A DNA stretch of 64,000 nucleotides. It comes from Antechinus flavipes. Its lineage: Eukaryota. Under the pieces are notes generated by a model. The model made no database searches. It was not told the DNA's origin and was given only the letters and a program-made list of their open reading frames with translations. This document shows positions 1 to 64,000 of the stretch, piece after piece; positions within the stretch are counted from its first letter, which is position 1; the number at the start of each line of letters is the position of its first letter. The position numbers were made by a program, and so were the translations under genes. The DNA lies in assembly GCF_016432865.1 (NCBI RefSeq), contig NC_067403.1, positions 241,180,001 through 241,244,000 on the forward strand, read 5' to 3'.

Positions 1-394
1 AACATTCGGGCTTTATCGCCAATATTTTTCAAGATATTGCCGCCCCCCAACCCCCCTAGCCTGATGGTCTTTAAATAAACTCTGCAACTCCTAAGCCAAG
101 AAGCTTCACGGCTTCCTTTTTCGGGCAGGGGCTTGGGTAGGAATCTTTTCGACAGGCTCTTGTCTCAGGTTCCCAGTCTCATCATGTCATACTGTGGACT
201 CCGGCCAAAGGAAGGCGGTGGAAAGGGGAGTGGGAGGAGAGACTACAAAAGAACCAAGAGCTGAGTTTTCACAAAGCCCCCTAACATGCAAATCATCCAC
301 CAGTACATCTATGATTAAACAACGTATTTCTGCCCCCGTGCCATTTTTATTGTCCTTCTGACATGTGAAAATCAAACTGCAGAGAATCTCCCAT

Positions 395-490
395 CATATA
401 TATATATATATATGTATATGTATATACATATATATATATATACACATATATATACACTATACATATATACATAATGCACATATACATACA
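395..490. repeat. (TA)n/(TACA)n microsatellite
   Basis: Read directly. Confidence 0.95.
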
Positions 491-2112
491 CACCCATATT
501 TAGTTAATCTAACCAGGACAGTCCGTATCACTAGGCAACAAGGACTCTGCCAAAAGAGTTTTCTGGCATCCTTTGGCATCTTCTGGCATCCTACAGTATT
601 TCAAGAATAGCTAGCTAGCTTAATGTGCACGGAGGCTCATTTCCCACACTCAGCTGTGTGTTTGAAAGTTCCAAAGCTCTCTAAAATTATAGCTCTATGT
701 ATAGACTCGAGAATAGGAACTTCTTGAGGACAGGAATCAATACAGCCTATTTGTGATGAATGCTCCACAGTGCACAGCAGAGCCATATTTAATCATTTAC
801 AGATGATAACCAGGAATCAGGAAACAGAGAGCGTGGAGCCAGAGACTACTCGATTTCAATTCACTGCAAACCCTGACAGAAATGCTCCAGGCAGTCATTT
901 GCAAACCACTGAATGCCATGACTTTGTGTACACACACTGGAAGATGAATTTATGGGTAGATTTGCAGACTCAGCAAAGAGCATCGTGGGTCAATAGGCAG
1001 CTTGAGAAAAACTGGAATTATGTATCAGCATGCAGCAGGAAAATGATCTCCCTTTTTTTAAAAAAAAATTAAATTTTATTATCAATATATATATGGATAA
1101 TGTTCGACATTCATAGGAAAAAGATCTCCAGCGGTCGAAACTCTTTGCTGGTCAGCTCAAGGCAGAAAGCAAACCCAGGGTTCTGCTGATTCTGCAGAAT
1201 TCCAGAGAAATTACAGCTGGAAGGGTGTAGGATCACGCGGGGTAACCCCCTCATCTTACAGATGAGATTTGTCCTGGATTCCATCTCTGGTCAACGGCAG
1301 AAACGGGACCGAGGTTTTTGGCTTGGGGTTGTTTGTGTGTTTGGGTCACTGTCCCTACCAAATTTCCCAACCAGAAAGTGTATTTTGTCATCATCTGACA
1401 GAGCCCCAGTCACGATGTCCCACTGGACTCATGGCCTGTGAGCACGAGAGCCTCATCTGCCCTTATCAGCAGCTTCTGTATGAATTGCTTTTATGATACT
1501 CTCATTCTATCCAAAGGCGGCCGGAAACACCAAGAACGGGGCAGTCACACCTCGGCTTTACACACAGCAGTATCAGCTTCGTTCCCCGAGAACCCTGGAC
1601 TCCTTTTGTCCGGGAGACGGCCTGTGTGGAAACCCGCCAGGCAGCGGGGTCAGCAGGGAGAGCTCCAGGGAAGTCCGGATCCTGATTGTCATCGGCATTC
1701 TCTGGGCCCCTTCCTCCTCCCAGGAATGCCCTTATCAGAAGAATCTTTGCACAGGGGTGACTAAATCGGCCCTTATCTGTGTGAGGATGCCTTCCATAGC
1801 ACGGGAGCCTTCAGCCTTCTCCAGGACCTCCAGTGAGGGTACTGTTTCCTGAGGCTGCTGATTACACTTTTGGAGAACTTGATTGTTAGGTTTTTGCTTA
1901 TTTAACTTGTGACCCAGAAAACTCTGGGCTTCCAGGGGCCAGATTTGGTTTGATCTTGCTCATATTTTCCCCACATCATATTTCCTTGGAGAAATGTGAC
2001 TCCTAGAGGGAGTGTATATGGCACTGGGGATAGAAAATCTGATGAAAGAATTGACTGTGGCTTCTGACTCTAGCTGTGTGAGTTTGAGCTAGTCATTTAT
2101 ACTTTTTGCTTA

Positions 2113-2239
2113 TAGATATAGATACACACACACACATATATAAAATATACATAGTACAATATATAGATATATATACAATAATACAAATAGACTGGATGTC
2201 TTTGGGGGCCACGGGGTCCTAAATCCTAAACAAGTACTT

Positions 2240-2298
<59 letters not shown>

Positions 2299-2372
2299 AT
2301 ATATATATAAACCTTGTATAAATACACACAGAGATATACACAGATACACGTACATACATATGTGTATACACA
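2113..2372. repeat. (TA)n and TACA-rich simple repeat
   Basis: Read directly; pure (TA)n at about 2244-2290. Confidence 0.95.
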
Positions 2373-2979
2373 TGTTTCAATATGAGAGGAACAAGGGCAA
2401 GGAACTACAGCTAGGCCCTAAGAAAGCCATGGATTTGGACATCTCTGTTAATTCTGCTAGCTTGATGAGTTATTACTTCTGGACAAAGGCAGTTAAGGTT
2501 ATTTGACGCCCATGAACCGGGAATGAAGCTGACACTGCTGTGTTGCAAGGCTAATGACTGAGGTGTGACTCTGCCTCATTATTAGTGTTTCGGTGCTGCC
2601 TTTGGCTACCAAATAAAATGTGTCTTTGTGTCTAAGTATGTATGTATATAAACATGTATGGACTTACAGAACTTACTTAACCCATCAAAAATGCAGGAAA
2701 CACTTAAACCCAGATAGCCCATTAGCAACAAATATAACTCTCTCTCTCTCCTGCCCCTCACACTTATGGCCACCCTGTTATTTGGACTTTCTCACTGAAT
2801 TTGAGATTGCCAATGGGAACAGACCCCTGACTTATGGGGACTCCCCTTTTCCAGAAATAAAGTCAATCCCCAGACTGATAGTGCCACCCTGTGGTATAGA
2901 TTCCTTTAGAAGAGAAACAAACTTGGGGTTGCTGAACTAGGAACCCACCATTCCAATGAGTCCCTCTTTCACTCTATAG

Positions 2980-3175
2980 CAGGAGTTCTTAACCTGGAAT
3001 CTGTGAAATTTAAAAGAAATATAGTTTGATGACTAAATTTCATTGTAGCTCGTTTACTTCATAATCACATACATTTCATTTTATGCATTTAAAAATTTGT
3101 TGAGAAGGGGTTCATAGGCTGCACTGGATTGGCTGTCAAAATGGTCTATGACCCTCAAACTGTTAAGAACCTCAA
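2980..3175. mobile_element. hAT-type non-autonomous DNA transposon remnant
   Basis: CAGGAGTTCTTAACCT ... GTTAAGAACCTC termini. A similar element lies at about 48671-48868. Confidence 0.6.
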
Positions 3176-3199
3176 AGGAAGTTAGGGTGAGAATGATTT

Positions 3200-4430
3200 C
3201 TTTCTGATGGAATTATATTGGTTCTTTCCCTTTTCTTCCTTTGCTAGAAGCCCACTGATTAATCCTTTAAGTAATATGCTCTAGAATTTTGCCAAGAATT
3301 GAAGTCAAATTTTCAGGCTCCATTCTCTTGTTTTTTTTGAAAATTGGGCCATTTGTCTGTTTCCAGTCTGGTGATATCTCAAATGTTCTTCAAGATCTTT
3401 CAAAGATCTCCCATTTGCAGCCCATTCAGTCACCAAGAACGCCCTTAACCTGGTCTGGGAAACTTGAGCTAACTCACTGAAAGCAACTAGGTACTCTATA
3501 GCTACCCCTGCCTATCTAGGGGATCCACTCCCATTAGCTATTTTTACTCTGTCCTTTCCAGGCCAAAGATCATTCAAGGAACAGGTGCAGTCGAGCCTTT
3601 TTTTTGGTCTTCAGCTAGTGAACAGTGTGTTACTTCTTTGATCCTCCTTCCTTCAAGATGGTACATTTTAAAACCTTTTTATTTTGTGTTTCTCTTGCAT
3701 CAGCCGCCTTAGCTCATTCTGAATTTTAGCACTCCTGACACTTATTCTTATCCGACTATGCCATCCTTTGGAATTTATCACGGCACTTGTTCTTGCTAGA
3801 ATCTTTTGTACGTGTCTTTAGGAAAAAATCTAGGTTGATCTGTGAATTTCCTGTGCAACCATATTACTCTTTGGATACTCCCCTTTCTCTCCTCCTCAAA
3901 ACTGTTTCTTTTTGTCTTTTCAAGAGCATTCCACCTCCTTCCCTCCCCCTCCCCCCACTGACTTCCTTGGAAGAATGATAGGATGTGAATCCTACTAGCC
4001 TCCTTCTGAACTGATATGCGTCCTCCCCCAAATCTAGTATATAGACCATACTATAGCAGGCCTTTTTTCTGAATCCTAACTTTCAAGATGAAGTGGTTGA
4101 CCTCCCCTTCAAGGTTCATTAGTCCCACCTCAGCAAAAGTTTCTCCTTTTGGGGAGAATCAGATCTAGAAGTTCTGCTCATTGATTCTTCTATCTTTTGA
4201 AGGATGACAGTATTGTTAAGGAAAGTTAATCAATTACGAGCTCCTCTGTCTTGATCCGAGAGAGCCCTCTATCAGCTGTCCAGATAATTGAAGTCTCCCA
4301 TCACTATTCCATCATGTGACCATGATCACTTTCCCAAACTCTTCACCTAGTTCCTTGTTCAATCTAGGCAGTCTGGAATACACCCTAGACATTATTGATT
4401 ATAATTTGACATTGATTTCAATTCTGCTTG
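3200..4430 (-). mobile_element. Degraded CR1/L3 LINE ORF2 fragment
   Basis: The minus strand encodes IVMGDFNY (endonuclease motif, about 4280-4306) and PIFKK (about 3330-3350), with many stops. Confidence 0.7.
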
Positions 4431-4487
4431 ATTTTTATCCAAAAATTGACCACAATGGTTCCTAGATTTTTTTCATAAATATACATT

Positions 4488-4771
4488 CTTTTTTTTTTTT
4501 TAAATAATTTTTTTATTGATAGAACCCATGCCAGGGTAATTTTTTACAGCATTATCCCTTGCACTCACTTCTGCTCCAATTTTTCCCCTCCTTCCCTCCA
4601 CCCCCTCCCCCAGATGGCAAGCAATCCTTTACATGTTGAATAGGTTACAGTATATCCTAGTTACAATATATGTGTGCAGAACCAAACCGTTTTCTTGTTG
4701 CACAGGAAGAATTGAATTCAGAAGATACAAATAACCCGGAAGAAAAACAAAAATGCAAGTAGTTTATAATG
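4488..4771 (-). mobile_element. 5'-truncated young L1 3' end (dasyurid type) with TSD
   Basis: Poly-T at 4489-4501; TSD AATATACATT at 4478-4487 and 4772-4781. A related copy lies at 54773-55065. Confidence 0.75.
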
Positions 4772-4934
4772 AATATACATTTTTAATAAACAATGCTATT
4801 CCAATAGTTTCCCCGCTTCCCATTATGTAGTTTCTCTCTTTTGAATAAGAAATTTCTTTCCACAACCATATTTGTGTCAGTTAGGAGGTTCATCCCACCA
4901 AGTCTCAGTGAAATAAATGAGATCATGATTTTTC

Positions 4935-5135
4935 TTGTGCAGCAAGATTATTGTATAAATATATTGAATTTAACATATATTTTAACATGTTTAACATATT
5001 TTGGATTACTTGCCTTCTTGGGGTGGGGGAAAGGGAGAATTTTTTTTAAATTTGGAACACAAGGTTTTGTAAGAGTCAATGTTGAAAAATTATCCATGGA
5101 TATGTTTTGAAAATAAAAAGCTTTATTAAAAAATT
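4935..5135 (+). mobile_element. Older marsupial L1 3' end fragment
   Basis: Ends AATAAAAAGCTTTATTAAAAA; same family as the reverse-oriented copies at 5340-5760, 36625-36815 and 52580-52770. Confidence 0.6.
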
Positions 5136-5339
5136 GAAATGAGATCAGATTTGCTATCTCTTAGCATTAGTATCTGTGTTTTGTACATGTGTATGTCGTC
5201 ATCTCAGGCCATGGGTTTTCCCCATTTCTGGGATTCATCTCCTATGAATTTCTGGGGACTTCTGCTATTTTCCCCTTTACATAATAGCTATTCTTTATCT
5301 AGATTGCACACAGTTGTTTGAGATTTTTTCCCTTCACTT

Positions 5340-5760
5340 TTTAATTTTTTAACTTTTAAAAAATTTTAAATGTTTTTATTTTCAAAATCTATGTAAAGGT
5401 AGTTTTCAACATTCACCCTTGCAAACTCTTGTGCTTCAAATTTTTTCTCTTTCTTTCCACCCCTCTCCTCAGAAAGCAAGTAATTCAATTTGTTAAATAT
5501 GTGCAATTCTCCTATACATATTTCCACAAATATCATGCTGCACAAGAAAAATCAGATCAAAAAGGAAAAAAAATGAGAAAGAAAAAGCAAGCAAACAAAA
5601 ACAAAAGGTGAAAATACTATATTGAGATCCACAATCATTCCCCAGTCCTCCCTCTGGATGCAGATGGCTCCTTCCATCACAAGTCTATTGGAACTGGTCT
5701 GAATCACCTCCTTATTGAAAAGAGTCACGTATCATCGTATAATCTTATTGTTGCTCTCCT
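5340..5760 (-). mobile_element. Older marsupial L1 3' end fragment
   Basis: T-rich start followed by the characteristic 3'UTR, shared with other copies in the window. Confidence 0.6.
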
Positions 5761-6543
5761 GGTTCTGCAGAACAAGACTTTGTAGTGGTCAACAACTCCT
5801 GGATTCCTTCTGGAATCGTGCCCCCTTGAATCAGCAGGCAGGAATCCTTCCTCAGTCACTGCTTTCATTCTCTGATCATTCCTGAATTGCCCCATCTACA
5901 TATCCAGTCCTGGTCTCTCTCCTGAGTTATAGTTCTGCATCACTAACTGCCTTTTGGGTTTCTTCATTTGCTGGCAATCAGGGTTAAATGACTTCCTTAA
6001 GATCACACAGTTGTTAAATGTTTCAAATTGAATATCTCAAATTCAACATGTCCAAAACATAATTTAACTTTCTCCTCAAATTCTCCTCTCTTTCTAAACT
6101 ACCCAGAATTATTGAGAATATCATTTTCACGGTCATCAAGACTTTAAAAGTTGTCATCCTTGACTGCTTGCTTCGGCTTAGCCTACGATCCAATCCACTG
6201 CCAAATCCTGCCATGTTTAGTTCATTTATCACCTCTTGCTTGGACTATGGCAATAACCTTCTTTTTAGTCTTCCAACCTCAAGTCTCTTCCTAATTTAAT
6301 CTTTCCACTGTTCAGCTGTTAAAAGTAATTTTTCTTCTTATTTTTGAAATTTGATTAAAATTTATTTTTAGCAAAGAAAATGCTGTTTAAATATATTAAA
6401 GACAGTAAAAGCAAAAACAAAAACAATTTTTCATTTATAATAAGAATGAAGTGATACTAGTATGTTTTGGTTAAATCCTTCCCCTTCCCATCTCTCAAAA
6501 TTTAGGAACAAAAAGATGGTATATAATCAAAATATTGGGGACG

Positions 6544-6625
6544 GTGTTCTTTAAGGAATTAAATATTTTCAAATTATAAGTAGAACAGTGTTCTTTAAGG
6601 AGTTAAATATTTTCAAATTATAAGT
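6544..6625. repeat. 44-bp tandem duplication
   Basis: GTGTTCTTTAAGGA(A/G)TTAAATATTTTCAAATTATAAGT at 6544 and 6588. Confidence 0.9.
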
Positions 6626-7779
6626 CCTTTATCATATAGGTTTTAGTACTCATGAAATTATTTATACATATATACCCACATATGTATTCAATAATACATT
6701 GCTTATATACATTTACTTATTAAACACACATGAGGACATATAAATATATACATACATATATATATTCATTCATGTAGAATACACACATATATGACTGGGC
6801 AATGCTACCAAAAACATGAAAGGGGCTGTCATGATACATTAATAAAACAATTTAATAAGTGAAAATTTCAGGTTATCAGATTATTTCACCTATGCACAAT
6901 AAAAAGATTGTTTTTTTATTTACATACTAACTGGGTTAAAGTGTTTTTTACTTATTTTCTTTTTTAATTTTTGTTGAAACTTTATTTTCAGAACATATGC
7001 CAGGATCATGTTTAAAGTTATTTTTCTAAAGTGTAGATTGGACCACTTCAAATTGGACCTTCTCCAACCCACCACCCACTAACAAAGAGCTGCAAACACT
7101 TCCTGTTACCCTTAGGATCAAATACATGAAAGGCTCCCTCAGCACATTAGCTTTGACTACAAAATGATTATTTGTGGAATTGATTTTGCTTTTTCCCACC
7201 TGTAGCTCTTTCAGGTTCTGTATTTCTATCCCTGCCAGCGCTGGGCACAGAGAAGGTGCCAAGCCAACCCAGAGGACCCAAAGGTGGCGCATACTGGGGC
7301 ATTGAGGAGCTCGGCTCCATTTGGAAATCTCTCTCCCACTGACTGACATTTGTAGGGGCTCTCTAGCAGCCTCTGGGGAGACTTGTGCCTAACATCACCC
7401 TGCTCCCCAGCCACCCCCAGAAAAGCCTCCACAATATTGAGAGGAGCCTCTGGGGGGAGTTTGGGCGGCCCAAGAACGGAACAGGCTGAGAAGCATTCTC
7501 CCTCGGAGCGCACTCGCAGGCCCAGCAGGGCTGGAGAAGGCTGCAGGGAAGCTTTATGGCGTATTGATTATCTTTGACCCTCTAACTCTTGTTCGCACAG
7601 ACTTATTTTCAAGTTGTCTCCCTCGTGTAGCTGGAGAGCGAGGGGGTGGGGAGTGTTGTGTGTGTGTGTGTGGGGGGGGGGGGGGGTCCTGACCTGCAAG
7701 GTCGGGCCAGCTTTAAATTTACAGTCCTACGAGTCCCCGGCTCTCTCGGCCTCCCGAGCATTTATTAAGCACCTTCTGT

Positions 7780-9260
7780 GTGCTTAGTGCTGGCCGTAAA
7801 AAGACAAAAGGGAAACTAGCCTTCGAGGAGCAAAGATGTGGAGCTGGACAGGACCCAAACGGACGTCTGGTGCACGTGTCTCGATTTGCCCGGACCAGGG
7901 AAGCGCCTGGCCCAAGGTTTCCCAGGGAGAGTCAAGGACAGACTTTGGGTTTCTGTCTTCAGGAAGACTGTAAATTTTGGGGGGGAGGGGGACACGCGGA
8001 ACCCAGCAGAGGTCCCGGATGCAAGGAGCCTCGCCAGGCTTATGGGGGTGGGCTCTCCCCAGCGACCTCCCTCTCAGCCTGCCCGGACTCCCATCTCTCA
8101 GGACGGAGCCCAAGGCTACTGGCCAGAAGCTCCCACACTCAAGACCCCGAGGTTCCGACGTGTAACCGAAGTAGCTGCGGTGTACGCTGGGGAAAAGTGA
8201 GGAGTCCCGCCAGTGCTAGAGACCGAGGATCGCGGCCGCTGTTACTATGGTAACAGAGAGGCGCCTCTCCTTGAATCCGCCCTCCGCAGCAACGGCTGGA
8301 CGAATTGGCCAATCCTCAAACAGAAGAAGGATTTTTAACCAATTAGAAGCCTCAGAGCAGGAGTCGGTGTTCTGATTGGCTTCTGATGTTGTTGTCTTCC
8401 TTAGGCCTGGCAAAGGGCGCGGTTGAAGCGGCTTCAGAACGCCAACGAAACGCGTCGACGACCATCTTGATTCCTGGCCTAGATGGGTGGCTGAGCGCGC
8501 AATGCGCAAGCGCCATCCGCGGTTGTTTTTATCCCAATCCCACCCCTAGGCATTCGCCTTTTCCGGCTCGCCGGCTTTTTTTTTTTTTCCCCCGGAAAGG
8601 GCTGGGCCTCCGGAGGAAGGGGGCGGAACCAAGGGCGGAAGCTAGTTCGAGCGCGGCGCGTGTGAATCGGGTTGCTGTCGAGTGGCCGGCGCTGAGGGCT
8701 GTCCTCGGAGCCTGGTCCGGCCCGGCCTATACCCGCTGCTCAGGGCCCCTCTCGCCCTCCGAGCTTTGGCAGGATGGCCCCCAAGCGTCCGGCGGGCCTC
8801 GGCAAGAGGAGCGCCCCAGCCCCGGAGCCTCCCACGGCCAAGAGGCGGTGTGTGCGGACCACCGGCCGCAGAGGCCGGCCGCCAGCCCGGGGTATCGCAG
8901 ACCTTCCTTCCCTGCCCAGCCCCGGGGCCGACCCCAACTCGTGTTGGGGGAAGGGATCTGGAAGGGCGGGAGGCTGGGAGGCCCTGGGCGCTGCCTCCGG
9001 GCAGTCCCTACCTGCCCTCAGGGTGCTTCCCGTCTATCGGGCGGGGGAGGCCGTGCACCACGTGGGCCTCGGAGTAGATGGCCGACCACCCGGGAGAGAA
9101 GCCGCGGTTTGGGGGCGGACTTCCTGCCCCCGGGGGTACCGTGGGGCATCCCAAAGTCCCGGCCGTCTCCCGTCAGTCCCCCTCGTCCTATAGATGGAGC
9201 TGCGCTCCGGACGAGGGCAGCGTTCAGTCTGGGGATTCCGGGAGGCCCCCCAAAGCGGCA
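7780..9260. promoter_or_regulatory. CpG island, DDB2 promoter (possibly bidirectional)
   Basis: Dense CpG. CCAAT/ATTGG boxes at 8304-8313, 8339-8343 and 8375-8379; GC boxes at about 8620-8638; RFX X-box at 8241-8254. Confidence 0.85.
8774..8891 (+). CDS. DDB2: DDB2 coding exon 1 (MAPKRPAG...PPAR)
   Basis: ATG in a CpG island, MAPK start, basic N-terminus. Donor GTATCG at 8892 is weak but is the only nearby phase-1 GT I found that fits exon 2. Confidence 0.75.
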
Positions 9261-12200
9261 GGAAGGCCAAACTGCCCATCCTACTTAGATAAATGTAACA
9301 CACCCACAAAACCTATAGGGAAGGAATCCTTTTTTTTTTAATTTTTTTTTAACGAATTTTAAAGGATCTTGCGACCAAAAATCTAGAAAGTTTTTGTGAG
9401 AGAATACGTACATTCTCAGGAATGAGGGAACACCTTGCAAAGCCAAAAGGAGACAGTATTATTTGTGAACTCACATTGGGCTAGAACAGGGCTTCTTAAA
9501 CTTCCGTTCACGACCCCTTTTTGCCTGAGAAATTTTTACTTGATCCTGAGTCTATGTAAAATAGGCCTACAAATCAAACATTTACTGATTATAAATCACA
9601 ATTTGGTGACTTCTACTTTCAGTTAGGAGACTCCCCCTCCCCCAACATGGGATTGAGAACCACAGTTTAAGAAGCTCTGGGCTAGAGTAGAGTGGGGAAA
9701 GGGGAGTAGTGCCATGAGTTTAGAAAGATAAGTTGCAATGACTTGATAGAAATATTTTCTATGACTGCACATGTATAACCAATAACAGATTGCTTATTGA
9801 TTTAGGAAGGGAGGGAGAGGGATTCAGAGCTCAATTTAAAAAAAAAAATCATGTTAAAAATTGTTTTTACATGTAATTGAAAAAAATATATTAAATAGAA
9901 AAAAAGAAACAGATTAGAGCCAGGTTGTGAAGGACTGGAAAAATTTGTATTATGTCTTGAAGAGCCAGTAGGGGAGTCTTGAATATTACTGAGGAAAGAG
10001 TGACATGGTCAGACCTGTGCATTAGGAAGGTTATTTTAGTTTAAATGTATAGAACAGGATGGATGAGAGAAAGGGACTGGGTTCAGAGATAACAGGAGGC
10101 TATTGTAGTAATAGTTTTGTGTGGAGGGAAACAGGTGCCAGAGATGATCTATGTGTACAGTAGGCTAAACTTTGCACCTGCTGAGGGACCAAATCACAGA
10201 TGACTAAGGGTGAGTCAGTCATCGGTGGGTGAAAGAAAAGCTGGGACCTCAAAAGAAATGAGGAAGTTTGGAGGAAGTCAAGCATTTATTAAGTTTTTTT
10301 TGAGTTGAGGAGGGATATAATTCTAAGCATGAAAAGACAGAATGTGTAGAGGGGAAGAAAATATAAGATGTAAAAGAGAAGGAATTTACTTATTTTCCTG
10401 CAAGGACTGCTTTTTTACTCTTCTTCCATAGACACACATCCCCACTTATCTTTCCCTTGACCCTGCTGTTCCTTCAAGTTATCAGCTCATATCTTTATTT
10501 TTCTCTGTAAAGTAGGAGGGCAAGGTCCTCTGGAGGTAGAGGGAGATGGTTTGTAACATTTAGTATAGATAGGGATGCAATGGGAAGAATGGGCTTCCCT
10601 GAAGCACTGAGGCCCCAGATGTGATTAGAAAGCAAGTTTTAGCTCACCCAGCCAGTGTAGTTGTGTGATTTCCAAGGGTGTTTGTTCAGCCTATGAGTAG
10701 GAGTAGAGAATGCAAATAGTGGGAGCAGCAAGAGGACAAGAGGGAGAAGGGCTAAGGGGCTGGAGGGGGCTAGAGCTGGGTGGAGTGACTGGAAGTCAGC
10801 ATCAAGATGGAGAGGTGTAGTGGAGAGGCAGAGATGAAAAGGCACACTGCCATCCAAGGGGAATTGGGGCATTGTGTATTGTGGCCATGACCTGCTGTGT
10901 GGTTGAGCACAAAGGGGTGAGCATGGGGAGTTCGGGTTGATCCCTGATAAGTATGAGGGCAAGGGGGGGAGGGGAGAAGAGGACATCTGTGAGCTGATTC
11001 CTGAACTCAAGATTTTACCAGAGCCTAGGTGGAGAAGAAGTGTTGCTGAGTGGGGAGTGGGGGGGATGACTGAGCCAGAAAGGGGCCTCCAGGAGAGGAG
11101 GGAGTTGGGAGAACTGGAGGAGGCCTTATGGGGGTCTTGTGGGAGAGCTGAGATGTCACAATATGTCAAAATGAAAGCAAGTGACGGGGCTGGGACAGCA
11201 AGGCGGAGCAGACCGAGAACCACATGGGGTAGGGTGAGGTCAGTGAGGACCGGAAGGGAGGGAATGGGAAACAGCTGGAATGATACAAGGAGGGGGCCTG
11301 TGAGAAATGGAAGACAACTTAGAACATCAGAGCAGGAGAATAGCTTAGAGGTCATTTAGGCCAACTAGGCCCAAGAAGGGGTCAGCTGGACCTTGAGCAC
11401 AGCTGCAGTTCCAATCCTGAGCCTCGAATGTCCGGTCTGGAGCTCTTGCCGTGGTCCTAGGGAAAGCTTCTTCCAGAAACCAGCTTGGGAACATGCATTT
11501 TGGGTGGTGGTGGGGGAGCCTGTGCTTCTAGCAGTTCTTTTCAACCTTCTCTTCTAGGCCTGGTCTTGGCTGAACCAAGAGGCGGGTTACATTCCCTTTC
11601 AAAAAGCTCCTGGGCATTTCCCGATACCATGTTGTGCCAGGAATTTTATTCTGTTGAATACTGGTAGAAGCAAATGGGTTATTGGCCATGGCTTAGCGTT
11701 CTTCATTAAGAGCCCTTTGATTTCATGGAATTTTGATGCAATTCCTTAGGACCTCTAGGAAGGATGATGACTGATAGGTTTTCCTGTTCTGCCTGAATAT
11801 CAGTTATTCCCTATCATTTTCAGATGGCTCGCTGGGATTTAGAACTGGCGAATTCCTAGCCATTTGCTTCCAGATCACTATTCAACCTGACAAGAATTAA
11901 GCATTTATTATATGTAAGACACTTCCTATGTCTTATGGAACTATGACTATGGTGGCCTTGGAGCTTATGGCAGTGTTTAGAACCATCCCAGTGGCACATT
12001 ACAGTGGACTTGGCTCCCTGGAGTAACTCCCAAGCTGCTGATAGCTGCCAAAATTTCGATGGTGATTTGTGGCCATGATGACCTTTGGGTCAGATTGATC
12101 TTTTGGAATGGAAAGCACTAAAACTAACAAACATTTCCCTCAGGGTCTAACTTCCAGGCATCTGTGCTTAGAAATAAGCCACTTGGTGTGGAGGGGGGGG

Positions 12201-15200
12201 GGTGCTTTTTAGCTTTGATATCATGCACCTTCTCGGATTAAAAGTTGTCATTTGGAGCTCACCATTACCTCAGGGAGCTTCCTGAGAGCGATTTTAGAAA
12301 TCCCACAAGGCAACTCCTATTCCTTATTTTCCCTGTCTCAGACATCCACAATTTGATCATCCTTTGGTTTTAATTCAGAATTGCTGCCCTAAGTGGGGTG
12401 TTTCCTATTATCTATATCCACTTACTAGGTTAAGGTTAAGAGTAATATGGAGCAGCCCCAACAGGTAGTGAGTGTGTGGTCACAGTGGGTAGAAGTGATG
12501 TTGGCCCACTGTAAAACTGGGGTCATATCTCTTCAGCTTCTCTCATTCCCTGTTTTTTTTTTTTTTTTTTTTTCTTGCTTTCAGAAGCAAAGTCCGCTTC
12601 CTTTTTCTTATACTGGGGGAAGATGATAGGTTGGGGAAAAGGGGGAAACACTTATCTCTTCTGCTTGGCAGGCTCTGGCAAAGGGGATGCTGCTGGGGTA
12701 GGCTGGAAACAGCGTGCATTGATTGGTCAAAGGGAATCCCCTTATAGCATCATTTGGGCTCTCCACCAACATATCCTGGGAGCTCCTCAGCCATCATTCC
12801 ATCAGGTGAGATCTCTTGAAAATGAGCACTCAAGGGAGTGGAAATAGGGTCCTTCAGCCCTGGCTACTCTTGTGGTGACAAATTAGGGGGTAGCCCGCAT
12901 GAGGTGGTTGCATGTTGAGGGCAGGGTCAGATTTTTCTGACTTTACCCTGATCCAAGTAACCAGTCTCTTAGTCAGGGAGGGGAGAACCGTGGCCTACCT
13001 GTAACGGGCTGTGGCTCATATTGGTGATCCGCCTGGTGACTTGGTTGGAGTATCTTCCCAGTCGTAATCCCAGGTGATTCACTGTCTCGAAGCCGAGAAG
13101 ATCAATTCTGCGTGCTCAGCAGCGGGGTGACAGCCATGATAGGGGCAATTGTGGGGGGGCGGTGCTTGGAATTGGGTGTGGATGTGAATGTCTGAGCCCA
13201 CTCCTTCTCTCTGCCACCAGTGTCTTCAGAAGGTCTTTTTGCACTCTTTGGGATCTTATCGACTTTTCCGCACCGCCAGTCCCTTTGATCGGAGAACAAC
13301 CTGCCTGGAATGGCACCCAACTCACCCCAGCACTCTGGCTGTGGGCTCCAAGGGGGGAGACATCATCCTTTGGGACTATGAAGTACTGGATAAAACCTAC
13401 TTCATTAAAGGGGTGAGTTCCTGGGCTTGATTTTGAATGTGAGTCTTTTACTTGGTCCGTGCTTTGGCTTTTCTGATGTGTGAGGCACTAGGGTGGGTTT
13501 CTTAAGAAATGGGTGAGCCAGTTGGGCTGGAGGGAAAACCCCCTGCTCAAATAGAGATTCGATGCTGAAGGTGCCTGGGAGGGCAGAGGTGACAAACTTA
13601 ATTTGGGGACATTAGTATTTAAAAATCTGCAATGGCTCCTGGAAATCAAGCCAGGTATCCTTTGGGAAGCCCCCGAAAGACAAAGGATCTGAATGTTTGA
13701 ATGACTTTAATGTGGGAAAAACTAAGCTAGGCTCCCTTGGGATCTGCCTGTTAGAAAGAAGAGACAAGACTTCAGAGCAAGGGCTACTGGGCAGGCAGGC
13801 AGTAGATCGGGGGCTGAGCCTTGAAGGAGAAAACAGACTCCTCCTAGTGTCATAAAAGGGAATTTCCCATGTCTAAGACTATAGGACTACATTGGGCAGG
13901 GGCAGCTGAAGGGAGAGAAAAAGGAAGGACGGGCCTGGAACCGTAATCCTGGTGCTACCCAGACAGTTCCGGGTCACCGTCCATCTCCATCTCCCCACGC
14001 TCCTTGATTCCCAGGCCCTGTAGCCTTGGAGTCTTCCCTCACTGTCTAGTTTTTGGTATCAGGATTAGGTGCTCTGGTACTAAGCCAGAGAGAGGAAGCT
14101 GTTACCTAGCAATCAGCGAAAGTATTTTTTTTCTCCCAAATCCCTAAAAGCAAGCACCATGCCCCTAGGACTAAGGTATCAAATTCTAATAGAAACAAAT
14201 CCCTGTAGGCCACAGAAAACTTAGAAAACCACAAATTGTCATTATCTGTGCTGTATTTTGTTTTATTAAACATTTCTTAGTTAACATTGAGTCTGGTTCC
14301 TGCTGACCTAGAGTTTTGGGTGGCCCTTGGGCCTTATTTGGACACCTGTGCCCATGTTTGAGTGGCAGGCACTTGTAATCCCAGCCAAGCTGGACCTGAA
14401 GGCAGGAGAGGACTGGGAGGGAAGCTGGATGCTCCTCCCCCTCCTGGCACAGTCCCAGCCCTAGCCCTCACCACTTTAGAGTAGGGACTAGAGCCTAGAA
14501 CAATTCGTTTTGAAATCACTCCTGAGCTACCAAGTCTTAGAAAAAGACTCTGCGACAAGCCAGAGACCAAAAACACCTTGAAACTCCAGAACCACACCTA
14601 AAATTCCAGTGCTTAGTAAAAACAGGAAAAAACCAAACCCCCAGCCTATTCTCTCCAAAGAAACAGTCGGGAATTACTGTGAAAACCTTCAGCAGGCAGG
14701 CTTCTACACGATGGACTGTCTCACGGAGGACGTTTGGCTTGCTTATGGCATGGGGAGATATTTGGTGGAGGATCTGGCCCATCTCCAGGGAGGATTTCCA
14801 CCTTTGGCTGCACCCAGGGAACCAAGAAGTAGTTTAGCCAGGGTGGGTCAGGAAAGCCACAGTCAGCCTCATGGAGGATTTGGCCCCCGGGCTCCATCTA
14901 CTACACATCCCATAAGAAACATTTATTCTGAACCCCTAAAAAAGCACCAGCACACCCCCACCTTCAATGAGTTCAGGATAAAAGCACTTTTCTTGATCCC
15001 TGGGGAGGGGGAATTGGCTAACTTTGTAATGTTGCTCTTTCTCACTAAATACTTCTGTACAAACAAGGTCCTATTTAGGCAAATGTTTTTGTAAATAGAC
15101 ATAGGGAAGTTACCCAAGAGTAAATAAGCTCTTTGGGAGATAAAATCTCAGCTCAGTGGAGAAGAAAATGATCTCAGATCTCACCTTAGATCTCACCTGG

Positions 15201-18200
15201 GGAGTTTGAACTTAGCAGTTTCTAGAGGTAGAGGCCCTAGTAATCAAGGGACCTGTTGGGAGGTGGCTTCTCTGCCTGGGTGAGACTGGGGATTTGCATC
15301 TTTTCTTTCTCCTGTCTCTCTTGGACCCTGCTTCTCTTTCTCCAAAACCCCCCTGTACTCAGTTTTAGGGGGCCAGGAGACACATCTCCCTCCCAGTGAG
15401 CACACAGCTTCTGAAAGTTGTACTTCAGGGAACTGGCCCCGGTGCTGTGGACTTTCTCTTCTGAGGTGTCCTGAGAGCAGCAGCTCTCCTTAAGGCCCTA
15501 AGCTGGGGACAGGTACCACCAGAGTTGTGGCAGATCGTCCCACCGTGGGGGAGCCCCAGTGTTTGACAGGGCTCCGGGCTTGGACTTGGGCAGACCCAAC
15601 TTTTGGGTTGATCTCAGCCTATCTTAGCTATGGCAGTTAACCTCGTTCTGCCTCTGATTGCTCCTCCATTACGTGGGGTAATAATAGTACCTCTTTCACA
15701 GGGTTGCTGGCAAGGATATGCTACCTAGAGTGCTTAGCCCGGTGGTTGCCCCCAATAGGTGTTTGAGAAATGCTTGTTCTTTTTTCCCTCCAATTCTTTG
15801 ATCTCCTAAGCAGATGATCAGTCTGATGTGGCCCTGTGGGAGCTGGCTACTAACCCAGGTCCCTGGCCAGGAGAGGCAGAAGATCCTAACAGTGCCCACT
15901 GTTTACAAAGGCTTTGCTCTTCCCACCCAGGCCCTCGCTCCTTTGGTTGGCACAAGCACAAGCTGGGCAGAGGAGGAAACTGACTCAGGCTGCCTCTGCC
16001 CGAGGCTGGGTGACTAGCGATTAAGGGAGCCGGGCCTAGCCTAGGGTGTCATAGTGCTCCGGCCCAGTCCAGCCAAACTCCCTGAACCAGATTCAAATGG
16101 AATCAGGAAATGTTTAACCAAACAAAAAGACAACATGGATTATGTTTTGTGGTTTTCCAAGTCCATATGCTGCCAGCTGTGATTTCTTTTTGAGTTTCAT
16201 ACCGCCACTCTAGGCTCTGCCCCCCATAGGCCCTCCTGACAAGGAGGGGCAAGATCCCAGTCTGCCTCATATCCGAGAGGCAGCAGATTCCTGGCGTGCT
16301 AGCCAGGCCAGGACTGGAATTGATTGAATGTAGTGTGAGGGTGCCAGGTGAGCAGTTCTTGAAGGGGCTGAGTTGGACTGGGCAGCTGGGCAGCAGCCTG
16401 GGGAAGGCTGGGAAGAGGAGAAAGGCTCAATGGAAGATCCAGGAGACTCATCCCCATCCTTCCAGCCGTAGCTCCTGAAGCCAGCCCTACTCTGAACTTC
16501 CTTGGCCTGTGAACTTGGAGCCTCTGCTGGTGTTGACTGGACCTTGGGGCCCGCTGGCTTTTCTGGAGGCAAGAAGTGGCTCAGGAGCTCCTTGTGATTT
16601 TCTCCTTTCAGATTGGAGCTGGAGGCAGCATCACAAGCATGAAGTTCAACCCTCTCAATACCAACCAGCTGTTCATTTCCTCAGTGGCGGGTACCACCAG
16701 CCTCAAGGACTTCCTGGGCAACACGATTACCGTCTTTACGAGCACAAACACCTGGGAGTAAGCGGCCGCCTATCAAGGCAGAGGGGCTTCCGAGATCCAA
16801 AGGAGCACCCCCTCTCCTTTCCCTTCCTCTGGGGCATAGAAAAAGCTATGGCCATTTTCTTGCTTTGGTGTCTTTTAGTCCTTCCAGCGTGAGGGGTCCC
16901 TTCAGGGACCAGGACTGAGTGGCAAGCCTTTGCTTGGTAGTGTGGGTTGTTCCAGAGGAAATGGCTGGAAACTTGCTCCTCCCTGGAGACATCCCCATTC
17001 CTCTCAATGTGACTCAGGGAGGCGGCCGGCTGGACTGCCTGTCTGACTCAGAAAGAGCGAGTGGAGCCTAGCCCTGGACGTTTGAGGCCTACGCCTGGGG
17101 CCTACCTTTCTGGTCCGTCCAGCAAAAGTCCTTGGGCATGGAGCACCTGTGTCTCTCGGAGGCAGGAAGCTAGACCAGGGCCTGTGTGTGGTGTCGGTTT
17201 ATGGGAGGGAGGAGTTCTCGAGGTCACTCCCCATCATGGATTATTGCCCGATGGGTGGTCAGGTCAGGGCTGCAGCCACCGGCCTCAGGTCCCACTGTGA
17301 CTCTCAGCCGCCTGGCAGACTGGGAGCAGTGACCCATAGCCTAGCCCCAAAGGTCTGAGGCAGCCCGAGCAGAGCGACAAGCTCTCTCTTTTCCTGTTTC
17401 TTGGAGGAGCCAAGAGGCAGGTGGGGGGCTCCAGGCTCTCTGTCTTCTGAGTCTCTGAGAGTCCCCAGTTGGAGGCTTCTCCTCTTGCCTTTCCTTCTGC
17501 CACTGGGTGTATGGAGGGTAGTGAGCTGCCTCCAGGTCCCAGCATCCGCGGCAGCATCACATGCTCAGTTCTGACCCATCTGCCACATCCCAGTCTCAGT
17601 GGCAGGGCTGTGGGGAAGCACGTGGGGAAGGAACATGATCCCATTTCTCCTCCAGCTACTGGTACACCAGTGTGGACGTGTCTGTCAAAAGTCGTGTGGT
17701 GGCCACCGGAGATAGTATGGGCAATGTGATCTTGCTGAACATGGACGGCAAAGAGGTTTGTTCCCTGGAACTCAGAACGCCGGCTCCCTCCCTCTTCCAT
17801 CCTTAGCGCCTGCCACTTGAATTGAGCCCTTTTTCTCTGCAGATCTGGAATCTCAGGCTCCACAAAAAGAAGGTGACCCATGTGTCTTTGAATCCTCTCT
17901 GTGACTGGCTGCTGGCCACAGCCTCGGTGGACCAGACAGTGAAAATCTGGGACCTGCGCCAGATCAGAGGGAAGTCGTCCTTCCTCCACTGGATGCCTCA
18001 TGAGCGTGCTGTCAGTGCAGGTGTGAGGGGAGGGAGGGAGCTGGGTCCACTCCCATTCTGCGGGGATGATAGCGAGCCATTCTCAGGGGCTCTTGAATTC
18101 AGCGGCATGAGATGAGCTTCCCAGAGTGCTCCTGCACAATTTTCACTTGGGTACCGAGCAGAGGGTGGGAGAGAGCCAATCTGAGGGTACCCAGGCCCGG

Positions 18201-20177
18201 CACTGAGGGGACTTCTATTTGTCCAGCTTATTTCAGTCCAGACGGGACCAAACTCCTGACCACAGACCAGCACAGTGAGATCCGGGTGTATTCTGCCTCC
18301 CACTGGGCATGTCCCCAGCATCTCATTGCTCACCCGCATCGCCACTTCCAGCACCTCACGCCCATCAAGGTGAGTAGCAGGAGGCCTTTGGCTCAGGAAT
18401 CGACCTCATGGCAAGGTTCTGGTCAGAACTGTCCTTCCAACATCGGCCAAGGTCATCTTCCAGAACCCTTTCCTTGGGCAGCCACGCTCCTGTCCCTCCT
18501 TGTTTTCTCCGGGGGGCCTCTCTCAGGATTGTCTCAGAGCTCCCTCACCTGGTTCCAGTGACTGCTCAGGTACTGTTCTTCTCAGTCCCGCCCTCCGTAT
18601 GTGGCTCTTCCCAACAATCTTGCGCCATCTAAAAGGAAGTTTGCGGTCTCCCTGCACAGTTGCTTAGCCCAGCCCCATGCCTGGCACCGGTTCCTCCTGG
18701 GTTCCCAGATGCCCAGCATGAGAGTTCTGGGTAGCCTCTCTTGGCCCCCCCCGATCCTTGGCAGGATTTTCTCAGAAACATGAGCTTGGCCTTTTGCTCA
18801 CCGAGACCCCTGTGCCAAGCCAGGCCTTCTGCTCTTCTTCACGCCATTGAGAGCCCCTCTGGAGCAGTTTGTGGATTGCCTTGTACCCTTTGATTCGGGC
18901 CAAATCTAAGCTTCATGGAGGTATCTCCGGGCCCTTGGGCCACATGGCTTGTGTGCTCCCGGGCTTGTGCGGGCCACTCTGGCAAGCAGACCCGCCCAGA
19001 GCAGGCGACCTGCTCCCAGCATCACACGCGCCACTTCTCCTTTTCAAAAGGAGGATTTGTGACGTCTTCCTGTTTTCGGCCTACCTCATCCCTGCCTTTC
19101 CAGGCACCCTCACTAGACTTCATGAGTCTTTGCTTGTACGGGGACTCTCGATCCCCCCTAATTCTAGATTTCAGCTTTGTTTTAGGTGATCGTGAACATC
19201 GATCCGTACTACAGGTTTGCCTGTGCTCCCCTGCCCCGCCTCCAGACCTTTCCTAGTGGTTGGACTAAATCAGTTTGTACACACCCACTTCCACACCAAC
19301 TCACAGCAGAGGGAGGGGGCCCACAGCTGGCAAAGCAGCCTGGCAGAGTGCCTCGTCCGAGGCTCACTCCACTTCGCCCTACCCCTCTCCTTGGCCCTTC
19401 CGGCACCTCTGTCTTCTCCCCATCAAACCACCTGGCTGCCAGGCCCGCTGAGGGTCCAGCATTCTGGGCCCTCCCATCACCACCTGTCCTCCTCTCCCAG
19501 GCAACATGGCATCCTCGTTTTGACCTCATCGTGGTGGGCCGCTATCCAGACCCCAACTTTGCAGGATTCACCCCTCATGAGCCTCGGACGATCGATGTAT
19601 TTGATGGAAACTCAGGGAAGATGGCGTGCCAGCTTTATGACCCAGACTGCTCCGGCATCATCTCGGTGAGGTCCGGGTTTTGTTGGAAATGGGGTGTGGA
19701 GACTGTCCTGGGGCTTGGACCCAGAGGCCCCCAGCAGCTTCCCTTCTCTCACACTCTACTCTTCTTGTCGCCCTCGCAGCTAAACAAGTTTAATCCCATC
19801 GGGGACACCCTGGCCTCTGCGATGGGTGAGTACAAAGGTCTCCTGTCCCAGCTCAGTGACAGCAGTTGCCGGCCTGAGCTCCCCGCCTTGGTCTGTCCAG
19901 AAATAGCCACTGGACGTGCTGCTGGCCAGTTTCTGTCACCGATCTCACCTGACCTCAGGACCCTTAAGCTTCCCGGGGGCCAGTCCCAGGGCCCTGGGGG
20001 GCAGAGAGCAGTGAGCGCTTCCCGCCTGTCCCAGGTTACAACATTCTCATCTGGAGCCCCCAGGAGGTTGTGCGCAGGAAGCAGGAGGGGCTGATGAAGG
20101 CAATGAATGAGCACGGCCTGGGGAGGGGCCGCTCGGTTCACCAGCCCTCCCCTCGGAACCGACCGGGCCAAAACTAG
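8774..20177 (+). CDS. DDB2: DNA damage-binding protein 2 (WD40 UV-lesion sensor, CRL4 substrate receptor), spliced CDS, 454 aa
   Basis: join(8774-8891,12672-12805,13221-13412,16612-16757,17656-17755,17843-18020,18227-18369,19501-19665,19780-19825,20035-20177) = 1365 nt with consistent phases and GT-AG introns. Motifs: [41 protein letters not shown] (FQH wedge), GRYPDP. Confidence 0.97.
9487..9679. mobile_element. hAT-Charlie-type MITE (193 bp)
   Basis: TIRs CAG(G/A)GCTTCTTAAACT (15/16 match); 8-bp TSD GGCTAGAA/GGCTAGAG with central TA. Confidence 0.8.
9910..11300 (-). mobile_element. Ancient L2 LINE fragments
   Basis: Purine-rich + strand with L2-like phrases (GTGACATGGTCAGACCTGTGC, AAGCATTTATTAAG); these account for the low-complexity 238-aa ORF. 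Confidence 0.5.
12672..12805 (+). CDS. DDB2: DDB2 exon 2 ([15 protein letters not shown]1-binding helix)
   Basis: ttggcag acceptor, CAG|gtgaga donor, similar to human SIVRTLHQHKLG. Confidence 0.85.
13221..13412 (+). CDS. DDB2: DDB2 exon 3
   Basis: 192 nt, [10 protein letters not shown]...FIKG, AG/GT flanks. Confidence 0.96.
16612..16757 (+). CDS. DDB2: DDB2 exon 4
   Basis: 146 nt, [19 protein letters not shown]. Confidence 0.96.
17656..17755 (+). CDS. DDB2: DDB2 exon 5
   Basis: 100 nt, [33 protein letters not shown]. Confidence 0.95.
17843..18020 (+). CDS. DDB2: DDB2 exon 6
   Basis: 178 nt, [14 protein letters not shown]...WDLRQIRGK. Confidence 0.97.
18227..18369 (+). CDS. DDB2: DDB2 exon 7
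   Basis: 143 nt, [14 protein letters not shown]...[11 protein letters not shown]. Confidence 0.97.
19501..19665 (+). CDS. DDB2: DDB2 exon 8
   Basis: 165 nt, [18 protein letters not shown]...SGIIS. Confidence 0.97.
19780..19825 (+). CDS. DDB2: DDB2 exon 9
   Basis: 46 nt, [15 protein letters not shown]. Confidence 0.95.
20035..20177 (+). CDS. DDB2: DDB2 exon 10 (terminal, extended C-terminus)
   Basis: [47 protein letters not shown], then TAG at 20175-20177. Confidence 0.9.
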
Positions 20178-20313
20178 CCAGCGGAGGCGGCAGGACCTGG
20201 GCCCAGAAGAGCATGTAAGCACCAGAGAAGGCCCCGGGGCCCCCTCAGGCCAAGGCCCTTTGCCCTGGATGCCTGGAGGGCTCTTCCCCTGAGTCTGGCT
20301 AGGGGGCTGGAAG

Positions 20314-20319
20314 TTTAAT
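20314..20319 (-). terminator. Candidate ACP2 polyadenylation signal ATTAAA
   Basis: tttaat on the + strand. It is the only canonical or near-canonical hexamer I found on the - strand downstream of the ACP2 stop. Confidence 0.55.
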
Positions 20320-20337
20320 TTGGGTTATCTCACTATT

Positions 20338-20343
20338 AATAAA
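20338..20343 (+). terminator. DDB2 polyadenylation signal AATAAA
   Basis: Canonical hexamer 160 nt after the stop, followed by T/GT-rich sequence. Confidence 0.8.
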
Positions 20344-20895
20344 GTTCTATCCACTTTGGAAGTCTGAGTTCTTTGGCCGCAGCCCGGCGGAAGGAGAGGC
20401 CGCTTGTCTCCCCACAAAAACACAAGAAATGCCACCAAGAGTTCAACATTTTCATTCCCCCGGGCCGCAGCCCAGGGCTGTCCAGCTCACGACCTGCGCT
20501 TGCCAGGGGCTTGTGGGGACCCCCCACCCCTTTATGTACATTCTTCAAGCCAGCTCAGGATGTGGGGGGGGCAGCAGCAGTTGACCCCGAGGCTTCTGAC
20601 TCAGTGACCTGGCTATGCTAGGCCTGGGGGTAGTGGGAGAGATGGAGCATCCTGCCCTGGCGCAGCAAGGCCCCATTCTCTGGCTAGGTACTTACCCAGC
20701 ATGAAGCGCCCGTGCTCTGTCCCCCCGAGCCGGGAGGGAGGAGGCAGCAAAGGCGCAGCTGCTGGATGAGGGGGGTCCGGCCTCCCTAGCCGGGCCATAA
20801 TCTGAGGGCGCTCCTGCCTATCGAGTGGAGGGGGGTGGGGGCCAGGGCCCAGCCCACCTCCTCCCCGAAGCTGGAGGGAGGAGGCCCAGTGGTTG

Positions 20896-21029
20896 TCAGG
20901 CGTGGTCTTCCCCATCAGCCACGTGGCGGTACCCCGGAGGCTGGGCCTGCATCCGGAAGAGGACCGTGAGCAGCAGCAGGATGAGCAGGAAGAGGATGGA
21001 GCCGCACACGGCCAGGGCCACAATCACCT
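20896..21029 (-). CDS. ACP2: ACP2 exon 11 (TM helix and GYRHV tail)
   Basis: 134 nt, ends in TGA. Confidence 0.98.
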
Positions 21030-24000
21030 CTGGGGATGGAGAAAGGAGAGCGTCAGGAAAGGAGGAGGGCCTGGGCCGGCTGGATGGCAGAGTGGTCCTG
21101 GGCTCACCTGTGTCCGCCAGGCTGCCCGTCACCTGGCACTCCCGGTCCCAGTCCTCGGGCACGAGGGGCAGAGTGAGGCGCAAGAAGTCTGGGAGGGGGC
21201 AGCTCTGGGAGCACCCGGGCAGGGCCAGGGGCCAGGGAGCTTCGGCGCTGTCGTTCCGGAAGTACATCTCCACCGAGAAGTTCCTGGGGGCGGCAGGAAA
21301 GCTGAGCCTGCGTGCTGGGGTCCCGCCCCCACCTCTGCCCAGGGGAAGCCACCCCAACTCACCCATCATCTTCCTGGTAAAGTTCGAACATGTGGCAGGA
21401 GGCGTAGGGAGCCTGCTCGCCATTGTAGACGTCCAGGGCCATCTGCAGGGCCACCAGCGTGGTGTCGTGCTGCAACGAGAGAGCCGCCACGTCCCTGCCG
21501 GCCCCAGGGCCCTTCCCTCCGCGTCCCTGCTGCCCACCCAGGGACTGGGGAGGCCGGGGGTGCGTGGCCGCGACTCACCGCTGAATAGACCAGCAGCTTC
21601 GGATGCTGGGCGGCCGAGGATGCCCACGTCAGGTTCTTCCGGATCTCGGCCAGGAGGACCCCTGAAGGAAATGGGGGAGACGTTGGGGGGCCGGTGGCAG
21701 CTGTCCGAGCATCCTCCTCCTCACCCCATGGAAGAGCTTCATCTGGAGCTCATGATCTCAGGAGGCAAAACGGACTTCAGGGTGACCACCAGCCCAACTC
21801 AGAGTCCCTGAGAACCGTCAGAACCAGGGCCCGCCCTCCCAGGGCGTCCTGCCAGCTGTCTGGGATAATCGAAGGCTCTGAGGGAGGCTGGTGGCCCAGT
21901 GGAGCTGACTCCACTCATCTTTCAGATTCGGCCTCAGACTCTTACTAGGGACCCCGGGCAAGCCATTTCACCCTGTTTGCCTCAGTTTTCTTATCAGCAA
22001 AATGAAGTGGAGAAGGTGAGGGCAAAGATCCCCAGTGACTGCTGAGAAACCGCCAAGGGGGTCAGGCGGGCAGCGGAAAGGCAGAAGTGACTCTAACTAG
22101 GGAGCTCTCCAGAGAACAACATGGGCGGGAAAGATCAGCCGCTGGCCTGGGGAAGATGGGACTCATGGAGGGCTCTGGCAGAGCCGGGTGGTGGCGGATG
22201 GAGTCTAGTCACAGACACCTGAAACACCGGGGGCACTCTGGGGGCTCTGAGCGGGGAGCAGCGGACCGCCCTTGTCACTCACCCCCCTGGAGCCGGGCCT
22301 TCTCTGTGGGCCGGTACATCCCAAAAAGGAATCGGAAGCTGAGGTCCTTGAGCTGCCGAAGGCGCTGCATGGTCTGGGGCGAGGCCCAGGGTGGCAGGGG
22401 CAGTTTGTGGGTTTGCTGTACAATGTATGGGCAGCTTAGTGTCAGGAAGGCTGGGGGGCCCAGAGCTCCCCAAGTGGCAAATGCTTGTGTGTGCAAGTGC
22501 CCTCGGGAGGGTGCGAGGGAAGGGGAAGAGAGGAGGTGGGGGGCCCAGGGGTTGCCAGCATGTCTGGGAAGGGGGCAGACAAAGAGAGGAAGGCTCCCTG
22601 GGCCTTCTGAGTCAGCAGAATGAGTCCTGGAGAAGTGCTGACGGTTAGGAAACCATTTCCCATGCTGGGGCTCTCCCGCGGCCCTGGGAGGGGAAGCTCC
22701 CCTCAGATGACTCAGCCCTGGATGGGAGGTCCTCCCCTGGCCCCAGCACCTGGCCTGAAGGGTCCCGAGGGGGAGAGGGGGGGTTCGCGGCCCGCACCTC
22801 ACAGAAGAGAGTGTCATAGATGTTCCAGGCCGTCTCCAGCGTCAGGTCGGGGACTCCCGTCTCATTAGCCACCATCTCCAGAAACAGCTGTGAAGGCAAA
22901 CCAGCCGTGGTAACGAGCCCGTTTCCTGCGGGCTCTGCGTCCTGCCCCGATCCCCCCGGCCCCCCACTTACAGCATTGCGGGCGGTTTCATTTTGGTATT
23001 CGGGGGTCTGGCGAGTCTCATTCTGTAGCTGCTCGAACCGAGGACACGGGCCCAGGGGGAACTTGAGCAGCTGTGGCCAGAAAGAGCCGGGCAAAAGGAT
23101 CAGTGATTGGTGAGCCCCGGAGGAGGGCGCCCAGGGGAGGAGGGCCGCCCGCCTCACCTTGTCCTGGGCCTCCGGGACCGTGTGCACAGGGATGGGCTGC
23201 CACGTGATGTTCGGATGGAAGGCCTGCGCCCCCTCCACCGGGAAGAGTCCGGCCAGGTTGGCCTCGGCACTCATGAGGGTGCGGTCAAAGTCTGTGCTCC
23301 GGATGTAAACCTGCGGGAGACAAGTGGGCCAACCTCGGCCGGGCGGCCCGGGCCTCCCAGGACAGAGAGATGGCAAAGAGCGGGGCCTCCCGGCGATCCG
23401 GGGCCTCCCAGGACAGAGAGATGGCAAAGAGCGGGGCCTCCCGGCGATCCGGGGCCTCCCAGGACAGAGAGATGGCAAAGAGCGGGGCTTCCCGGCGATC
23501 CGGGACCTCCCAGGACAGAGAGAGAGCAGGGCCTCCCAGGACAGCGAGATGGCAAAGAGCAGGGCCTCCCAGTGGTCCGGGGTCTCCCAGGACAGAGAGA
23601 GAGCGCGGGACCTCCCAGGACAGAGAGATGGCAAAGAGCGGGGCCTCCCAGTGGTCCAGGGTCTCCCAGGACAGAGAGAGAGAGCAGGACCTCCCAGGAC
23701 AGAAAGAGCGGGGCCTCCCAGGACAGAGAGAGAGAGCAGGGCCTCCCAGGACAGTGAGATGGCAAAGAGCGGGGCCTCCCAGGGCCTCCTAGCAGCCCGA
23801 GCCTGGGCCCGGGGCAGTGAGACAGGAGAACCTGCCGTCCTCGCAGCCCAGGGACAACTGCACCCACGCTTCTAGGACAGCTCCAGCCCAGCTGGTTCAC
23901 TTAGCCGCAAGTCCCAACCACCAGCTGGGCCAGGGCGTGGGGGGAGGAGCCCTCGGGAGGGCCACTCAGGTGGATCTGGGGCCTGCAGGCAGATGTCTCT

Positions 24001-25355
24001 CCCCACAAGGGCAGAAACCAGCAGGGAGCCTCGTGTTCCCCCAGGTGGGGCCAGGCAAAGGGAGGCACCGGCCCTCTCCCAGAACCACCCTCTCTGGGTC
24101 CCCAGGCTCACCTCTTGCCGGTGGTAGGAGGCGTTGAGGAAGCCCCAGTAGCGCTCCCGTAAAGCCTGGCCCAGCTCCCAGTGCTGGAGCATCCCCTCCT
24201 GCAGGGCAGACCCGAGGGTGGGTAAAGCCACAGAGCCCAGCACTTTCAGGCCCCGAGGACCAGCATTCCCAGGTGAGCCACACCTGGCTCCAGCCAGGCA
24301 CGGAATGCGGCCAGGTCAGGAGGACTGCAGGGAGCCCGAGGACAAGGCTTCCTCAGCAGCTCTGTGCCCAGGCCGGGCCCTCCCCCAAAATACTTGAGCG
24401 CATTAAATAAAATACTTAGGATCACACAAGAAATTGACAACCGTTATCAAAGCATCAATAAAGCAAACTCCGAGGGTCCCAGTCCTGGGCGGGAGCACCC
24501 CACAAACCTTGGTGAGCTGGCCGAAGCCTTGGGGCCATTCGCTCTCCTGGTAGGGGTCCTTAGGATAGGCCTTGACGGGGGACCGATCTCCGTGGCGGTA
24601 CAGCTGAGGAAGGGAGCACCTGCTCACCCAGAGGGTTCTGAGCACCCCCTTACTGCCTGTTTACCCAAGTCCAGCCACACATTCAAAGCCCAATCCCATT
24701 CACCCCAAGTCCAAATCCTGACCTTGTAAACCTCAGGGCCCCCCACAGCGTCAGTGAGGGGACACTGAGCGTCTGGGGGAAGGGGAGGTGCAAAAAGGGG
24801 AAAGGTCAAGGTGGTGGGCACTCTTCAAAGCAGAAATACCCCAAACCTCTTCCCTCGACTGCCCCTCCCCCATCGCAACACGGCTCTCTCTCTTTCTCCC
24901 AACATCGATCCTCCCTCCTGATGCACAGACCCCTGCCCCCAAAGAGAACCGACTTCCTTACCCAGAGGTCTCTGTCCAGCATGCTGAAGCCCCCTGCCCC
25001 CAACAGTCGCTAGATTCCTCCCCCTCTCCCTAGCGCAGACCCCCCTCCTCAGACCCTAAGATGCCCAGGAGCCCCTCCCCTCGAACCAGACTCCCCAAGG
25101 CCTCCGTCCCGCCCGGGCCTGGCTCCCCCCGGCTTTTCCCGGCCCCCTCGCCCCCGCCCCTTGACCCTGCGTAGACCCCGTGTCTCTGCTCCCCATCTTC
25201 AGCACCAAAATCACGAAGCGGAGGCTCCGGGTCTGCGCGGGCGGCACCAGCGACAGCAGCAGCAGGAAGCCCAGGCCCAGACCCCTGCCCACGAGCAGCG
25301 GCAGCGGCGTTCCCCAGCGGCAGCGGCAGCGGCTGCCGGACCGTCCACCTGCCAT
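20896..25355 (-). CDS. ACP2: Lysosomal acid phosphatase, spliced CDS, 435 aa
   Basis: complement(join(20896-21029,21108-21283,21363-21469,21579-21661,22283-22415,22798-22887,22972-23070,23158-23310,24112-24198,24508-24603,25206-25355)) = 1308 nt. RHGDRSP catalytic motif, HD motif, TM helix [24 protein letters not shown], cytosolic GYRHV lysosomal sorting signal, C-terminus DGEDHA. Confidence 0.98.
21108..21283 (-). CDS. ACP2: ACP2 exon 10
   Basis: 176 nt, [10 protein letters not shown]...WDRECQ. Confidence 0.97.
21363..21469 (-). CDS. ACP2: ACP2 exon 9
   Basis: 107 nt, [26 protein letters not shown]. Confidence 0.97.
21579..21661 (-). CDS. ACP2: ACP2 exon 8
   Basis: 83 nt, [11 protein letters not shown]...PKLLVYSA. 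Confidence 0.96.
22283..22415 (-). CDS. ACP2: ACP2 exon 7
   Basis: 133 nt, [19 protein letters not shown]...KARLQG. Confidence 0.97.
22798..22887 (-). CDS. ACP2: ACP2 exon 6
   Basis: 90 nt, [11 protein letters not shown]...YDTLFCE. Confidence 0.97.
22972..23070 (-). CDS. ACP2: ACP2 exon 5
   Basis: 99 nt, [25 protein letters not shown]. Confidence 0.97.
23158..23310 (-). CDS. ACP2: ACP2 exon 4
   Basis: 153 nt, [24 protein letters not shown]. Confidence 0.97.
23345..23785. repeat. GC-rich minisatellite with a 51-bp unit and shorter variants, ACP2 intron 3
   Basis: Unit GGGGCCTCCCAGGACAGAGAGATGGCAAAGAGCGGGGCCTCCCGGCGATCC, repeated with GA-length variants. Confidence 0.95.
24112..24198 (-). 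CDS. ACP2: ACP2 exon 3
   Basis: 87 nt, [17 protein letters not shown]...HRQE. Confidence 0.97.
24508..24603 (-). CDS. ACP2: ACP2 exon 2 ([11 protein letters not shown])
   Basis: 96 nt, active-site motif. Confidence 0.98.
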
Positions 25356-25780
25356 CGCCGCCGCCGCCGCCTACTGAGAGGCCTGCGGCCCCGGAACCCT
25401 ATTCAAGACGCCACCGAAGCTGCCCGGAAGCGCGGGCCGGGGCACTCACAGGAAGCGCCAGAGCCGCCATCTTTTTTAAGGGGAAGGAAGCCGGGGCCGA
25501 GGGGAGGGGGAGGGAAATTGGCCTGTAAGTAGGCCGAGGGCTCCGGGGGGCGGGGCGGAGGAGCGTGGGAAAGGGCGCTAGGCCTCTGGCTGCAGACCCT
25601 GCTTTCGCCTTCCCTCCCGGCAGGAGGCGGGTCCCCTGAAACCCACAGGAGGAGAGGAAAGAACAGAGAGCGCCCTCCAGAGGCGGAGCGCGGCCGCGGG
25701 CGCGTGGTCTGCTGGAAGGCGCGGCTGGGGTGTCCAGATCGCGGGTTCGAATCTTGCTTCTGCAATTTTTGTCCGTATCG
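25080..25780. promoter_or_regulatory. CpG island, ACP2 promoter and putative distal NR1H3 promoter
   Basis: CpG-dense. YY1 motif GCCGCCATCTT at 25463-25473, CCGGAAG ETS motifs, + strand donor GTAAGT at 25525. Confidence 0.8.
25206..25355 (-). CDS. ACP2: ACP2 exon 1 (signal peptide ...RSLRFVIL)
   Basis: ATG in gcggcgATGg context, hydrophobic signal, donor GTGCTG. Confidence 0.9.
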
Positions 25781-27492
25781 CTTCACTTCTCTGGGCCTCT
25801 AAAATAAGGGGAGGGGAAAGGCCGGAACGAGTTGATCGGTCGGGTTCTTTAAAGCCTTCCTGCCTCTGTTTGGGACTGTTGGCCCCTCCATTGTGGCTGA
25901 AAGGCGCTTTCCTTTGTGTGGGTGAGCTCCAGCCTGGCCGTGGGCAAAAACCCAAGCCCAAGCGGTGGCTTCTTGGCGCGGTGGGTGTTCAGGCCACATC
26001 TATGCGGAAAGACACACACCCTTCCCTGCCCCACCGAAATCAGTTTCTCTGTGCCTCAGTTTCTTCATTTGTAAAACAGGAATCCACAGACACTGGGTGG
26101 ATCCAGTGGTGAGGATTGAAAGAGAGAATGTTGGCAGAGCGTGTTGAAAACCTTAAAGGTCTCCAGTATTACTGAACTAGTATTATTAATTAATTAATTA
26201 GTTAATTAATTAATAATTAATAAAGACTATAAGCTCCTTGAGGGCAGGGGCAGTTTGCTTCATGTGTTTGCATCTCCCAGGCCTACTGGCTTAGTGAGCA
26301 CTTTAAAAAAAAAAAATTCAAAAAAATGAATTTAAGTCTTCCCTCCATGCCTTGGTATCTTGGAACAGCACGAAGCAGGAGCTCAATAAATGCTTATGGA
26401 CAGACTTGTCAGCTGACTTCTACTTTTTTGTACTTTCCAGGGAGGAAGCAGCAGTCGCCCAAATGTCTGAAGCTTCCTCCTTGCTCAGGCTTGTGGTCTA
26501 CTCTGGGAAACTGTCCAGCCTTGCTTGTGATTGCAAGCAGGTGATTTCTCAGAATCTCTTTGTGGCAAATGGGGTTCCGTTCTTCCAGTGGTTAGTGGAT
26601 CACAGTGATCCACCGAGCCTCAAGCAGAACTAAGTGAGCTTAGCAAGATCACCAACTAATTAGTCTTCTCAAGGGCATGCAAGGATGAAAACAATTTCCA
26701 AAAGTATTACAAGAGCCTTTTCTCCCTCCGTGACAGTGGAACCAGCACACTTGGACTCTGATTTATTTCTTTGGTTACAGGAGGTATCCAGGGAAGGACC
26801 CTAAAGGAGGGAGTCTGATTCCCGGTCTACACCGTGGGGCAGAGGGTAGAATGAATTCAGTGCTACCCTAGTTCAAAGTCCTGCCTCTGACACTTTGTAG
26901 CTTGAGATCCTGGGCAAATTGAGTGAGTTTTGTGAGCCTGAAACTCATCTGCAAAAATAAACCTCTCAGGGTTGTTAGGAGGTTCAAATTTGATGTTAAT
27001 AAATTTTCTTTCGGAACTTTGTAAGATTCCAGAAAGTTCAGTTAGAGAAAACTGGCCTCCCAAGGTGCAGGATGTCACCTGTGGGTTAATGGGACTACGC
27101 CAGAGAGCCAAAGCTAGCAAGCTGGGGCTTGTGGCTGCAGCTGTGGCTTGAGTTGCTCTGCAGGTGCGCCTCCTGGGAGGGATCAGCGCTGGTCCTGTTG
27201 AGGCATTGCTTAGGCCTGCTGACTGGAACCCAACAGGAGTAGAAGGAGGCCCGGCTTGGAGTTGGATGTCAGCTCTACTACTTATTAGCCGTGGACGTGT
27301 CATTTCCCCTCTTTGTCTATAAAAGTGGTGGCTGGAGGAGGGCTTGGACATAACCTCTGGAGTCCCCTTCCAGCCTGACATCCCGCTGGGCAGTTTGTGA
27401 TTTTCTTATAGAGACTCCCTAGACAGAGAGATTTTTCAGCTGGTGATATTGGCTCAACAGAGTTGGCTCTGATCTCAGCCCTAGGGCAGAAG

Positions 27493-27975
27493 TTGTTGGG
27501 ACTTACTCAGTGGGAGAACACGGGGCACATCCCCTGGCTGTGTAGACAGGACCCAGCCTGCTGAGCCCACAGGACTTGTTGGGACTCAGTGGGAGAACAC
27601 GGGGCACATCCCCTGGCTGTGTAGACAGGACCCAGCCTGCTGAGCCCACAGGACTTGTTGGGACTCAGTGGGAGAACACGGGGCACATCCCCTGGCTGTG
27701 TAGACAGGACCCAGCCTGCTGAGCCCACAGGACTTGTTGGGACTCAGTGGGAGAACACGGGGCACATCCCCTGGCTGTGTAGACAGGACCCAGCCTGCTG
27801 AGCCCACAGGACTTGTTGGGGCTTACTCAGTGGGAGAACACGGGGCATATCCCCGGCTGTGTAGACAGGACCCAGCCTGCTGAGCCCACAGGACTTGTTG
27901 GAGCTTACTCAGTGGAAGAACATGGGGCATATCCCCTAGCTGTGTAGACAGGACCCAGCCTGCTGAGCCCCACAG
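27493..27975. repeat. Tandem repeat, about 6 copies of a 79-83 bp unit
   Basis: Unit starts at 27508, 27587, 27666, 27745, 27828 and 27910. Confidence 0.97.
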
Positions 27976-29629
27976 TACTGGTGAGCAATAGAGTTGAAAC
28001 CCAGAGTGGGCAAAGGAAAGATGTGTGATAATGTTAGGAGTTTTCGACCTGGGATCCGTGAACCTTTTATTTTTTAAAGCTTTTGATAACTATATTCCAA
28101 TAGAATTGGTTTATTCCACAATCGTATGTATTTTTTAAAAAGCTTTTCTTTTTACTAAAATCAAACATTACTTTTACTTTACTTTTCACTTTTAAAAATG
28201 TTTCACTTAGATTGCCGAAGGGCTCCGTGACACAAAGCCAGTTCAGAAGACCCACAAATCTAGCAGAAAGTCCTGGCTAGAATTTTAGGCCCAAACTGGG
28301 GCCAATTCCTGGCGTAGAGAAAGGAAGAAAAGAGAAGATGCTGGGAGAAGGGAGCCCCACTTTTGAAAATGTGGGGGGAGGGCAGGGACTCATTCCTTTT
28401 TGTCTTTCTTTCTTCCAGCACCCAGAACAGTGCCTGGCACATGGGCGATGCTTTAAAAACCTTGTTTTTGTGGCCCCAGAGATGAAATAGGAGAAGGCAC
28501 CTTCCCCTCGTAGGGGGATGGGGGATGATGAGTAGGGAACACTGTCTAGAAAATTGCATCCTTTTGATAAGTACATCAGTTCCACCAAACTTCCTCTCCC
28601 CCTTTCTTATTCTTTATCGTTGGGATGGAGCTTTGGGAGAGGGAGAGGCAGGGATGTCTTGGGAAGGAGACGGATGGGATGAAAATGAAACATACTGACA
28701 GTGTTTTGTCTTGTTTTTAAAAAGCTGTTGAGTTGAGCCGGACTAGCTCAGGGCGTTTCAGAGAGCATCCAAGAAAGCTTGGGGGAAGGTGGAGGCCCCG
28801 ATGGGGCCAGGAAAGAGGGTGGGGGACAGAGACAGGGGTTTGAGCACAGAATATCTCTGAGTCAGGAAGCTCCGGGTTTCTTTCTGTTCTAGAGCTATTA
28901 GGGCGTGGTGGGAACAGGGGACAAGGACGAGCAGGAATGGAGACCTTGGGCTGCTGATTCAGGGGAGCAGGAGGCTGGGGTATCCCCTACAGATGGCAGC
29001 CCTGGTCACAAGGCTGAACCGGGGATGGGGGGGCAGGATCTTGGGGAGAGGGAGGGGGTCACAAGGGCTTTTGGTCATGTGAAAATTCCTCTGGGGCAAA
29101 TTTGGTAACATCAGCCTGCCTTCTCTCTGGGCTGTCTCTCCTCCCTCTGTTCTCATAGCCCTCTCGGCTCCCCCTTCCCTTCCCAGTTTACCTCCTCCCT
29201 TCCCTTTCTGTTTTGCCTCATGCCTCCTCTGCCCCTTCTTTCTTCCTAAACCACCCACTCCTGTTCAAATCTCCCCTTTCGCTCGCTCCTTCCCAGCACC
29301 CTCTTCTCCTTTCTGTCCCTCCGCCCCAGTGACCAGTCCCCCTGCCTGCTGATGTTTAATTGTGGGACCCATGGGAACCGAATTCACAGCAAAACAGGAA
29401 GAAGGCAGTAAGCAGAGGGGTGGAGGCAGGGGTGAATGGCCAGGAGTAACCTCTCGCTTCTCTCTCCCACAAGCTGTCCCAGAGCATCCTGCCTTGTTCT
29501 CAGCCTCTCCTCAGGGGGCAGCCCCAAGGGGCTGGGTTCGGATCCTGCCCTCTGATGTGTGAGCCAGCTCTGGCCTGGGCCTCGGGCCCACCATCTGTAA
29601 AAAAGAGGGAGCTGACACGTGGACGTGTA

Positions 29630-29930
29630 TAAAATGCATCTATGTATGCATTCTCAAACATACAAGCCCATGCATTCATATGTATAAACATATATGGATG
29701 CAGCACACATTGAGATGGCAGAAAATACCTAGGCACCCGGCAGGTGAGTACGTACACTGTGAGCATACATACGTGTGCAAACACACACATGTAATATCCA
29801 TGCAGGGGTGGATATACCCCAAGTATACAAATACATGTGTATGTATACACGCAAACATGCATATGTGTGTGTGCTCACACATAAATGTATGTATGCATAT
29901 GTATACAAATATTCTGATGGCAAATGTGAG

Positions 29931-29967
<37 letters not shown>

Positions 29968-30000
29968 CACACACACACACATACATACATACATGTCCCA
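29630..30000. repeat. TA/CA/TG low-complexity tract with a (GT)n core
   Basis: Read directly. Confidence 0.9.
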
Positions 30001-32499
30001 CAATGCACGCCGAAGTGGGAGATGGAAGGTCAAGTCAAGAAAACATCAAATAGGTCATTTTGTTTATATTTACTCATATCATCTCTCTTATAGAATGTAA
30101 TCTCAATGAGGACAGGCCCTGTTCCACTTTGTCTTTGCGTTTCCGGTGCTGTGGGAGGCTCTTAGTCAATGTGCACCGATTGGTTGGGAGGTCCATTGTG
30201 AAGCTGGGAAGCCCTGATATATGAAGGTTAAGGGCAAAAAGCAGTTTGATGAGTGGGGAAAGGAGGCAGGAAGAGTTTGGTTTGTATTCTCTTCCTTCCC
30301 ATATATTGATTTTGGGCAAATCACGAAGCTCTTGGGGCTCCAGTGGTAGCTGCAGTCTGTGGAAGGCGCTTCCCCCCCCCCCCTCCAAATCAGTGAAATC
30401 ACAATTGTGGACTAAGATCTAGGCCGAGTGAAAGGCCTTCCCCAAATGTAAGGCCATGATGACTATTCCCATTCTAACTGGTGCTCCAGAGCGGGCCTAG
30501 GGAGCAGGGAGCCTGGAATGGAGCCTCATGGAACTGCACAGCTGGGGCGGGCTGGAGGTGGCGGAGCCTCGAAGGGGCTGAGAATCCTAAGAGGAAGAAA
30601 GTCGTAAGGGCCGAGACTCAATGTCTACAAGTAGCTAGGAATGAATGCCCCCTCCCCCCCCCACCCCATACCAGCCACTGGGGATGAAAAATAAAACAGA
30701 AACGTGGCTTCCTCTGGGAAATTACATTCTCACAGAGACGACAGGATGGAAACCTCTCCTTTTACAGATGAGAAAACCAAGGACAAAGAGAAGACGTGGC
30801 CTGTACAATTCAGAATACTTGTCTCCCATCCTCTACCAGCTAACTTAATCCGTATTCATCCTCCAACCGATTTTGTTCAGCATCCTACAGTGTCTAAGGC
30901 CATTGCCTCCGTGCCTCGATGGATCAGTGTTTGAAAACGTTTCCTCTCCAGGGGCGGAGGTTACCTAGGAGTTCATAAAGCGGAAGCACTCTTAAGTCAC
31001 TTTTGGGCCCAAATCCATGAGCAGCCGGAGAGCAATTCCTCCATTCTTATCCCACCCAGCCAGACAATTCGATACTTTCATGGGAACTTCTGAAATGGAT
31101 ATTCCTTCTATCCTGCAGATCCATAAAGTGGGGAACTGCCAAGGGAACACGACTGTTTGCTGACTTGTCCAGTCTGATAACTAATGTTGACGTGGGAACT
31201 TAGGTCTTGGGAGTCCTAGTCCAGGCCTTTATCCCCCACCCACAACAGGCCCTGGGGATCCAAAGGTGAGCATGTAAGTGATGGAGAATTTGCTTACATT
31301 TTAATAATGGGCTGTAGAAGCCAAACCCATAAATAAAAACATATAACCATTAGGGGAACTGGGAAAGATGGTTTAGGGGAAGTGTTCCTTGAGCCTTGGA
31401 GGAAGCTAAGGATTCTGGGAAGGGGAGGGGAAGGGAGAGGCCCCTCTGGGTTAGGAAGACACCCAGCAAAGATCAACAGGTGGGAGATGAAAGGGTTAGG
31501 GTTAGGAAATATCATTTGGGTTGTAACATGGAGAGTGTGAAGGGGAGCAATGTTGAATGATTGGAAAGTTAGGTTGGAGAGAGTAATTGTGGGAGAGATG
31601 GATAAAAGTGCTGGTTTTGGAGGCTCCGCTGCCCCTGCTCAGTGTGACCCTGAATAAATCACCTAATCTCTGCTCCAGATAGTTCTGAGATTGAAAAATG
31701 GCACAGAAGTAACTGGCTGAGGGAGTTCCTTCACGCCCAGGAAGGGAAGTGGGGGTGAGGAGAAGAGGACAAAAGAAATCGGGACTGGAACCTGACAGTG
31801 GGGAGCTTTACATGCTCGATAAAACTGTTGCGGCCAGAACTGATCTAACTGCTGCAAGGAGTTCGTTCCTACTTAGTGAAATCCTGCGGGGCAGGAACAG
31901 GCTTTCGTACTTTCGTTTGCATACTTATCCCTAACCTCCAGGGCTGTGCTTTAAAGGGCAAATTACATTATCTCCTTCACTCCTCGCAATTACCCCGAGG
32001 AGGGTTATTATCCCATTTTAGGGACGTGGAAATTGAGTTGAGAAATCAAGGAACACCTTCTGGACTGTCGTGAAGATCCAATGAGATGATATTTGTAGTA
32101 TTTAGCACAACGGCTGACACATAGTAGCTCTATTCAAATGGTAGTTATTTTTGTTATTGTTATTGCCAGTGTCACACACTGGAACGTGCGTTCCGGTCAG
32201 AATTCGAACTCACATCTTTATGATTCCGAGTTTTGCACCCAGCGGGCTGCCTCAAAGTAGTCTTTAATAGCACCTCAGGGTTTTCCTCCCTCTTCAGCTC
32301 ACCTAGGCTCACAACTACCCTTCCAGGTAGGGGCTGCCCATAGTCTTCATCTATATTCCTATTTTTATCGATGAATAAACTGAGGCTCGACAGTTTCAGC
32401 GGTTTAACCCAGCTGGTAAAAGCTCAGCTCGGGGCTCCGAGGCAGGACTTCCTAACTCCGAGCCCAGCTCTGAGTCGCCATTTCTAGAGCGCTTTGGAA

Positions 32500-33900
32500 A
32501 CGATTCCTGCCAGCCATCCCGCGATGGAGGCGGCCGTTATCTCAACCGCTTTTTACAGACAAGCCCGGGCTCCGAAAGCTGGTGCGTACCCGAACCCAGG
32601 CGTCCGGGTCTAGCGCTTTGCACTCGAGGTCATTACTCCCGGCGACGCAAAGGGAGTTGTAGAGAGTTCGAGGACCGGGTCTGGAATCGACTTTTGCACG
32701 GGCGAGTCACCGGCTGTAAAAACCGAGCGCTCGCGCTTGCCCGTGACCTCCCGGTCCTTCCCAGCTCCGGGCTTGCGCCCCCACCCCCCAGCTCGGGCCC
32801 CGGGCGCCGGGGCGCGCAGGGGGTGGGATCGGCGGCCGCTCCGAAGTTCGCTTTCGCTTCCCACCTGCGCGCAGGGCGGCTCTCCGGGGCCGCTCCCGGG
32901 CTGCCGCCTCCGGGCCAGGTAGTCCGGGGCTGCCGGGCGGGAGCGGACAGAGCCTTGGCCCCGGCCCAGAGGGGGAGGTTGCGTGCGTGTGGGCGCTCGC
33001 CAGTTCGCGGGTGTCGCAATCGCGGGCCGGAGCAGCCAGCAGCGCCGGGACCTTTGCTCTGCGAGTTGTGTCCGGAGCGGTGTCTCCGGGGGTGGGGACA
33101 GCGGCCCGGCTCCGAGGCTGCCGGGATTGGGCTGGGGGGACCGGGAGGGCAGCGCAGGGCGCAGGGGCACCCCGGCCAGGGGGTGAGGACAGGCGGGGAG
33201 CAGCGGCGCGGGCCCCGCCGGGGGGGATGGGGGATGGGGGTGTCGGCCGGGCGGGGGGAGGGCTGGGGAGGAGTCAGGGGGGGTGGGAGGCTGCCCCCGG
33301 GAGGCCGGATCCCGGCCGGCGGGCAACGCGGAGCTTGGCAGCAGCCGGGGCTGTTCCAGCAGACGCCCTCTGAGCCCCTCCCCGCTCGCAGCCTTTCCCC
33401 CACATTCACTTCCCCGGGGGGCTCTGGCTCCCTCTCCACTGCCCAGCTCCAGCTCCCGGCCGCCCGCGCTCCGAGGGACTGCAGCGACCTGCCTGCCCGG
33501 CGAGGGGGCTCCGGAGGCACCGTGCAGCCCGGGCAGCCGGCCTGCAGATCTGGTGGGTCCCAGGGCCGGGGCGGGGGCAGTTTCCTTGGAGGGGGTTGGG
33601 GGGGGCTGGCAGAGCTGGTTGCCAAGCCGGTCTGGGCCGGGCGGGGGAGAGCTGCGCCGCTGGTACTCGGACAAGAGGGGCTGGGGGGCGGGGGGAGCGC
33701 TTCCCGGGCCAGCTCTGTTGGGCTCCCAGGAAGCTTCCTCCCAAGTACTCAGCAGGGCCGGGCGCAGGCGGCGGGATGAGGGGAAGGGGTCTGGGGAGTT
33801 TTCCCGAGGAGGGAGAAGTCCGGGGTCCTATTCCGGGGTGCCAGGAGGTGGCAGCAGCAGGCGGCTCATTGGCAGCTGGTCCTCCAGGAGTTAAGCCAGT
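32500..33900 (+). promoter_or_regulatory. CpG island, proximal NR1H3 promoter and non-coding exons
   Basis: CpG-dense region directly upstream of the ATG exon at 34122. Confidence 0.75.
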
Positions 33901-34162
33901 GACCTGCCCCATTGGCAGGAGTTCCGTCCCCTGTCCTGATTCAGCTGGGGCAGGCTCCATTAGCTCAACCCCGGCTTCCAAGTGGGGCACGGAGAGGGTC
34001 CCCCGCAGGGTGGGAAACAGACCAAACGCCCCCACGGCAGGGAATGCAGCCGCTAGAGGCCTGACCCCTCTCGGGTTCAGGGTGAGCTCCCTGGGCGCCC
34101 TAACCCCGTGTCTCCCCACAGGACCACGGCTCCTCTGGGGATGTGCAGAACCTCAAGAGGAG

Positions 34163-34205
34163 ATGTCCTCATGGCTGGGGCCACCTGTGCCTGACATCAC
34201 TCCCG
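34163..34205 (+). CDS. NR1H3: NR1H3 first coding exon (exon from 34122)
   Basis: 43 nt, [14 protein letters not shown], donor GTAAGC. Confidence 0.93.
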
Positions 34206-37200
34206 GTAAGCTGGCTCCAGGCCCCCTGCAGGGGGCTCCTGTCCTAGCCCCGTCCCCTTCCCCAGAAACAACCTTCTTTCCCTTCTGACCATCTTCTGGA
34301 AGAAAGTCACCCAACAAGCAGTTACTAAGCGTGGAAACACGTGCTCCTTGAAAGGCACTGTGCTGAGAGCCCGAGACACAAAGAAAGACCAAAAACAGAG
34401 TCTGCTCTGATGGACGGCGGTTTGGGGAAGGGAAGGCTTCTGGAGCTCTGGTTCCTCCGTGCCCCATCTTGGCCAGGGGTGTCTCCAGGAACTTTCTCAT
34501 CTCTTGACAACAAAGCTCTTCGGGGCACTGGAAGGCACCCTGGAGGTTACCTAGGGCACCTCCCTCCTTGGAAATCTATTTTAATTGCGCACTGAACCAT
34601 CTCCTTAAACAAGAATAAGGGGGGGGGGGGCAGCTCAGCAGAACTAGCCGACGCACCAAGCCAATCTGTGCATGTGCCTTTCTGCACCCATAGTTCCTCA
34701 CTTCTGCGAGCGCATTTTCCATCTCTTTCCCCAGAACTCTCATTTCAATGATGGACATTCTATAGTTCAGGACAGAAAGAGTCCGAGGTAGTAAACGGTG
34801 GAGCTGAGATCCATGCTGAGCCCGAGAGCCAGCTGAAGTCAGTTTCCAATATGCCATGTCCTAGAAAGCCTTTTGTGCTTATCCAGCTTCCCGCTTGGAG
34901 GAATCGTAGATGTTCTCTGAGACAGACTTGTGCTAAACCCTGCTAGGGTAAAGGGAAATGTACCCATTTAACAGATTAGGAAAGTGAGATAATTGAATAA
35001 ATCCTAGTGGCCTGACTCCCCAAATTGATCCTCTGCTGCCCTCTAAGGGTAAAAACAAGATGGTCATTTCCTAGGGCATTGGGATTGGTCAACTCTATCT
35101 TCAGATTCCGTTGTGGAACTGTGGAAGGCTGAAGCCCAGGATACCAAGCACCTGTGGGAGGCTGAGTCTCAAGATGTGGGGGACAGCCTGGGGAAGGTCG
35201 CCAGCAACTTCATCCTTGGGGATGAAGCCAGGATTTCCCATCCTGGTGGGGGAGGCTCAGACGTGGGACAGAACACAGGACCGGCCCCCATCCTGTTCCC
35301 CTGTTCGGAAGTTCATGCGGAGTCCACAGGTGAGGGTCCTTGGATTGGGGAGGGCGAGGGTCCGAGCACACCCACCAAAGGGCATCGGGGCGTAGTTTGG
35401 GGAGGGGGTTGGGATTGGGAAATACTGATGTCCACTTCAGCAGAGCCAGGGAGGAAACCACTAGTACAGAAGGATCGTGAGCCTCCTTTGGAGGCCAGGG
35501 TCTCGGGTTCAGATCCCAGACCTCTTACTAAGCGACCTTGGGCTGCACTGGCAAAATGAGGACGTGCTCTGGCTTCCAGTTCTGTGATCAGATGCTTTCT
35601 ATGAATGGGCCTCTGTCATGGGCCTCCTTTGTACCCGGCTCTACGAATGGGCCTCTATCATGGGCCTCCTTTGTACGCGGTCCTGTCTCACCAAATGCAA
35701 CAATGAGACAGTCCCTGCCCTCAAAGAGCTTAAAGTCTCCTGGGGACATTACAGCACGTCCACAGACAGATACAGACAGGATATAGTGATGGTGAGGGAA
35801 GAACTCCCAGAGGCCTTTAGAGAGCTTCGTAGCCTTGGGAAGCGCCCCTCAGTTAGTGAGTCTGTATCGTGTCTGCTACCTGTGCAGCAGAGAGGGCATT
35901 TTAGGCTCGAGCAGTCTGTTCAAAGGTACAGGGAGGGAGGGAGTATTGGAACAGGGAATGTTGATTTGAGGAAAAGCCAAGTAGACTCATTTGGCTACAA
36001 CGGACGTGAGTGGGTGAAAGTAGCTGCAGATGTAAGGGCAAAAGTAGCTGCAGGCTGAAGCATTTGTGTTTCCCCTCCCCTTAAACAAACGTTTATTAAA
36101 AATTATGTATCAGGCTCTGCATTTATCTCCAGGAATATGAAGACAAAAGCAAAAACAGTCTCTGTCCTTAAGGAACACGTTGCTAGAGGAAGGTTTTTCG
36201 GTTTTATTCTGGAGGCACTTGCGAGTTTCTTCAGCAGGAGACAGACAGAGATGTGGTTAAGACCTGCAGGCGAGGAATATCAGTTTGATAACTGGGTGAC
36301 CGATAGATCAGAGGGAGAAAGTCCAAGCAGGCCATTGTTCCAGTAGTCCAGGCTAGAGGAGATGAGGGTCTGACCTTGCGTAGTCATGGTAGGAGGAAAG
36401 AAAAGATGAGATGGATATGAGACGCCGAGGAGACGGACTAAGCAAGACTTGGCAATGGGGAAGGGGAGTGAAAGAAAAGCATGGAGAATGGTTCCTAAAT
36501 TGGGACTCTGGATGATAGGAAAATTGGTGGCAGTGCCCTCAATAGAACAGAACAGTTAGGAGAGAAATGGGATGGAGGGAAAGGATGATGAGTTGTGGCT
36601 TGAAGTGTTTATTTAATATTTTATTTTTCTCAGTTACATGTAAAGACAATTTTAAGAATATTTTCCCCCGAGTTTTGAGTTCCAACTTCTCTTCCTCCTC
36701 TTTCTCCCCCGTCATTGAGAAGACATTTTTTCACATAGGTTATGTATGTATAGTCATGCAAAACATTCCCACATAAATTATTGCAAGAAAACACAGGTGG
36801 GGAAAAAAAAAAGGTTGTTTCAATAATTAGGAAGATGATTATGACCAGGGTCACACAAGCCCAGAGAGGAGATAGTACTGAGAAGGTTAGATTAGTCACC
36901 AGGATTGTTGAATGCTGCCGAAAGGTCAAGGAGACTGAGGGCCGAGAAAAGGTCATCGGACTGGGCAACCGAGAGAGATCTCTGGTGGCCTTGAAGAGAG
37001 CAGTTTCAGCTCAGTGGAAGAGTGAATGAAAGCTGGAGAGAAAGGACTCATGCAATATATTTCCTTCCTGGGAGAGAGGTGGGGGGACTATGGGTGCTGA
37101 ATGAGGCATATAGTCTCAGAATTTGATACTCTGTTTTTCTTGACCCATTTTGGGGATATTAGGAAACAAATGATGTGAAGAAAAGAGTTGGGAAGAGGGA

Positions 37201-40200
37201 GATGAGATAGCGGGTCCTGGGAGTGGGGAAGTCCTGATCAGATATGATCATAGGCAAGCTTTCCCAGCTAGAATAGAAGCTCTGTGAGTGCGGAGAGTTT
37301 CCTTTTTTGTGTTTGTATCCAAAGTGAGTGCAGGCAGTATATACACACCTGGTGTGATGTGGCCCACAGGCAACTTGCTACGACTATTAGGTTTCAGAAA
37401 ATGCACCCATTGGAGGGAAAAATGTTCCCTGGCTCTGGGGGCTAGTGAGATCACAGGTCCAGTCCTCAGCCTTTGCCTGCGGCATACAGGAGGTGTCTAA
37501 TATATGCTGATAATTGACTCAATCTCCTTGTGCCCCAGGCATTTCTTTAAGATTATAATCAACCCATCAATCAAATGCAAAAACCCTGAGGTGGTTAGTG
37601 CTCTGCTCAGTGAGGGGTCCCTGCTTCCAAGAGGTCTCAGGTTTGGACCCCAAAAGGGGCATCCAAATAGTAAAAAAAATTTCTACCTTCCTACAGAGCG
37701 GAGGCCACTGAAGAGGAAAAAGGGGCCGGCTCCCAAGATGCTGGGGAACGAGGTCTGCAGTGTGTGCGGGGACAAGGCTTCTGGCTTCCACTACAACGTC
37801 TTGAGTTGCGAGGGATGCAAGGGCTTCTTCCGCCGGAGCGTGATCAAGGGTGCCCGCTACACCTGCCACAGCGGCGGGCACTGCCCCATGGACACGTACA
37901 TGCGCAGGAAGTGCCAGGAGTGCCGCCTGCGGAAGTGCCGCCAGGCGGGCATGCGGGAGCAGTGTAAGGGCTCCCCAGCTCCGTGCGCCCAAGGACCCCG
38001 GGAGGGATTGGGGGGGCAGGTGGGAGCAGTATAAAGGGCTCCTTTAGCCATGCACCCAAGGACCTCGGGAAGGATGGGGCCAGGCGGGAGCAGTGTAAGA
38101 GCTCCCTAGCTCCATGCGCCCAAGGACCCCGGGAGGGATGGGGCCAGGCGGGAGCAGTGTAAGGGTTCCCCAGCTCCATGCGCCCAAGGACCCCGGGAGG
38201 GGGGACCAGAAGGCCATAGTGTAAGGCCTCCCTTGCTCCAAGCGACAGGTTCCCCGGGAGGGATGGGGCAGGCAGGGCAGGTGCTCCTTCAGAGCAGCCT
38301 CCTTCCCCCTCCCGCCCCCCCCTCTTTCTTTTCCTCCCAAATCTCCTTGGAGGGCCTTTGCATCTCCTCACCTTCGAGCTCCCGGGGTGGACCGCAGACT
38401 ACCAGAGGCAGGAAGCATTTTCGCTTTGGCTGTTTCGCCCTCAGGGCCTGCCGAAGGCCCTGCTTATCTCACGGCCACGGTCCCGTTCCCCGGCCTCCCC
38501 CGGCCCCCTCTCTTCCCTGAGCCTTCTCCCCCAGCACCAGCCTCAGCCTCACCCCCGGCCGCGTCCCCAGGTGTCCTGTCCGAGGAGCAGATCCGCCTAA
38601 AGAAACTTAAGCGGCAGGAGGAAGAGCAAGGCCAGAGCTCGGCGGGGAGCCCGCCGGCCCCCTCGCCGCCCCCGGCCTTGCCTCAGCTGAGCCCCGAGCA
38701 GCGGGGGATGATCGAGAAGCTGGTGGCCGCCCAGCAGCAGTGCAACCAGCGCTCCTTCTCGGACCGCCTCCGGGTCACGGTACCCGGGGATGCGGAGGGA
38801 GGCGGGGACGGAGGAGGCCCGGAGGGATGGAGGGAGCGGCGGAGGGAGGCGGGGGCGGCGGAGGCCTGAGGCAGTGGAGGGAAGAACGGACAGCCGAGGG
38901 GGGCGGGGCAGTGGAGGACCTTCAGCTGCTTATCTCAAAGTGCCTTCCTGTGGCCCCGGCCCTTCCCTCTGCACAGCCCTGGCCCCTGGCCCCGGACCCG
39001 CAGAGCCGGGAGGCCAGGCAGCAGCGCTTCGCCCACTTCACGGAGCTGGCCATCATGTCTGTGCAGGAGATCGTGGACTTCGCCAAGCAGCTGCCCGGCT
39101 TCCTGCAGCTCAGCAGGGAGGACCAGATCGCCCTGCTCAAGACGTCTACCATCGAGGTAGCTCCGGATGGGGCGGGGAGAGGGGGGAGGAGGGCTCTGGG
39201 GAGGCCGACCCACTGAGGGCCCGGCTGGTCCGCAGGCACTCACTGAGCACCTACCGGGGCAGGCTAAGGGCTAGAGAAAGGCCAAAACTCTGCCCTGCCC
39301 TGCAAGAACCCCCATTATGATGGGGGAGAGGGCACGGAAAGAGCTCTGTACATCCGAAAAGGGGGAGGTCGCGGCAGAGTCAGGGTCCCCGTGGCCGCTG
39401 GGATTGGGCTCGAGTCTGCAAGGCCCCTGAGAGGCAGAGGTGGGGAGGGAGGCAATCCAGAAATGGAGATGTCCCTGGATCCCCAGCAGCGGGGAGACCC
39501 ACACAAGGCCCCCAGAGCAGGAGTGACCTTTCTGAGCCCCACAGGTGATGCTCCTGGAGACATCCCGGAGGTACAATCCTGGCAGCGAGAGTATTACCTT
39601 CCTCAAGGATTTCAGCTACAACCGCGATGATTTTGCTAAAGCAGGTGAAGACCCTGGCTGGGTCACGTGGGGTTTGGGAGGTCTGGAAGTCAGTCTCTCC
39701 TTTGCTTTGGGATCTAGAATGATCATAGAGCCAGATGAATGAGGGAGGCCTTGAAGGACACTGGAAACAGCATTAAACTAAGAATGCTGGGGGGGGGGGG
39801 GGGAGGCGGGGGTCTGAGCAATCCCTTCTCCTTCCTCTCCACGTTCCTGCCACTCAGATCAATCCAAATCTAACAAACTTTATTAACAATAATGGGGCCA
39901 GCGAGGTAGGGCAGTGAGTAGATACTAGTCCTCTAGTCAGGAGGACCTGAATTCGAATTCAACTTCAGACTAGCTGAGTGATCCTGGACAAGAAACTTAA
40001 TCCCCATGAAACCTCTGCTATGGGAAAGAGGAGAGGCCTAGTGACTAAGGTCAGCATTAGCATCAGGGAGACCTGGGTTCCCCCCAAGAATACCTGAGTG
40101 ACCCTGACTTAATGAGATCCTCTTCTGAAAGTTCCCATACCCAGGGAATCACAAGTTCTGTTCCTATCCCTCTATACCAGTAACACTAATTTTTCCCCTA

Positions 40201-43200
40201 AATATTTTAAAATTGCACTGTTATTGGAGCAGCTGGGTGGTACAATGGATAGAAGTGCCAGTTCTGGAGTCAGGAGGACCCGAGTTCAAATGTGGCCTCA
40301 GACACTCACTAGCTGTGCGACTCTGAACCAGTCATTTAACTATTCTTTATCTCCCCTCCCTCAACGTATTGCTATCTTATGGTTTTATATCATCATTTCT
40401 AAATGTATCATCCTCTCTGCTCTACCCTTGAGCCATCCCTTTTAACAAAACAATTAAACAAATTTTTAACAAATTTAACAAAACAAAATAATTCGGTTAA
40501 TTTACCAACATATCAACCATTTCTGACAGTGTATGTGATGCTCCCCACCCCAAGGCCCCCACCTCTGCAAAGAAATATAGACTCTTATTCTATCCTGAGT
40601 CTACCCCGACCTTTAAAAACAATTTTTAAAAAGTCTCCTCTCTCCGGCTGATTTTTCCCATGTCATTCTCAACAACTCCCTCTCTTGGGGTCAAGGAACT
40701 AATTGGCTTAGAGGATGAAGAGCATTTTAGGGTGGAGAAGCAGGAATTGTTCCCAGCCTGAAAGATTTTCTCCAAGAATTAGCTCATATTGACAGTTTCC
40801 AATAAGCTTGAAACAGATGGAACCCAAAGCTCTATGGGAAAGAGATTCTTCTGCTATTCCCTTATCAGCCTCCTCCTCCTCGTTATTATTTTATTTCATT
40901 ATTTATTTATATATATATTTTTGGTGATTTCATCAGTATGGGAAACTCCCTCCACTAAGTCAATTGGCTTTGATCTGTAGCTGAGTTTCTCAGTAGCCTA
41001 AGAAGTTGCTTGTTCAGGGTCACAAAGCCCGTAAGTAACCCGAGTCTTACACCCCAAGGCCGGCCTATTTTTCATGACACTCGGCTGATTCTCGTTTATT
41101 ATTTATAAATAATAAGTTTGCACTTTCCAGCTGAAGAAAATTAGGCTCCATGCATTGAGGTAACCTGCCCAGAACAACCGAGCCAGTGAAATTTGAACTC
41201 GGGTCTTCTTGATTCCAAGTTCAGGATGCTATTCACTTGGCCACTTCGCTGGTAATTGGAAGAGCAGAGATTTGAACGTAGGCCCCTTCAGTTGCCAAAA
41301 GCCATTTCCCTCCAAGTTATTTCACTTTTAGGAGGCCCTCCCTCAGTGAGCTCATAATATGCAAACGGGAGCTCTGGGTTCCCAGACTCTCTGTGGGACA
41401 TCTTGGGACATCATAGCATCCTGGATTTGGCCATGAAAGCGGTCTTAGAGGATATCGCCTCTGACTTGCATCAGTCTCAGTTTCTGCATCTGCAAAATGG
41501 GCTGGATGCTTCTAACCTCTTCCTAGGACAGCACCAGAGCTTCACCCAAAACAAAGCCAGTTCTGCCTTCTGTCTCCTGAACGTATCTGTCCCTTAGTGA
41601 CAGCTTTTCTCCAATCAGCCCATAAAAATCAGGGTGAAAGTATAGGAAATGATTAATCTGCAGCCTGGAATGGCAGAAAGAAAAGCCAGTGGTTTCTAAA
41701 ACAAATTTGAAGGGGCAGCTAGAAGATGCAGTGGATAGAACAGCAGTCTGGAGTCAGGAGGACCCGAGTTCAAATATAGCCAGACACTTAATACTTCCTG
41801 GCTGTGTGACCCTGGCCAAGGCTCAATCCCAGTCACCTCGCCAAAATAAATAGAGCAAGTTTGAGCAAGTGGGGCCAACCAGCAAATTCTGCCCGCTTGG
41901 ATGAGAAAATGTCTGACAGCAGGTACCAGGGGTGATGAAGCCCCACAGGCCCGTTGTTACCCACGGGGACAATGACCCAGAGAGTGCTGGTTCTGGGATT
42001 GTCTACCTAACTCCAAACCCAGTGCTCATTTCACTGCAGTGCTACCTCACTGCCCCTCAGTTTCCCTTCCTGTAAAATTAGTTGGACTGTTTGGAGCTCT
42101 GAATCTCACCCTCCTTGGGTCCTCTCACCTGTATTATCAGGTAGAGGTTAGACAAGATGATCTGGAATCCAGTTCTTGAATCAGGATCCAGGCCCAGTGT
42201 CAGGGGGTGTTGGGGGCCTCAGGAGCCCCCCTAACGGAGCCGTGGGCTGCCCTGCTGCGTCTGTTTTAACCCTGTCCTGTGGCCACTCTCCCCAGGGCTG
42301 CAGGTAGAGTTCATCAACCCCATCTTCGAATTCTCCCGCGCCATGAACGAGCTTCAGCTCAACGACGCCGAGTTTGCTCTGCTCATTGCCATCAGCATCT
42401 TTTCTGCAGGTGTGTGGGAGCCAGGAGAGGGGGGGTTCGGGCTGAGTCCTGAAGGACTCTGGGGGCTCAGGTGTGCTGGGGGAGAAGATGGGCCCCCCTC
42501 TCCTGGGTCACCAGACCTCCTTGTCTCTGCGGGTGCCCCACAGACAGGCCCAACGTGCAGGACCAGCTTCAGGTGGAGAGGCTGCAGCACACGTATGTGG
42601 AGGCCCTGCATGCCTACGTCTCCATCCACCATCCGAATGTGAGTGTTTCTCCCGGCATCCCATCCCTCCCGGTGAATCTTGAGTTCAAGGTGTGGGACTT
42701 GGAAGGAGGAGGATCCAGGGCAAGGCTGACCTCTGACGTGCACTAGCTTTTTGATCCTGGGCGTCTGTGATCACTCCAGACCTGGTGTCCCTGTCTGTAA
42801 AATGGGGATAACAGTGGCAGATGCCTCTCGGGGTTGGTATGAGAATCAAATGAAATTATAGATCGTAAACAAATAGCTAAAGCATTTACTAAGTGCGTGC
42901 TAGGGTCATCCAAACAGCCCCTGCTTTTAAGAAGCGTATATTCTAAGGGGGGGGTGCAGATTGGGAATATGGGGGAAGGAGGAGGGGTTGTCGGGCAGCA
43001 AGGAGGAGGAGGCCGAGAGGGGCCAGCTAAAGCAGGGTTGGGGTCCCAGCGAGGGAGTCCCCGGTCAGGACACTTCAGGGTTTCGGGGCAGGGGTTTCTC
43101 CCGGATGTTGAGGAGGAAATGGTCTTTGTGAAACTGCCGAGTTACTGCCAGGACCCTTCCCATCTTCCTTTGAAGCAGCCCTCTCTAGCCAGTCTCCAGC

Positions 43201-43429
43201 TGCACCCTTCCTCTCCCACAACCTCCCCTTAGTATCATTAGGGCGGGGAGGGTCTGAGGCCGCCCCTTGCCTCCCCCTCCAGGACCCCTTGATGTTTCCA
43301 CGGATGCTGATGAAGCTGGTGAGCCTCCGCACCCTGAGCAGCGTCCACTCGGAGCAAGTGTTCGCCCTCCGCTTGCAAGACAAAAAGCTCCCCCCCTTAC
43401 TCTCGGAGATCTGGGACGTGCAGGAGTGA
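34163..43429 (+). CDS. NR1H3: Liver X receptor alpha (oxysterol nuclear receptor), spliced CDS, 459 aa
   Basis: join(34163-34205,35105-35329,37697-37963,38571-38779,38977-39156,39545-39644,42296-42409,42544-42638,43283-43429) = 1380 nt. C4 zinc fingers ([28 protein letters not shown]), LBD, AF-2 LLSEIWDV. N-terminus [11 protein letters not shown] and the ACP2/MADD synteny identify alpha rather than beta. Confidence 0.98.
35105..35329 (+). CDS. NR1H3: NR1H3 AF-1 exon
   Basis: 225 nt, [13 protein letters not shown]...EST, donor GTGAGG. Confidence 0.9.
35598..35681. repeat. 42-bp tandem duplication
   Basis: GAATGGGCCTCT(G/A)TCATGGGCCTCCTTTGTAC at 35603 and 35645. Confidence 0.9.
37697..37963 (+). 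CDS. NR1H3: NR1H3 DNA-binding domain exon
   Basis: 267 nt, both zinc fingers. Confidence 0.98.
37945..38235 (+). repeat. Tandem repeat of about 64 bp (5 units) containing the NR1H3 DBD-exon donor
   Basis: GGGAGCAGT-GTAAG...CCAAGGACCCCGGGAGG repeated at spacings of 67, 64, 64 and 62 bp. Confidence 0.92.
38571..38779 (+). CDS. NR1H3: NR1H3 hinge/H1 exon
   Basis: 209 nt, [15 protein letters not shown]...SDRLRVT. Confidence 0.97.
38977..39156 (+). CDS. NR1H3: NR1H3 LBD exon (H3-H5)
   Basis: 180 nt, PWPLAPDP...KTSTIE. Confidence 0.98.
39545..39644 (+). CDS. NR1H3: NR1H3 LBD exon
   Basis: 100 nt, [23 protein letters not shown]. Confidence 0.97.
40226..40345 (+). mobile_element. tRNA-derived marsupial CORE-SINE
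   Basis: A/B-box-like head (GGTGGTACAATGGATAG ... GAGTTCAAAT). Confidence 0.75.
41711..41851 (+). mobile_element. tRNA-derived marsupial SINE
   Basis: GGGGCAGCTAG...GCAGTGGATAG...GAGTTCAAAT...GTGTGACCCTGG, A-rich tail. Confidence 0.8.
42296..42409 (+). CDS. NR1H3: NR1H3 LBD exon
   Basis: 114 nt, [25 protein letters not shown]. Confidence 0.97.
42544..42638 (+). CDS. NR1H3: NR1H3 LBD exon
   Basis: 95 nt, [24 protein letters not shown]. Confidence 0.97.
43283..43429 (+). CDS. NR1H3: NR1H3 terminal exon
   Basis: 147 nt, [25 protein letters not shown]...WDVQE, then TGA. Confidence 0.98.
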   Translation, partial: DPLMFPRMLMKLVSLRTLSSVHSEQVFALRLQDKKLPPLLSEIWDVQE

Positions 43430-43577
43430 TGCTCTTCCGCCGGCCAGCCTCCTGTGTGCGGGGGTGCCGGGGCCCAGCCTGGCTGCTGTGGGCTGGAGGT
43501 CTGGGGGGGAGGGGGGCAGACTGAGCAGGGGAAGACATCTCTTCCGGCTGGGGAGGACTGGCGATCCTAAATGGGGC

Positions 43578-43583
43578 ATTAAA
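43578..43583 (+). terminator. Candidate NR1H3 polyadenylation signal ATTAAA
   Basis: About 150 nt after the stop. A second ATTAAA lies at 44639-44644. Confidence 0.6.
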
Positions 43584-44699
43584 AGAGAGTTGAAGGGTTG
43601 GGAGTTCTCCGGCTGTTAAGGGAAACGGGACTCGGTCCAGGCGGCCAGGGAGCACCAGCCTGGGACGCCCGTTCGGCAGCGGGGTCTCCCACGGCTTCCT
43701 GCCCTCCTCCCGCCCACCCGTCCCGTATGAGACAGTCCATGCGATCCCATCCCACAGTCTGACAGGGTGCTCTGACCCAACGACCCACACGAATGTAAAG
43801 TCCGAGTTCCTAAAGAAGGCAGGGAGCCTGTGGAGGAGGAGATTCTCCGCGGGCAGAGGAGGGCAGAACCTCCGCTCCGGCGGCTCGCTCCCCCTCCGCC
43901 CCGACCACAGTTTGCGTACGAGACGGGGGGTGTGACCTCACTGCCCCTGCCCCGTCTGTCTGGAGGCGGACCCCGGCGCCCCCTTTCGTCCGGATTCTCT
44001 GGATCGTATCCAGGCGGTCCGCTGGCTGCTCCCCGAGAGGATCGATGAGCAGCTCCCCGGGAGGGGGAGATCTGTGCCCTTCTCTATGGGGGATGGGGCC
44101 CCAGGAACGGGCGTGAGAGTAAAGAAAAAAGGGCACGAGAGCGGAAGCTTTGAGTTAGAGACCTTTAGAAGTCATCCAGGGCAAGAGCCTCATTTTACAG
44201 ATAAGGAAGCTGAGCCTAGGAGGGACTCGGGACAGCTCCCAGAGCAGCAGCCTCAGAATCCTTCCAGCCCTTTCTCCTTCGCCACTCCCACTCCACCAAG
44301 GGTCCCTCTTCTTCCCACCAGGACTACACATCCCATCATGCATCGCGAGGCACTCCCCTCGCTACCTTAGTGTACGCCCTGCTCAGGAGGCGCCAGCTGC
44401 GGTTGCACCTCCCTGCAATCCTCCCCCACCTCCAGAAGGAGTAGTACGTTCCACCCCACACCTCCCCTTTTCTGGAGCCGCAGCACCTGAGCATTTCCCA
44501 AACCGTGTTAAGGTGTGGGGGGGGAAGTGAGGACGGCACTGCAGAACACCGTCCAGGGCCACCGTTCGTTTGTTCTCAAAAACAGCTTCCAGGTTTATCG
44601 ACACTTTGTTTCCAAAATAGACGATGCTAGCAATTATAATTAAAAGCGATTTGCACAGTGAAAATCTACGCCGACTAGTCCTCCCTCCCCACCGTTCCA

Positions 44700-46100
44700 G
44701 TGGTGCGTGCCCCGGGGAGGTGAGCCAATAGCGGCCCTTCACCTTCGCTTCGGTGCTAGTGGTACGGTCCGCCCCACCCGGCCCCTCCTGCCCTCCCGCA
44801 ATGGTACGCCCCCCCACCTCCCTCCAGGACAGATGCGGAACTGGCGCGAGCCGCGGAGCGCAGGGAGTCTGCGCTGCAGGTCTCCGCGCGCCCCCGGCCC
44901 GGTCTCGGCCCGCGCGCCCCCGGCCCCGCCCCGCGCAGCCCCGCCCCCCGGCCCAGGTGAGGAGGCGAGCTGCGGCCTCGGACCGAGCCAGAACCCGGAT
45001 CCCAGAGCCCGAGCCCGGGAGCCAGGAAGGGATAAAACTGGAGGTTCGAGGGGGCTTGCCGCGGGCGGAGCGTCCGAAGGGGATGGGGACTGCCGGAAGG
45101 GACTAGAGGAGAGAGGGTTCTGGAGAGAAGAGGGCCCTGGGGGGGAGGGGGGCTCTGAGAGGATGGGGAGCAGGGAAAAGGGGGCGAGGGCTGTCAGAAG
45201 GGTTTAGAGCATGGAATTGAGGAGTGTGGGGCTCAGGAATAAGGAGGAGGGCTCTAGGGGAAGGAGGTCGTCCTGGGGGAAGGAGCTCAGGGGATGGAGA
45301 GCAAGAAAAAAGGGGTGGAGGCTGTCAGGAAGAATGGGGGAGGGGGTCTCTGAGGGGAAATGGGAGTCTTGGGAGGGGGGCTCTGAAGAGGAGTTGGGTC
45401 CAGAGCATGGGGGATGGGACTATCAGGAGAGGTTAGAGGAGGGGGTTCTGAGGGGGAATGGAGGTCCTGGGAGATTCTGGAGGGTGGGGCTGTAAGGAGA
45501 GATGGGGGAGGGGGCTATCAAGAGGAGTAAGAGGAGGGGGCCCTGAGGGGGAAAAGAGGGGTCCTGGGAAGCTCTGGGAGTAGGGTTGTGAGGAAGGATG
45601 GGAAGGGGGTTCCGGGAGGTGGAGCTGTCAGGAGGGACGGAGGAGGGGGCTCGCGAGGGCTGTCAGGAGAGATGGGGGAGGGCGCTCGGGAAGGGGGGAT
45701 CTTGTCACTGAGGCGGTTTTCCGGAGCTAGGACCGCCCGGACTTTGGGGCCTGAGGGCGCTTAGCCCCGAGCACCCGGGGGGTGTCGAGGATGGGCCTCG
45801 AGGGCGGGCGGGGGCGGGCAGCGTGTCTCTCGCTTGGGGCTACTCAGCTGAGGCGCCTTCTGGCTGCTCCCCGGCTCTGAGCCGGCGCGCGCTCTTCCCG
45901 TGACAGCCGCCTCCCCGCCCCGTCTCCCCCAAACGCCCCCCGTGGCCCCGGCTCTCCCCGGGCCGGGCTTGGCGGATGCGGTAACAAGGTCACGCGTGGG
46001 GGAGGGAGCCTCCCCTGCTCACGTCAGCGCGTCCCCCGGAGCCCCTGTGGGTTTCAGTGGGGGACCCGGTGCGCAGGCTGGCTGCAGCCTTCAGGGCTTC
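44700..46100 (+). promoter_or_regulatory. CpG island, MADD promoter; candidate non-coding exon ending at 44956
   Basis: CpG-dense. CCAAT at about 44725; donor CAG|GTGAGG at 44957. Confidence 0.7.
45105..45700 (+). repeat. Degenerate G/purine-rich tandem repeat in the MADD 5' region
   Basis: Recurring GGGGCT(C/G)T(G/C)AG(G/A)AG(A/G)GATGGGG units. Confidence 0.7.
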
Positions 46101-47014
46101 CCGAAGGGGCCGGAAGCAGGAACCAGGGGCTTTGGAGATGAGGGGATGTGGTTGAAGCAGGGGAAGCTGTGTGGGCGCAGGCTTTAGGGGAGGGGTCCTC
46201 GCCAAGACCCCACAGAGGAGGGGCTGTCACTGCCCCTCTTGGGGACCTGGGGCCCCCACGAAGGAGACCTGACACACACACACCCCTTCCCCGGGAGAAG
46301 GCCCCGCAGTGGCCAGGCCCGGGCCCCGGGGCTTGGGAGAGGAAGCCACAAGCAGGGCATCTTTCAGCCAATCTGACCCTTCAAAGGAGGGCGCTTATTT
46401 ATTTCCGGCCCTCCCCAGCCTGTTTCTGGGCTTCCTTCCCTGTGCCCCTCTCCATTTAGGCCCGATGGTCGGGTTCAGTTCTGTAGTGTTACCCCAGCCT
46501 CTGTGGGGGACAGAGGGGCTCCCAGCCGGCTGCTGTCTGCCCCCCTCTCCCCCACGGAACTGTCTGGGCCTTGGGTCGGATTGTGCAGGAGACAGGCCTT
46601 AATGACAGGATCCAGAGGGGGACAGTGTGGATGCTGAAGGCCCTGGCTAACTTCATTGGCTGTGACAAGGAGAAGAGAGGACCCTAGAGTGGGGGAGGAT
46701 GTCATATCGTGGGCTCCGGGCCATTGGACACAGCTTGAGCCATTTGGTCACCAGGGAGGGAGGGGCATCGACTGCACTATAAATAGTTCTGGGAGCTGGA
46801 GTTGCTATGGAGACAGAACTGAATCCTATTACCTGGAGGTCCTGCTGTCCTGTGTTTGTAGGGGGTTAGAGGAGGGCCAGAAGAAGCCTGGGGGTGAGGT
46901 GCAGGAAGAGGAGAGGCGGAGGGGAGTATGCTGTTTTGTAGAGAGACTACCAGCAGGGCCCCGAGAATGTAGTAAGCTTATGTGTCTGTGTGCCTGTGCA
47001 GGCAGTGACCAGGG

Positions 47015-47015
<1 letters not shown>

Positions 47016-47056
<41 letters not shown>
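47016..47056. repeat. (GT)n microsatellite
   Basis: Read directly. Confidence 0.95.
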
Positions 47057-47057
<1 letters not shown>

Positions 47058-48236
47058 TGAGACAATCAGACAGAAAGAGAAACAGACAGAGACAGACAGA
47101 AACAGAGGAAGAGAATCAGCCTGTGTGTGTGTGCAAGCAGCAATCAGGGTGCGTGCATGCATGTGTGTGTGAGAGAGAGATGGAGATGGGAACCTTATCC
47201 ATGTGTGTAGAAAACAGGGTCTGCATGTGGGCTCGTGCAGAACTCTGTCGGGTTGTAAATCAGCCCTGGGAGGGGTTGTGGGAAGTGATGAGGCTGCTGG
47301 TTGGCATTATTCTCACTTAAGATTTCTTAAGGCTTAATTAACTTTGGATACACAGTTTAGTAATTCCGAGTCTCCCTTCCCTGCCCCTCCTGTTCCCTAC
47401 TTCCAGGGGATAGCAGATACTCTGTTAAGAAATCCCTCTTTCAGTTCCCAGTGTTTACAACACACAGTAGAAGGGAAAGATCCCATGATCTCCTCTGCTC
47501 TCTGCTGATCTTGACTTCAGTACAGGGTTCACAGGAGAAAATTCAGCACCAAGGGCAGAACTCTTGGCTGTGGCTCCTTGGCGCCAGCAGGCCTTCTAAT
47601 TTAAGGGCAAAAAGAGCAGAGACATTTTGGTTTTTAAACTTATGTTCTAACAGCTACGGCTGCTGCCCACCTAAATTAGTCTAAATAAATTTGAATTCAG
47701 GTGTTTTGGTTTTGATCTCGTTTAGGGGGTCAATGATTAGGCAGGCCTGGAAGTCTAGTTTGATGCAGAAACCCATTGAAACGGACCTAACATCCAGAGC
47801 TGCCCCCAAAGTGGGGGCAAGTGTCAAAAAGACAGAGGGTCCAACTGGACCTAGTCTGAAAGGGATCACTCCCTCCCCTATCCAGGTGGGGCCAAAAATA
47901 GACTAGCTTGAGGTGGGAGGGTGGGAGGGAGGGGGAGTATAATTTGTCCTGCATTACGATTGACTCATTCTCAGCTCATAAGCCAAAATAGAGTCCCGGC
48001 TGAGTGTTCTTTTCTCTCCCCGATTCTGCTGAGTTAGAGGACATGATGACTTGTTTTCTGATGTCCCTCTCTAAAGATGATGGATTTAAGGGAGGGCTAA
48101 TCACCTACATACAACAACAGAGCTTCTCAGTACCTTTGTTCCTTTAGAGTGCCATCATCAACGATTTCCAGAATTCTCTCTGATGCCCTGTCAGCTGCCC
48201 TGAAGTTTCTCTGGGATGAGCAGGTGATTTGGAATC

Positions 48237-48298
48237 ATGGTACAGAAGAAGAAGATTTGCCCTCGGTTACTGGACTACCTAGTGATCATTGGGGCCAG
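48237..48298 (+). CDS. MADD: MADD first coding exon (exon probably from 48148)
   Basis: 62 nt, [20 protein letters not shown]. Missed by the ORF track because it is short. Confidence 0.95.
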
Positions 48299-51200
48299 GT
48301 AACATTATAGGGGTTGCTCTTCTAGACTGTGGACATTGCCCCACCCCTTCCTCCTTGTAAACATTTTATTGAAGTGGTGTGTTTTTTACATTGTTGTCAC
48401 TTCCCCATGATTCCTCCCCCCCTCCTCCCCCCCCCTGCAGACAAGAAAGCTCTTTTAGAACAAAGAAGTACAGTTAAGCCCATCAGATCCATACATTGTT
48501 TATGCCCATTTCCTCTGGGCAAGCTGGAAGGCCTAGCACTTTTTTCATTCTTGCTCATGTTAAGTTGCGTCTCATTTTCACTGTGCTCTTTCATCCTGGC
48601 TGGGAAACTGAGGCTGGAAAGGAAAGCACTGAAAAGAGTAAGAGTATCGATACATAGAAATAGATCCTAGCACAAGGGTTCTTAACCTGAGGTAAGAGCT
48701 CATGAGCTTGTTTTTACAATATTTTGATAATTATGTTTCAATATAATTGAATTTGTAATTTTATGTATTTTGTTGTATGCATTTAAAACATTATTCTAAG
48801 AAGTGATCCACTGACTTTACTGAACTTCCATAAAGATCCCGAAAAAAAAAAAGGTGAAGAAGCCCTAGTCTACTAGCTTTATGATTCGGACCAAGTTACT
48901 CTATTTTTTCATATTTCTGTTTCATTATCTTGCAAGAGGAAAATGTTAGGTGTTCCATTTGTATCTCTAAATGGTCTTTTTGTAATTCATGAGCAAGCAA
49001 GGGGATCTTGCACTATGAGCTTCTCAAGCACAACTGTGTTAACTTTTTCCCCTTTCCCCATGGAGTTCAGGGTCTCTGGAAGGGTCTGTGTGTGATAAAT
49101 GTGGATCCCCTAACACTGGGGACCCCAGTTAGCCAAGCCAGGCAGCACATCTAAGATTTTCCAGGTTTGTGTCTAAAACAGAAGCATGAGTTTAATTTAT
49201 TGATGAATAATAACAGGACTGGGAGCTGGCTCTTTAAGGCTTGTAGAATGCTTTACAGATGGGACTTCATTTAATCTTTATAACAGTCCTGTGGGATAGG
49301 TCTCTGAGCGTCATAGTCACCATTTTACAGATGCGGAAATAGAAGTTCAGTGGCGTGCCAGGCGGTATTTAAACCCACATCTTCACGACTCTAAACCTGA
49401 CCTAGACCTACCAGGCTACTCTGCCTCTGCTGCCATGTGATGATTAAAACTGGGCAGGCCCTCGGGTCCCTGTGTCCTCTAAGGGTGACCTGGCTGGTTT
49501 TATGCTCCTCAGGCAACCAAGCAGCGACAGCGTGGCCCAGACCCCAGAGTTGCTCCGACGCTACCCTTTGGAGGACTACCCTGAATTCCCCCTCCCTCCG
49601 GACGTGGTGTTCTTCTGCCAGCCGGAGGGATGCCTGAGTGTGCGGCAGCGGCGCATGAGCCTGCGGGATGACACTTCCTTTGTCTTCACCCTCACTGACA
49701 AGGACACTGGGGTCACGCGCTATGGCATCTGTGTCAACTTCTACCGCTCCTTCCAGAAGCGAATGCCCAAAGAAAAGGGGGATGGTGGCCCCGGACACCG
49801 TGCAAAGGAAGCTACCAAGGCTGCTCCCGCTCCAGAGGAGGCAAGCGCAGAGAAGTCGGAGGGTGGCCCTTCCTTGCAGCCCCCCAGTTCTGACTCGACC
49901 CCTGATGGGAACCAGTCTCCCCGGGGCAAACGCCGGGCAAAGGGGGGAAGCCGTTCCCGCAACAGCACCCTGACATCCCTGTGCGTGCTCAGCCATTATC
50001 CTTTCTTCACGACTTTCCGAGAGTGTCTATATACCCTCAAGCGTTTGGTGGACTGTTGCAGTGAGCGACTGCTTGGCAAGAAACTGGCCATCCCCCGAGG
50101 GGTACAGAGGTACAGGGGTGCCATTGACCCAACCCTACTTCCAGGAGGTGCAGAGGGGATGTGTTTGGGGCTTAACCATAGCTGATGACCAGAGGGTGGG
50201 AGGGATGGCACTTGTTCTTTTGTAAAGGTCTCCCTTGGTCTGGTTGAATCTGGGATTAAAGGCAGATCTGGACACATTTAACCCATGTGCATGAGGCTCC
50301 TTGTAAAGTAGAAGGGTTTAAGAGACTTGAGTTCTCTACAGCATTCCCCTTTGGAAAAGAGGCAATGAATTTTATGTGGAAGGTGGGCAGCAGAGCAGGT
50401 GATCATCAATAATTGTCACTCCTTCTTAACCAGCTTCTTCCTGGGGTCAGACAATGACTAAAAACAGGGAGAGGCCATTCTAAGTACCCATCTCCTCTCC
50501 TTTAGATGCTTTAGGTTGCAGTGGGATAGTCAATCAGCATTTGTTAAACACCTACTATGTTCCAGGCTAAGCACTGGGGATATAAAGGAAGTCAAAAGGC
50601 AGTCCTTGCTCTCCAGGGGCCTGAGTAGGGGTCTTTTTTCTCCTGTTTGCATCTCAGGGACACCATGTGGCGCATCTTCACGGGCTCGCTCCTGGTAGAA
50701 GAGAAATCCAGTGCCCTTCTGCATGACCTGCGTGAGATCGAAGCGTGGATCTATCGATTGTTGCGCTCTCCAGTGCCCATATCTGGCCAGAAGCGAGTGG
50801 ACATTGAAGTTCTCCCCCAGGAGCTACAGCCCGCTCTGACCTTTGCCCTCCCTGACCCATCTCGATTCTCTCTGGTAGATTTCCCATTGCATCTGCCTTT
50901 GGAACTCCTGGGTGTGGACGCCTGTCTGCAGGTGTTGTCTTGCATCTTGCTGGAGCACAAGGTAAGAGAGCCATTCCTGTGGGGGAGAAAGAGAGAGATA
51001 GAGACACTCTCAAGGATGGCGCTAAAAACTTACTAATTAGGTGATTTTTCCATAGACTATGGCCTAGGAAAGGAAAGAGGTCTAGGAACAAGGTTATTGA
51101 AGCAAAGAAATGTACTGGAAAAGAATTACTGAGGTCTCCGAGAAAGTCAGGAAACCTTTCTGGGAGCTGGGAGGGTAATTCGGGCATAGTGAGAAAGAAC

Positions 51201-52467
51201 TAGGATTTGTGGGTGGCAGGCAGGCGTCTCCTCGATCTTATGCCGAGATGCAGATTGTTCTTGGATGGCTCCGTGGCAGGTGGTGTTACAATCGCGAGAC
51301 TACAACGCACTCTCCATGTCTGTGATGGCATTTGTAGCAATGATCTATCCCCTGGAGTATATGTTTCCTGTTATTCCCTTGCTTCCTACTTGCATGGCGT
51401 CTGCAGAGCAGGTGAGTCTCCTTGTGGCTTTTGGCTCTTTCACCCGTTGTCCCCCCTTATAACTGGCTCTAAGGGAGAAAGACTCAAAGAACGGGAAGTT
51501 GTGGAGGCAGTATGATCTTTGATAAAATTCTGTCTCAGTGTCTGGGACCGACTGGGTGGGAGTGTGTTTTCTGTTTCTCATTCTCTGTGTTCCACCCACA
51601 GTTGCTTCTGGCTCCTACTCCTTATATTATTGGGGTCCCTGCCAGCTTCTTCCTCTACAAACTAGACTTCAAGATGCCAGATGATGTTTGGCTGGTGGAT
51701 CTGGACAGCAACCGGGTGAGACATCTGGCTGGGGATGCTGGCATTGTCCAGGTGGAACCGTACTTTTTGTGTGCAACCTGTATCTGAGCTAGTCTTTGGG
51801 GGTCACTAGTTGAACAAGTTAAAAAACATTCCTTCTGCTTTATTAACTGGCATGAAAGTAGTGCAAATGAAAGACCCTTGATCTTGTCCTAATGGGTACA
51901 GTGACCAGCTTCTCCCCAGAATTAGGTGCTTCCCCCCCTCCTTTGAGAGCTATCAGGCAGTGATGACTGTTAGGGAATCCTAATGTAGTCCTTGATTGCA
52001 GCATTTAAACCTCCTAATTATAAAGGTGAGGCAATGGGCCTAGAGAGGGGAAGAGACTTACCTTGCAACACATACACAAGTAGAAGCAATCCTCTCATGG
52101 CTTATCTTGGAACCTGGAATAGTAGACATCTGTGTCACCTTTTGGTACAGATTCTGCGAGGGAACTTGTGCCTCAAGATTCTCAATATTGGAGTTGGTGA
52201 CCTCACTCCAGGCAGCCAGGCCCATAAACACTTTTGTTCAGCAAACATTTACTCAGGCCCTTTTTTTGTGAGGTTCTTATTAGTGTGAATAAGAAATTTC
52301 CTTAAATGACTGAATCCTTGAATTCTCACTACTCAGAATTACAAGGGGCAGCTAGCTGGTACAGATCACCAGCCCTGAAGTCAGGAGGACCTGAATTCAA
52401 ATCCAACTTCAGACACTTAACACTTCCTAGCTGTGTGACCCTGGGCAAGTCTCAATTGCCTCAGCAC

Positions 52468-52504
<37 letters not shown>

Positions 52505-55500
52505 TGAGTAGGAGGAATTCCACAGATAAAGACAAGAAGGAATATCAGCTTACATTTAGGTAATGTTTTACAAAGCTTTTTGGCTGACCTTTATTTTTAT
52601 TTTTTTATTTCCTTTTTAAAAAATACACACAAAGATAGTTTTCAGCATTCCTTCTTGTAAAACCATGTGTTCCATATTTTTCTCCCTACCTCCTCCCTCC
52701 CCTAGGCAGTAAGCCATCCAAAATAGGTTAAACATGTGCAATTATTCTAAGCTTATTTCCACACTTATCTTTTGGCTGATCTCTAAATCACCCTGGTGAA
52801 GCAGAAGGCATCATTTTCCCCACTTTCCACACTAGGAAACAGGGTCAGAGGCGAAGTGGCCTGCCCGTGGTCTCACACCTAGTCACTGTCAGGGTAGGAA
52901 TTTGAATCCTGCTGTTTTGGCCCCAGATGTCAGACTCTCTACTAATTGATCTTTTGGTAAGGAGCTTCCAAAAGAAGCTTTTGACACATTCTGAAACAGT
53001 CACTATGCTCTGCCTGTTATAGGTGATCGCACCAACTAATGCAGAGGTGTTGCCCGTCCTGCCAGAGCCCGAATCCTTAGAACTGAAAAAGCACTTGAAG
53101 CAGGTGAGTTGGGGGAGGACAAGGGAGGGTCTGCTGGAGGGGGACAGAGCTCCAGGAAACAACCTCCATCCTTAGGGCAGGAAATCAGTATCATCTTCAG
53201 TCTAGCTTCTCTTAGTGTCCTTCCTGTCCTGTGCATATGCTCTCCTGTCTAATATGCTCCTTACAAACAATCTGTTCTTGTTTCTCTGCTGTTTGCATGG
53301 CCTTGGAACTACTGCTGACTCAAGTCATGTGTAGGTCTGGATTTTGACTCGGTGAAATGCCTTCTCTCATAGACGCTTTTCATGGGGTCTTTTCCTCTTA
53401 AACGCCAGGTCTCTGTAGTGTCTTTCCTTCAGAAACTCCTTTCCTGGTTTGGTCCATTCCACCCATTTTTCATTGGTTTCTGTTCTTCCTCCTCCTACAC
53501 GCTGCATGCAGTACTTGAAGGTAACATGTGTGAATTCCCCGTCTTGAGCTTTGTTGTGCTTGTTCTCAGGGGCCATCCCCAGGAGGCCGTGCTTCTCACG
53601 CAGCTCTTCATAACTCCCCTCCCCTTCCTTGTGTTAGCTGAGGCATTTGGTGGTAGTTCTCAGTGATAGCAGTGTCGTTTTAAATGGGTCACCCTATATC
53701 CTCCATCGCTTTTCCCCCGTTTCCCTGCTGGTGACGTTATATGATCTGCCCTTTGTCGCAGGGGCCAGTGAAGGTGAGTGCAAGGCGTGCTCCAGCAGTT
53801 TTCTCCTGATGTTTCTTCACCACTGGTGACTTTTTAGCAGGCATCACGAGGGAGAAATTAAGAAAGAGGGATACGAAAATAAGTATGTTCAAATATTGAT
53901 GGAAGCCAGAGCTAGCCTTATCCCATGGGGGCTCATTGAGATTTCAGCTTTGGTGATTATAGATGACTTAATTAGGAATCTCTGTACTCTTAGAAGAGGT
54001 GTCTGTATGATGGATTATCTTCCACATATTTTGATTTATATTTCAGGACAGAGATTTTTGGGTTAGTTGGGTCACAAATGTATCGTCTGTAGTTTGTGAG
54101 GACAGTCCTCTCCACAAGCCTCTACTAACCCAGGCTAGAATAAAAGACAGAGACACTGATTCTGAAGAGGCCCTTTCCCAGTCGAAAACTGTTTATTTCC
54201 CAGGATTCTCTCCGTGATAAAATGCCTTTTATTCCACAGGCACTGGCCAGCATGAGTCTGAATACTCAGCCTATCCTCAACTTGGAGAAGTTCCATGAGG
54301 GCCAAGAGATCCCACTACTCTTGGGAAGACCACCCAGTGATTTGCAATCCACACCTTCCACTGAATTCAATCCCCTCATCTATGGCAATGATGTAGATTC
54401 AGTGGATGTGGCTACCAGGTGAGATCAAGCAGGCCTGTATGGGGAAGAGTTCTTGAACTGGGTCTCCTTCGTGCTTTAGACAAACTTGGAGCCTGGGTAT
54501 TTTTAATATGTAAAATTGGAATTATAATATTGGCTTTTACCTGCTCACTTTAAAGTTTCTTATTGCCAAGATAAGAAGAAATAGTTTAAAAAAAAAAAGG
54601 AAGTGGTTTGGAATAGCAGATAGGTTATCACCAGACCTTTTAGGTACATCAGAGCACATAGTGTGCATGTTCAAAATACATGCAAAGGTAGCATCTACCC
54701 TTGCAAAATTTTGTGTTACAAATTTTTCTCTCTTCTTTCCCTCTCCTTCCTCCTCTAAACTGCAAATAATCTTTTCTTTTCTTTTCTTTTCTTTTTTGTA
54801 TTATTATAGTTTTTTATTGACAGAACATATGCATGGGTAATTTTTCAACATGGATCCTTGCAATCACTTCTGTTCCAGCTTTTCCCTTCCTTCTCTCAAG
54901 CCCCACCTCCCCTAGATGGCAGGCAGTCTCATACATGTTAAATATGTTAAAGTATATCTTAAATACAATATATGTGTATATATTTATACAGTTCTCTTGT
55001 TGCACGAGAAAAATCGGATTTAAAAAGGTAAAAACCTGGAAAGAAAAACAAAAATGCAAGCATAGACTGCAAATAATCTAATATAGGTTACACATGTGTA
55101 ATTCTCCTAAATATATTTCCATATTTCTCATGCTGTACCAAAAAAAAATCAGATCAAAAGGGGAAAAAAATGAGGAAGAAAAAGAAACAACAAAGATAAA
55201 AATACTGTGTTGTGATCCATATTCAGTCTCCATAGTCCTCTCCCCAGATGCGAATGGTTCTTTCCATCACAAATCTATTCATCTGAGCACTTATTAAGAG
55301 CTGCTATATGCTAATATTGTGCTGGATGCTGAGGGCACAAAGATAGAATGTAGCACCATTCTTGCTGCCAGGAAGATATCCTAAGGGAGACACATCATAG
55401 CCTCCCTTAAGCACAGTGGGCCAGGCAGGGAGCAAGGATTGTGGGGCAAAGGGGAGATCCAGATTAGACACAGTGCTCAGGACCATCTGAGGAAGGAGAA

Positions 55501-58500
55501 TTAGGTGGGAGAATTAGAAGGAGGAAGATAAGGAGGAAGTAGCACCTAGGCAGAGTCTTAAGTGATAATGAAGATTCTCAAAGGTGAAAGTGAGGTACAT
55601 TCCAGGCAAGTGGAGGGGAGCATGGTCTGCATGATGGGATGGGGCAGACGCCACCATATTCCAGTTTGGGTGAAAGGGAGTAATATGACAAAGATTGGGA
55701 AGCTAGCTTGGAGGCCATATTGGGAAGGCTTAAAAGTCAGGATATAGTAGGGAGCTCCTGAAGATTTTTGATCAGGAGAGTGATAGGGTTAAACTTGTTA
55801 AGATGATATTGGCAGCTATGGAAAATTGTATTTCTTTAAAGGAAGAATGCCAGCACAGATACAATTCACTTCCCATAGGATATCCACTCATTAGGCTCTC
55901 ACATTTAACAGAGTAACTAAATTAATGGTTATAGATTATCTAAAAACTATGACTTGGAGGACCAAGTCCTCCTTTTCCACCATTCTGAGTACTATTGAAG
56001 AAGAAGAAGGGGGTCACTGAAGAAGGGGGAGGAATAATCTTATTTTAAAGGAAATGAAGTGGCATTATCGCCAAATGGAAGACTGACTTATAAGCTCTCT
56101 TAGGAGGAGCCAACAAAGGAATTAGCCAAGTTGGTTTTCACCTGAGTTCAAAAGCAGTGAGAGATTTCATTTGGGGAATATTTGGTTACTGAATATTCAT
56201 AGTAAATCATTGCAGAAAAAACCCCATGAAAATAATTGAAGCTTATAGGGGAAGACAGCATATGTATATGCATGTGTATATATGTATGTTTAGAATTAAA
56301 GATCAAGAGAAGCCAAAGACTTGTAGGTTACAGAGAAATCTCATAGCTATACATCATGAGTACTTGCTTTAAGAAACTAATTAGAAAGGTGGGCAGCTAG
56401 ATAGAGCACCTGTCTCAGAATTAGGAGGGCTTGAGTCCAAATCTGGACTCACACCTCGCACTTCCTAGCTATTTGACGCTGAGCAAGTCATCTAATCCTG
56501 TTTGCCTCTGTTTCCTCATCTGTAAAATAAGCTGGAAAAGGAAACGGCAAACCACGCCATTATTTTTGCCAAGACTTTAAATGAATCAATAATGGTTAGA
56601 CACAGAAAATAACTAAAATTACACAAACAACATCTCTCAAAAGAAAAGTGAATATAATTAACTATTGTCCTATATACCTACTTTCCCCATTTATGTCATT
56701 TTTATAAGAGTAATCTACATGAATGTTGAGGGCATCTTTGATGAGATTATCAGAAGGAAATGGGGAGGCTTTCATCAGTGATAATCCATGAATAGACTAT
56801 GATTAGGCTTTTATCATCACACAGTTGCAGGACAGATGTGATACTACTGTAAGACTATAAGAGGACATTTGTACAATAAAGCAAAATTTCATCTTTTGAA
56901 AGGCTCTTTTCCAACAAGATCTTTCCTATATATATGTCAGGATTATACAAAATTCTTTAGAAGATATAACAGAGAACTTGATTTGACTTTCCTTTGATCA
57001 TTAATGTCAGACACATGCTCCACAGAGAAGAAATAGTGGAAGATAGAAGGGTCTGATGGGCTATGTTTGATGGGATCATGAGGAATTGGACACAATTGAA
57101 CAGTTGAGAAACAAAAATATGGTCATTCTTTAAAGAATGAAAAAAATGTCATTCAGGGGGCAATACAGAAAAACATGGTGATTAAGAGAAGGCTGTAACA
57201 TATTATGAACAAGTAATTACAAAGATGAAAAGAAGTAAAGGGTGTTTTCAAAGAAGTGTGTGAGCAAAAAAATGAGTGAGTTGGTCACCTGGTGAGTTCA
57301 AGAAATAATGGATAGATTTTGTGTTTCATTGGATTCTTGGGATAATAAGAGAAATTTAGGAAGGCCTCAGCACTTATAAGAGGATATGGACAAGAGTGAT
57401 CTATGATGGGCATGTGTGGGTGGGCTATGATATGAACTGGTGGAAGGGATGTCTGTATCAGGAACATTACGGTTATATTTGTATATCTAACTGAAAAGTG
57501 AATTAAATATAATATTAAGAATGGAAACTGAGAGACCAATTGGAGGCTTTTATAGTATTCTAGGCAAAAGGTGATGAAGACCTGAATCTGAACTAGAGTG
57601 GTATCCTAGTCTGAAAGGAAAAGAGATAGAAACTAGATTTTTAGAAAGAATCAATAGGAATTTGTTGCTGATTGAATCTTCTCTTTTTTCATCTCTGTAT
57701 CCAAAAGAAGATTCTGAGATTTCAAATCAGTACCTTGAAGAAGGTCAATATTCATCATCAAAAATAGCTATTTGGAGAAGGGTAGGTTTAGGGAGAAAGA
57801 AGAATTCCATTTTTTTACATGGTAAATTGAGTTGGATTTAAGGTGCTGGTGCAAAAATCTCAGTAATGTGCAGCAGATAGGTGAGGATGTTGGATTGGAG
57901 TTAAGGGGGAAAATCAGCTCTATATACATGGATATATACATACATACATTTAGGAGTCATCCACATGGTAGTACTAACTGAACCCTTGAATAGTGTGAAA
58001 CCCAAGGTAGAGAATATAGAGAACAGATCCTTGGGGAACAGCCTTGTTTAATAGCTGATTAATCAGCAGTAGCTACTGAGGAGAAGACAGACAGGTAGGA
58101 TGAGAGGAAGGCATTGCTCTGGGAGTCATGGGAGGAGAGAGTATCTGACAAAAAGTGTTGAAAGCTACAGAAATGCAAGGAGGTTAAAGATGAAGAAAAG
58201 GCCATTGGAGTTCTCCATCTTGAAATGATTGGGAACCTTCAAGAGAGCAGTGCCTGTAGAATAGTGATGGTGGAAACTTGATTTCAAGGGCCTAAAGAGT
58301 GAGTAGATGATGAGAAATTATAGGCAGTGAGTACATATGACTGTTAGTGAAAGGGATGAGCTACGGGAGAATAGCTTGGGGGATGAGAGGGGTCAAAAAG
58401 TGATTTTTTTTAAGGACATATAAACCTGAACTTATTTGGGGGTTGGGGTTGACAAGTGGCTCATTCTTCTTCACGACTGGTTGTGGCTAAGGAGCAGCCT

Positions 58501-61500
58501 TAGGGGATTGCCAACAACCTTGGAGTCTAAAGGTTCTTCCTCCGTAGGGTGCTGGATGAATCATATAACCCACTGTCATCTGTCTTTTCAGGGTGGCCAT
58601 GGTGAGATTCTTCAACTCCCCCAATGTGCTTCAGGGTTTCCAGATGCACACACGCACTCTGCGTCTCTTTCCCCGACCTGTGGTAGCTTTCCAAGCTGGC
58701 TCCTTTCTAGCCTCACGTCCCCGACAGACCCCCTTTGCTGAGAAATTGGCCAGGACCCAAGCCGTGGAGTACTTTGGTGAATGGATCCTCAACCCCACCA
58801 ACTATGCTTTCCAGCGAATCCACAACAGTGAGTGCAGCTGCCCTTTCCCCGGGGCCCCTTCCCTTTCTCTCTCTTTCTGCCTCCTTTTTTTACCCTGCTT
58901 GTGCCCTGCCCTGTTCTTCATTGTTTGCTCCTTTCTGGCCTTGTCCTGTCTGCTGCCAACCCTGACCAGTCACGTCTCTCTGGGCAGACATGTTCGACCC
59001 GGCCCTGATTGGCGACAAGCCCAAGTGGTACGCCCACCAGCTGCAGCCGATCTATTACCGTGTCTATGACAGTAACTCCCAGCTGGCCGAGGCCCTGAGC
59101 GTGCCGCCCGAGCAGGACTCTGACTCTGACCCAACTGACGACAGGTGAGCAGTGCCTGGGGGGCAGCGAAGGCCGGTGGGCCATGACGGGCCCCCGGGCC
59201 CTGGGCAGGATGGTGCTTGCCTCCTCCTCCTCTAAGTGCCAGTAGGGCCAGGAGGTCGCCCTGCTTTCTAGCCTCCGTCCTGAGCTCTCAGAGTCTCTTT
59301 TCTGCACCCCTCCCACCTTGGGCACCAACAACTTTCTCTTGGGCTTCTCCCTCTTGACTTGGCAGTGGCAGTGACAGTGTGGATTACGATGATTCAAGCT
59401 CTTCCTACTCATCCCTTGGTGACTTTGTTAGTGAGATGATGAAATGTGATATCAACGGTGACACACCTAGTAAGTGCCAGGAAGCGGGCCAGCCCCGGGC
59501 AGGAGCTGGGGTTTGGGGTGGAGGGTCTGTGCCCTCTGAGCCCTGGAATCTTTGCAGATGTGGATCCACTAACACATGCAGCACTGGGTGACGCCAGCGA
59601 GGTGGCATTTGATGAGCTGCAGGGAAACCAGGGAGATTTGGAGGAACCCGGCCCAGACAGCGAGAATTCCCAGGACAACCCCCAGCCTCGTTCCAGCTCC
59701 AGCACGACGGCCAGCAGCAGCCCCAGTACCATCATTCACGGAGCCAATGCTGTGCGTAGGGCTGTGGAAGGGAAGAATGGAGCTAGGGCTAGGATCTGGG
59801 CCCCTTCTTGTGGGACAGTGACAGTACCTGGTTCCTTCCTCAGTGTTAGACTGGACTGGGTCTCTCTCATCCTTCTCCCTGTATCCTGTGTTTAAGTGTG
59901 GACTGTGGCTTAAAGGTTGCTCCTTAAAGGCTGCTCCTTCTAGGCTGCTTGTAAGTCTGTGACTGAAGCCCCGTTTTCACAGATCTCTGGGGAAGAAACA
60001 TCATTAGGGTGAGGATGTCAGAGACTTTTCCCTATAGATATTTCCCATCAAAGCCCTGACATTAGGAACCTGCCTGGGGCTGGCTAGATTTTTGGTCAGA
60101 GGAGAACGCCAGAAGCCTCAGTCCTCCTCCCCTGACCATTGTGTGCCACGACCCGCAGGAATCTGCCGATTTTACCGAGGTGGAGGACAAGACAGCGACA
60201 GGATTCTCCAACCCCCTCCGTGCTTTGCCTCCCAGTTTTGGCAAATTAAGTTTGGATAAGCGTGAGGCAGAGAGTGGGGGCCCCCCAGAGGGATTGGGGC
60301 GCAGGCGCGACTATGACAATCCATACTTTGAACCTCAGTATGGATTTCCCACTGAGGAAGATGAAGATGAAGATGAGCAGGAGGAGAGTTATACCCCACG
60401 ATTTCAACAAAACCTCAATGGCAGTAGGTGAGAGTTTGGGTTACTTTTGTGGGTGTGCCCACTAAAGAGCTTTTCAAAGGGCCTCTTACCGGCACTGGCC
60501 AGGGTGGGGAGGAGAATCAGAAAGGTCCATCAGTTGGAAGGTTCTCATGGTTCTGCTGTTCTCCTGGCATAGGGGTTTGGGGTCAGTTGGGGGCTGGTTG
60601 TAGCAACGTAGCTGGGCTCTGTACTTCTCCAAAGGTGAGGTACCTTGGCCTGGACCTGACAAGTGCCACTGTGCGTTTCCAAGGGCTCAAAAACTGCTGC
60701 GACCCAATAGCCTCAAGCTGGCAAGCGATTCAGATGCAGAGTCGGACTCTCGGGCAAGTTCTCCCAACTCCACCGTCTCCAACAACAGCAGCAATGAGGG
60801 CTTCGGGGGCATCATGTCTTTTGCCAGTAAGTGTCATGAGTTATGTGGATTTTTAAAAAAATGTACATGCCTTATATAGAGTTACTTAATCAATGTTGAT
60901 TGAATTAGATTAAATTGAATTCCTCACCTGTCCCATCCTCTACATCCATGGTTGGGCTATAATTGAGGCAAAAGTTATGTAGAAGTTCTTCTCTGGAGTT
61001 TGGGTGACACTCTCAGGCCACAGGGAGATTTTGGTCATAGATCATTGCCAGACTCACATTGTTCTAAGGAAGGGGGAGGTAAGTGGAACTGTAGGAAGAC
61101 TGCCTGTGTATGTTTGGCATACAGATAGCCCTTAAATTCTTTTTTGTTCATTCATTTATTTGTTCATTTGGACCTTTGGTGTTCACTGGAAACAAAATAG
61201 TTGCATGTTTACCTAAGATAGATCCTCAAAGGAGACATCTCGCCATATCCATCAGTTTCTTTTGCGTGGTTCAGATGCCTTAGTCAAGCTGGATTGGGAT
61301 ATAAACTCACTTCTTTTTCTTTGGAAAATTTCATCTTGTGTCTTGTTTTTTCATCACATACATTTCTGAATATATTCTTCTTCCCTCTACCTCCTCATTT
61401 TCTACCCAGTCCTTGGTAACAAAGGTTAAAAAAGAAAGGCATAAAAGTGGTTCACCAAAACTCATCAGCCCACCTGCCACATATGACCACATATGACATA

Positions 61501-63153
61501 CCCATGTGACAGGGTATGCAGCATTCCATACAGAGTCCCTATTTCTGCAGGGAAGGGCAGGAGGAGCATCTTCTCTCTTTTCTGAACCAAGCTGATTATT
61601 ATAATTGCACAACATTCGTTCTTTGTGTTTATTGCTTTTCTGGTTCTATCTACTTATCCCTGTGCCAAATCTCTGTGCCCCAGCGCTTCCCTAATTCTTC
61701 ATCTCTGCCGTTCTCATGGTGCACTGACATCCCCCCACATTCACCGGGCTCAGTTTGTTTGGCCACTTCCTAATTGGTGGCAGCCACTTTATTTCTAGTC
61801 CACCATGACTACAAAAAATGCGTGGGACCATATACCTCTGTGGTATATATTTCCTAGCAGCAGGATCTCTGGGTAGAGATATTTTAGTTACTTTAGAAGC
61901 TGAATTTCATTCCTTTCTAGAAGGATTGGAGTGAATCTCCATCAATACTGCTCTGCCAGTAGTGAATTGGTATGTCTGCTTTCCTGCAGACCTTCTGACA
62001 CTGACTCTTTCCATTCCTGATTATCCCGGTCAATTTGCTGAACCTAAAGTGAAAAGTTAGAGTTTTGTTGATTTTCATTTCTCTTATTATTTGTGGTTTG
62101 GAGCATGTGCTATGACATGTTTATTTTCTTATTCCTCCTTTCATATTGTGGGTCATAGAGGGGAGTTTTTATTTGGAAAATGGTTTGCGCTTCTTCTTTA
62201 ATCACTTATGAATTGGAAAAATGTCTAACCCTTTCTTTGCTTAGTGAAGAAGTTTTTAATGACTTTGGAGGGTGTATATGGACCTACGTTTGGTATATAG
62301 AGAAGGGCGTTATGGGGGAGTAATGTAGCTTGATGGCTGGTAGTAGATTTAGAAAGGAAACCCAAGCAATGAGTACTGTTGTGAGATCAATCAGACGCTA
62401 GGACAGTCCTTCATCTAGAACCATTGCCATTCTAATTGTCTTTCTATGGCCTACTGGCTATATGGGGAGATTTCACTGATCATTTTAGGTCAAGCTGATG
62501 ACTATGTCTTATTTTGTTATAAACAATAGCAGAAAAGCATGACCCAATAGAATTTCCATTTTGCCTGCCTCTAGGCTTGACCTTGTTTAGGTTAGATAAG
62601 AAACCCTGGGATAGACAATAGGTGGTGCAGTAGGTAGAGTACCAAACCTGGAGTCAGGAGGACTCATCTTCCTGAGTTCAAATCCAGCCTCATTTACTTG
62701 CTGTGTGATCTGAGTAAGTCACTTCCCCCTGTTTGCCTCAGTTCTTCATCTGTACGGTGAGCTAGAGAAGGAAATGGCCTACCACTCCAGTATCTTTGCC
62801 AAATAAAACCCCAAATGGGTTTACAAAGAGCTGAATATGACTGAAACAACTGAACAGTAGCAACCACAGACATAATAAGTAAGATGAACTGGACTTTGAA
62901 GGTCAGACTGTCTTTAAGAAGGAAGTGGGGCTGATTAAAAAAATGGCCGTCATGAGATGGGGAAGAGTGGTTTAACATATTCTAAACTTTGAAAGTATAC
63001 TGCCATGTCTCTGATCCTCATGACCCCTTGTTCTAACCCTCTTCCTTGTAGGCAGCCTCTACCGGAACCACAGCACCAGCTTCAGCCTCTCAAACCTTGC
63101 GCTGCCCACCAAAGGGGCCAGAGACAAAACAACACCCTTCCCTAGTCTCAAAG
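48237..63153 (+). CDS. MADD: MAP kinase-activating death domain protein (DENN-domain Rab3/Rab27 GEF), 5' partial, about 891 codons in window
   Basis: join(48237-48298,49513-50109,50658-50961,51280-51411,51602-51715,53023-53103,54240-54418,58592-58827,58988-59144,59366-59469,59558-59751,60159-60427,60684-60826,63052-63153) with consistent phases. [16 protein letters not shown] start; uDENN/cDENN/dDENN sequence. The gene continues beyond 64000. Confidence 0.98.
49513..50109 (+). CDS. MADD: MADD exon (uDENN)
   Basis: 597 nt, [21 protein letters not shown]...IPRGVQ. Confidence 0.98.
50658..50961 (+). CDS. MADD: MADD exon
   Basis: 304 nt, DTMWRIF...LLEHK. Confidence 0.98.
51280..51411 (+). CDS. 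MADD: MADD exon
   Basis: 132 nt, [11 protein letters not shown]...ASAEQ. Confidence 0.98.
51602..51715 (+). CDS. MADD: MADD exon
   Basis: 114 nt, [13 protein letters not shown]...DSNR. Confidence 0.98.
52345..52501 (+). mobile_element. Marsupial SINE with an intact 34-nt poly(A) tail
   Basis: Same head and core as above; A-run at 52468-52501. Confidence 0.8.
53023..53103 (+). CDS. MADD: MADD exon
   Basis: 81 nt, [27 protein letters not shown]. Confidence 0.97.
53512..53520 (+). other. Candidate 9-nt MADD microexon (YLK)
   Basis: Pyrimidine tract, then TGCATGCAG|TACTTGAAG|GTAACA; phase 0-0 inside a phase-0 intron. Confidence 0.5.
53762..53773 (+). other. Candidate 12-nt MADD microexon (GPVK)
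   Basis: TGCCCTTTGTCGCAG|GGGCCAGTGAAG|GTGAGT; phase 0-0 with a near-consensus donor. Confidence 0.55.
54240..54418 (+). CDS. MADD: MADD exon
   Basis: 179 nt, [10 protein letters not shown]...DVAT. Confidence 0.97.
54660..55275 (-). mobile_element. Older L1 3' fragment interrupted by a younger L1 insertion (54773-55065)
   Basis: 14-bp TSD ACTGCAAATAATCT at 54759-54772 and 55066-55079; (TTTTC)n tail. Confidence 0.75.
55830..57100 (+). mobile_element. Degraded RTE-like LINE interrupted by a Mar1-type SINE (56391-56630)
   Basis: Decayed RT-like segment at about 56720-56850; the SINE carries an RTE-type 3' end (GCTGGAAAAGGAAACGGCAAACCAC). Confidence 0.45.
58592..58827 (+). CDS. MADD: MADD exon (dDENN)
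   Basis: 236 nt, VAMVRFFNS...FQRIHN. Confidence 0.97.
58988..59144 (+). CDS. MADD: MADD exon
   Basis: 157 nt, [20 protein letters not shown]...TDD. Confidence 0.96.
59366..59469 (+). CDS. MADD: MADD exon
   Basis: 104 nt, [20 protein letters not shown]...GDTP. Confidence 0.96.
59558..59751 (+). CDS. MADD: MADD exon
   Basis: 194 nt, [15 protein letters not shown]...HGANA. Confidence 0.95.
60159..60427 (+). CDS. MADD: MADD exon 13 equivalent (including the 13L part)
   Basis: 269 nt, ESADFTE...[13 protein letters not shown]...NGS. Confidence 0.94.
60684..60826 (+). CDS. MADD: MADD exon
   Basis: 143 nt, [22 protein letters not shown]...IMSFA. Confidence 0.96.
62625..62860 (+). mobile_element. 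Mar1-type SINE
   Basis: tRNA head, CORE and RTE-like tail (GAGCTAGAGAAGGAAATGGC...CTGAAACAACTGAACA). Confidence 0.75.
63052..63153 (+). CDS. MADD: MADD exon
   Basis: 102 nt, [15 protein letters not shown]...PFPSLK. Confidence 0.96.
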
Positions 63154-64000
63154 GTAACCAATTAGAGTGCTTGAGCAATGATGGTGGAGACGGGGAGGGG
63201 TCTGAGTGTTGGATGGAGGCTATCCTGGGCCATTTTGTCTGGCCGTGGTCTCCACACATAAATTCTTGCATCTTCCTCTGCTCGGCACAGGCTGTAGTAT
63301 ATTGAGGGTTGTCAGGTAGATGTGGCTCTTAGCTCAAGGCTCAGGTAAGGCTACTCTGGGACGTTCCTCCTGTCATAAATAACCCCAGCATTTATTTAGC
63401 ATAGGGCCTGGCTCATCAAAAGCACCACTGGAGAGGTAGATAAGGGTGTTAGACTAGGAGTTAGGAAAACTTGAGTTTATTCCTGCCTCAGATGCTAGCT
63501 CTGTGATCGTGTGCAGGTCACTTACCCTCTCTCAGCCTCAGTTTAATTTGTAAAATGTTTATGATAATAGTGCCTACCTCACAAGGAGGTTATGAGGATG
63601 ATATCACTTTTCTGTAAAGTGCTTTGCAAACCTTAAAATGCATACAAATGCTGCTCTTATTGTCATGGTTGTCATCATCTTCGTCTGAATGAGAGATGGG
63701 CCAGCTATTTGCCATATTCCATGTTCAGAATTTCAGAGGAGCTGCTGGGAGGGCAGTGGCTGCTGAGAAGGTCGGGAAACCTCTTGGTTTGGCTTCTTGC
63801 CATTTCAGAGTTGGCCAAAGCCTGGTAGTTGGTTTGCTTCTGCTTGGAGTTCTGATGGTTAGGAAATAGCAGTGGTAACTAACAGTCTGAGTGGGTCTCC
63901 GGGTTTTCCTGGATATTGGGCCCAGGATACTGGGATTAGGCCAGATTGAGAAGGGATCTGACATATCCCCGAACTGGGAGAAAACAAAGGGAAATTGGAA

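What the first reader, a model, noticed from the sequence alone, without database searches (positions are those of the whole stretch)
53705..53779. Second candidate microexon (12 nt, GPVK) 241 nt downstream, forming a tandem microexon pair in MADD
Seen: extended pyrimidine tract (CTTTTCCCCCGTTTCCCTG), branch-like GTGAC at 53731, TGC at -15 to -13, then CTTTGTCGCAG|GGGCCAGTGAAG|GTGAGT. The exon is phase 0-0 and has a near-perfect donor. The stretch 53500-53880 keeps several CpGs in an otherwise CpG-poor intron and is not a recognisable repeat, which suggests constraint. The resulting introns (408, 241, 466 nt) are all spliceable. Inference: four isoforms are possible (none, YLK, GPVK, YLKGPVK) at one linker between cDENN and dDENN, a combinatorial switch that could tune GEF activity or partner binding.
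Basis: partly seen in the sequence, partly recalled or inferred. Interest (0 to 1): 0.78.

Follow-up and report, generated by a model that had tools for sequence, protein, structure and literature searches.

The report
Candidate marsupial 12-base MADD microexon
A 12-base, frame-keeping stretch with near-perfect splice signals sits in an intron of the MADD gene and is kept in three marsupial lineages but not in placental mammals; it looks like a usable tiny exon, but no RNA evidence could be obtained, so its use is unproven.

Summary
The sequence is exactly as described. The candidate (53762-53773, GPVK) has a pyrimidine tract, a branch-like GTGAC and UGC motifs upstream, and an AAG|GTGAGT donor. 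It is in frame between the MADD exons ending HLKQ (53103) and starting ALASM (54240).

By a simple splice-site scoring matrix it is the only 3-27 nt candidate of this strength in 620 kb scanned; the only other hit is its own Trichosurus orthologue.

The window is marsupial, probably dasyurid. The exon form is kept in Trichosurus (synonymous change) and Dromiciops (GPVR). Rabbit, mole-rat and manatee keep a homologous AG...GTGAGG-like element, but only 6, 6 (or 9 with a stop) and 4 nt long, with unrelated codons. So this is not an ancient coding microexon. The marsupial GTGAGT donor, 6 nt downstream, is absent from all three placentals.

Conservation peaks on the neighbouring 9-nt YLK exon, which is kept in all six species with synonymous changes, not on GPVK.

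None of 342 sampled MADD proteins (56 marsupial) has an insert at this junction. The known 9-nt "ERK" microexon is annotated.

Real marsupial microexon: about 0.4.

The parts
53023..53103 (+). Constitutive MADD exon ending ...LKKHLKQ (phase 0 at its 3' end)
   Evidence: Translation. tblastn with Nannospalax MADD P0002 covers residues 404-430.
53420..53860 (+). Conserved intronic block, alignable between marsupials and placentals. It holds both microexon candidates.
   Evidence: MAFFT of six orthologous introns. Identity profile. CpG observed/expected 0.50. The distance from the end of the YLK exon to the second AG is 239-252 nt in all six species.
53512..53520 (+). 9-nt YLK candidate microexon, the partner of the claimed tandem pair
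   Evidence: AG, 9 nt and GTAA are kept in all six species. Codons are TAC TTG AAG (marsupials), TAC CTG AAG (rabbit), TAT CTG AAG (manatee) and AAC CTG AAG (mole-rat). It lies at the marsupial identity peak of 0.94-0.96.
53679..53691 (+). 13-nt motif TTTAAATGGGTCA, identical in five of six species
   Evidence: blastn match. Alignments.
53709..53729 (+). Pyrimidine tract upstream of the candidate acceptor
   Evidence: Read directly. Pyrimidine-rich in all six species.
53731..53735 (+). Branch-point-like GTGAC. All three marsupials read CTGGTGAC or TTGGTGAC; placentals read CTGCTGAT, TTGCTGAT or CTGCTGAA.
   Evidence: Its function as a branch point is inferred, not shown.
53747..53749 (+). UGC at -15 to -13 of the acceptor. 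A second UGC lies at -36 to -34 (53726-53728).
   Evidence: Every marsupial has at least one UGC within 16 nt upstream of the AG, but not at the same position.
53760..53761 (+). Acceptor AG
   Evidence: CAG or TAG at the homologous position in all six species. Acceptor score 8.6 in the window, 8.6 in Trichosurus and 5.8 in Dromiciops.
53762..53773 (+). Candidate 12-nt microexon GGG CCA GTG AAG (GPVK), phase 0-0
   Evidence: Trichosurus has GGGCCGGTGAAG (GPVK, synonymous change) and Dromiciops has GGGCCGGTGAGG (GPVR).
53768..53773 (+). Internal in-frame donor-like GTGAAG. Using it would give a 6-nt exon at 53762-53767 (GP). It is the homologue of the placental GTGAGG donor.
   Evidence: Donor score is 5.3 in Trichosurus, which has the same hexamer as the window, and 9.1 in Dromiciops, where it is GTGAGG. 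Alignment columns.
53774..53779 (+). Consensus donor GTGAGT, absent from all three placentals
   Evidence: Donor score 12.3. Marsupials have GTGAGT, GTGAGT and GTGAGC. Placentals have ATCGCA, ATTGCA and ATTTCA in this place.
54240..54418 (+). Constitutive MADD exon beginning [10 protein letters not shown]...
   Evidence: Translation. tblastn. It is 100% identical to Antechinus flavipes MADD isoform X4, P0224.

Best explanation
The 12-nt stretch is a lineage-restricted alternative microexon of marsupial MADD, seen so far only in australidelphians. It appears to derive from an older exon-like intronic element.

**Origin.** All six therians compared share three features about 240-250 nt downstream of the conserved 9-nt YLK microexon: a pyrimidine tract, a CTGAY-type branch-like motif, and a YAG followed 4-6 nt later by GTGAGG or a similar hexamer. 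All three marsupials, and none of the three placentals, also have a consensus donor (AAG|GTGAGT) 6 nt further downstream. With it the unit becomes 12 nt, in frame and free of stops.

**Proposed mechanism (inferred).** An exon this short cannot be defined by the ordinary machinery, so most tissues would skip it. It would be included where SRRM3/SRRM4-type activity recognises the UGC-containing 3' splice site region.

**Expected effect.** Inclusion would add G-P-V-K (or G-P through the internal GTGAAG donor). The insert would fall after Q430, inside the strongly conserved segment LKxHLKQ|ALASMSxxxQPIxNL that follows the cDENN-homologous part.

**Shown:** the sequence anatomy, splice-site strength, reading frame, retention in three marsupial orders, and the different state in placentals.

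**Inferred:** that it is spliced in at all, its tissue specificity, its SRRM3/4 dependence, and any effect on Rab GEF activity.
For: - Splice-site scores equal those of the flanking constitutive exons.
- It is the only candidate of this strength in 128 kb of window and, with its own orthologue, in 620 kb. The same scan at looser thresholds recovers a real 27-nt MADD exon.
- It is in frame with no stop.
- Trichosurus keeps AG, 12 nt and GTGAGT with one synonymous change (CCA to CCG). Dromiciops keeps TAG, 12 nt and GTGAGC with one K-to-R change.
- The 80 nt upstream (53664-53743) are 92% identical among marsupials and partly conserved in placentals.
- CpGs are retained in the block.
- UGC motifs lie within 16 nt of the AG in each marsupial.
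- Residues around the junction are invariant from lancelet to mammals, so an insert there should matter.
Against: - There is no RNA evidence.
- 0 of 342 sampled MADD proteins have any insert between HLKQ and ALASM. These include 56 marsupial isoforms and the longest isoforms of seven species.
- The known 9-nt 'ERK' microexon is annotated in 28 of 166 sampled proteins and in 9 of 43 marsupial isoforms.
- The 40-nt bin holding the exon (0.84) is less conserved among marsupials than the upstream block (0.92-0.96) and close to the intron background of about 0.75-0.85.
- The Dromiciops acceptor is weaker, 5.8.
- Placentals lack the coding form.
Confidence: 0.4

Rival explanations
1. It is a splicing-regulatory pseudo-exon rather than a coding exon. 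On this reading the conserved AG...GTGAGG unit, with its pyrimidine tract and branch-like motif, forms part of the downstream regulatory flank of the truly conserved YLK microexon. It would bind U2AF/U2 and U1 and so help, or hinder as a decoy, definition of the 9-nt exon or removal of the intron in two steps. It would rarely or never appear in mature mRNA. The marsupial GTGAGT would simply be a stronger U1 site.
For: - The AG and a GT hexamer 4-6 nt downstream are kept at homologous positions in all six species, while the bases between them are unrelated (GGGCCR against ARTCTG or TCTG).
- The unit sits at a constant 239-252 nt from the YLK exon.
- Conservation peaks on YLK and on 53664-53743, not on the 12 nt.
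- In mole-rat the 9-nt reading carries TAG, and in manatee the unit is 4 nt. A coding role therefore cannot explain the placental conservation.
- No annotated isoform carries an insert.
Against: - All three marsupials keep an open, in-frame 12-nt unit with a synonymous and a conservative change.
- Rabbit and mole-rat keep an in-frame 6-nt spacing.
- No binding or splicing data exist either way.
- Decoy exons have so far been described, to my knowledge, for retained introns, not for microexon neighbours.
Confidence: 0.3
2. It has no function of its own. The splice-like arrangement would be a by-product of sequence drift on the edge of a block that is conserved for other reasons (the YLK microexon and its regulatory flanks). 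Its survival in three marsupials would reflect limited divergence time.
For: - Identity around the exon (0.84) is near the marsupial intron background.
- At about 75-85% neutral identity, retaining four splice-site bases and the frame in two further species is not very improbable.
- RNA folding shows nothing special, z = +1.45.
- No annotation support.
Against: - A near-perfect donor next to a good acceptor with a conserved upstream architecture occurs nowhere else in 620 kb.
- The homologous AG and GT persist across about 160 million years of marsupial-placental divergence (my knowledge), which neutral sequence would not do.
Confidence: 0.25
3. It is an ancient vertebrate or therian coding microexon that is already annotated, that is, real but not novel.
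For: MADD has known neural microexons and is listed as an SRRM4 target (PMC12626424, PMC13387927).
Against: - The published zebrafish madd microexon DreEX0044304 is 9 nt. Its RT-PCR primers map near the C-terminus (GGLLQV ... LNHIKKC, about residue 1540-1565 of P0002), so it is the 'ERK' exon and not this junction.
- 0 of 342 proteins carry an insert here.
- Placental homologues cannot encode GPVK.
Confidence: 0.03

Closest known systems
SRRM3/SRRM4 (eMIC)-dependent neural microexons, 3-27 nt (Irimia et al. 2014; Torres-Mendez et al. 2019; from my knowledge, with PMC12626424 read here)
   Same: Length of 12 nt. Frame-preserving. Strong 5' splice site. UGC motifs close to the 3' splice site behind a long pyrimidine tract. 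The host gene works in vesicle traffic and GTPase regulation. The insert lies next to a folded domain.
   Different: Such microexons are typically ultra-conserved across vertebrates, with conservation peaking on the exon and its flanks. This one has its coding form only in marsupials and is not at the conservation peak. Neural inclusion and SRRM3/4 dependence are untested.
The known 9-nt MADD microexon (VastDB DreEX0044304; inserts ERK before VFIELNHIKK)
   Same: Same gene. Tiny, in-frame cassette. In zebrafish it is neural-enriched and srrm3/4-dependent (PMC12626424, supplementary files).
   Different: It lies about 1100 residues further downstream, close to the C-terminal PH-like domain. It is conserved from fish to human and is annotated in 28 of 166 sampled proteins. 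The candidate here is annotated in none.
The neighbouring 9-nt YLK candidate (53512-53520; scan note s1-192117)
   Same: Same intron, same phase, 241 nt upstream, inside the same conserved block.
   Different: YLK is kept in all six therians with synonymous third-position changes and sits at the identity peak. GPVK is marsupial-only. YLK has weak splice sites (2.0/6.8) and GPVK has strong ones (8.6/12.3).
Decoy or non-productive cryptic exons that regulate splicing (Parra et al. 2018; from my knowledge)
   Same: Conserved splice-site-like signals without conserved coding content. In some species, inclusion would be non-productive.
   Different: Decoy exons are described in retained introns and are usually longer. 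Here the marsupial and rabbit versions are in frame, and nothing is known about intron retention.
Tandem microexons in receptor tyrosine phosphatases PTPRD/PTPRS (meA, meB; from my knowledge)
   Same: Two very small cassettes a short distance apart could combine to give several isoforms at one protein site.
   Different: Those are experimentally established and control ligand binding.

Membership tests
Neural (eMIC/SRRM3-4-dependent) microexon | Exon of 3-27 nt that preserves the reading frame | tested here: met
   12 nt, phase 0-0, no stop.
Neural (eMIC/SRRM3-4-dependent) microexon | Functional-looking 3' and 5' splice sites with a strong donor | tested here: met
   Simple scoring matrix: 8.6 and 12.3 bits. 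Unique in 620 kb apart from its own orthologue. This is sequence evidence only.
Neural (eMIC/SRRM3-4-dependent) microexon | UGC motif(s) shortly upstream of the 3' splice site | tested here: met
   UGC at -15 to -13 and at -36 to -34 in the window. At least one UGC lies within 16 nt in each marsupial, at shifting positions.
Neural (eMIC/SRRM3-4-dependent) microexon | Inclusion in neural or endocrine RNA and skipping elsewhere | not testable with these tools
Neural (eMIC/SRRM3-4-dependent) microexon | Dependence on SRRM3/SRRM4 | not testable with these tools
   Needs a minigene or a knock-down experiment.
Neural (eMIC/SRRM3-4-dependent) microexon | Deep conservation of the exon and its flanks (typical, not obligatory) | tested here: not met
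   The coding form is found only in the three marsupial lineages. Placentals have 6, 6/9 (with a stop) and 4 nt with unrelated codons. Marsupial identity is 0.84 at the exon against 0.94-0.96 at YLK.
Annotated MADD alternative exons | Presence of the insert in a database protein or a published isoform | tested here: not met
0 of 342 proteins with the junction have any insert. The published 9-nt microexon maps elsewhere.
Regulatory pseudo-exon / decoy exon | Conserved splice-site-like signals without conserved coding content | tested here: met
   AG and GTGAGG-like hexamers are kept in six species and the bases between them are unrelated.
Regulatory pseudo-exon / decoy exon | Inclusion would be non-productive | tested here: inconclusive
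   A stop in the mole-rat 9-nt reading and a frameshift in manatee, but in frame in rabbit and in all three marsupials.
Regulatory pseudo-exon / decoy exon | Mutation of the element changes splicing of the neighbouring exon or intron | not testable with these tools
   Needs a minigene.

The most novel reading that the evidence does not exclude
An ancient therian exon-like element (YAG, 4-6 nt, GTGAGG) lies at a fixed distance downstream of the conserved 9-nt YLK microexon. It may have served as a splicing-control pseudo-exon, or as a 6-nt microexon. On the marsupial lineage it would then have become a 12-nt coding microexon through the gain of a consensus donor 6 nt downstream. That would be a traceable case of microexon birth, giving marsupial MADD a tandem microexon pair and up to six isoforms (none, YLK, GP, GPVK, and the two combinations) inside an otherwise invariant motif next to the cDENN domain.
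Probability: 0.15. Interest if true: 0.6.

Novelty: new member of a known kind. Interest (0 to 1): 0.35.

Why it matters
MADD (Rab3GEP) activates Rab3 and Rab27 in regulated secretion. Its splice forms differ between neurons and other cells.

If the exon is used, marsupial MADD carries a lineage-specific 4-residue insert that includes a helix-breaking Gly-Pro. The insert would fall in a segment that is invariant from lancelet to mammals. It would also be a dated example of how a microexon arises from a pre-existing intronic splice-like element.

If it is not used, the conserved AG...GT unit is a candidate regulator of the neighbouring YLK microexon. In either case the practical result is a short, well-defined test: RT-PCR or junction counting across two exons.

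The more robust by-product is that the YLK microexon shows coding-type conservation in six therians, yet is absent from every sampled annotation.

Tried and rejected
1. **RNA evidence.** No letters of 51295-51335 were sent to any search tool afterwards.

2. **Joined-peptide search.** Searching the joined peptide (HLKQ + GPVK + ALASM) was left out. Exon 54240-54416 was searched by reference instead.
   - The 1.84-billion representative library gave 55 hits with no insert.
   - The length-limited search gave 52 short hits. The 17 best-scoring that I printed are genomic exon fragments with intron-derived ends, and none shows the window's own exon sequence.

3. **Isoform sampling** through two region searches and three cluster look-ups gave 342 proteins and no insert.

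4. **The look-up of encoding contigs.**
   - Failed for non-longest isoforms.
   - Two Logan contigs from unknown vertebrates (L005, L006) hold exon 8 but no homologue of the block within 634 and 1914 nt upstream.

5. **Metagenome pattern scan** for the marsupial exon plus donor gave three chance matches, not MADD.

6. **RNA structure.**
   - RNAalifold on six species gave a weak consensus (-11 kcal/mol). Some two-sided changes appear only between the two clades.
   - The window's own fold is no better than shuffles, z = +1.45. I do not claim a structure.

7. **AlphaFold2 model** of residues 1-620 with a 15-sequence alignment failed (mean pLDDT 31), so it was not used.

8. **Literature.** Word-start hits for 'MADD' were mostly Madden, Maddison or the C. 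elegans gene madd-4. No paper describing an insert at this junction was found.

9. **Possible human-derived hits.** Three short protein hits carrying an exon sequence I recall as the human one (P0400, P0402, P0407), possibly human contamination in metagenomes, were not followed to their contigs. No contig that I take for human was fetched.
Full report
**What is there.** The window carries the 5' half of a vertebrate MADD gene. tblastn with a full-length MADD protein (P0002, Nannospalax) places coding exons from 48237 to 63200. Two of them are 53023-53103 (...LKKHLKQ) and 54240-54418 ([10 protein letters not shown]...).

The exons are closest to marsupial MADD: about 91% identity to opossum isoforms against about 80-85% to placentals. 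Both exons flanking the finding are identical to Antechinus flavipes isoform X4. The genome is therefore marsupial, probably dasyurid. An earlier scan note on this genome also says dasyurid.

**The observation.** The exon is phase 0-0 and the introns are 408, 241 and 466 nt.

I scored splice sites with a simple position weight matrix of my own, not MaxEntScan.
- The acceptor scores 8.6 bits and the donor 12.3 bits, as strong as the flanking constitutive exons.
- At those thresholds it is the only AG-N(3-27)-GT unit on either strand of the 64-kb window.
- In 620 kb of window plus fetched loci, the only other hit is its own Trichosurus orthologue.
- Looser thresholds pick up the genuine 27-nt MADD exon VNKNDIRKK in three species, a positive control.

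CpG observed/expected is 0.50 in 53500-53880 against 0.14-0.21 in the rest of the intron. The block is single-copy in the window.

**Comparison with other species.** I fetched five orthologous MADD loci:
- Trichosurus (L002)
- Dromiciops (L003)
- Nannospalax (L001)
- Oryctolagus (L004)
- Trichechus (L007)

. I aligned the intron between the two exons across all six species.

A block of about 430 nt (window about 53420-53860) aligns between marsupials and placentals. That is unusual for intron sequence at this distance.

*The YLK exon.* The 9-nt YLK exon (53512-53520) keeps its AG, its length and a GTAA donor in all six species. Its changes are synonymous:
- TAC TTG AAG in marsupials
- TAC CTG AAG in rabbit
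- TAT CTG AAG in manatee
- AAC CTG AAG in mole-rat (N for Y)

It sits at the marsupial identity peak of 0.94-0.96.

*The GPVK element.*
- Trichosurus has CAG|GGGCCGGTGAAG|GTGAGT (GPVK, one synonymous change).
- Dromiciops has TAG|GGGCCGGTGAGG|GTGAGC (GPVR).
- Rabbit has CAG|AATCTG|GTGAGG, 6 nt.
- Mole-rat has CAGTAG|AGTCTG|GTGAGG, which is 6 nt from the second AG, or 9 nt with an in-frame TAG from the first.
- Manatee has CAG|TCTG|GTGGGC, 4 nt.

The placental donor aligns with the marsupial internal GTGAAG (53768), not with GTGAGT. The consensus donor is absent from all three placentals, and an in-frame 6-nt 'GP' form is also possible in marsupials.

The distance from the YLK exon to this second AG is 239-252 nt in all six species. 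A 13-mer, TTTAAATGGGTCA (53679-53691), is identical in five of the six.

Among marsupials the 40-nt bin holding GPVK is 0.84 identical. That is below the 0.92 of the 80 nt upstream and close to the intron background.

**Annotation and literature.** I did not search the joined peptide. Exon 8 was searched by reference, and isoforms were sampled through region searches and cluster listings.

Of 342 proteins that contain the junction, none has any insert between HLKQ and ALASM. The sample includes:
- the longest isoforms of Nannospalax, Suncus, Talpa, Dromiciops, Elephas, Trichechus and Oryctolagus;
- 56 marsupial isoforms from Antechinus, Sarcophilus, Sminthopsis, Macrotis, Notamacropus, Petaurus, Trichosurus, Dromiciops, Monodelphis and Gracilinanus;
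- echidna isoforms

.

The same sample shows the known 9-nt 'ERK' microexon in 28 of 166 proteins and in 9 of 43 marsupial isoforms. That known exon can be propagated between species by protein homology, whereas an unknown 12-nt exon is easily missed by read aligners. Absence is therefore only weak evidence against use.

The published zebrafish madd microexon (DreEX0044304, 9 nt, neural, srrm3/4-dependent; PMC12626424) maps by its RT-PCR primers to that C-terminal site, not here. MADD is named as an SRRM4 target in PMC13387927. I found no paper describing an insert at this junction.

**RNA evidence.** None. Eighteen probable RNA runs hold about the exonic share of the stretch.

**Protein context.**
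- Pfam DENN covers residues 175-402 of P0224.
- DENND1B and DENND1A structures align up to residues 429-431.
- The junction is after Q430.
- In a 15-species alignment reaching lancelet and shark, A431, L432, S434-S436, Q440-L445 and K429 are invariant.

An insert would therefore split a strongly conserved segment rather than a loose linker. The AlphaFold2 model failed (pLDDT 31) and is not used.

**Reading.** Three explanations remain.

1. *A real, marsupial-restricted microexon, about 0.4.* It would have formed when an older exon-like element gained a consensus donor. It would most likely be skipped generally and included where SRRM3/4-type activity is present.
2. *A conserved splicing-control pseudo-exon, about 0.3.* It would belong to the regulatory flank of the YLK microexon. 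This explains why the AG and GT are kept in placentals while the bases between them are unrelated and sometimes non-productive.
3. *A functionless by-product on the edge of a conserved block, about 0.25.*

An ancient, already annotated coding microexon is excluded for practical purposes.

YLK has coding-type conservation across therians, and GPVK does not. The combinatorial-switch idea is untested.

**Verdict.** If real, this is a new member of a known kind (a lineage-specific microexon). Interest is moderate to low until junction reads or an RT-PCR across 53103/54240 are obtained.

Noticed in passing
window 53512-53520 (L002 5993-6001; L003 6422-6430; L004 5553-5561; L001 7502-7510; L007 9460-9468): The neighbouring 9-nt YLK candidate keeps its AG, its length and a GTAA donor in all six therians compared. 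Its changes are synonymous (TAC/TAT, TTG/CTG), apart from mole-rat NLK. It sits at the conservation peak. Even so, none of the 342 sampled MADD proteins carries it. It looks like the better-supported of the two microexons.
   Followed up: partly
window 53679-53691: The 13-mer TTTAAATGGGTCA is identical in three marsupials, rabbit and mole-rat; manatee differs at two bases. It lies about 70 nt upstream of the second acceptor. RNAalifold pairs GGGTCAC with the downstream GGTGACG or GCTGAT branch-like motif, but the support is weak and the single-sequence fold is unremarkable.
   Followed up: partly
window 53762-53779: Two in-frame donors lie 6 nt apart (GTGAAG, then GTGAGT). A 6-nt 'GP' form is therefore possible beside the 12-nt 'GPVK' form. 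In Dromiciops the two donors score about equally, 9.1 and 8.7.
   Followed up: partly
L001 7758-7776; L007 9717-9730: In mole-rat the homologous unit read from the first AG is 9 nt and starts with an in-frame TAG. In manatee it is 4 nt. Inclusion would be non-productive in both species, which fits a regulatory or decayed element in placentals.
   Followed up: partly
window 53505-53510: The UGCAUG (RBFOX-type motif) that abuts the YLK acceptor is present in all three marsupials and absent at that position in rabbit, mole-rat and manatee. Manatee has one 7 nt further upstream.
   Followed up: no
L002 25359-25385; L004 25883-25909; L007 28307-28333 (downstream MADD, outside the window): The splice-site scan recovers the 27-nt exon encoding VNKNDIRKK, which is present in 329 of 339 long MADD proteins. 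It served as a positive control for the scan.
   Followed up: yes
They lie in or next to the MADD exon at 51277-51414. They were left alone afterwards.
   Followed up: no

What the first reader, a model, noticed from the sequence alone, without database searches (positions are those of the whole stretch)
53470..53526. Candidate 9-nt frame-preserving microexon (YLK) in MADD with a UGCAUG at its 3' splice site
Seen: the intron between the 81-nt exon (...KKHLKQ, ends 53103) and ALASMS (54240) is phase 0. Inside it a long pyrimidine tract leads to GCTGCATGCAG|TACTTGAAG|GTAACA, which would insert Y-L-K with no stop or frameshift. TGCATG (53503-53508) is the Rbfox motif, and two UGCs sit within 10 nt of the AG. 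The 9-mer differs by one base from CACTTGAAG near the end of the preceding exon, which hints at origin by duplication. Known: UGC just upstream of a 3-27 nt exon is the SRRM4/SRRM3 neural-microexon signature, and MADD is a neuronal/endocrine Rab3/Rab27 GEF. Inference: a tissue-regulated insertion within the DENN module that is absent from the canonical human protein as I recall it.
Basis: partly seen in the sequence, partly recalled or inferred. Interest (0 to 1): 0.75.

Follow-up and report, generated by a model that had tools for sequence, protein, structure and literature searches.

The report
Unproven 9-base MADD microexon candidate
A 9-base, frame-keeping stretch with splice-like signals really does sit in an intron of the marsupial MADD gene, but no annotated transcript in ten marsupials uses it and no RNA or cross-species DNA could be checked, so it is most likely an unused look-alike.

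Summary
A 19/20 pyrimidine run is followed by two UGC, one inside UGCAUG, then CAG, a 9-nt open stretch (Y-L-K) and GTAACA. All of this lies in the phase-0 intron between the 81-nt and 179-nt MADD exons.

The layout matches the published pattern for SRRM3/4-dependent microexons, except that the donor is only moderate. A composite signature set at the candidate's own values is rare: 1 hit in 128 kb, and 0.4% of shuffled introns. It is still within what a wide scan finds by chance.

It is not the known, deeply conserved 9-nt MADD microexon. That one encodes ERK near the C-terminus and lies outside the window.

All 58 marsupial isoforms seen (10 species, three of them dasyurids), 14 echidna isoforms and about 160 placental isoforms read KKHLKQ|ALASMS with no insert. 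Nine of the marsupial isoforms do carry ERK.

The decisive tests could not be run.

Verdict: most likely an unused pseudo-microexon (about 0.65). A real regulated microexon remains possible (about 0.15). The scan had already noted the neighbouring 12-nt candidate (s1-192103) on this same window.

The parts
53023..53103 (+). Upstream constitutive 81-nt MADD exon (VIAPTNAEV...KKHLKQ), donor CAG|GTGAGT
   Evidence: Searches give the translation. One search shows that Antechinus MADD residues 404-431 map here. The donor score is 12.5.
53472..53472 (+). Best-guess branch-point A (TTCAT, yUnAy-like), about 40 nt upstream of the candidate AG, with no AG in between
   Evidence: Read directly. This is inferred and not tested.
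53477..53496 (+). Polypyrimidine tract, 19 of 20 C/T, at -35..-16 of the candidate exon
   Evidence: One search gives a best 20-mer pyrimidine fraction of 0.95.
53503..53509 (+). UGCAUGC: two UGC (at -9..-7 and -5..-3) and one UGCAUG (Rbfox-type hexamer) lying between the pyrimidine tract and the AG
53510..53511 (+). Candidate acceptor AG, preceded by C (CAG)
   Evidence: The proximal acceptor score is only 0.49, against 4.2-7.5 for most real MADD acceptors in the window.
53512..53520 (+). Candidate 9-nt exon TACTTGAAG = Y-L-K, in frame in a phase-0 intron, with no stop
   Evidence: It is the only composite-signature hit in 128 kb. It is not present in any annotated isoform seen.
53521..53526 (+). 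Candidate donor GTAACA (AAG|GTAACA), lacking +5G and +6U
   Evidence: Donor score 6.77. Real MADD donors in the window score 3.2, 6.8, 8.6, 10.9, 11.2 and 12.5.
53762..53773 (+). Second in-frame candidate microexon, 12 nt (G-P-V-K), with CGCAG| and |GTGAGT. It is a neighbour and not part of this finding.
Evidence: acceptor 5.74, donor 12.33. It is also absent from all annotated isoforms seen.
54240..54418 (+). Downstream constitutive 179-nt MADD exon (ALASMS...VDVATR), donor CAG|GTGAGA

Best explanation
The stretch is most likely an unused pseudo-microexon. A pyrimidine-rich run is followed by the first AG downstream, and a GT lies nine bases later, all inside an ordinary 1136-nt MADD intron.

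In this reading the spliceosome removes the intron in one step, from 53104 to 54239. Three things make that the expected outcome. A 9-nt exon cannot be defined across the exon. Its donor pairs with U1 over only about six contiguous positions (-2 to +4). Its acceptor has no pyrimidines in the last 15 nt and is partly covered by a UGCAUG site.

Shown: the letters, the frame, the moderate or weak splice-site scores, and the absence from all annotated isoforms seen. Inferred: that it is not spliced in.

If it is used at all, the only plausible route is SRRM3/4 (eMIC)-assisted recognition through the two UGC in neurons or endocrine cells. That would add Y-L-K inside the predicted helix that joins the DENN and dDENN parts.
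For: Annotation:
- Every full-length MADD isoform retrieved reads KKHLKQ|ALASMS with exactly 87 residues between the flanking exons.
- This covers 58 marsupial isoforms from 10 species (Antechinus, Sarcophilus and Sminthopsis among them), 14 echidna isoforms and about 160 placental isoforms.
- The longest (X1) models of Dromiciops and Macrotis lack any insert.
- Positive control: the known 9-nt ERK microexon is annotated in 9 of those marsupial isoforms, including a dasyurid, and in 6 echidna isoforms.

Splice signals:
- The donor score of 6.77 sits in the lower half of the real MADD donors in the window.
- The acceptor score of 0.49 is below every real acceptor scored, whose weakest are 1.0-1.5.

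Chance:
- The composite signature implies about 0.5 chance sites per 64-kb window on both strands, so a wide scan is expected to turn up such sites.

Other checks:
- The literature retrieved names one MADD microexon, and it lies elsewhere in the gene.
- There is no extended duplication, repeat family, Rfam match or unusual RNA fold at the site.
Against: - The combination of pyrimidine tract, two UGC, CAG, 9 nt and GTAA is unique in 128 kb and arises in only 0.4% of shuffled introns.
- It matches the published architecture of SRRM3/4 targets. UGC lies between the branch point and the AG in 74-79% of them, together with a long branch-point-to-AG distance.
- MADD is a neuronal/endocrine gene with a proven neural microexon.
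- The 9-mer repeats the in-frame HLK codons of the preceding exon at 8/9 bases (0.7% of comparable sites).
- Gene-prediction pipelines detect new 9-nt exons poorly. Clustering at 90% identity also hides small-insert isoforms: only 15 of 248 members of the main marsupial cluster were seen. The annotation evidence is therefore weak.
Confidence: 0.65

Rival explanations
1. It is a real, tissue-regulated 9-nt microexon. In neurons or endocrine cells, SRRM4/SRRM3 bind the UGC between the displaced pyrimidine tract and the AG and help early spliceosome assembly. The exon is then included, adding Y-L-K after KKHLKQ in the helix between DENN and dDENN. It would be marsupial- or dasyurid-specific.
For: - The cis layout fits the published SRRM3/4 code.
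- It is frame-preserving with no stop.
- The host gene already has a conserved SRRM3/4-regulated 9-nt microexon elsewhere.
- A second in-frame candidate with strong sites lies 241 nt downstream.
- The junction lies in a predicted helix, residues 420-433 (low confidence). By my own inspection Y-L-K would keep Leu at the same helical position.
Against: - There is no RNA evidence.
- It is absent from all 58 marsupial isoforms seen, while ERK is annotated.
- The donor is only moderate, whereas strong donors are described as typical of microexons.
- UGCAUG sits on the acceptor, which from general knowledge is a repressive position for Rbfox.
- Conservation is untested.
Confidence: 0.15
2. The pyrimidine tract and UGCAUG form an intronic splicing-regulatory element, for example a PTBP- or Rbfox-binding site. 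It would tune the use of neighbouring exons, such as the 12-nt candidate downstream or the 81-nt exon upstream, and the AG..GT pair itself would be incidental.
For: A CU-rich tract with UCUU and CCU repeats and a perfect UGCAUG lie 400 nt downstream of the 81-nt exon and 250 nt upstream of the 12-nt candidate. From general knowledge, Rbfox sites downstream of an exon enhance its inclusion and sites upstream repress it.
Against: The 81-nt exon is constitutive in every isoform seen. The 12-nt exon is itself unproven. A single hexamer and a pyrimidine run are common in introns. No binding or conservation data exist.
Confidence: 0.12
3. It is the marsupial copy of the known, bilaterian-old 9-nt MADD neural microexon.
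For: It is in the same gene and has the same length.
Against: The known exon's downstream RT-PCR primer encodes LNHIKKC. Annotated isoforms differ by ERK between FMH(N/S)Q and VFIELNHIKKC near the C-terminus. Those flanks are not in the window.
Confidence: 0.01

Closest known systems
SRRM3/SRRM4 (eMIC)-dependent neural and endocrine microexons
   Same: The length is 3-27 nt and frame-preserving. UGC lies between the end of the pyrimidine tract and the AG. The inferred branch-point-to-AG distance is long. The host gene is a neuronal vesicle-traffic GEF.
   Different: The donor is only moderate (AAG|GTAACA). UGCAUG overlaps the acceptor. There is no RNA, conservation or annotation support, whereas typical members are highly conserved with conserved flanking introns.
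The known MADD 9-nt neural microexon (zebrafish VastDB DreEX0044304; encodes ERK in mammals)
   Same: Same gene, same 9-nt length, and in frame.
   Different: It lies near the C-terminus, between FMH(N/S)Q and VFIELNHIKKC, and outside this window. It is reported as bilaterian-ancestral and SRRM3/4-regulated. It is annotated in marsupials and echidna, whereas the candidate here is in no annotation.
Intronic pseudo-exons (unused AG..GT pairs with plausible splice-site scores)
   Same: It sits inside an ordinary intron, has moderate or weak site scores, and has no transcript support.
   Different: Its composite signature is rarer than that of the average pseudo-exon (0.4% of shuffled introns). 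It is also in frame and stop-free.
Neighbouring 12-nt MADD candidate microexon
   Same: It is in the same phase-0 intron, is in frame, has a UGC upstream, and is absent from all annotated isoforms seen.
   Different: The 12-nt candidate has much stronger sites (acceptor 5.7, donor 12.3, against 0.5 and 6.8).

Membership tests
SRRM3/4-dependent microexon | Exon of 3-27 nt, usually a multiple of 3 and open in frame | tested here: met
   The candidate is 9 nt, encodes Y-L-K, lies in a phase-0 intron and has no stop.
SRRM3/4-dependent microexon | UGC motif between the branch point or pyrimidine tract and the AG (74-79% of members) | tested here: met
   UGC is at -9..-7 and -5..-3, downstream of the pyrimidine tract at -35..-16.
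SRRM3/4-dependent microexon | Long branch-point-to-AG distance with an extended pyrimidine tract | tested here: inconclusive
   The pyrimidine tract is 19/20. The best yUnAy sits about 40 nt upstream with no intervening AG. The branch point is only inferred from sequence.
SRRM3/4-dependent microexon | Strong 5' splice site | tested here: inconclusive
   The donor is AAG|GTAACA with a score of 6.77. Most neighbouring real donors score 8.6-12.5, although 3.2 and 6.8 also occur. The scoring matrix was typed from textbook frequencies and is approximate.
SRRM3/4-dependent microexon | Inclusion seen in RNA, enriched in neural or endocrine tissue | not testable with these tools
SRRM3/4-dependent microexon | Conservation of the exon and flanking intron across species | not testable with these tools
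   NCBI marsupial files are too large to be served. ORFs from the window are not on record. The contigs that could be reached, L001-L006, do not align with this intron and are most likely placental.
SRRM3/4-dependent microexon | Presence in annotated or predicted isoforms of the species or its relatives | tested here: not met
   None of 58 marsupial isoforms has an insert at KQ|ALASMS, while ERK is annotated in 9 of them. The caveat is cluster sampling.
Known MADD 9-nt (ERK) microexon | Position between FMH(N/S)Q and VFIELNHIKKC | tested here: not met
   The candidate lies between KKHLKQ and ALASMS. The ERK flanks are absent from the window.
Rbfox-activated exon | (U)GCAUG in the downstream intron | tested here: not met
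   The only UGCAUG near the candidate is upstream and overlaps the acceptor at 53503-08. From general knowledge this position predicts repression.

The most novel reading that the evidence does not exclude
A marsupial- or dasyurid-specific, SRRM3/4-dependent 9-nt microexon that lengthens the helix joining the DENN and dDENN parts of the Rab3/Rab27 exchange factor MADD by Y-L-K. It may have been born from a short copy of the preceding exon's last codons. Together with the 12-nt neighbour it would form a lineage-specific tandem microexon pair in one intron.
Probability: 0.13. Interest if true: 0.5.

Novelty: not a real feature. Interest (0 to 1): 0.22.

Why it matters
If it were real, it would be a young, lineage-specific neural microexon inside the catalytic DENN module of MADD. 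Most known microexons are ancient, so it would offer a case of how new ones are born, here next to a second candidate in the same intron. As it stands it mainly illustrates a limit of motif evidence. A convincing microexon-type signature can arise at about the rate a wide scan will encounter by chance, and motif evidence alone does not establish use.

Tried and rejected
No read evidence was obtained.

2. Cross-species DNA.
- Longest-isoform look-ups for Macrotis and Trichosurus returned gene ranges but no DNA, because the files are too large.
- A non-longest Monodelphis isoform is not on record.
- Three window ORFs used as handles are not on record.
- ORF hits to the 179-nt exon gave Logan and ENA contigs L001-L006. 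Their introns do not align with the window, and they stop about 330 nt upstream of the exon or look placental.

3. RNA-derived protein fragments spanning the junction. The 60-aa exon search found only genomic ORFs and none with the dasyurid sequence.

4. The idea that this is the known MADD 9-nt microexon was rejected.

5. Origin by duplication. Only a 10/11-base match was found, with no extended repeat.

6. Repeat or transposon origin. The intron has no other copy in the window.

7. Structured RNA. There is no Rfam match at E up to 1, and the fold z-score is 0.10.

8. Structure.
- No MADD structure has been solved. DENND1A and DENND1B align only up to the junction.
- The AlphaFold model of residues 1-620 from a 14-row alignment has mean pLDDT 34 and is too poor to use. 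It weakly predicts a helix at 420-433.

Full report
**Setting**

The window carries DDB2, ACP2 (minus strand), NR1H3 and the 5' third of MADD on the plus strand. This gene order is read from the ORF translations. The first coding exons of MADD are identical to Antechinus flavipes MADD isoform X4, and the large second exon matches at 200 of 200 residues. The genome is therefore a dasyurid marsupial, Antechinus or a close relative.

**Observation**

- The 81-nt exon is 53023-53103 and ends KKHLKQ, with donor CAG|GTGAGT.
- The next exon is 54240-54418 (179 nt, ALASMS...VDVATR), so the 1136-nt intron is phase 0.
- Inside the intron, a 19/20 pyrimidine tract (53477-53496) is followed by ACACGC, UGCAUGC (53503-09, two UGC and one UGCAUG), AG (53510-11), TACTTGAAG (53512-20, Y-L-K) and GTAACA (53521-26).
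- The best branch-point-like motif (TTCAT, A at 53472) lies about 40 nt upstream. The candidate AG is the first AG after it. This is read and the branch point is inferred.

**Chance**

I scored splice sites with simple matrices built from textbook frequencies, so the values are approximate.
- The candidate scores 6.77 at the donor and 0.49 at the acceptor.
- The flanking real exons score 12.5 and 10.9 at their donors and 4.6 and 4.2 at their acceptors.
- The 12-nt neighbour scores 12.3 at the donor and 5.7 at the acceptor.
- Eleven multiple-of-3 AG..GT pairs at least as good occur in 128 kb of both strands.

A composite signature modelled on SRRM3/4 targets is much rarer.
- The candidate is the only hit in 128 kb.
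- Only 0.4% of 2000 dinucleotide shuffles of the intron produce a hit.
- The thresholds were set at the candidate's own values. The implied rate, about 0.004 per kb, means roughly half a site per window on both strands.
- The pattern is unusual for this one intron but expected somewhere in a wide scan.

The 8/9 in-frame identity with the HLK codons of the preceding exon is seen at 0.7% of comparable AG-N9-GT sites. The similarity stops at 10 of 11 bases, and the local alignment score is reached by 8.7% of shuffles. A duplication origin is neither shown nor excluded.

**Not the known MADD microexon**

The literature names a 9-nt MADD microexon.
- It is neural-specific, SRRM3/4-regulated and conserved between zebrafish and human (PMC12626424).
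- It is inferred to be bilaterian-ancestral (bioRxiv 10.64898/2026.09.05.749416).
- The downstream RT-PCR primer for it encodes LNHIKKC.

In the full-length proteins retrieved, that motif lies near the C-terminus. Isoforms differ there by ERK between FMH(N/S)Q and VFIELNHIKKC. Those flanks are not in the window. The candidate here is therefore a different site.

**Annotated isoforms**

An exon-by-exon search with the 179-nt exon (collected) gave a natural full-length MADD protein. Two word searches with natural proteins and one cluster listing then gave about 230 full-length isoforms. Every one has exactly 87 residues between DSNR and VAMVRFF, with KKHLKQ directly followed by ALASMS.

The set includes 58 marsupial isoforms from 10 species:
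- Monodelphis 6
- Gracilinanus 18
- Petaurus 15
- Antechinus 5
- Sarcophilus 1
- Sminthopsis 3
- Macrotis 2
- Dromiciops 6
- Notamacropus 1
- Trichosurus 1

It also includes 14 echidna isoforms. Neither Y-L-K nor the neighbour's G-P-V-K appears. As a positive control, the ERK microexon is annotated in 9 marsupial isoforms (Gracilinanus, Sarcophilus, Dromiciops) and 6 echidna isoforms.

This evidence is negative but weak, for three reasons.
- The searches list the best-scoring entries.
- The main marsupial cluster has 248 members, of which 15 were seen.
- From general knowledge, prediction pipelines find new 9-nt exons poorly, and ERK may be carried over from other species' proteins.

**Fit to the SRRM3/4 code**

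A mutagenesis study reports a UGC between branch point and AG in 74-79% of SRRM3/4-dependent microexons. The most relevant UGC lies between the end of the pyrimidine tract and the AG. The core architecture is a long branch-point-to-AG distance and a strong 5' splice site (10.1101/2024.09.17.613571). A second preprint reports extended, accessible branch-point-to-3'-splice-site regions (PMC12871342).

The candidate fits the UGC, pyrimidine-tract and distance features. It does not clearly fit the strong-donor feature.

**Other checks**
- The intron has no second copy in the window.
- There is no Rfam match.
- The RNA fold is unremarkable, with z = 0.10.
- No MADD structure has been solved. DENND1A and DENND1B align only up to the junction.
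- An AlphaFold model of residues 1-620 was too poor to use (mean pLDDT 34). It weakly places the junction inside a helix at 420-433.

**What could not be done**
No junction or cross-species read evidence exists.
- Later local databases had those places masked.
- The ORF-handle contigs that could be fetched (L001-L006) do not align with this intron.
- I did not fetch contigs for exon hits whose sequence is compatible with human (P0315, P0316, P0318).
The one window exon searched was sent by reference, and full-length queries were natural database proteins.

**Weighing**

My rough estimate, which is an inference, runs as follows.
- Genome-wide chance sites with this signature outnumber real microexons several-fold.
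- Enrichment for neuronal trafficking genes raises the odds to perhaps 10-20%.
- The weak negative annotation evidence lowers them slightly.
- I put a real, regulated microexon at about 0.15, an unused pseudo-exon at about 0.65, and an incidental part of an intronic regulatory element at about 0.12.

I did not test this. I only add that G-P-V-K is likewise absent from all isoforms seen.

Noticed in passing
window 53762-53773: A second in-frame candidate microexon (12 nt, G-P-V-K) has much stronger sites, CGCAG| and |GTGAGT (acceptor 5.7, donor 12.3). It is already covered by note s1-192103. It is also absent from all 58 marsupial isoforms seen.
   Followed up: partly
window 53559-53575 vs 53751-53767: A 17-nt direct repeat (82% identity, 192 nt apart) copies the acceptor and first six bases of the 12-nt candidate (CTTGTTCTCAG|GGGCCA against CTTTGTCGCAG|GGGCCA). 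This could be a small local duplication inside the intron.
   Followed up: no
outside the window (MADD C-terminal exons): The known bilaterian-old 9-nt MADD microexon encodes ERK between FMH(N/S)Q and VFIELNHIKKC. It is annotated in Gracilinanus, Sarcophilus, Dromiciops and echidna isoforms.
   Followed up: yes
window 1-64000: The gene order DDB2(+), ACP2(-), NR1H3(+), MADD(+) is read from the ORF translations. MADD exon 2 is 100% identical to Antechinus flavipes isoform X4, so the genome is a dasyurid.
   Followed up: partly
window about 23100-23900: ORFs on both strands show a peptide unit repeated several times (…[17 protein letters not shown]…). This suggests a minisatellite of roughly 50-nt period inside the ACP2 region.
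   Followed up: no
window about 29680-30090 and about 47000-47060: ORF translations made of HTHTHT and CVCVCV runs indicate (GT/CA)n microsatellites.
   Followed up: no
L003:590-870 and L004: In these Logan contigs, of an unidentified and probably placental species, the intron after the 179-nt exon is only about 280 nt. It is 4.17 kb in the window.
   Followed up: no
protein P0025: The protein library holds a spliced MADD fragment whose residues look C-to-T converted throughout (for example KKYLKQVLVSMS). It probably comes from a bisulfite-treated library. It shows the canonical junction.
   Followed up: no
window 53503-53531: In the minimum-free-energy fold, the GCAUG at the candidate acceptor pairs with CAUGU just after the candidate donor. 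This encloses the 9-nt stretch in a small hairpin. The fold is not better than shuffles.
   Followed up: no
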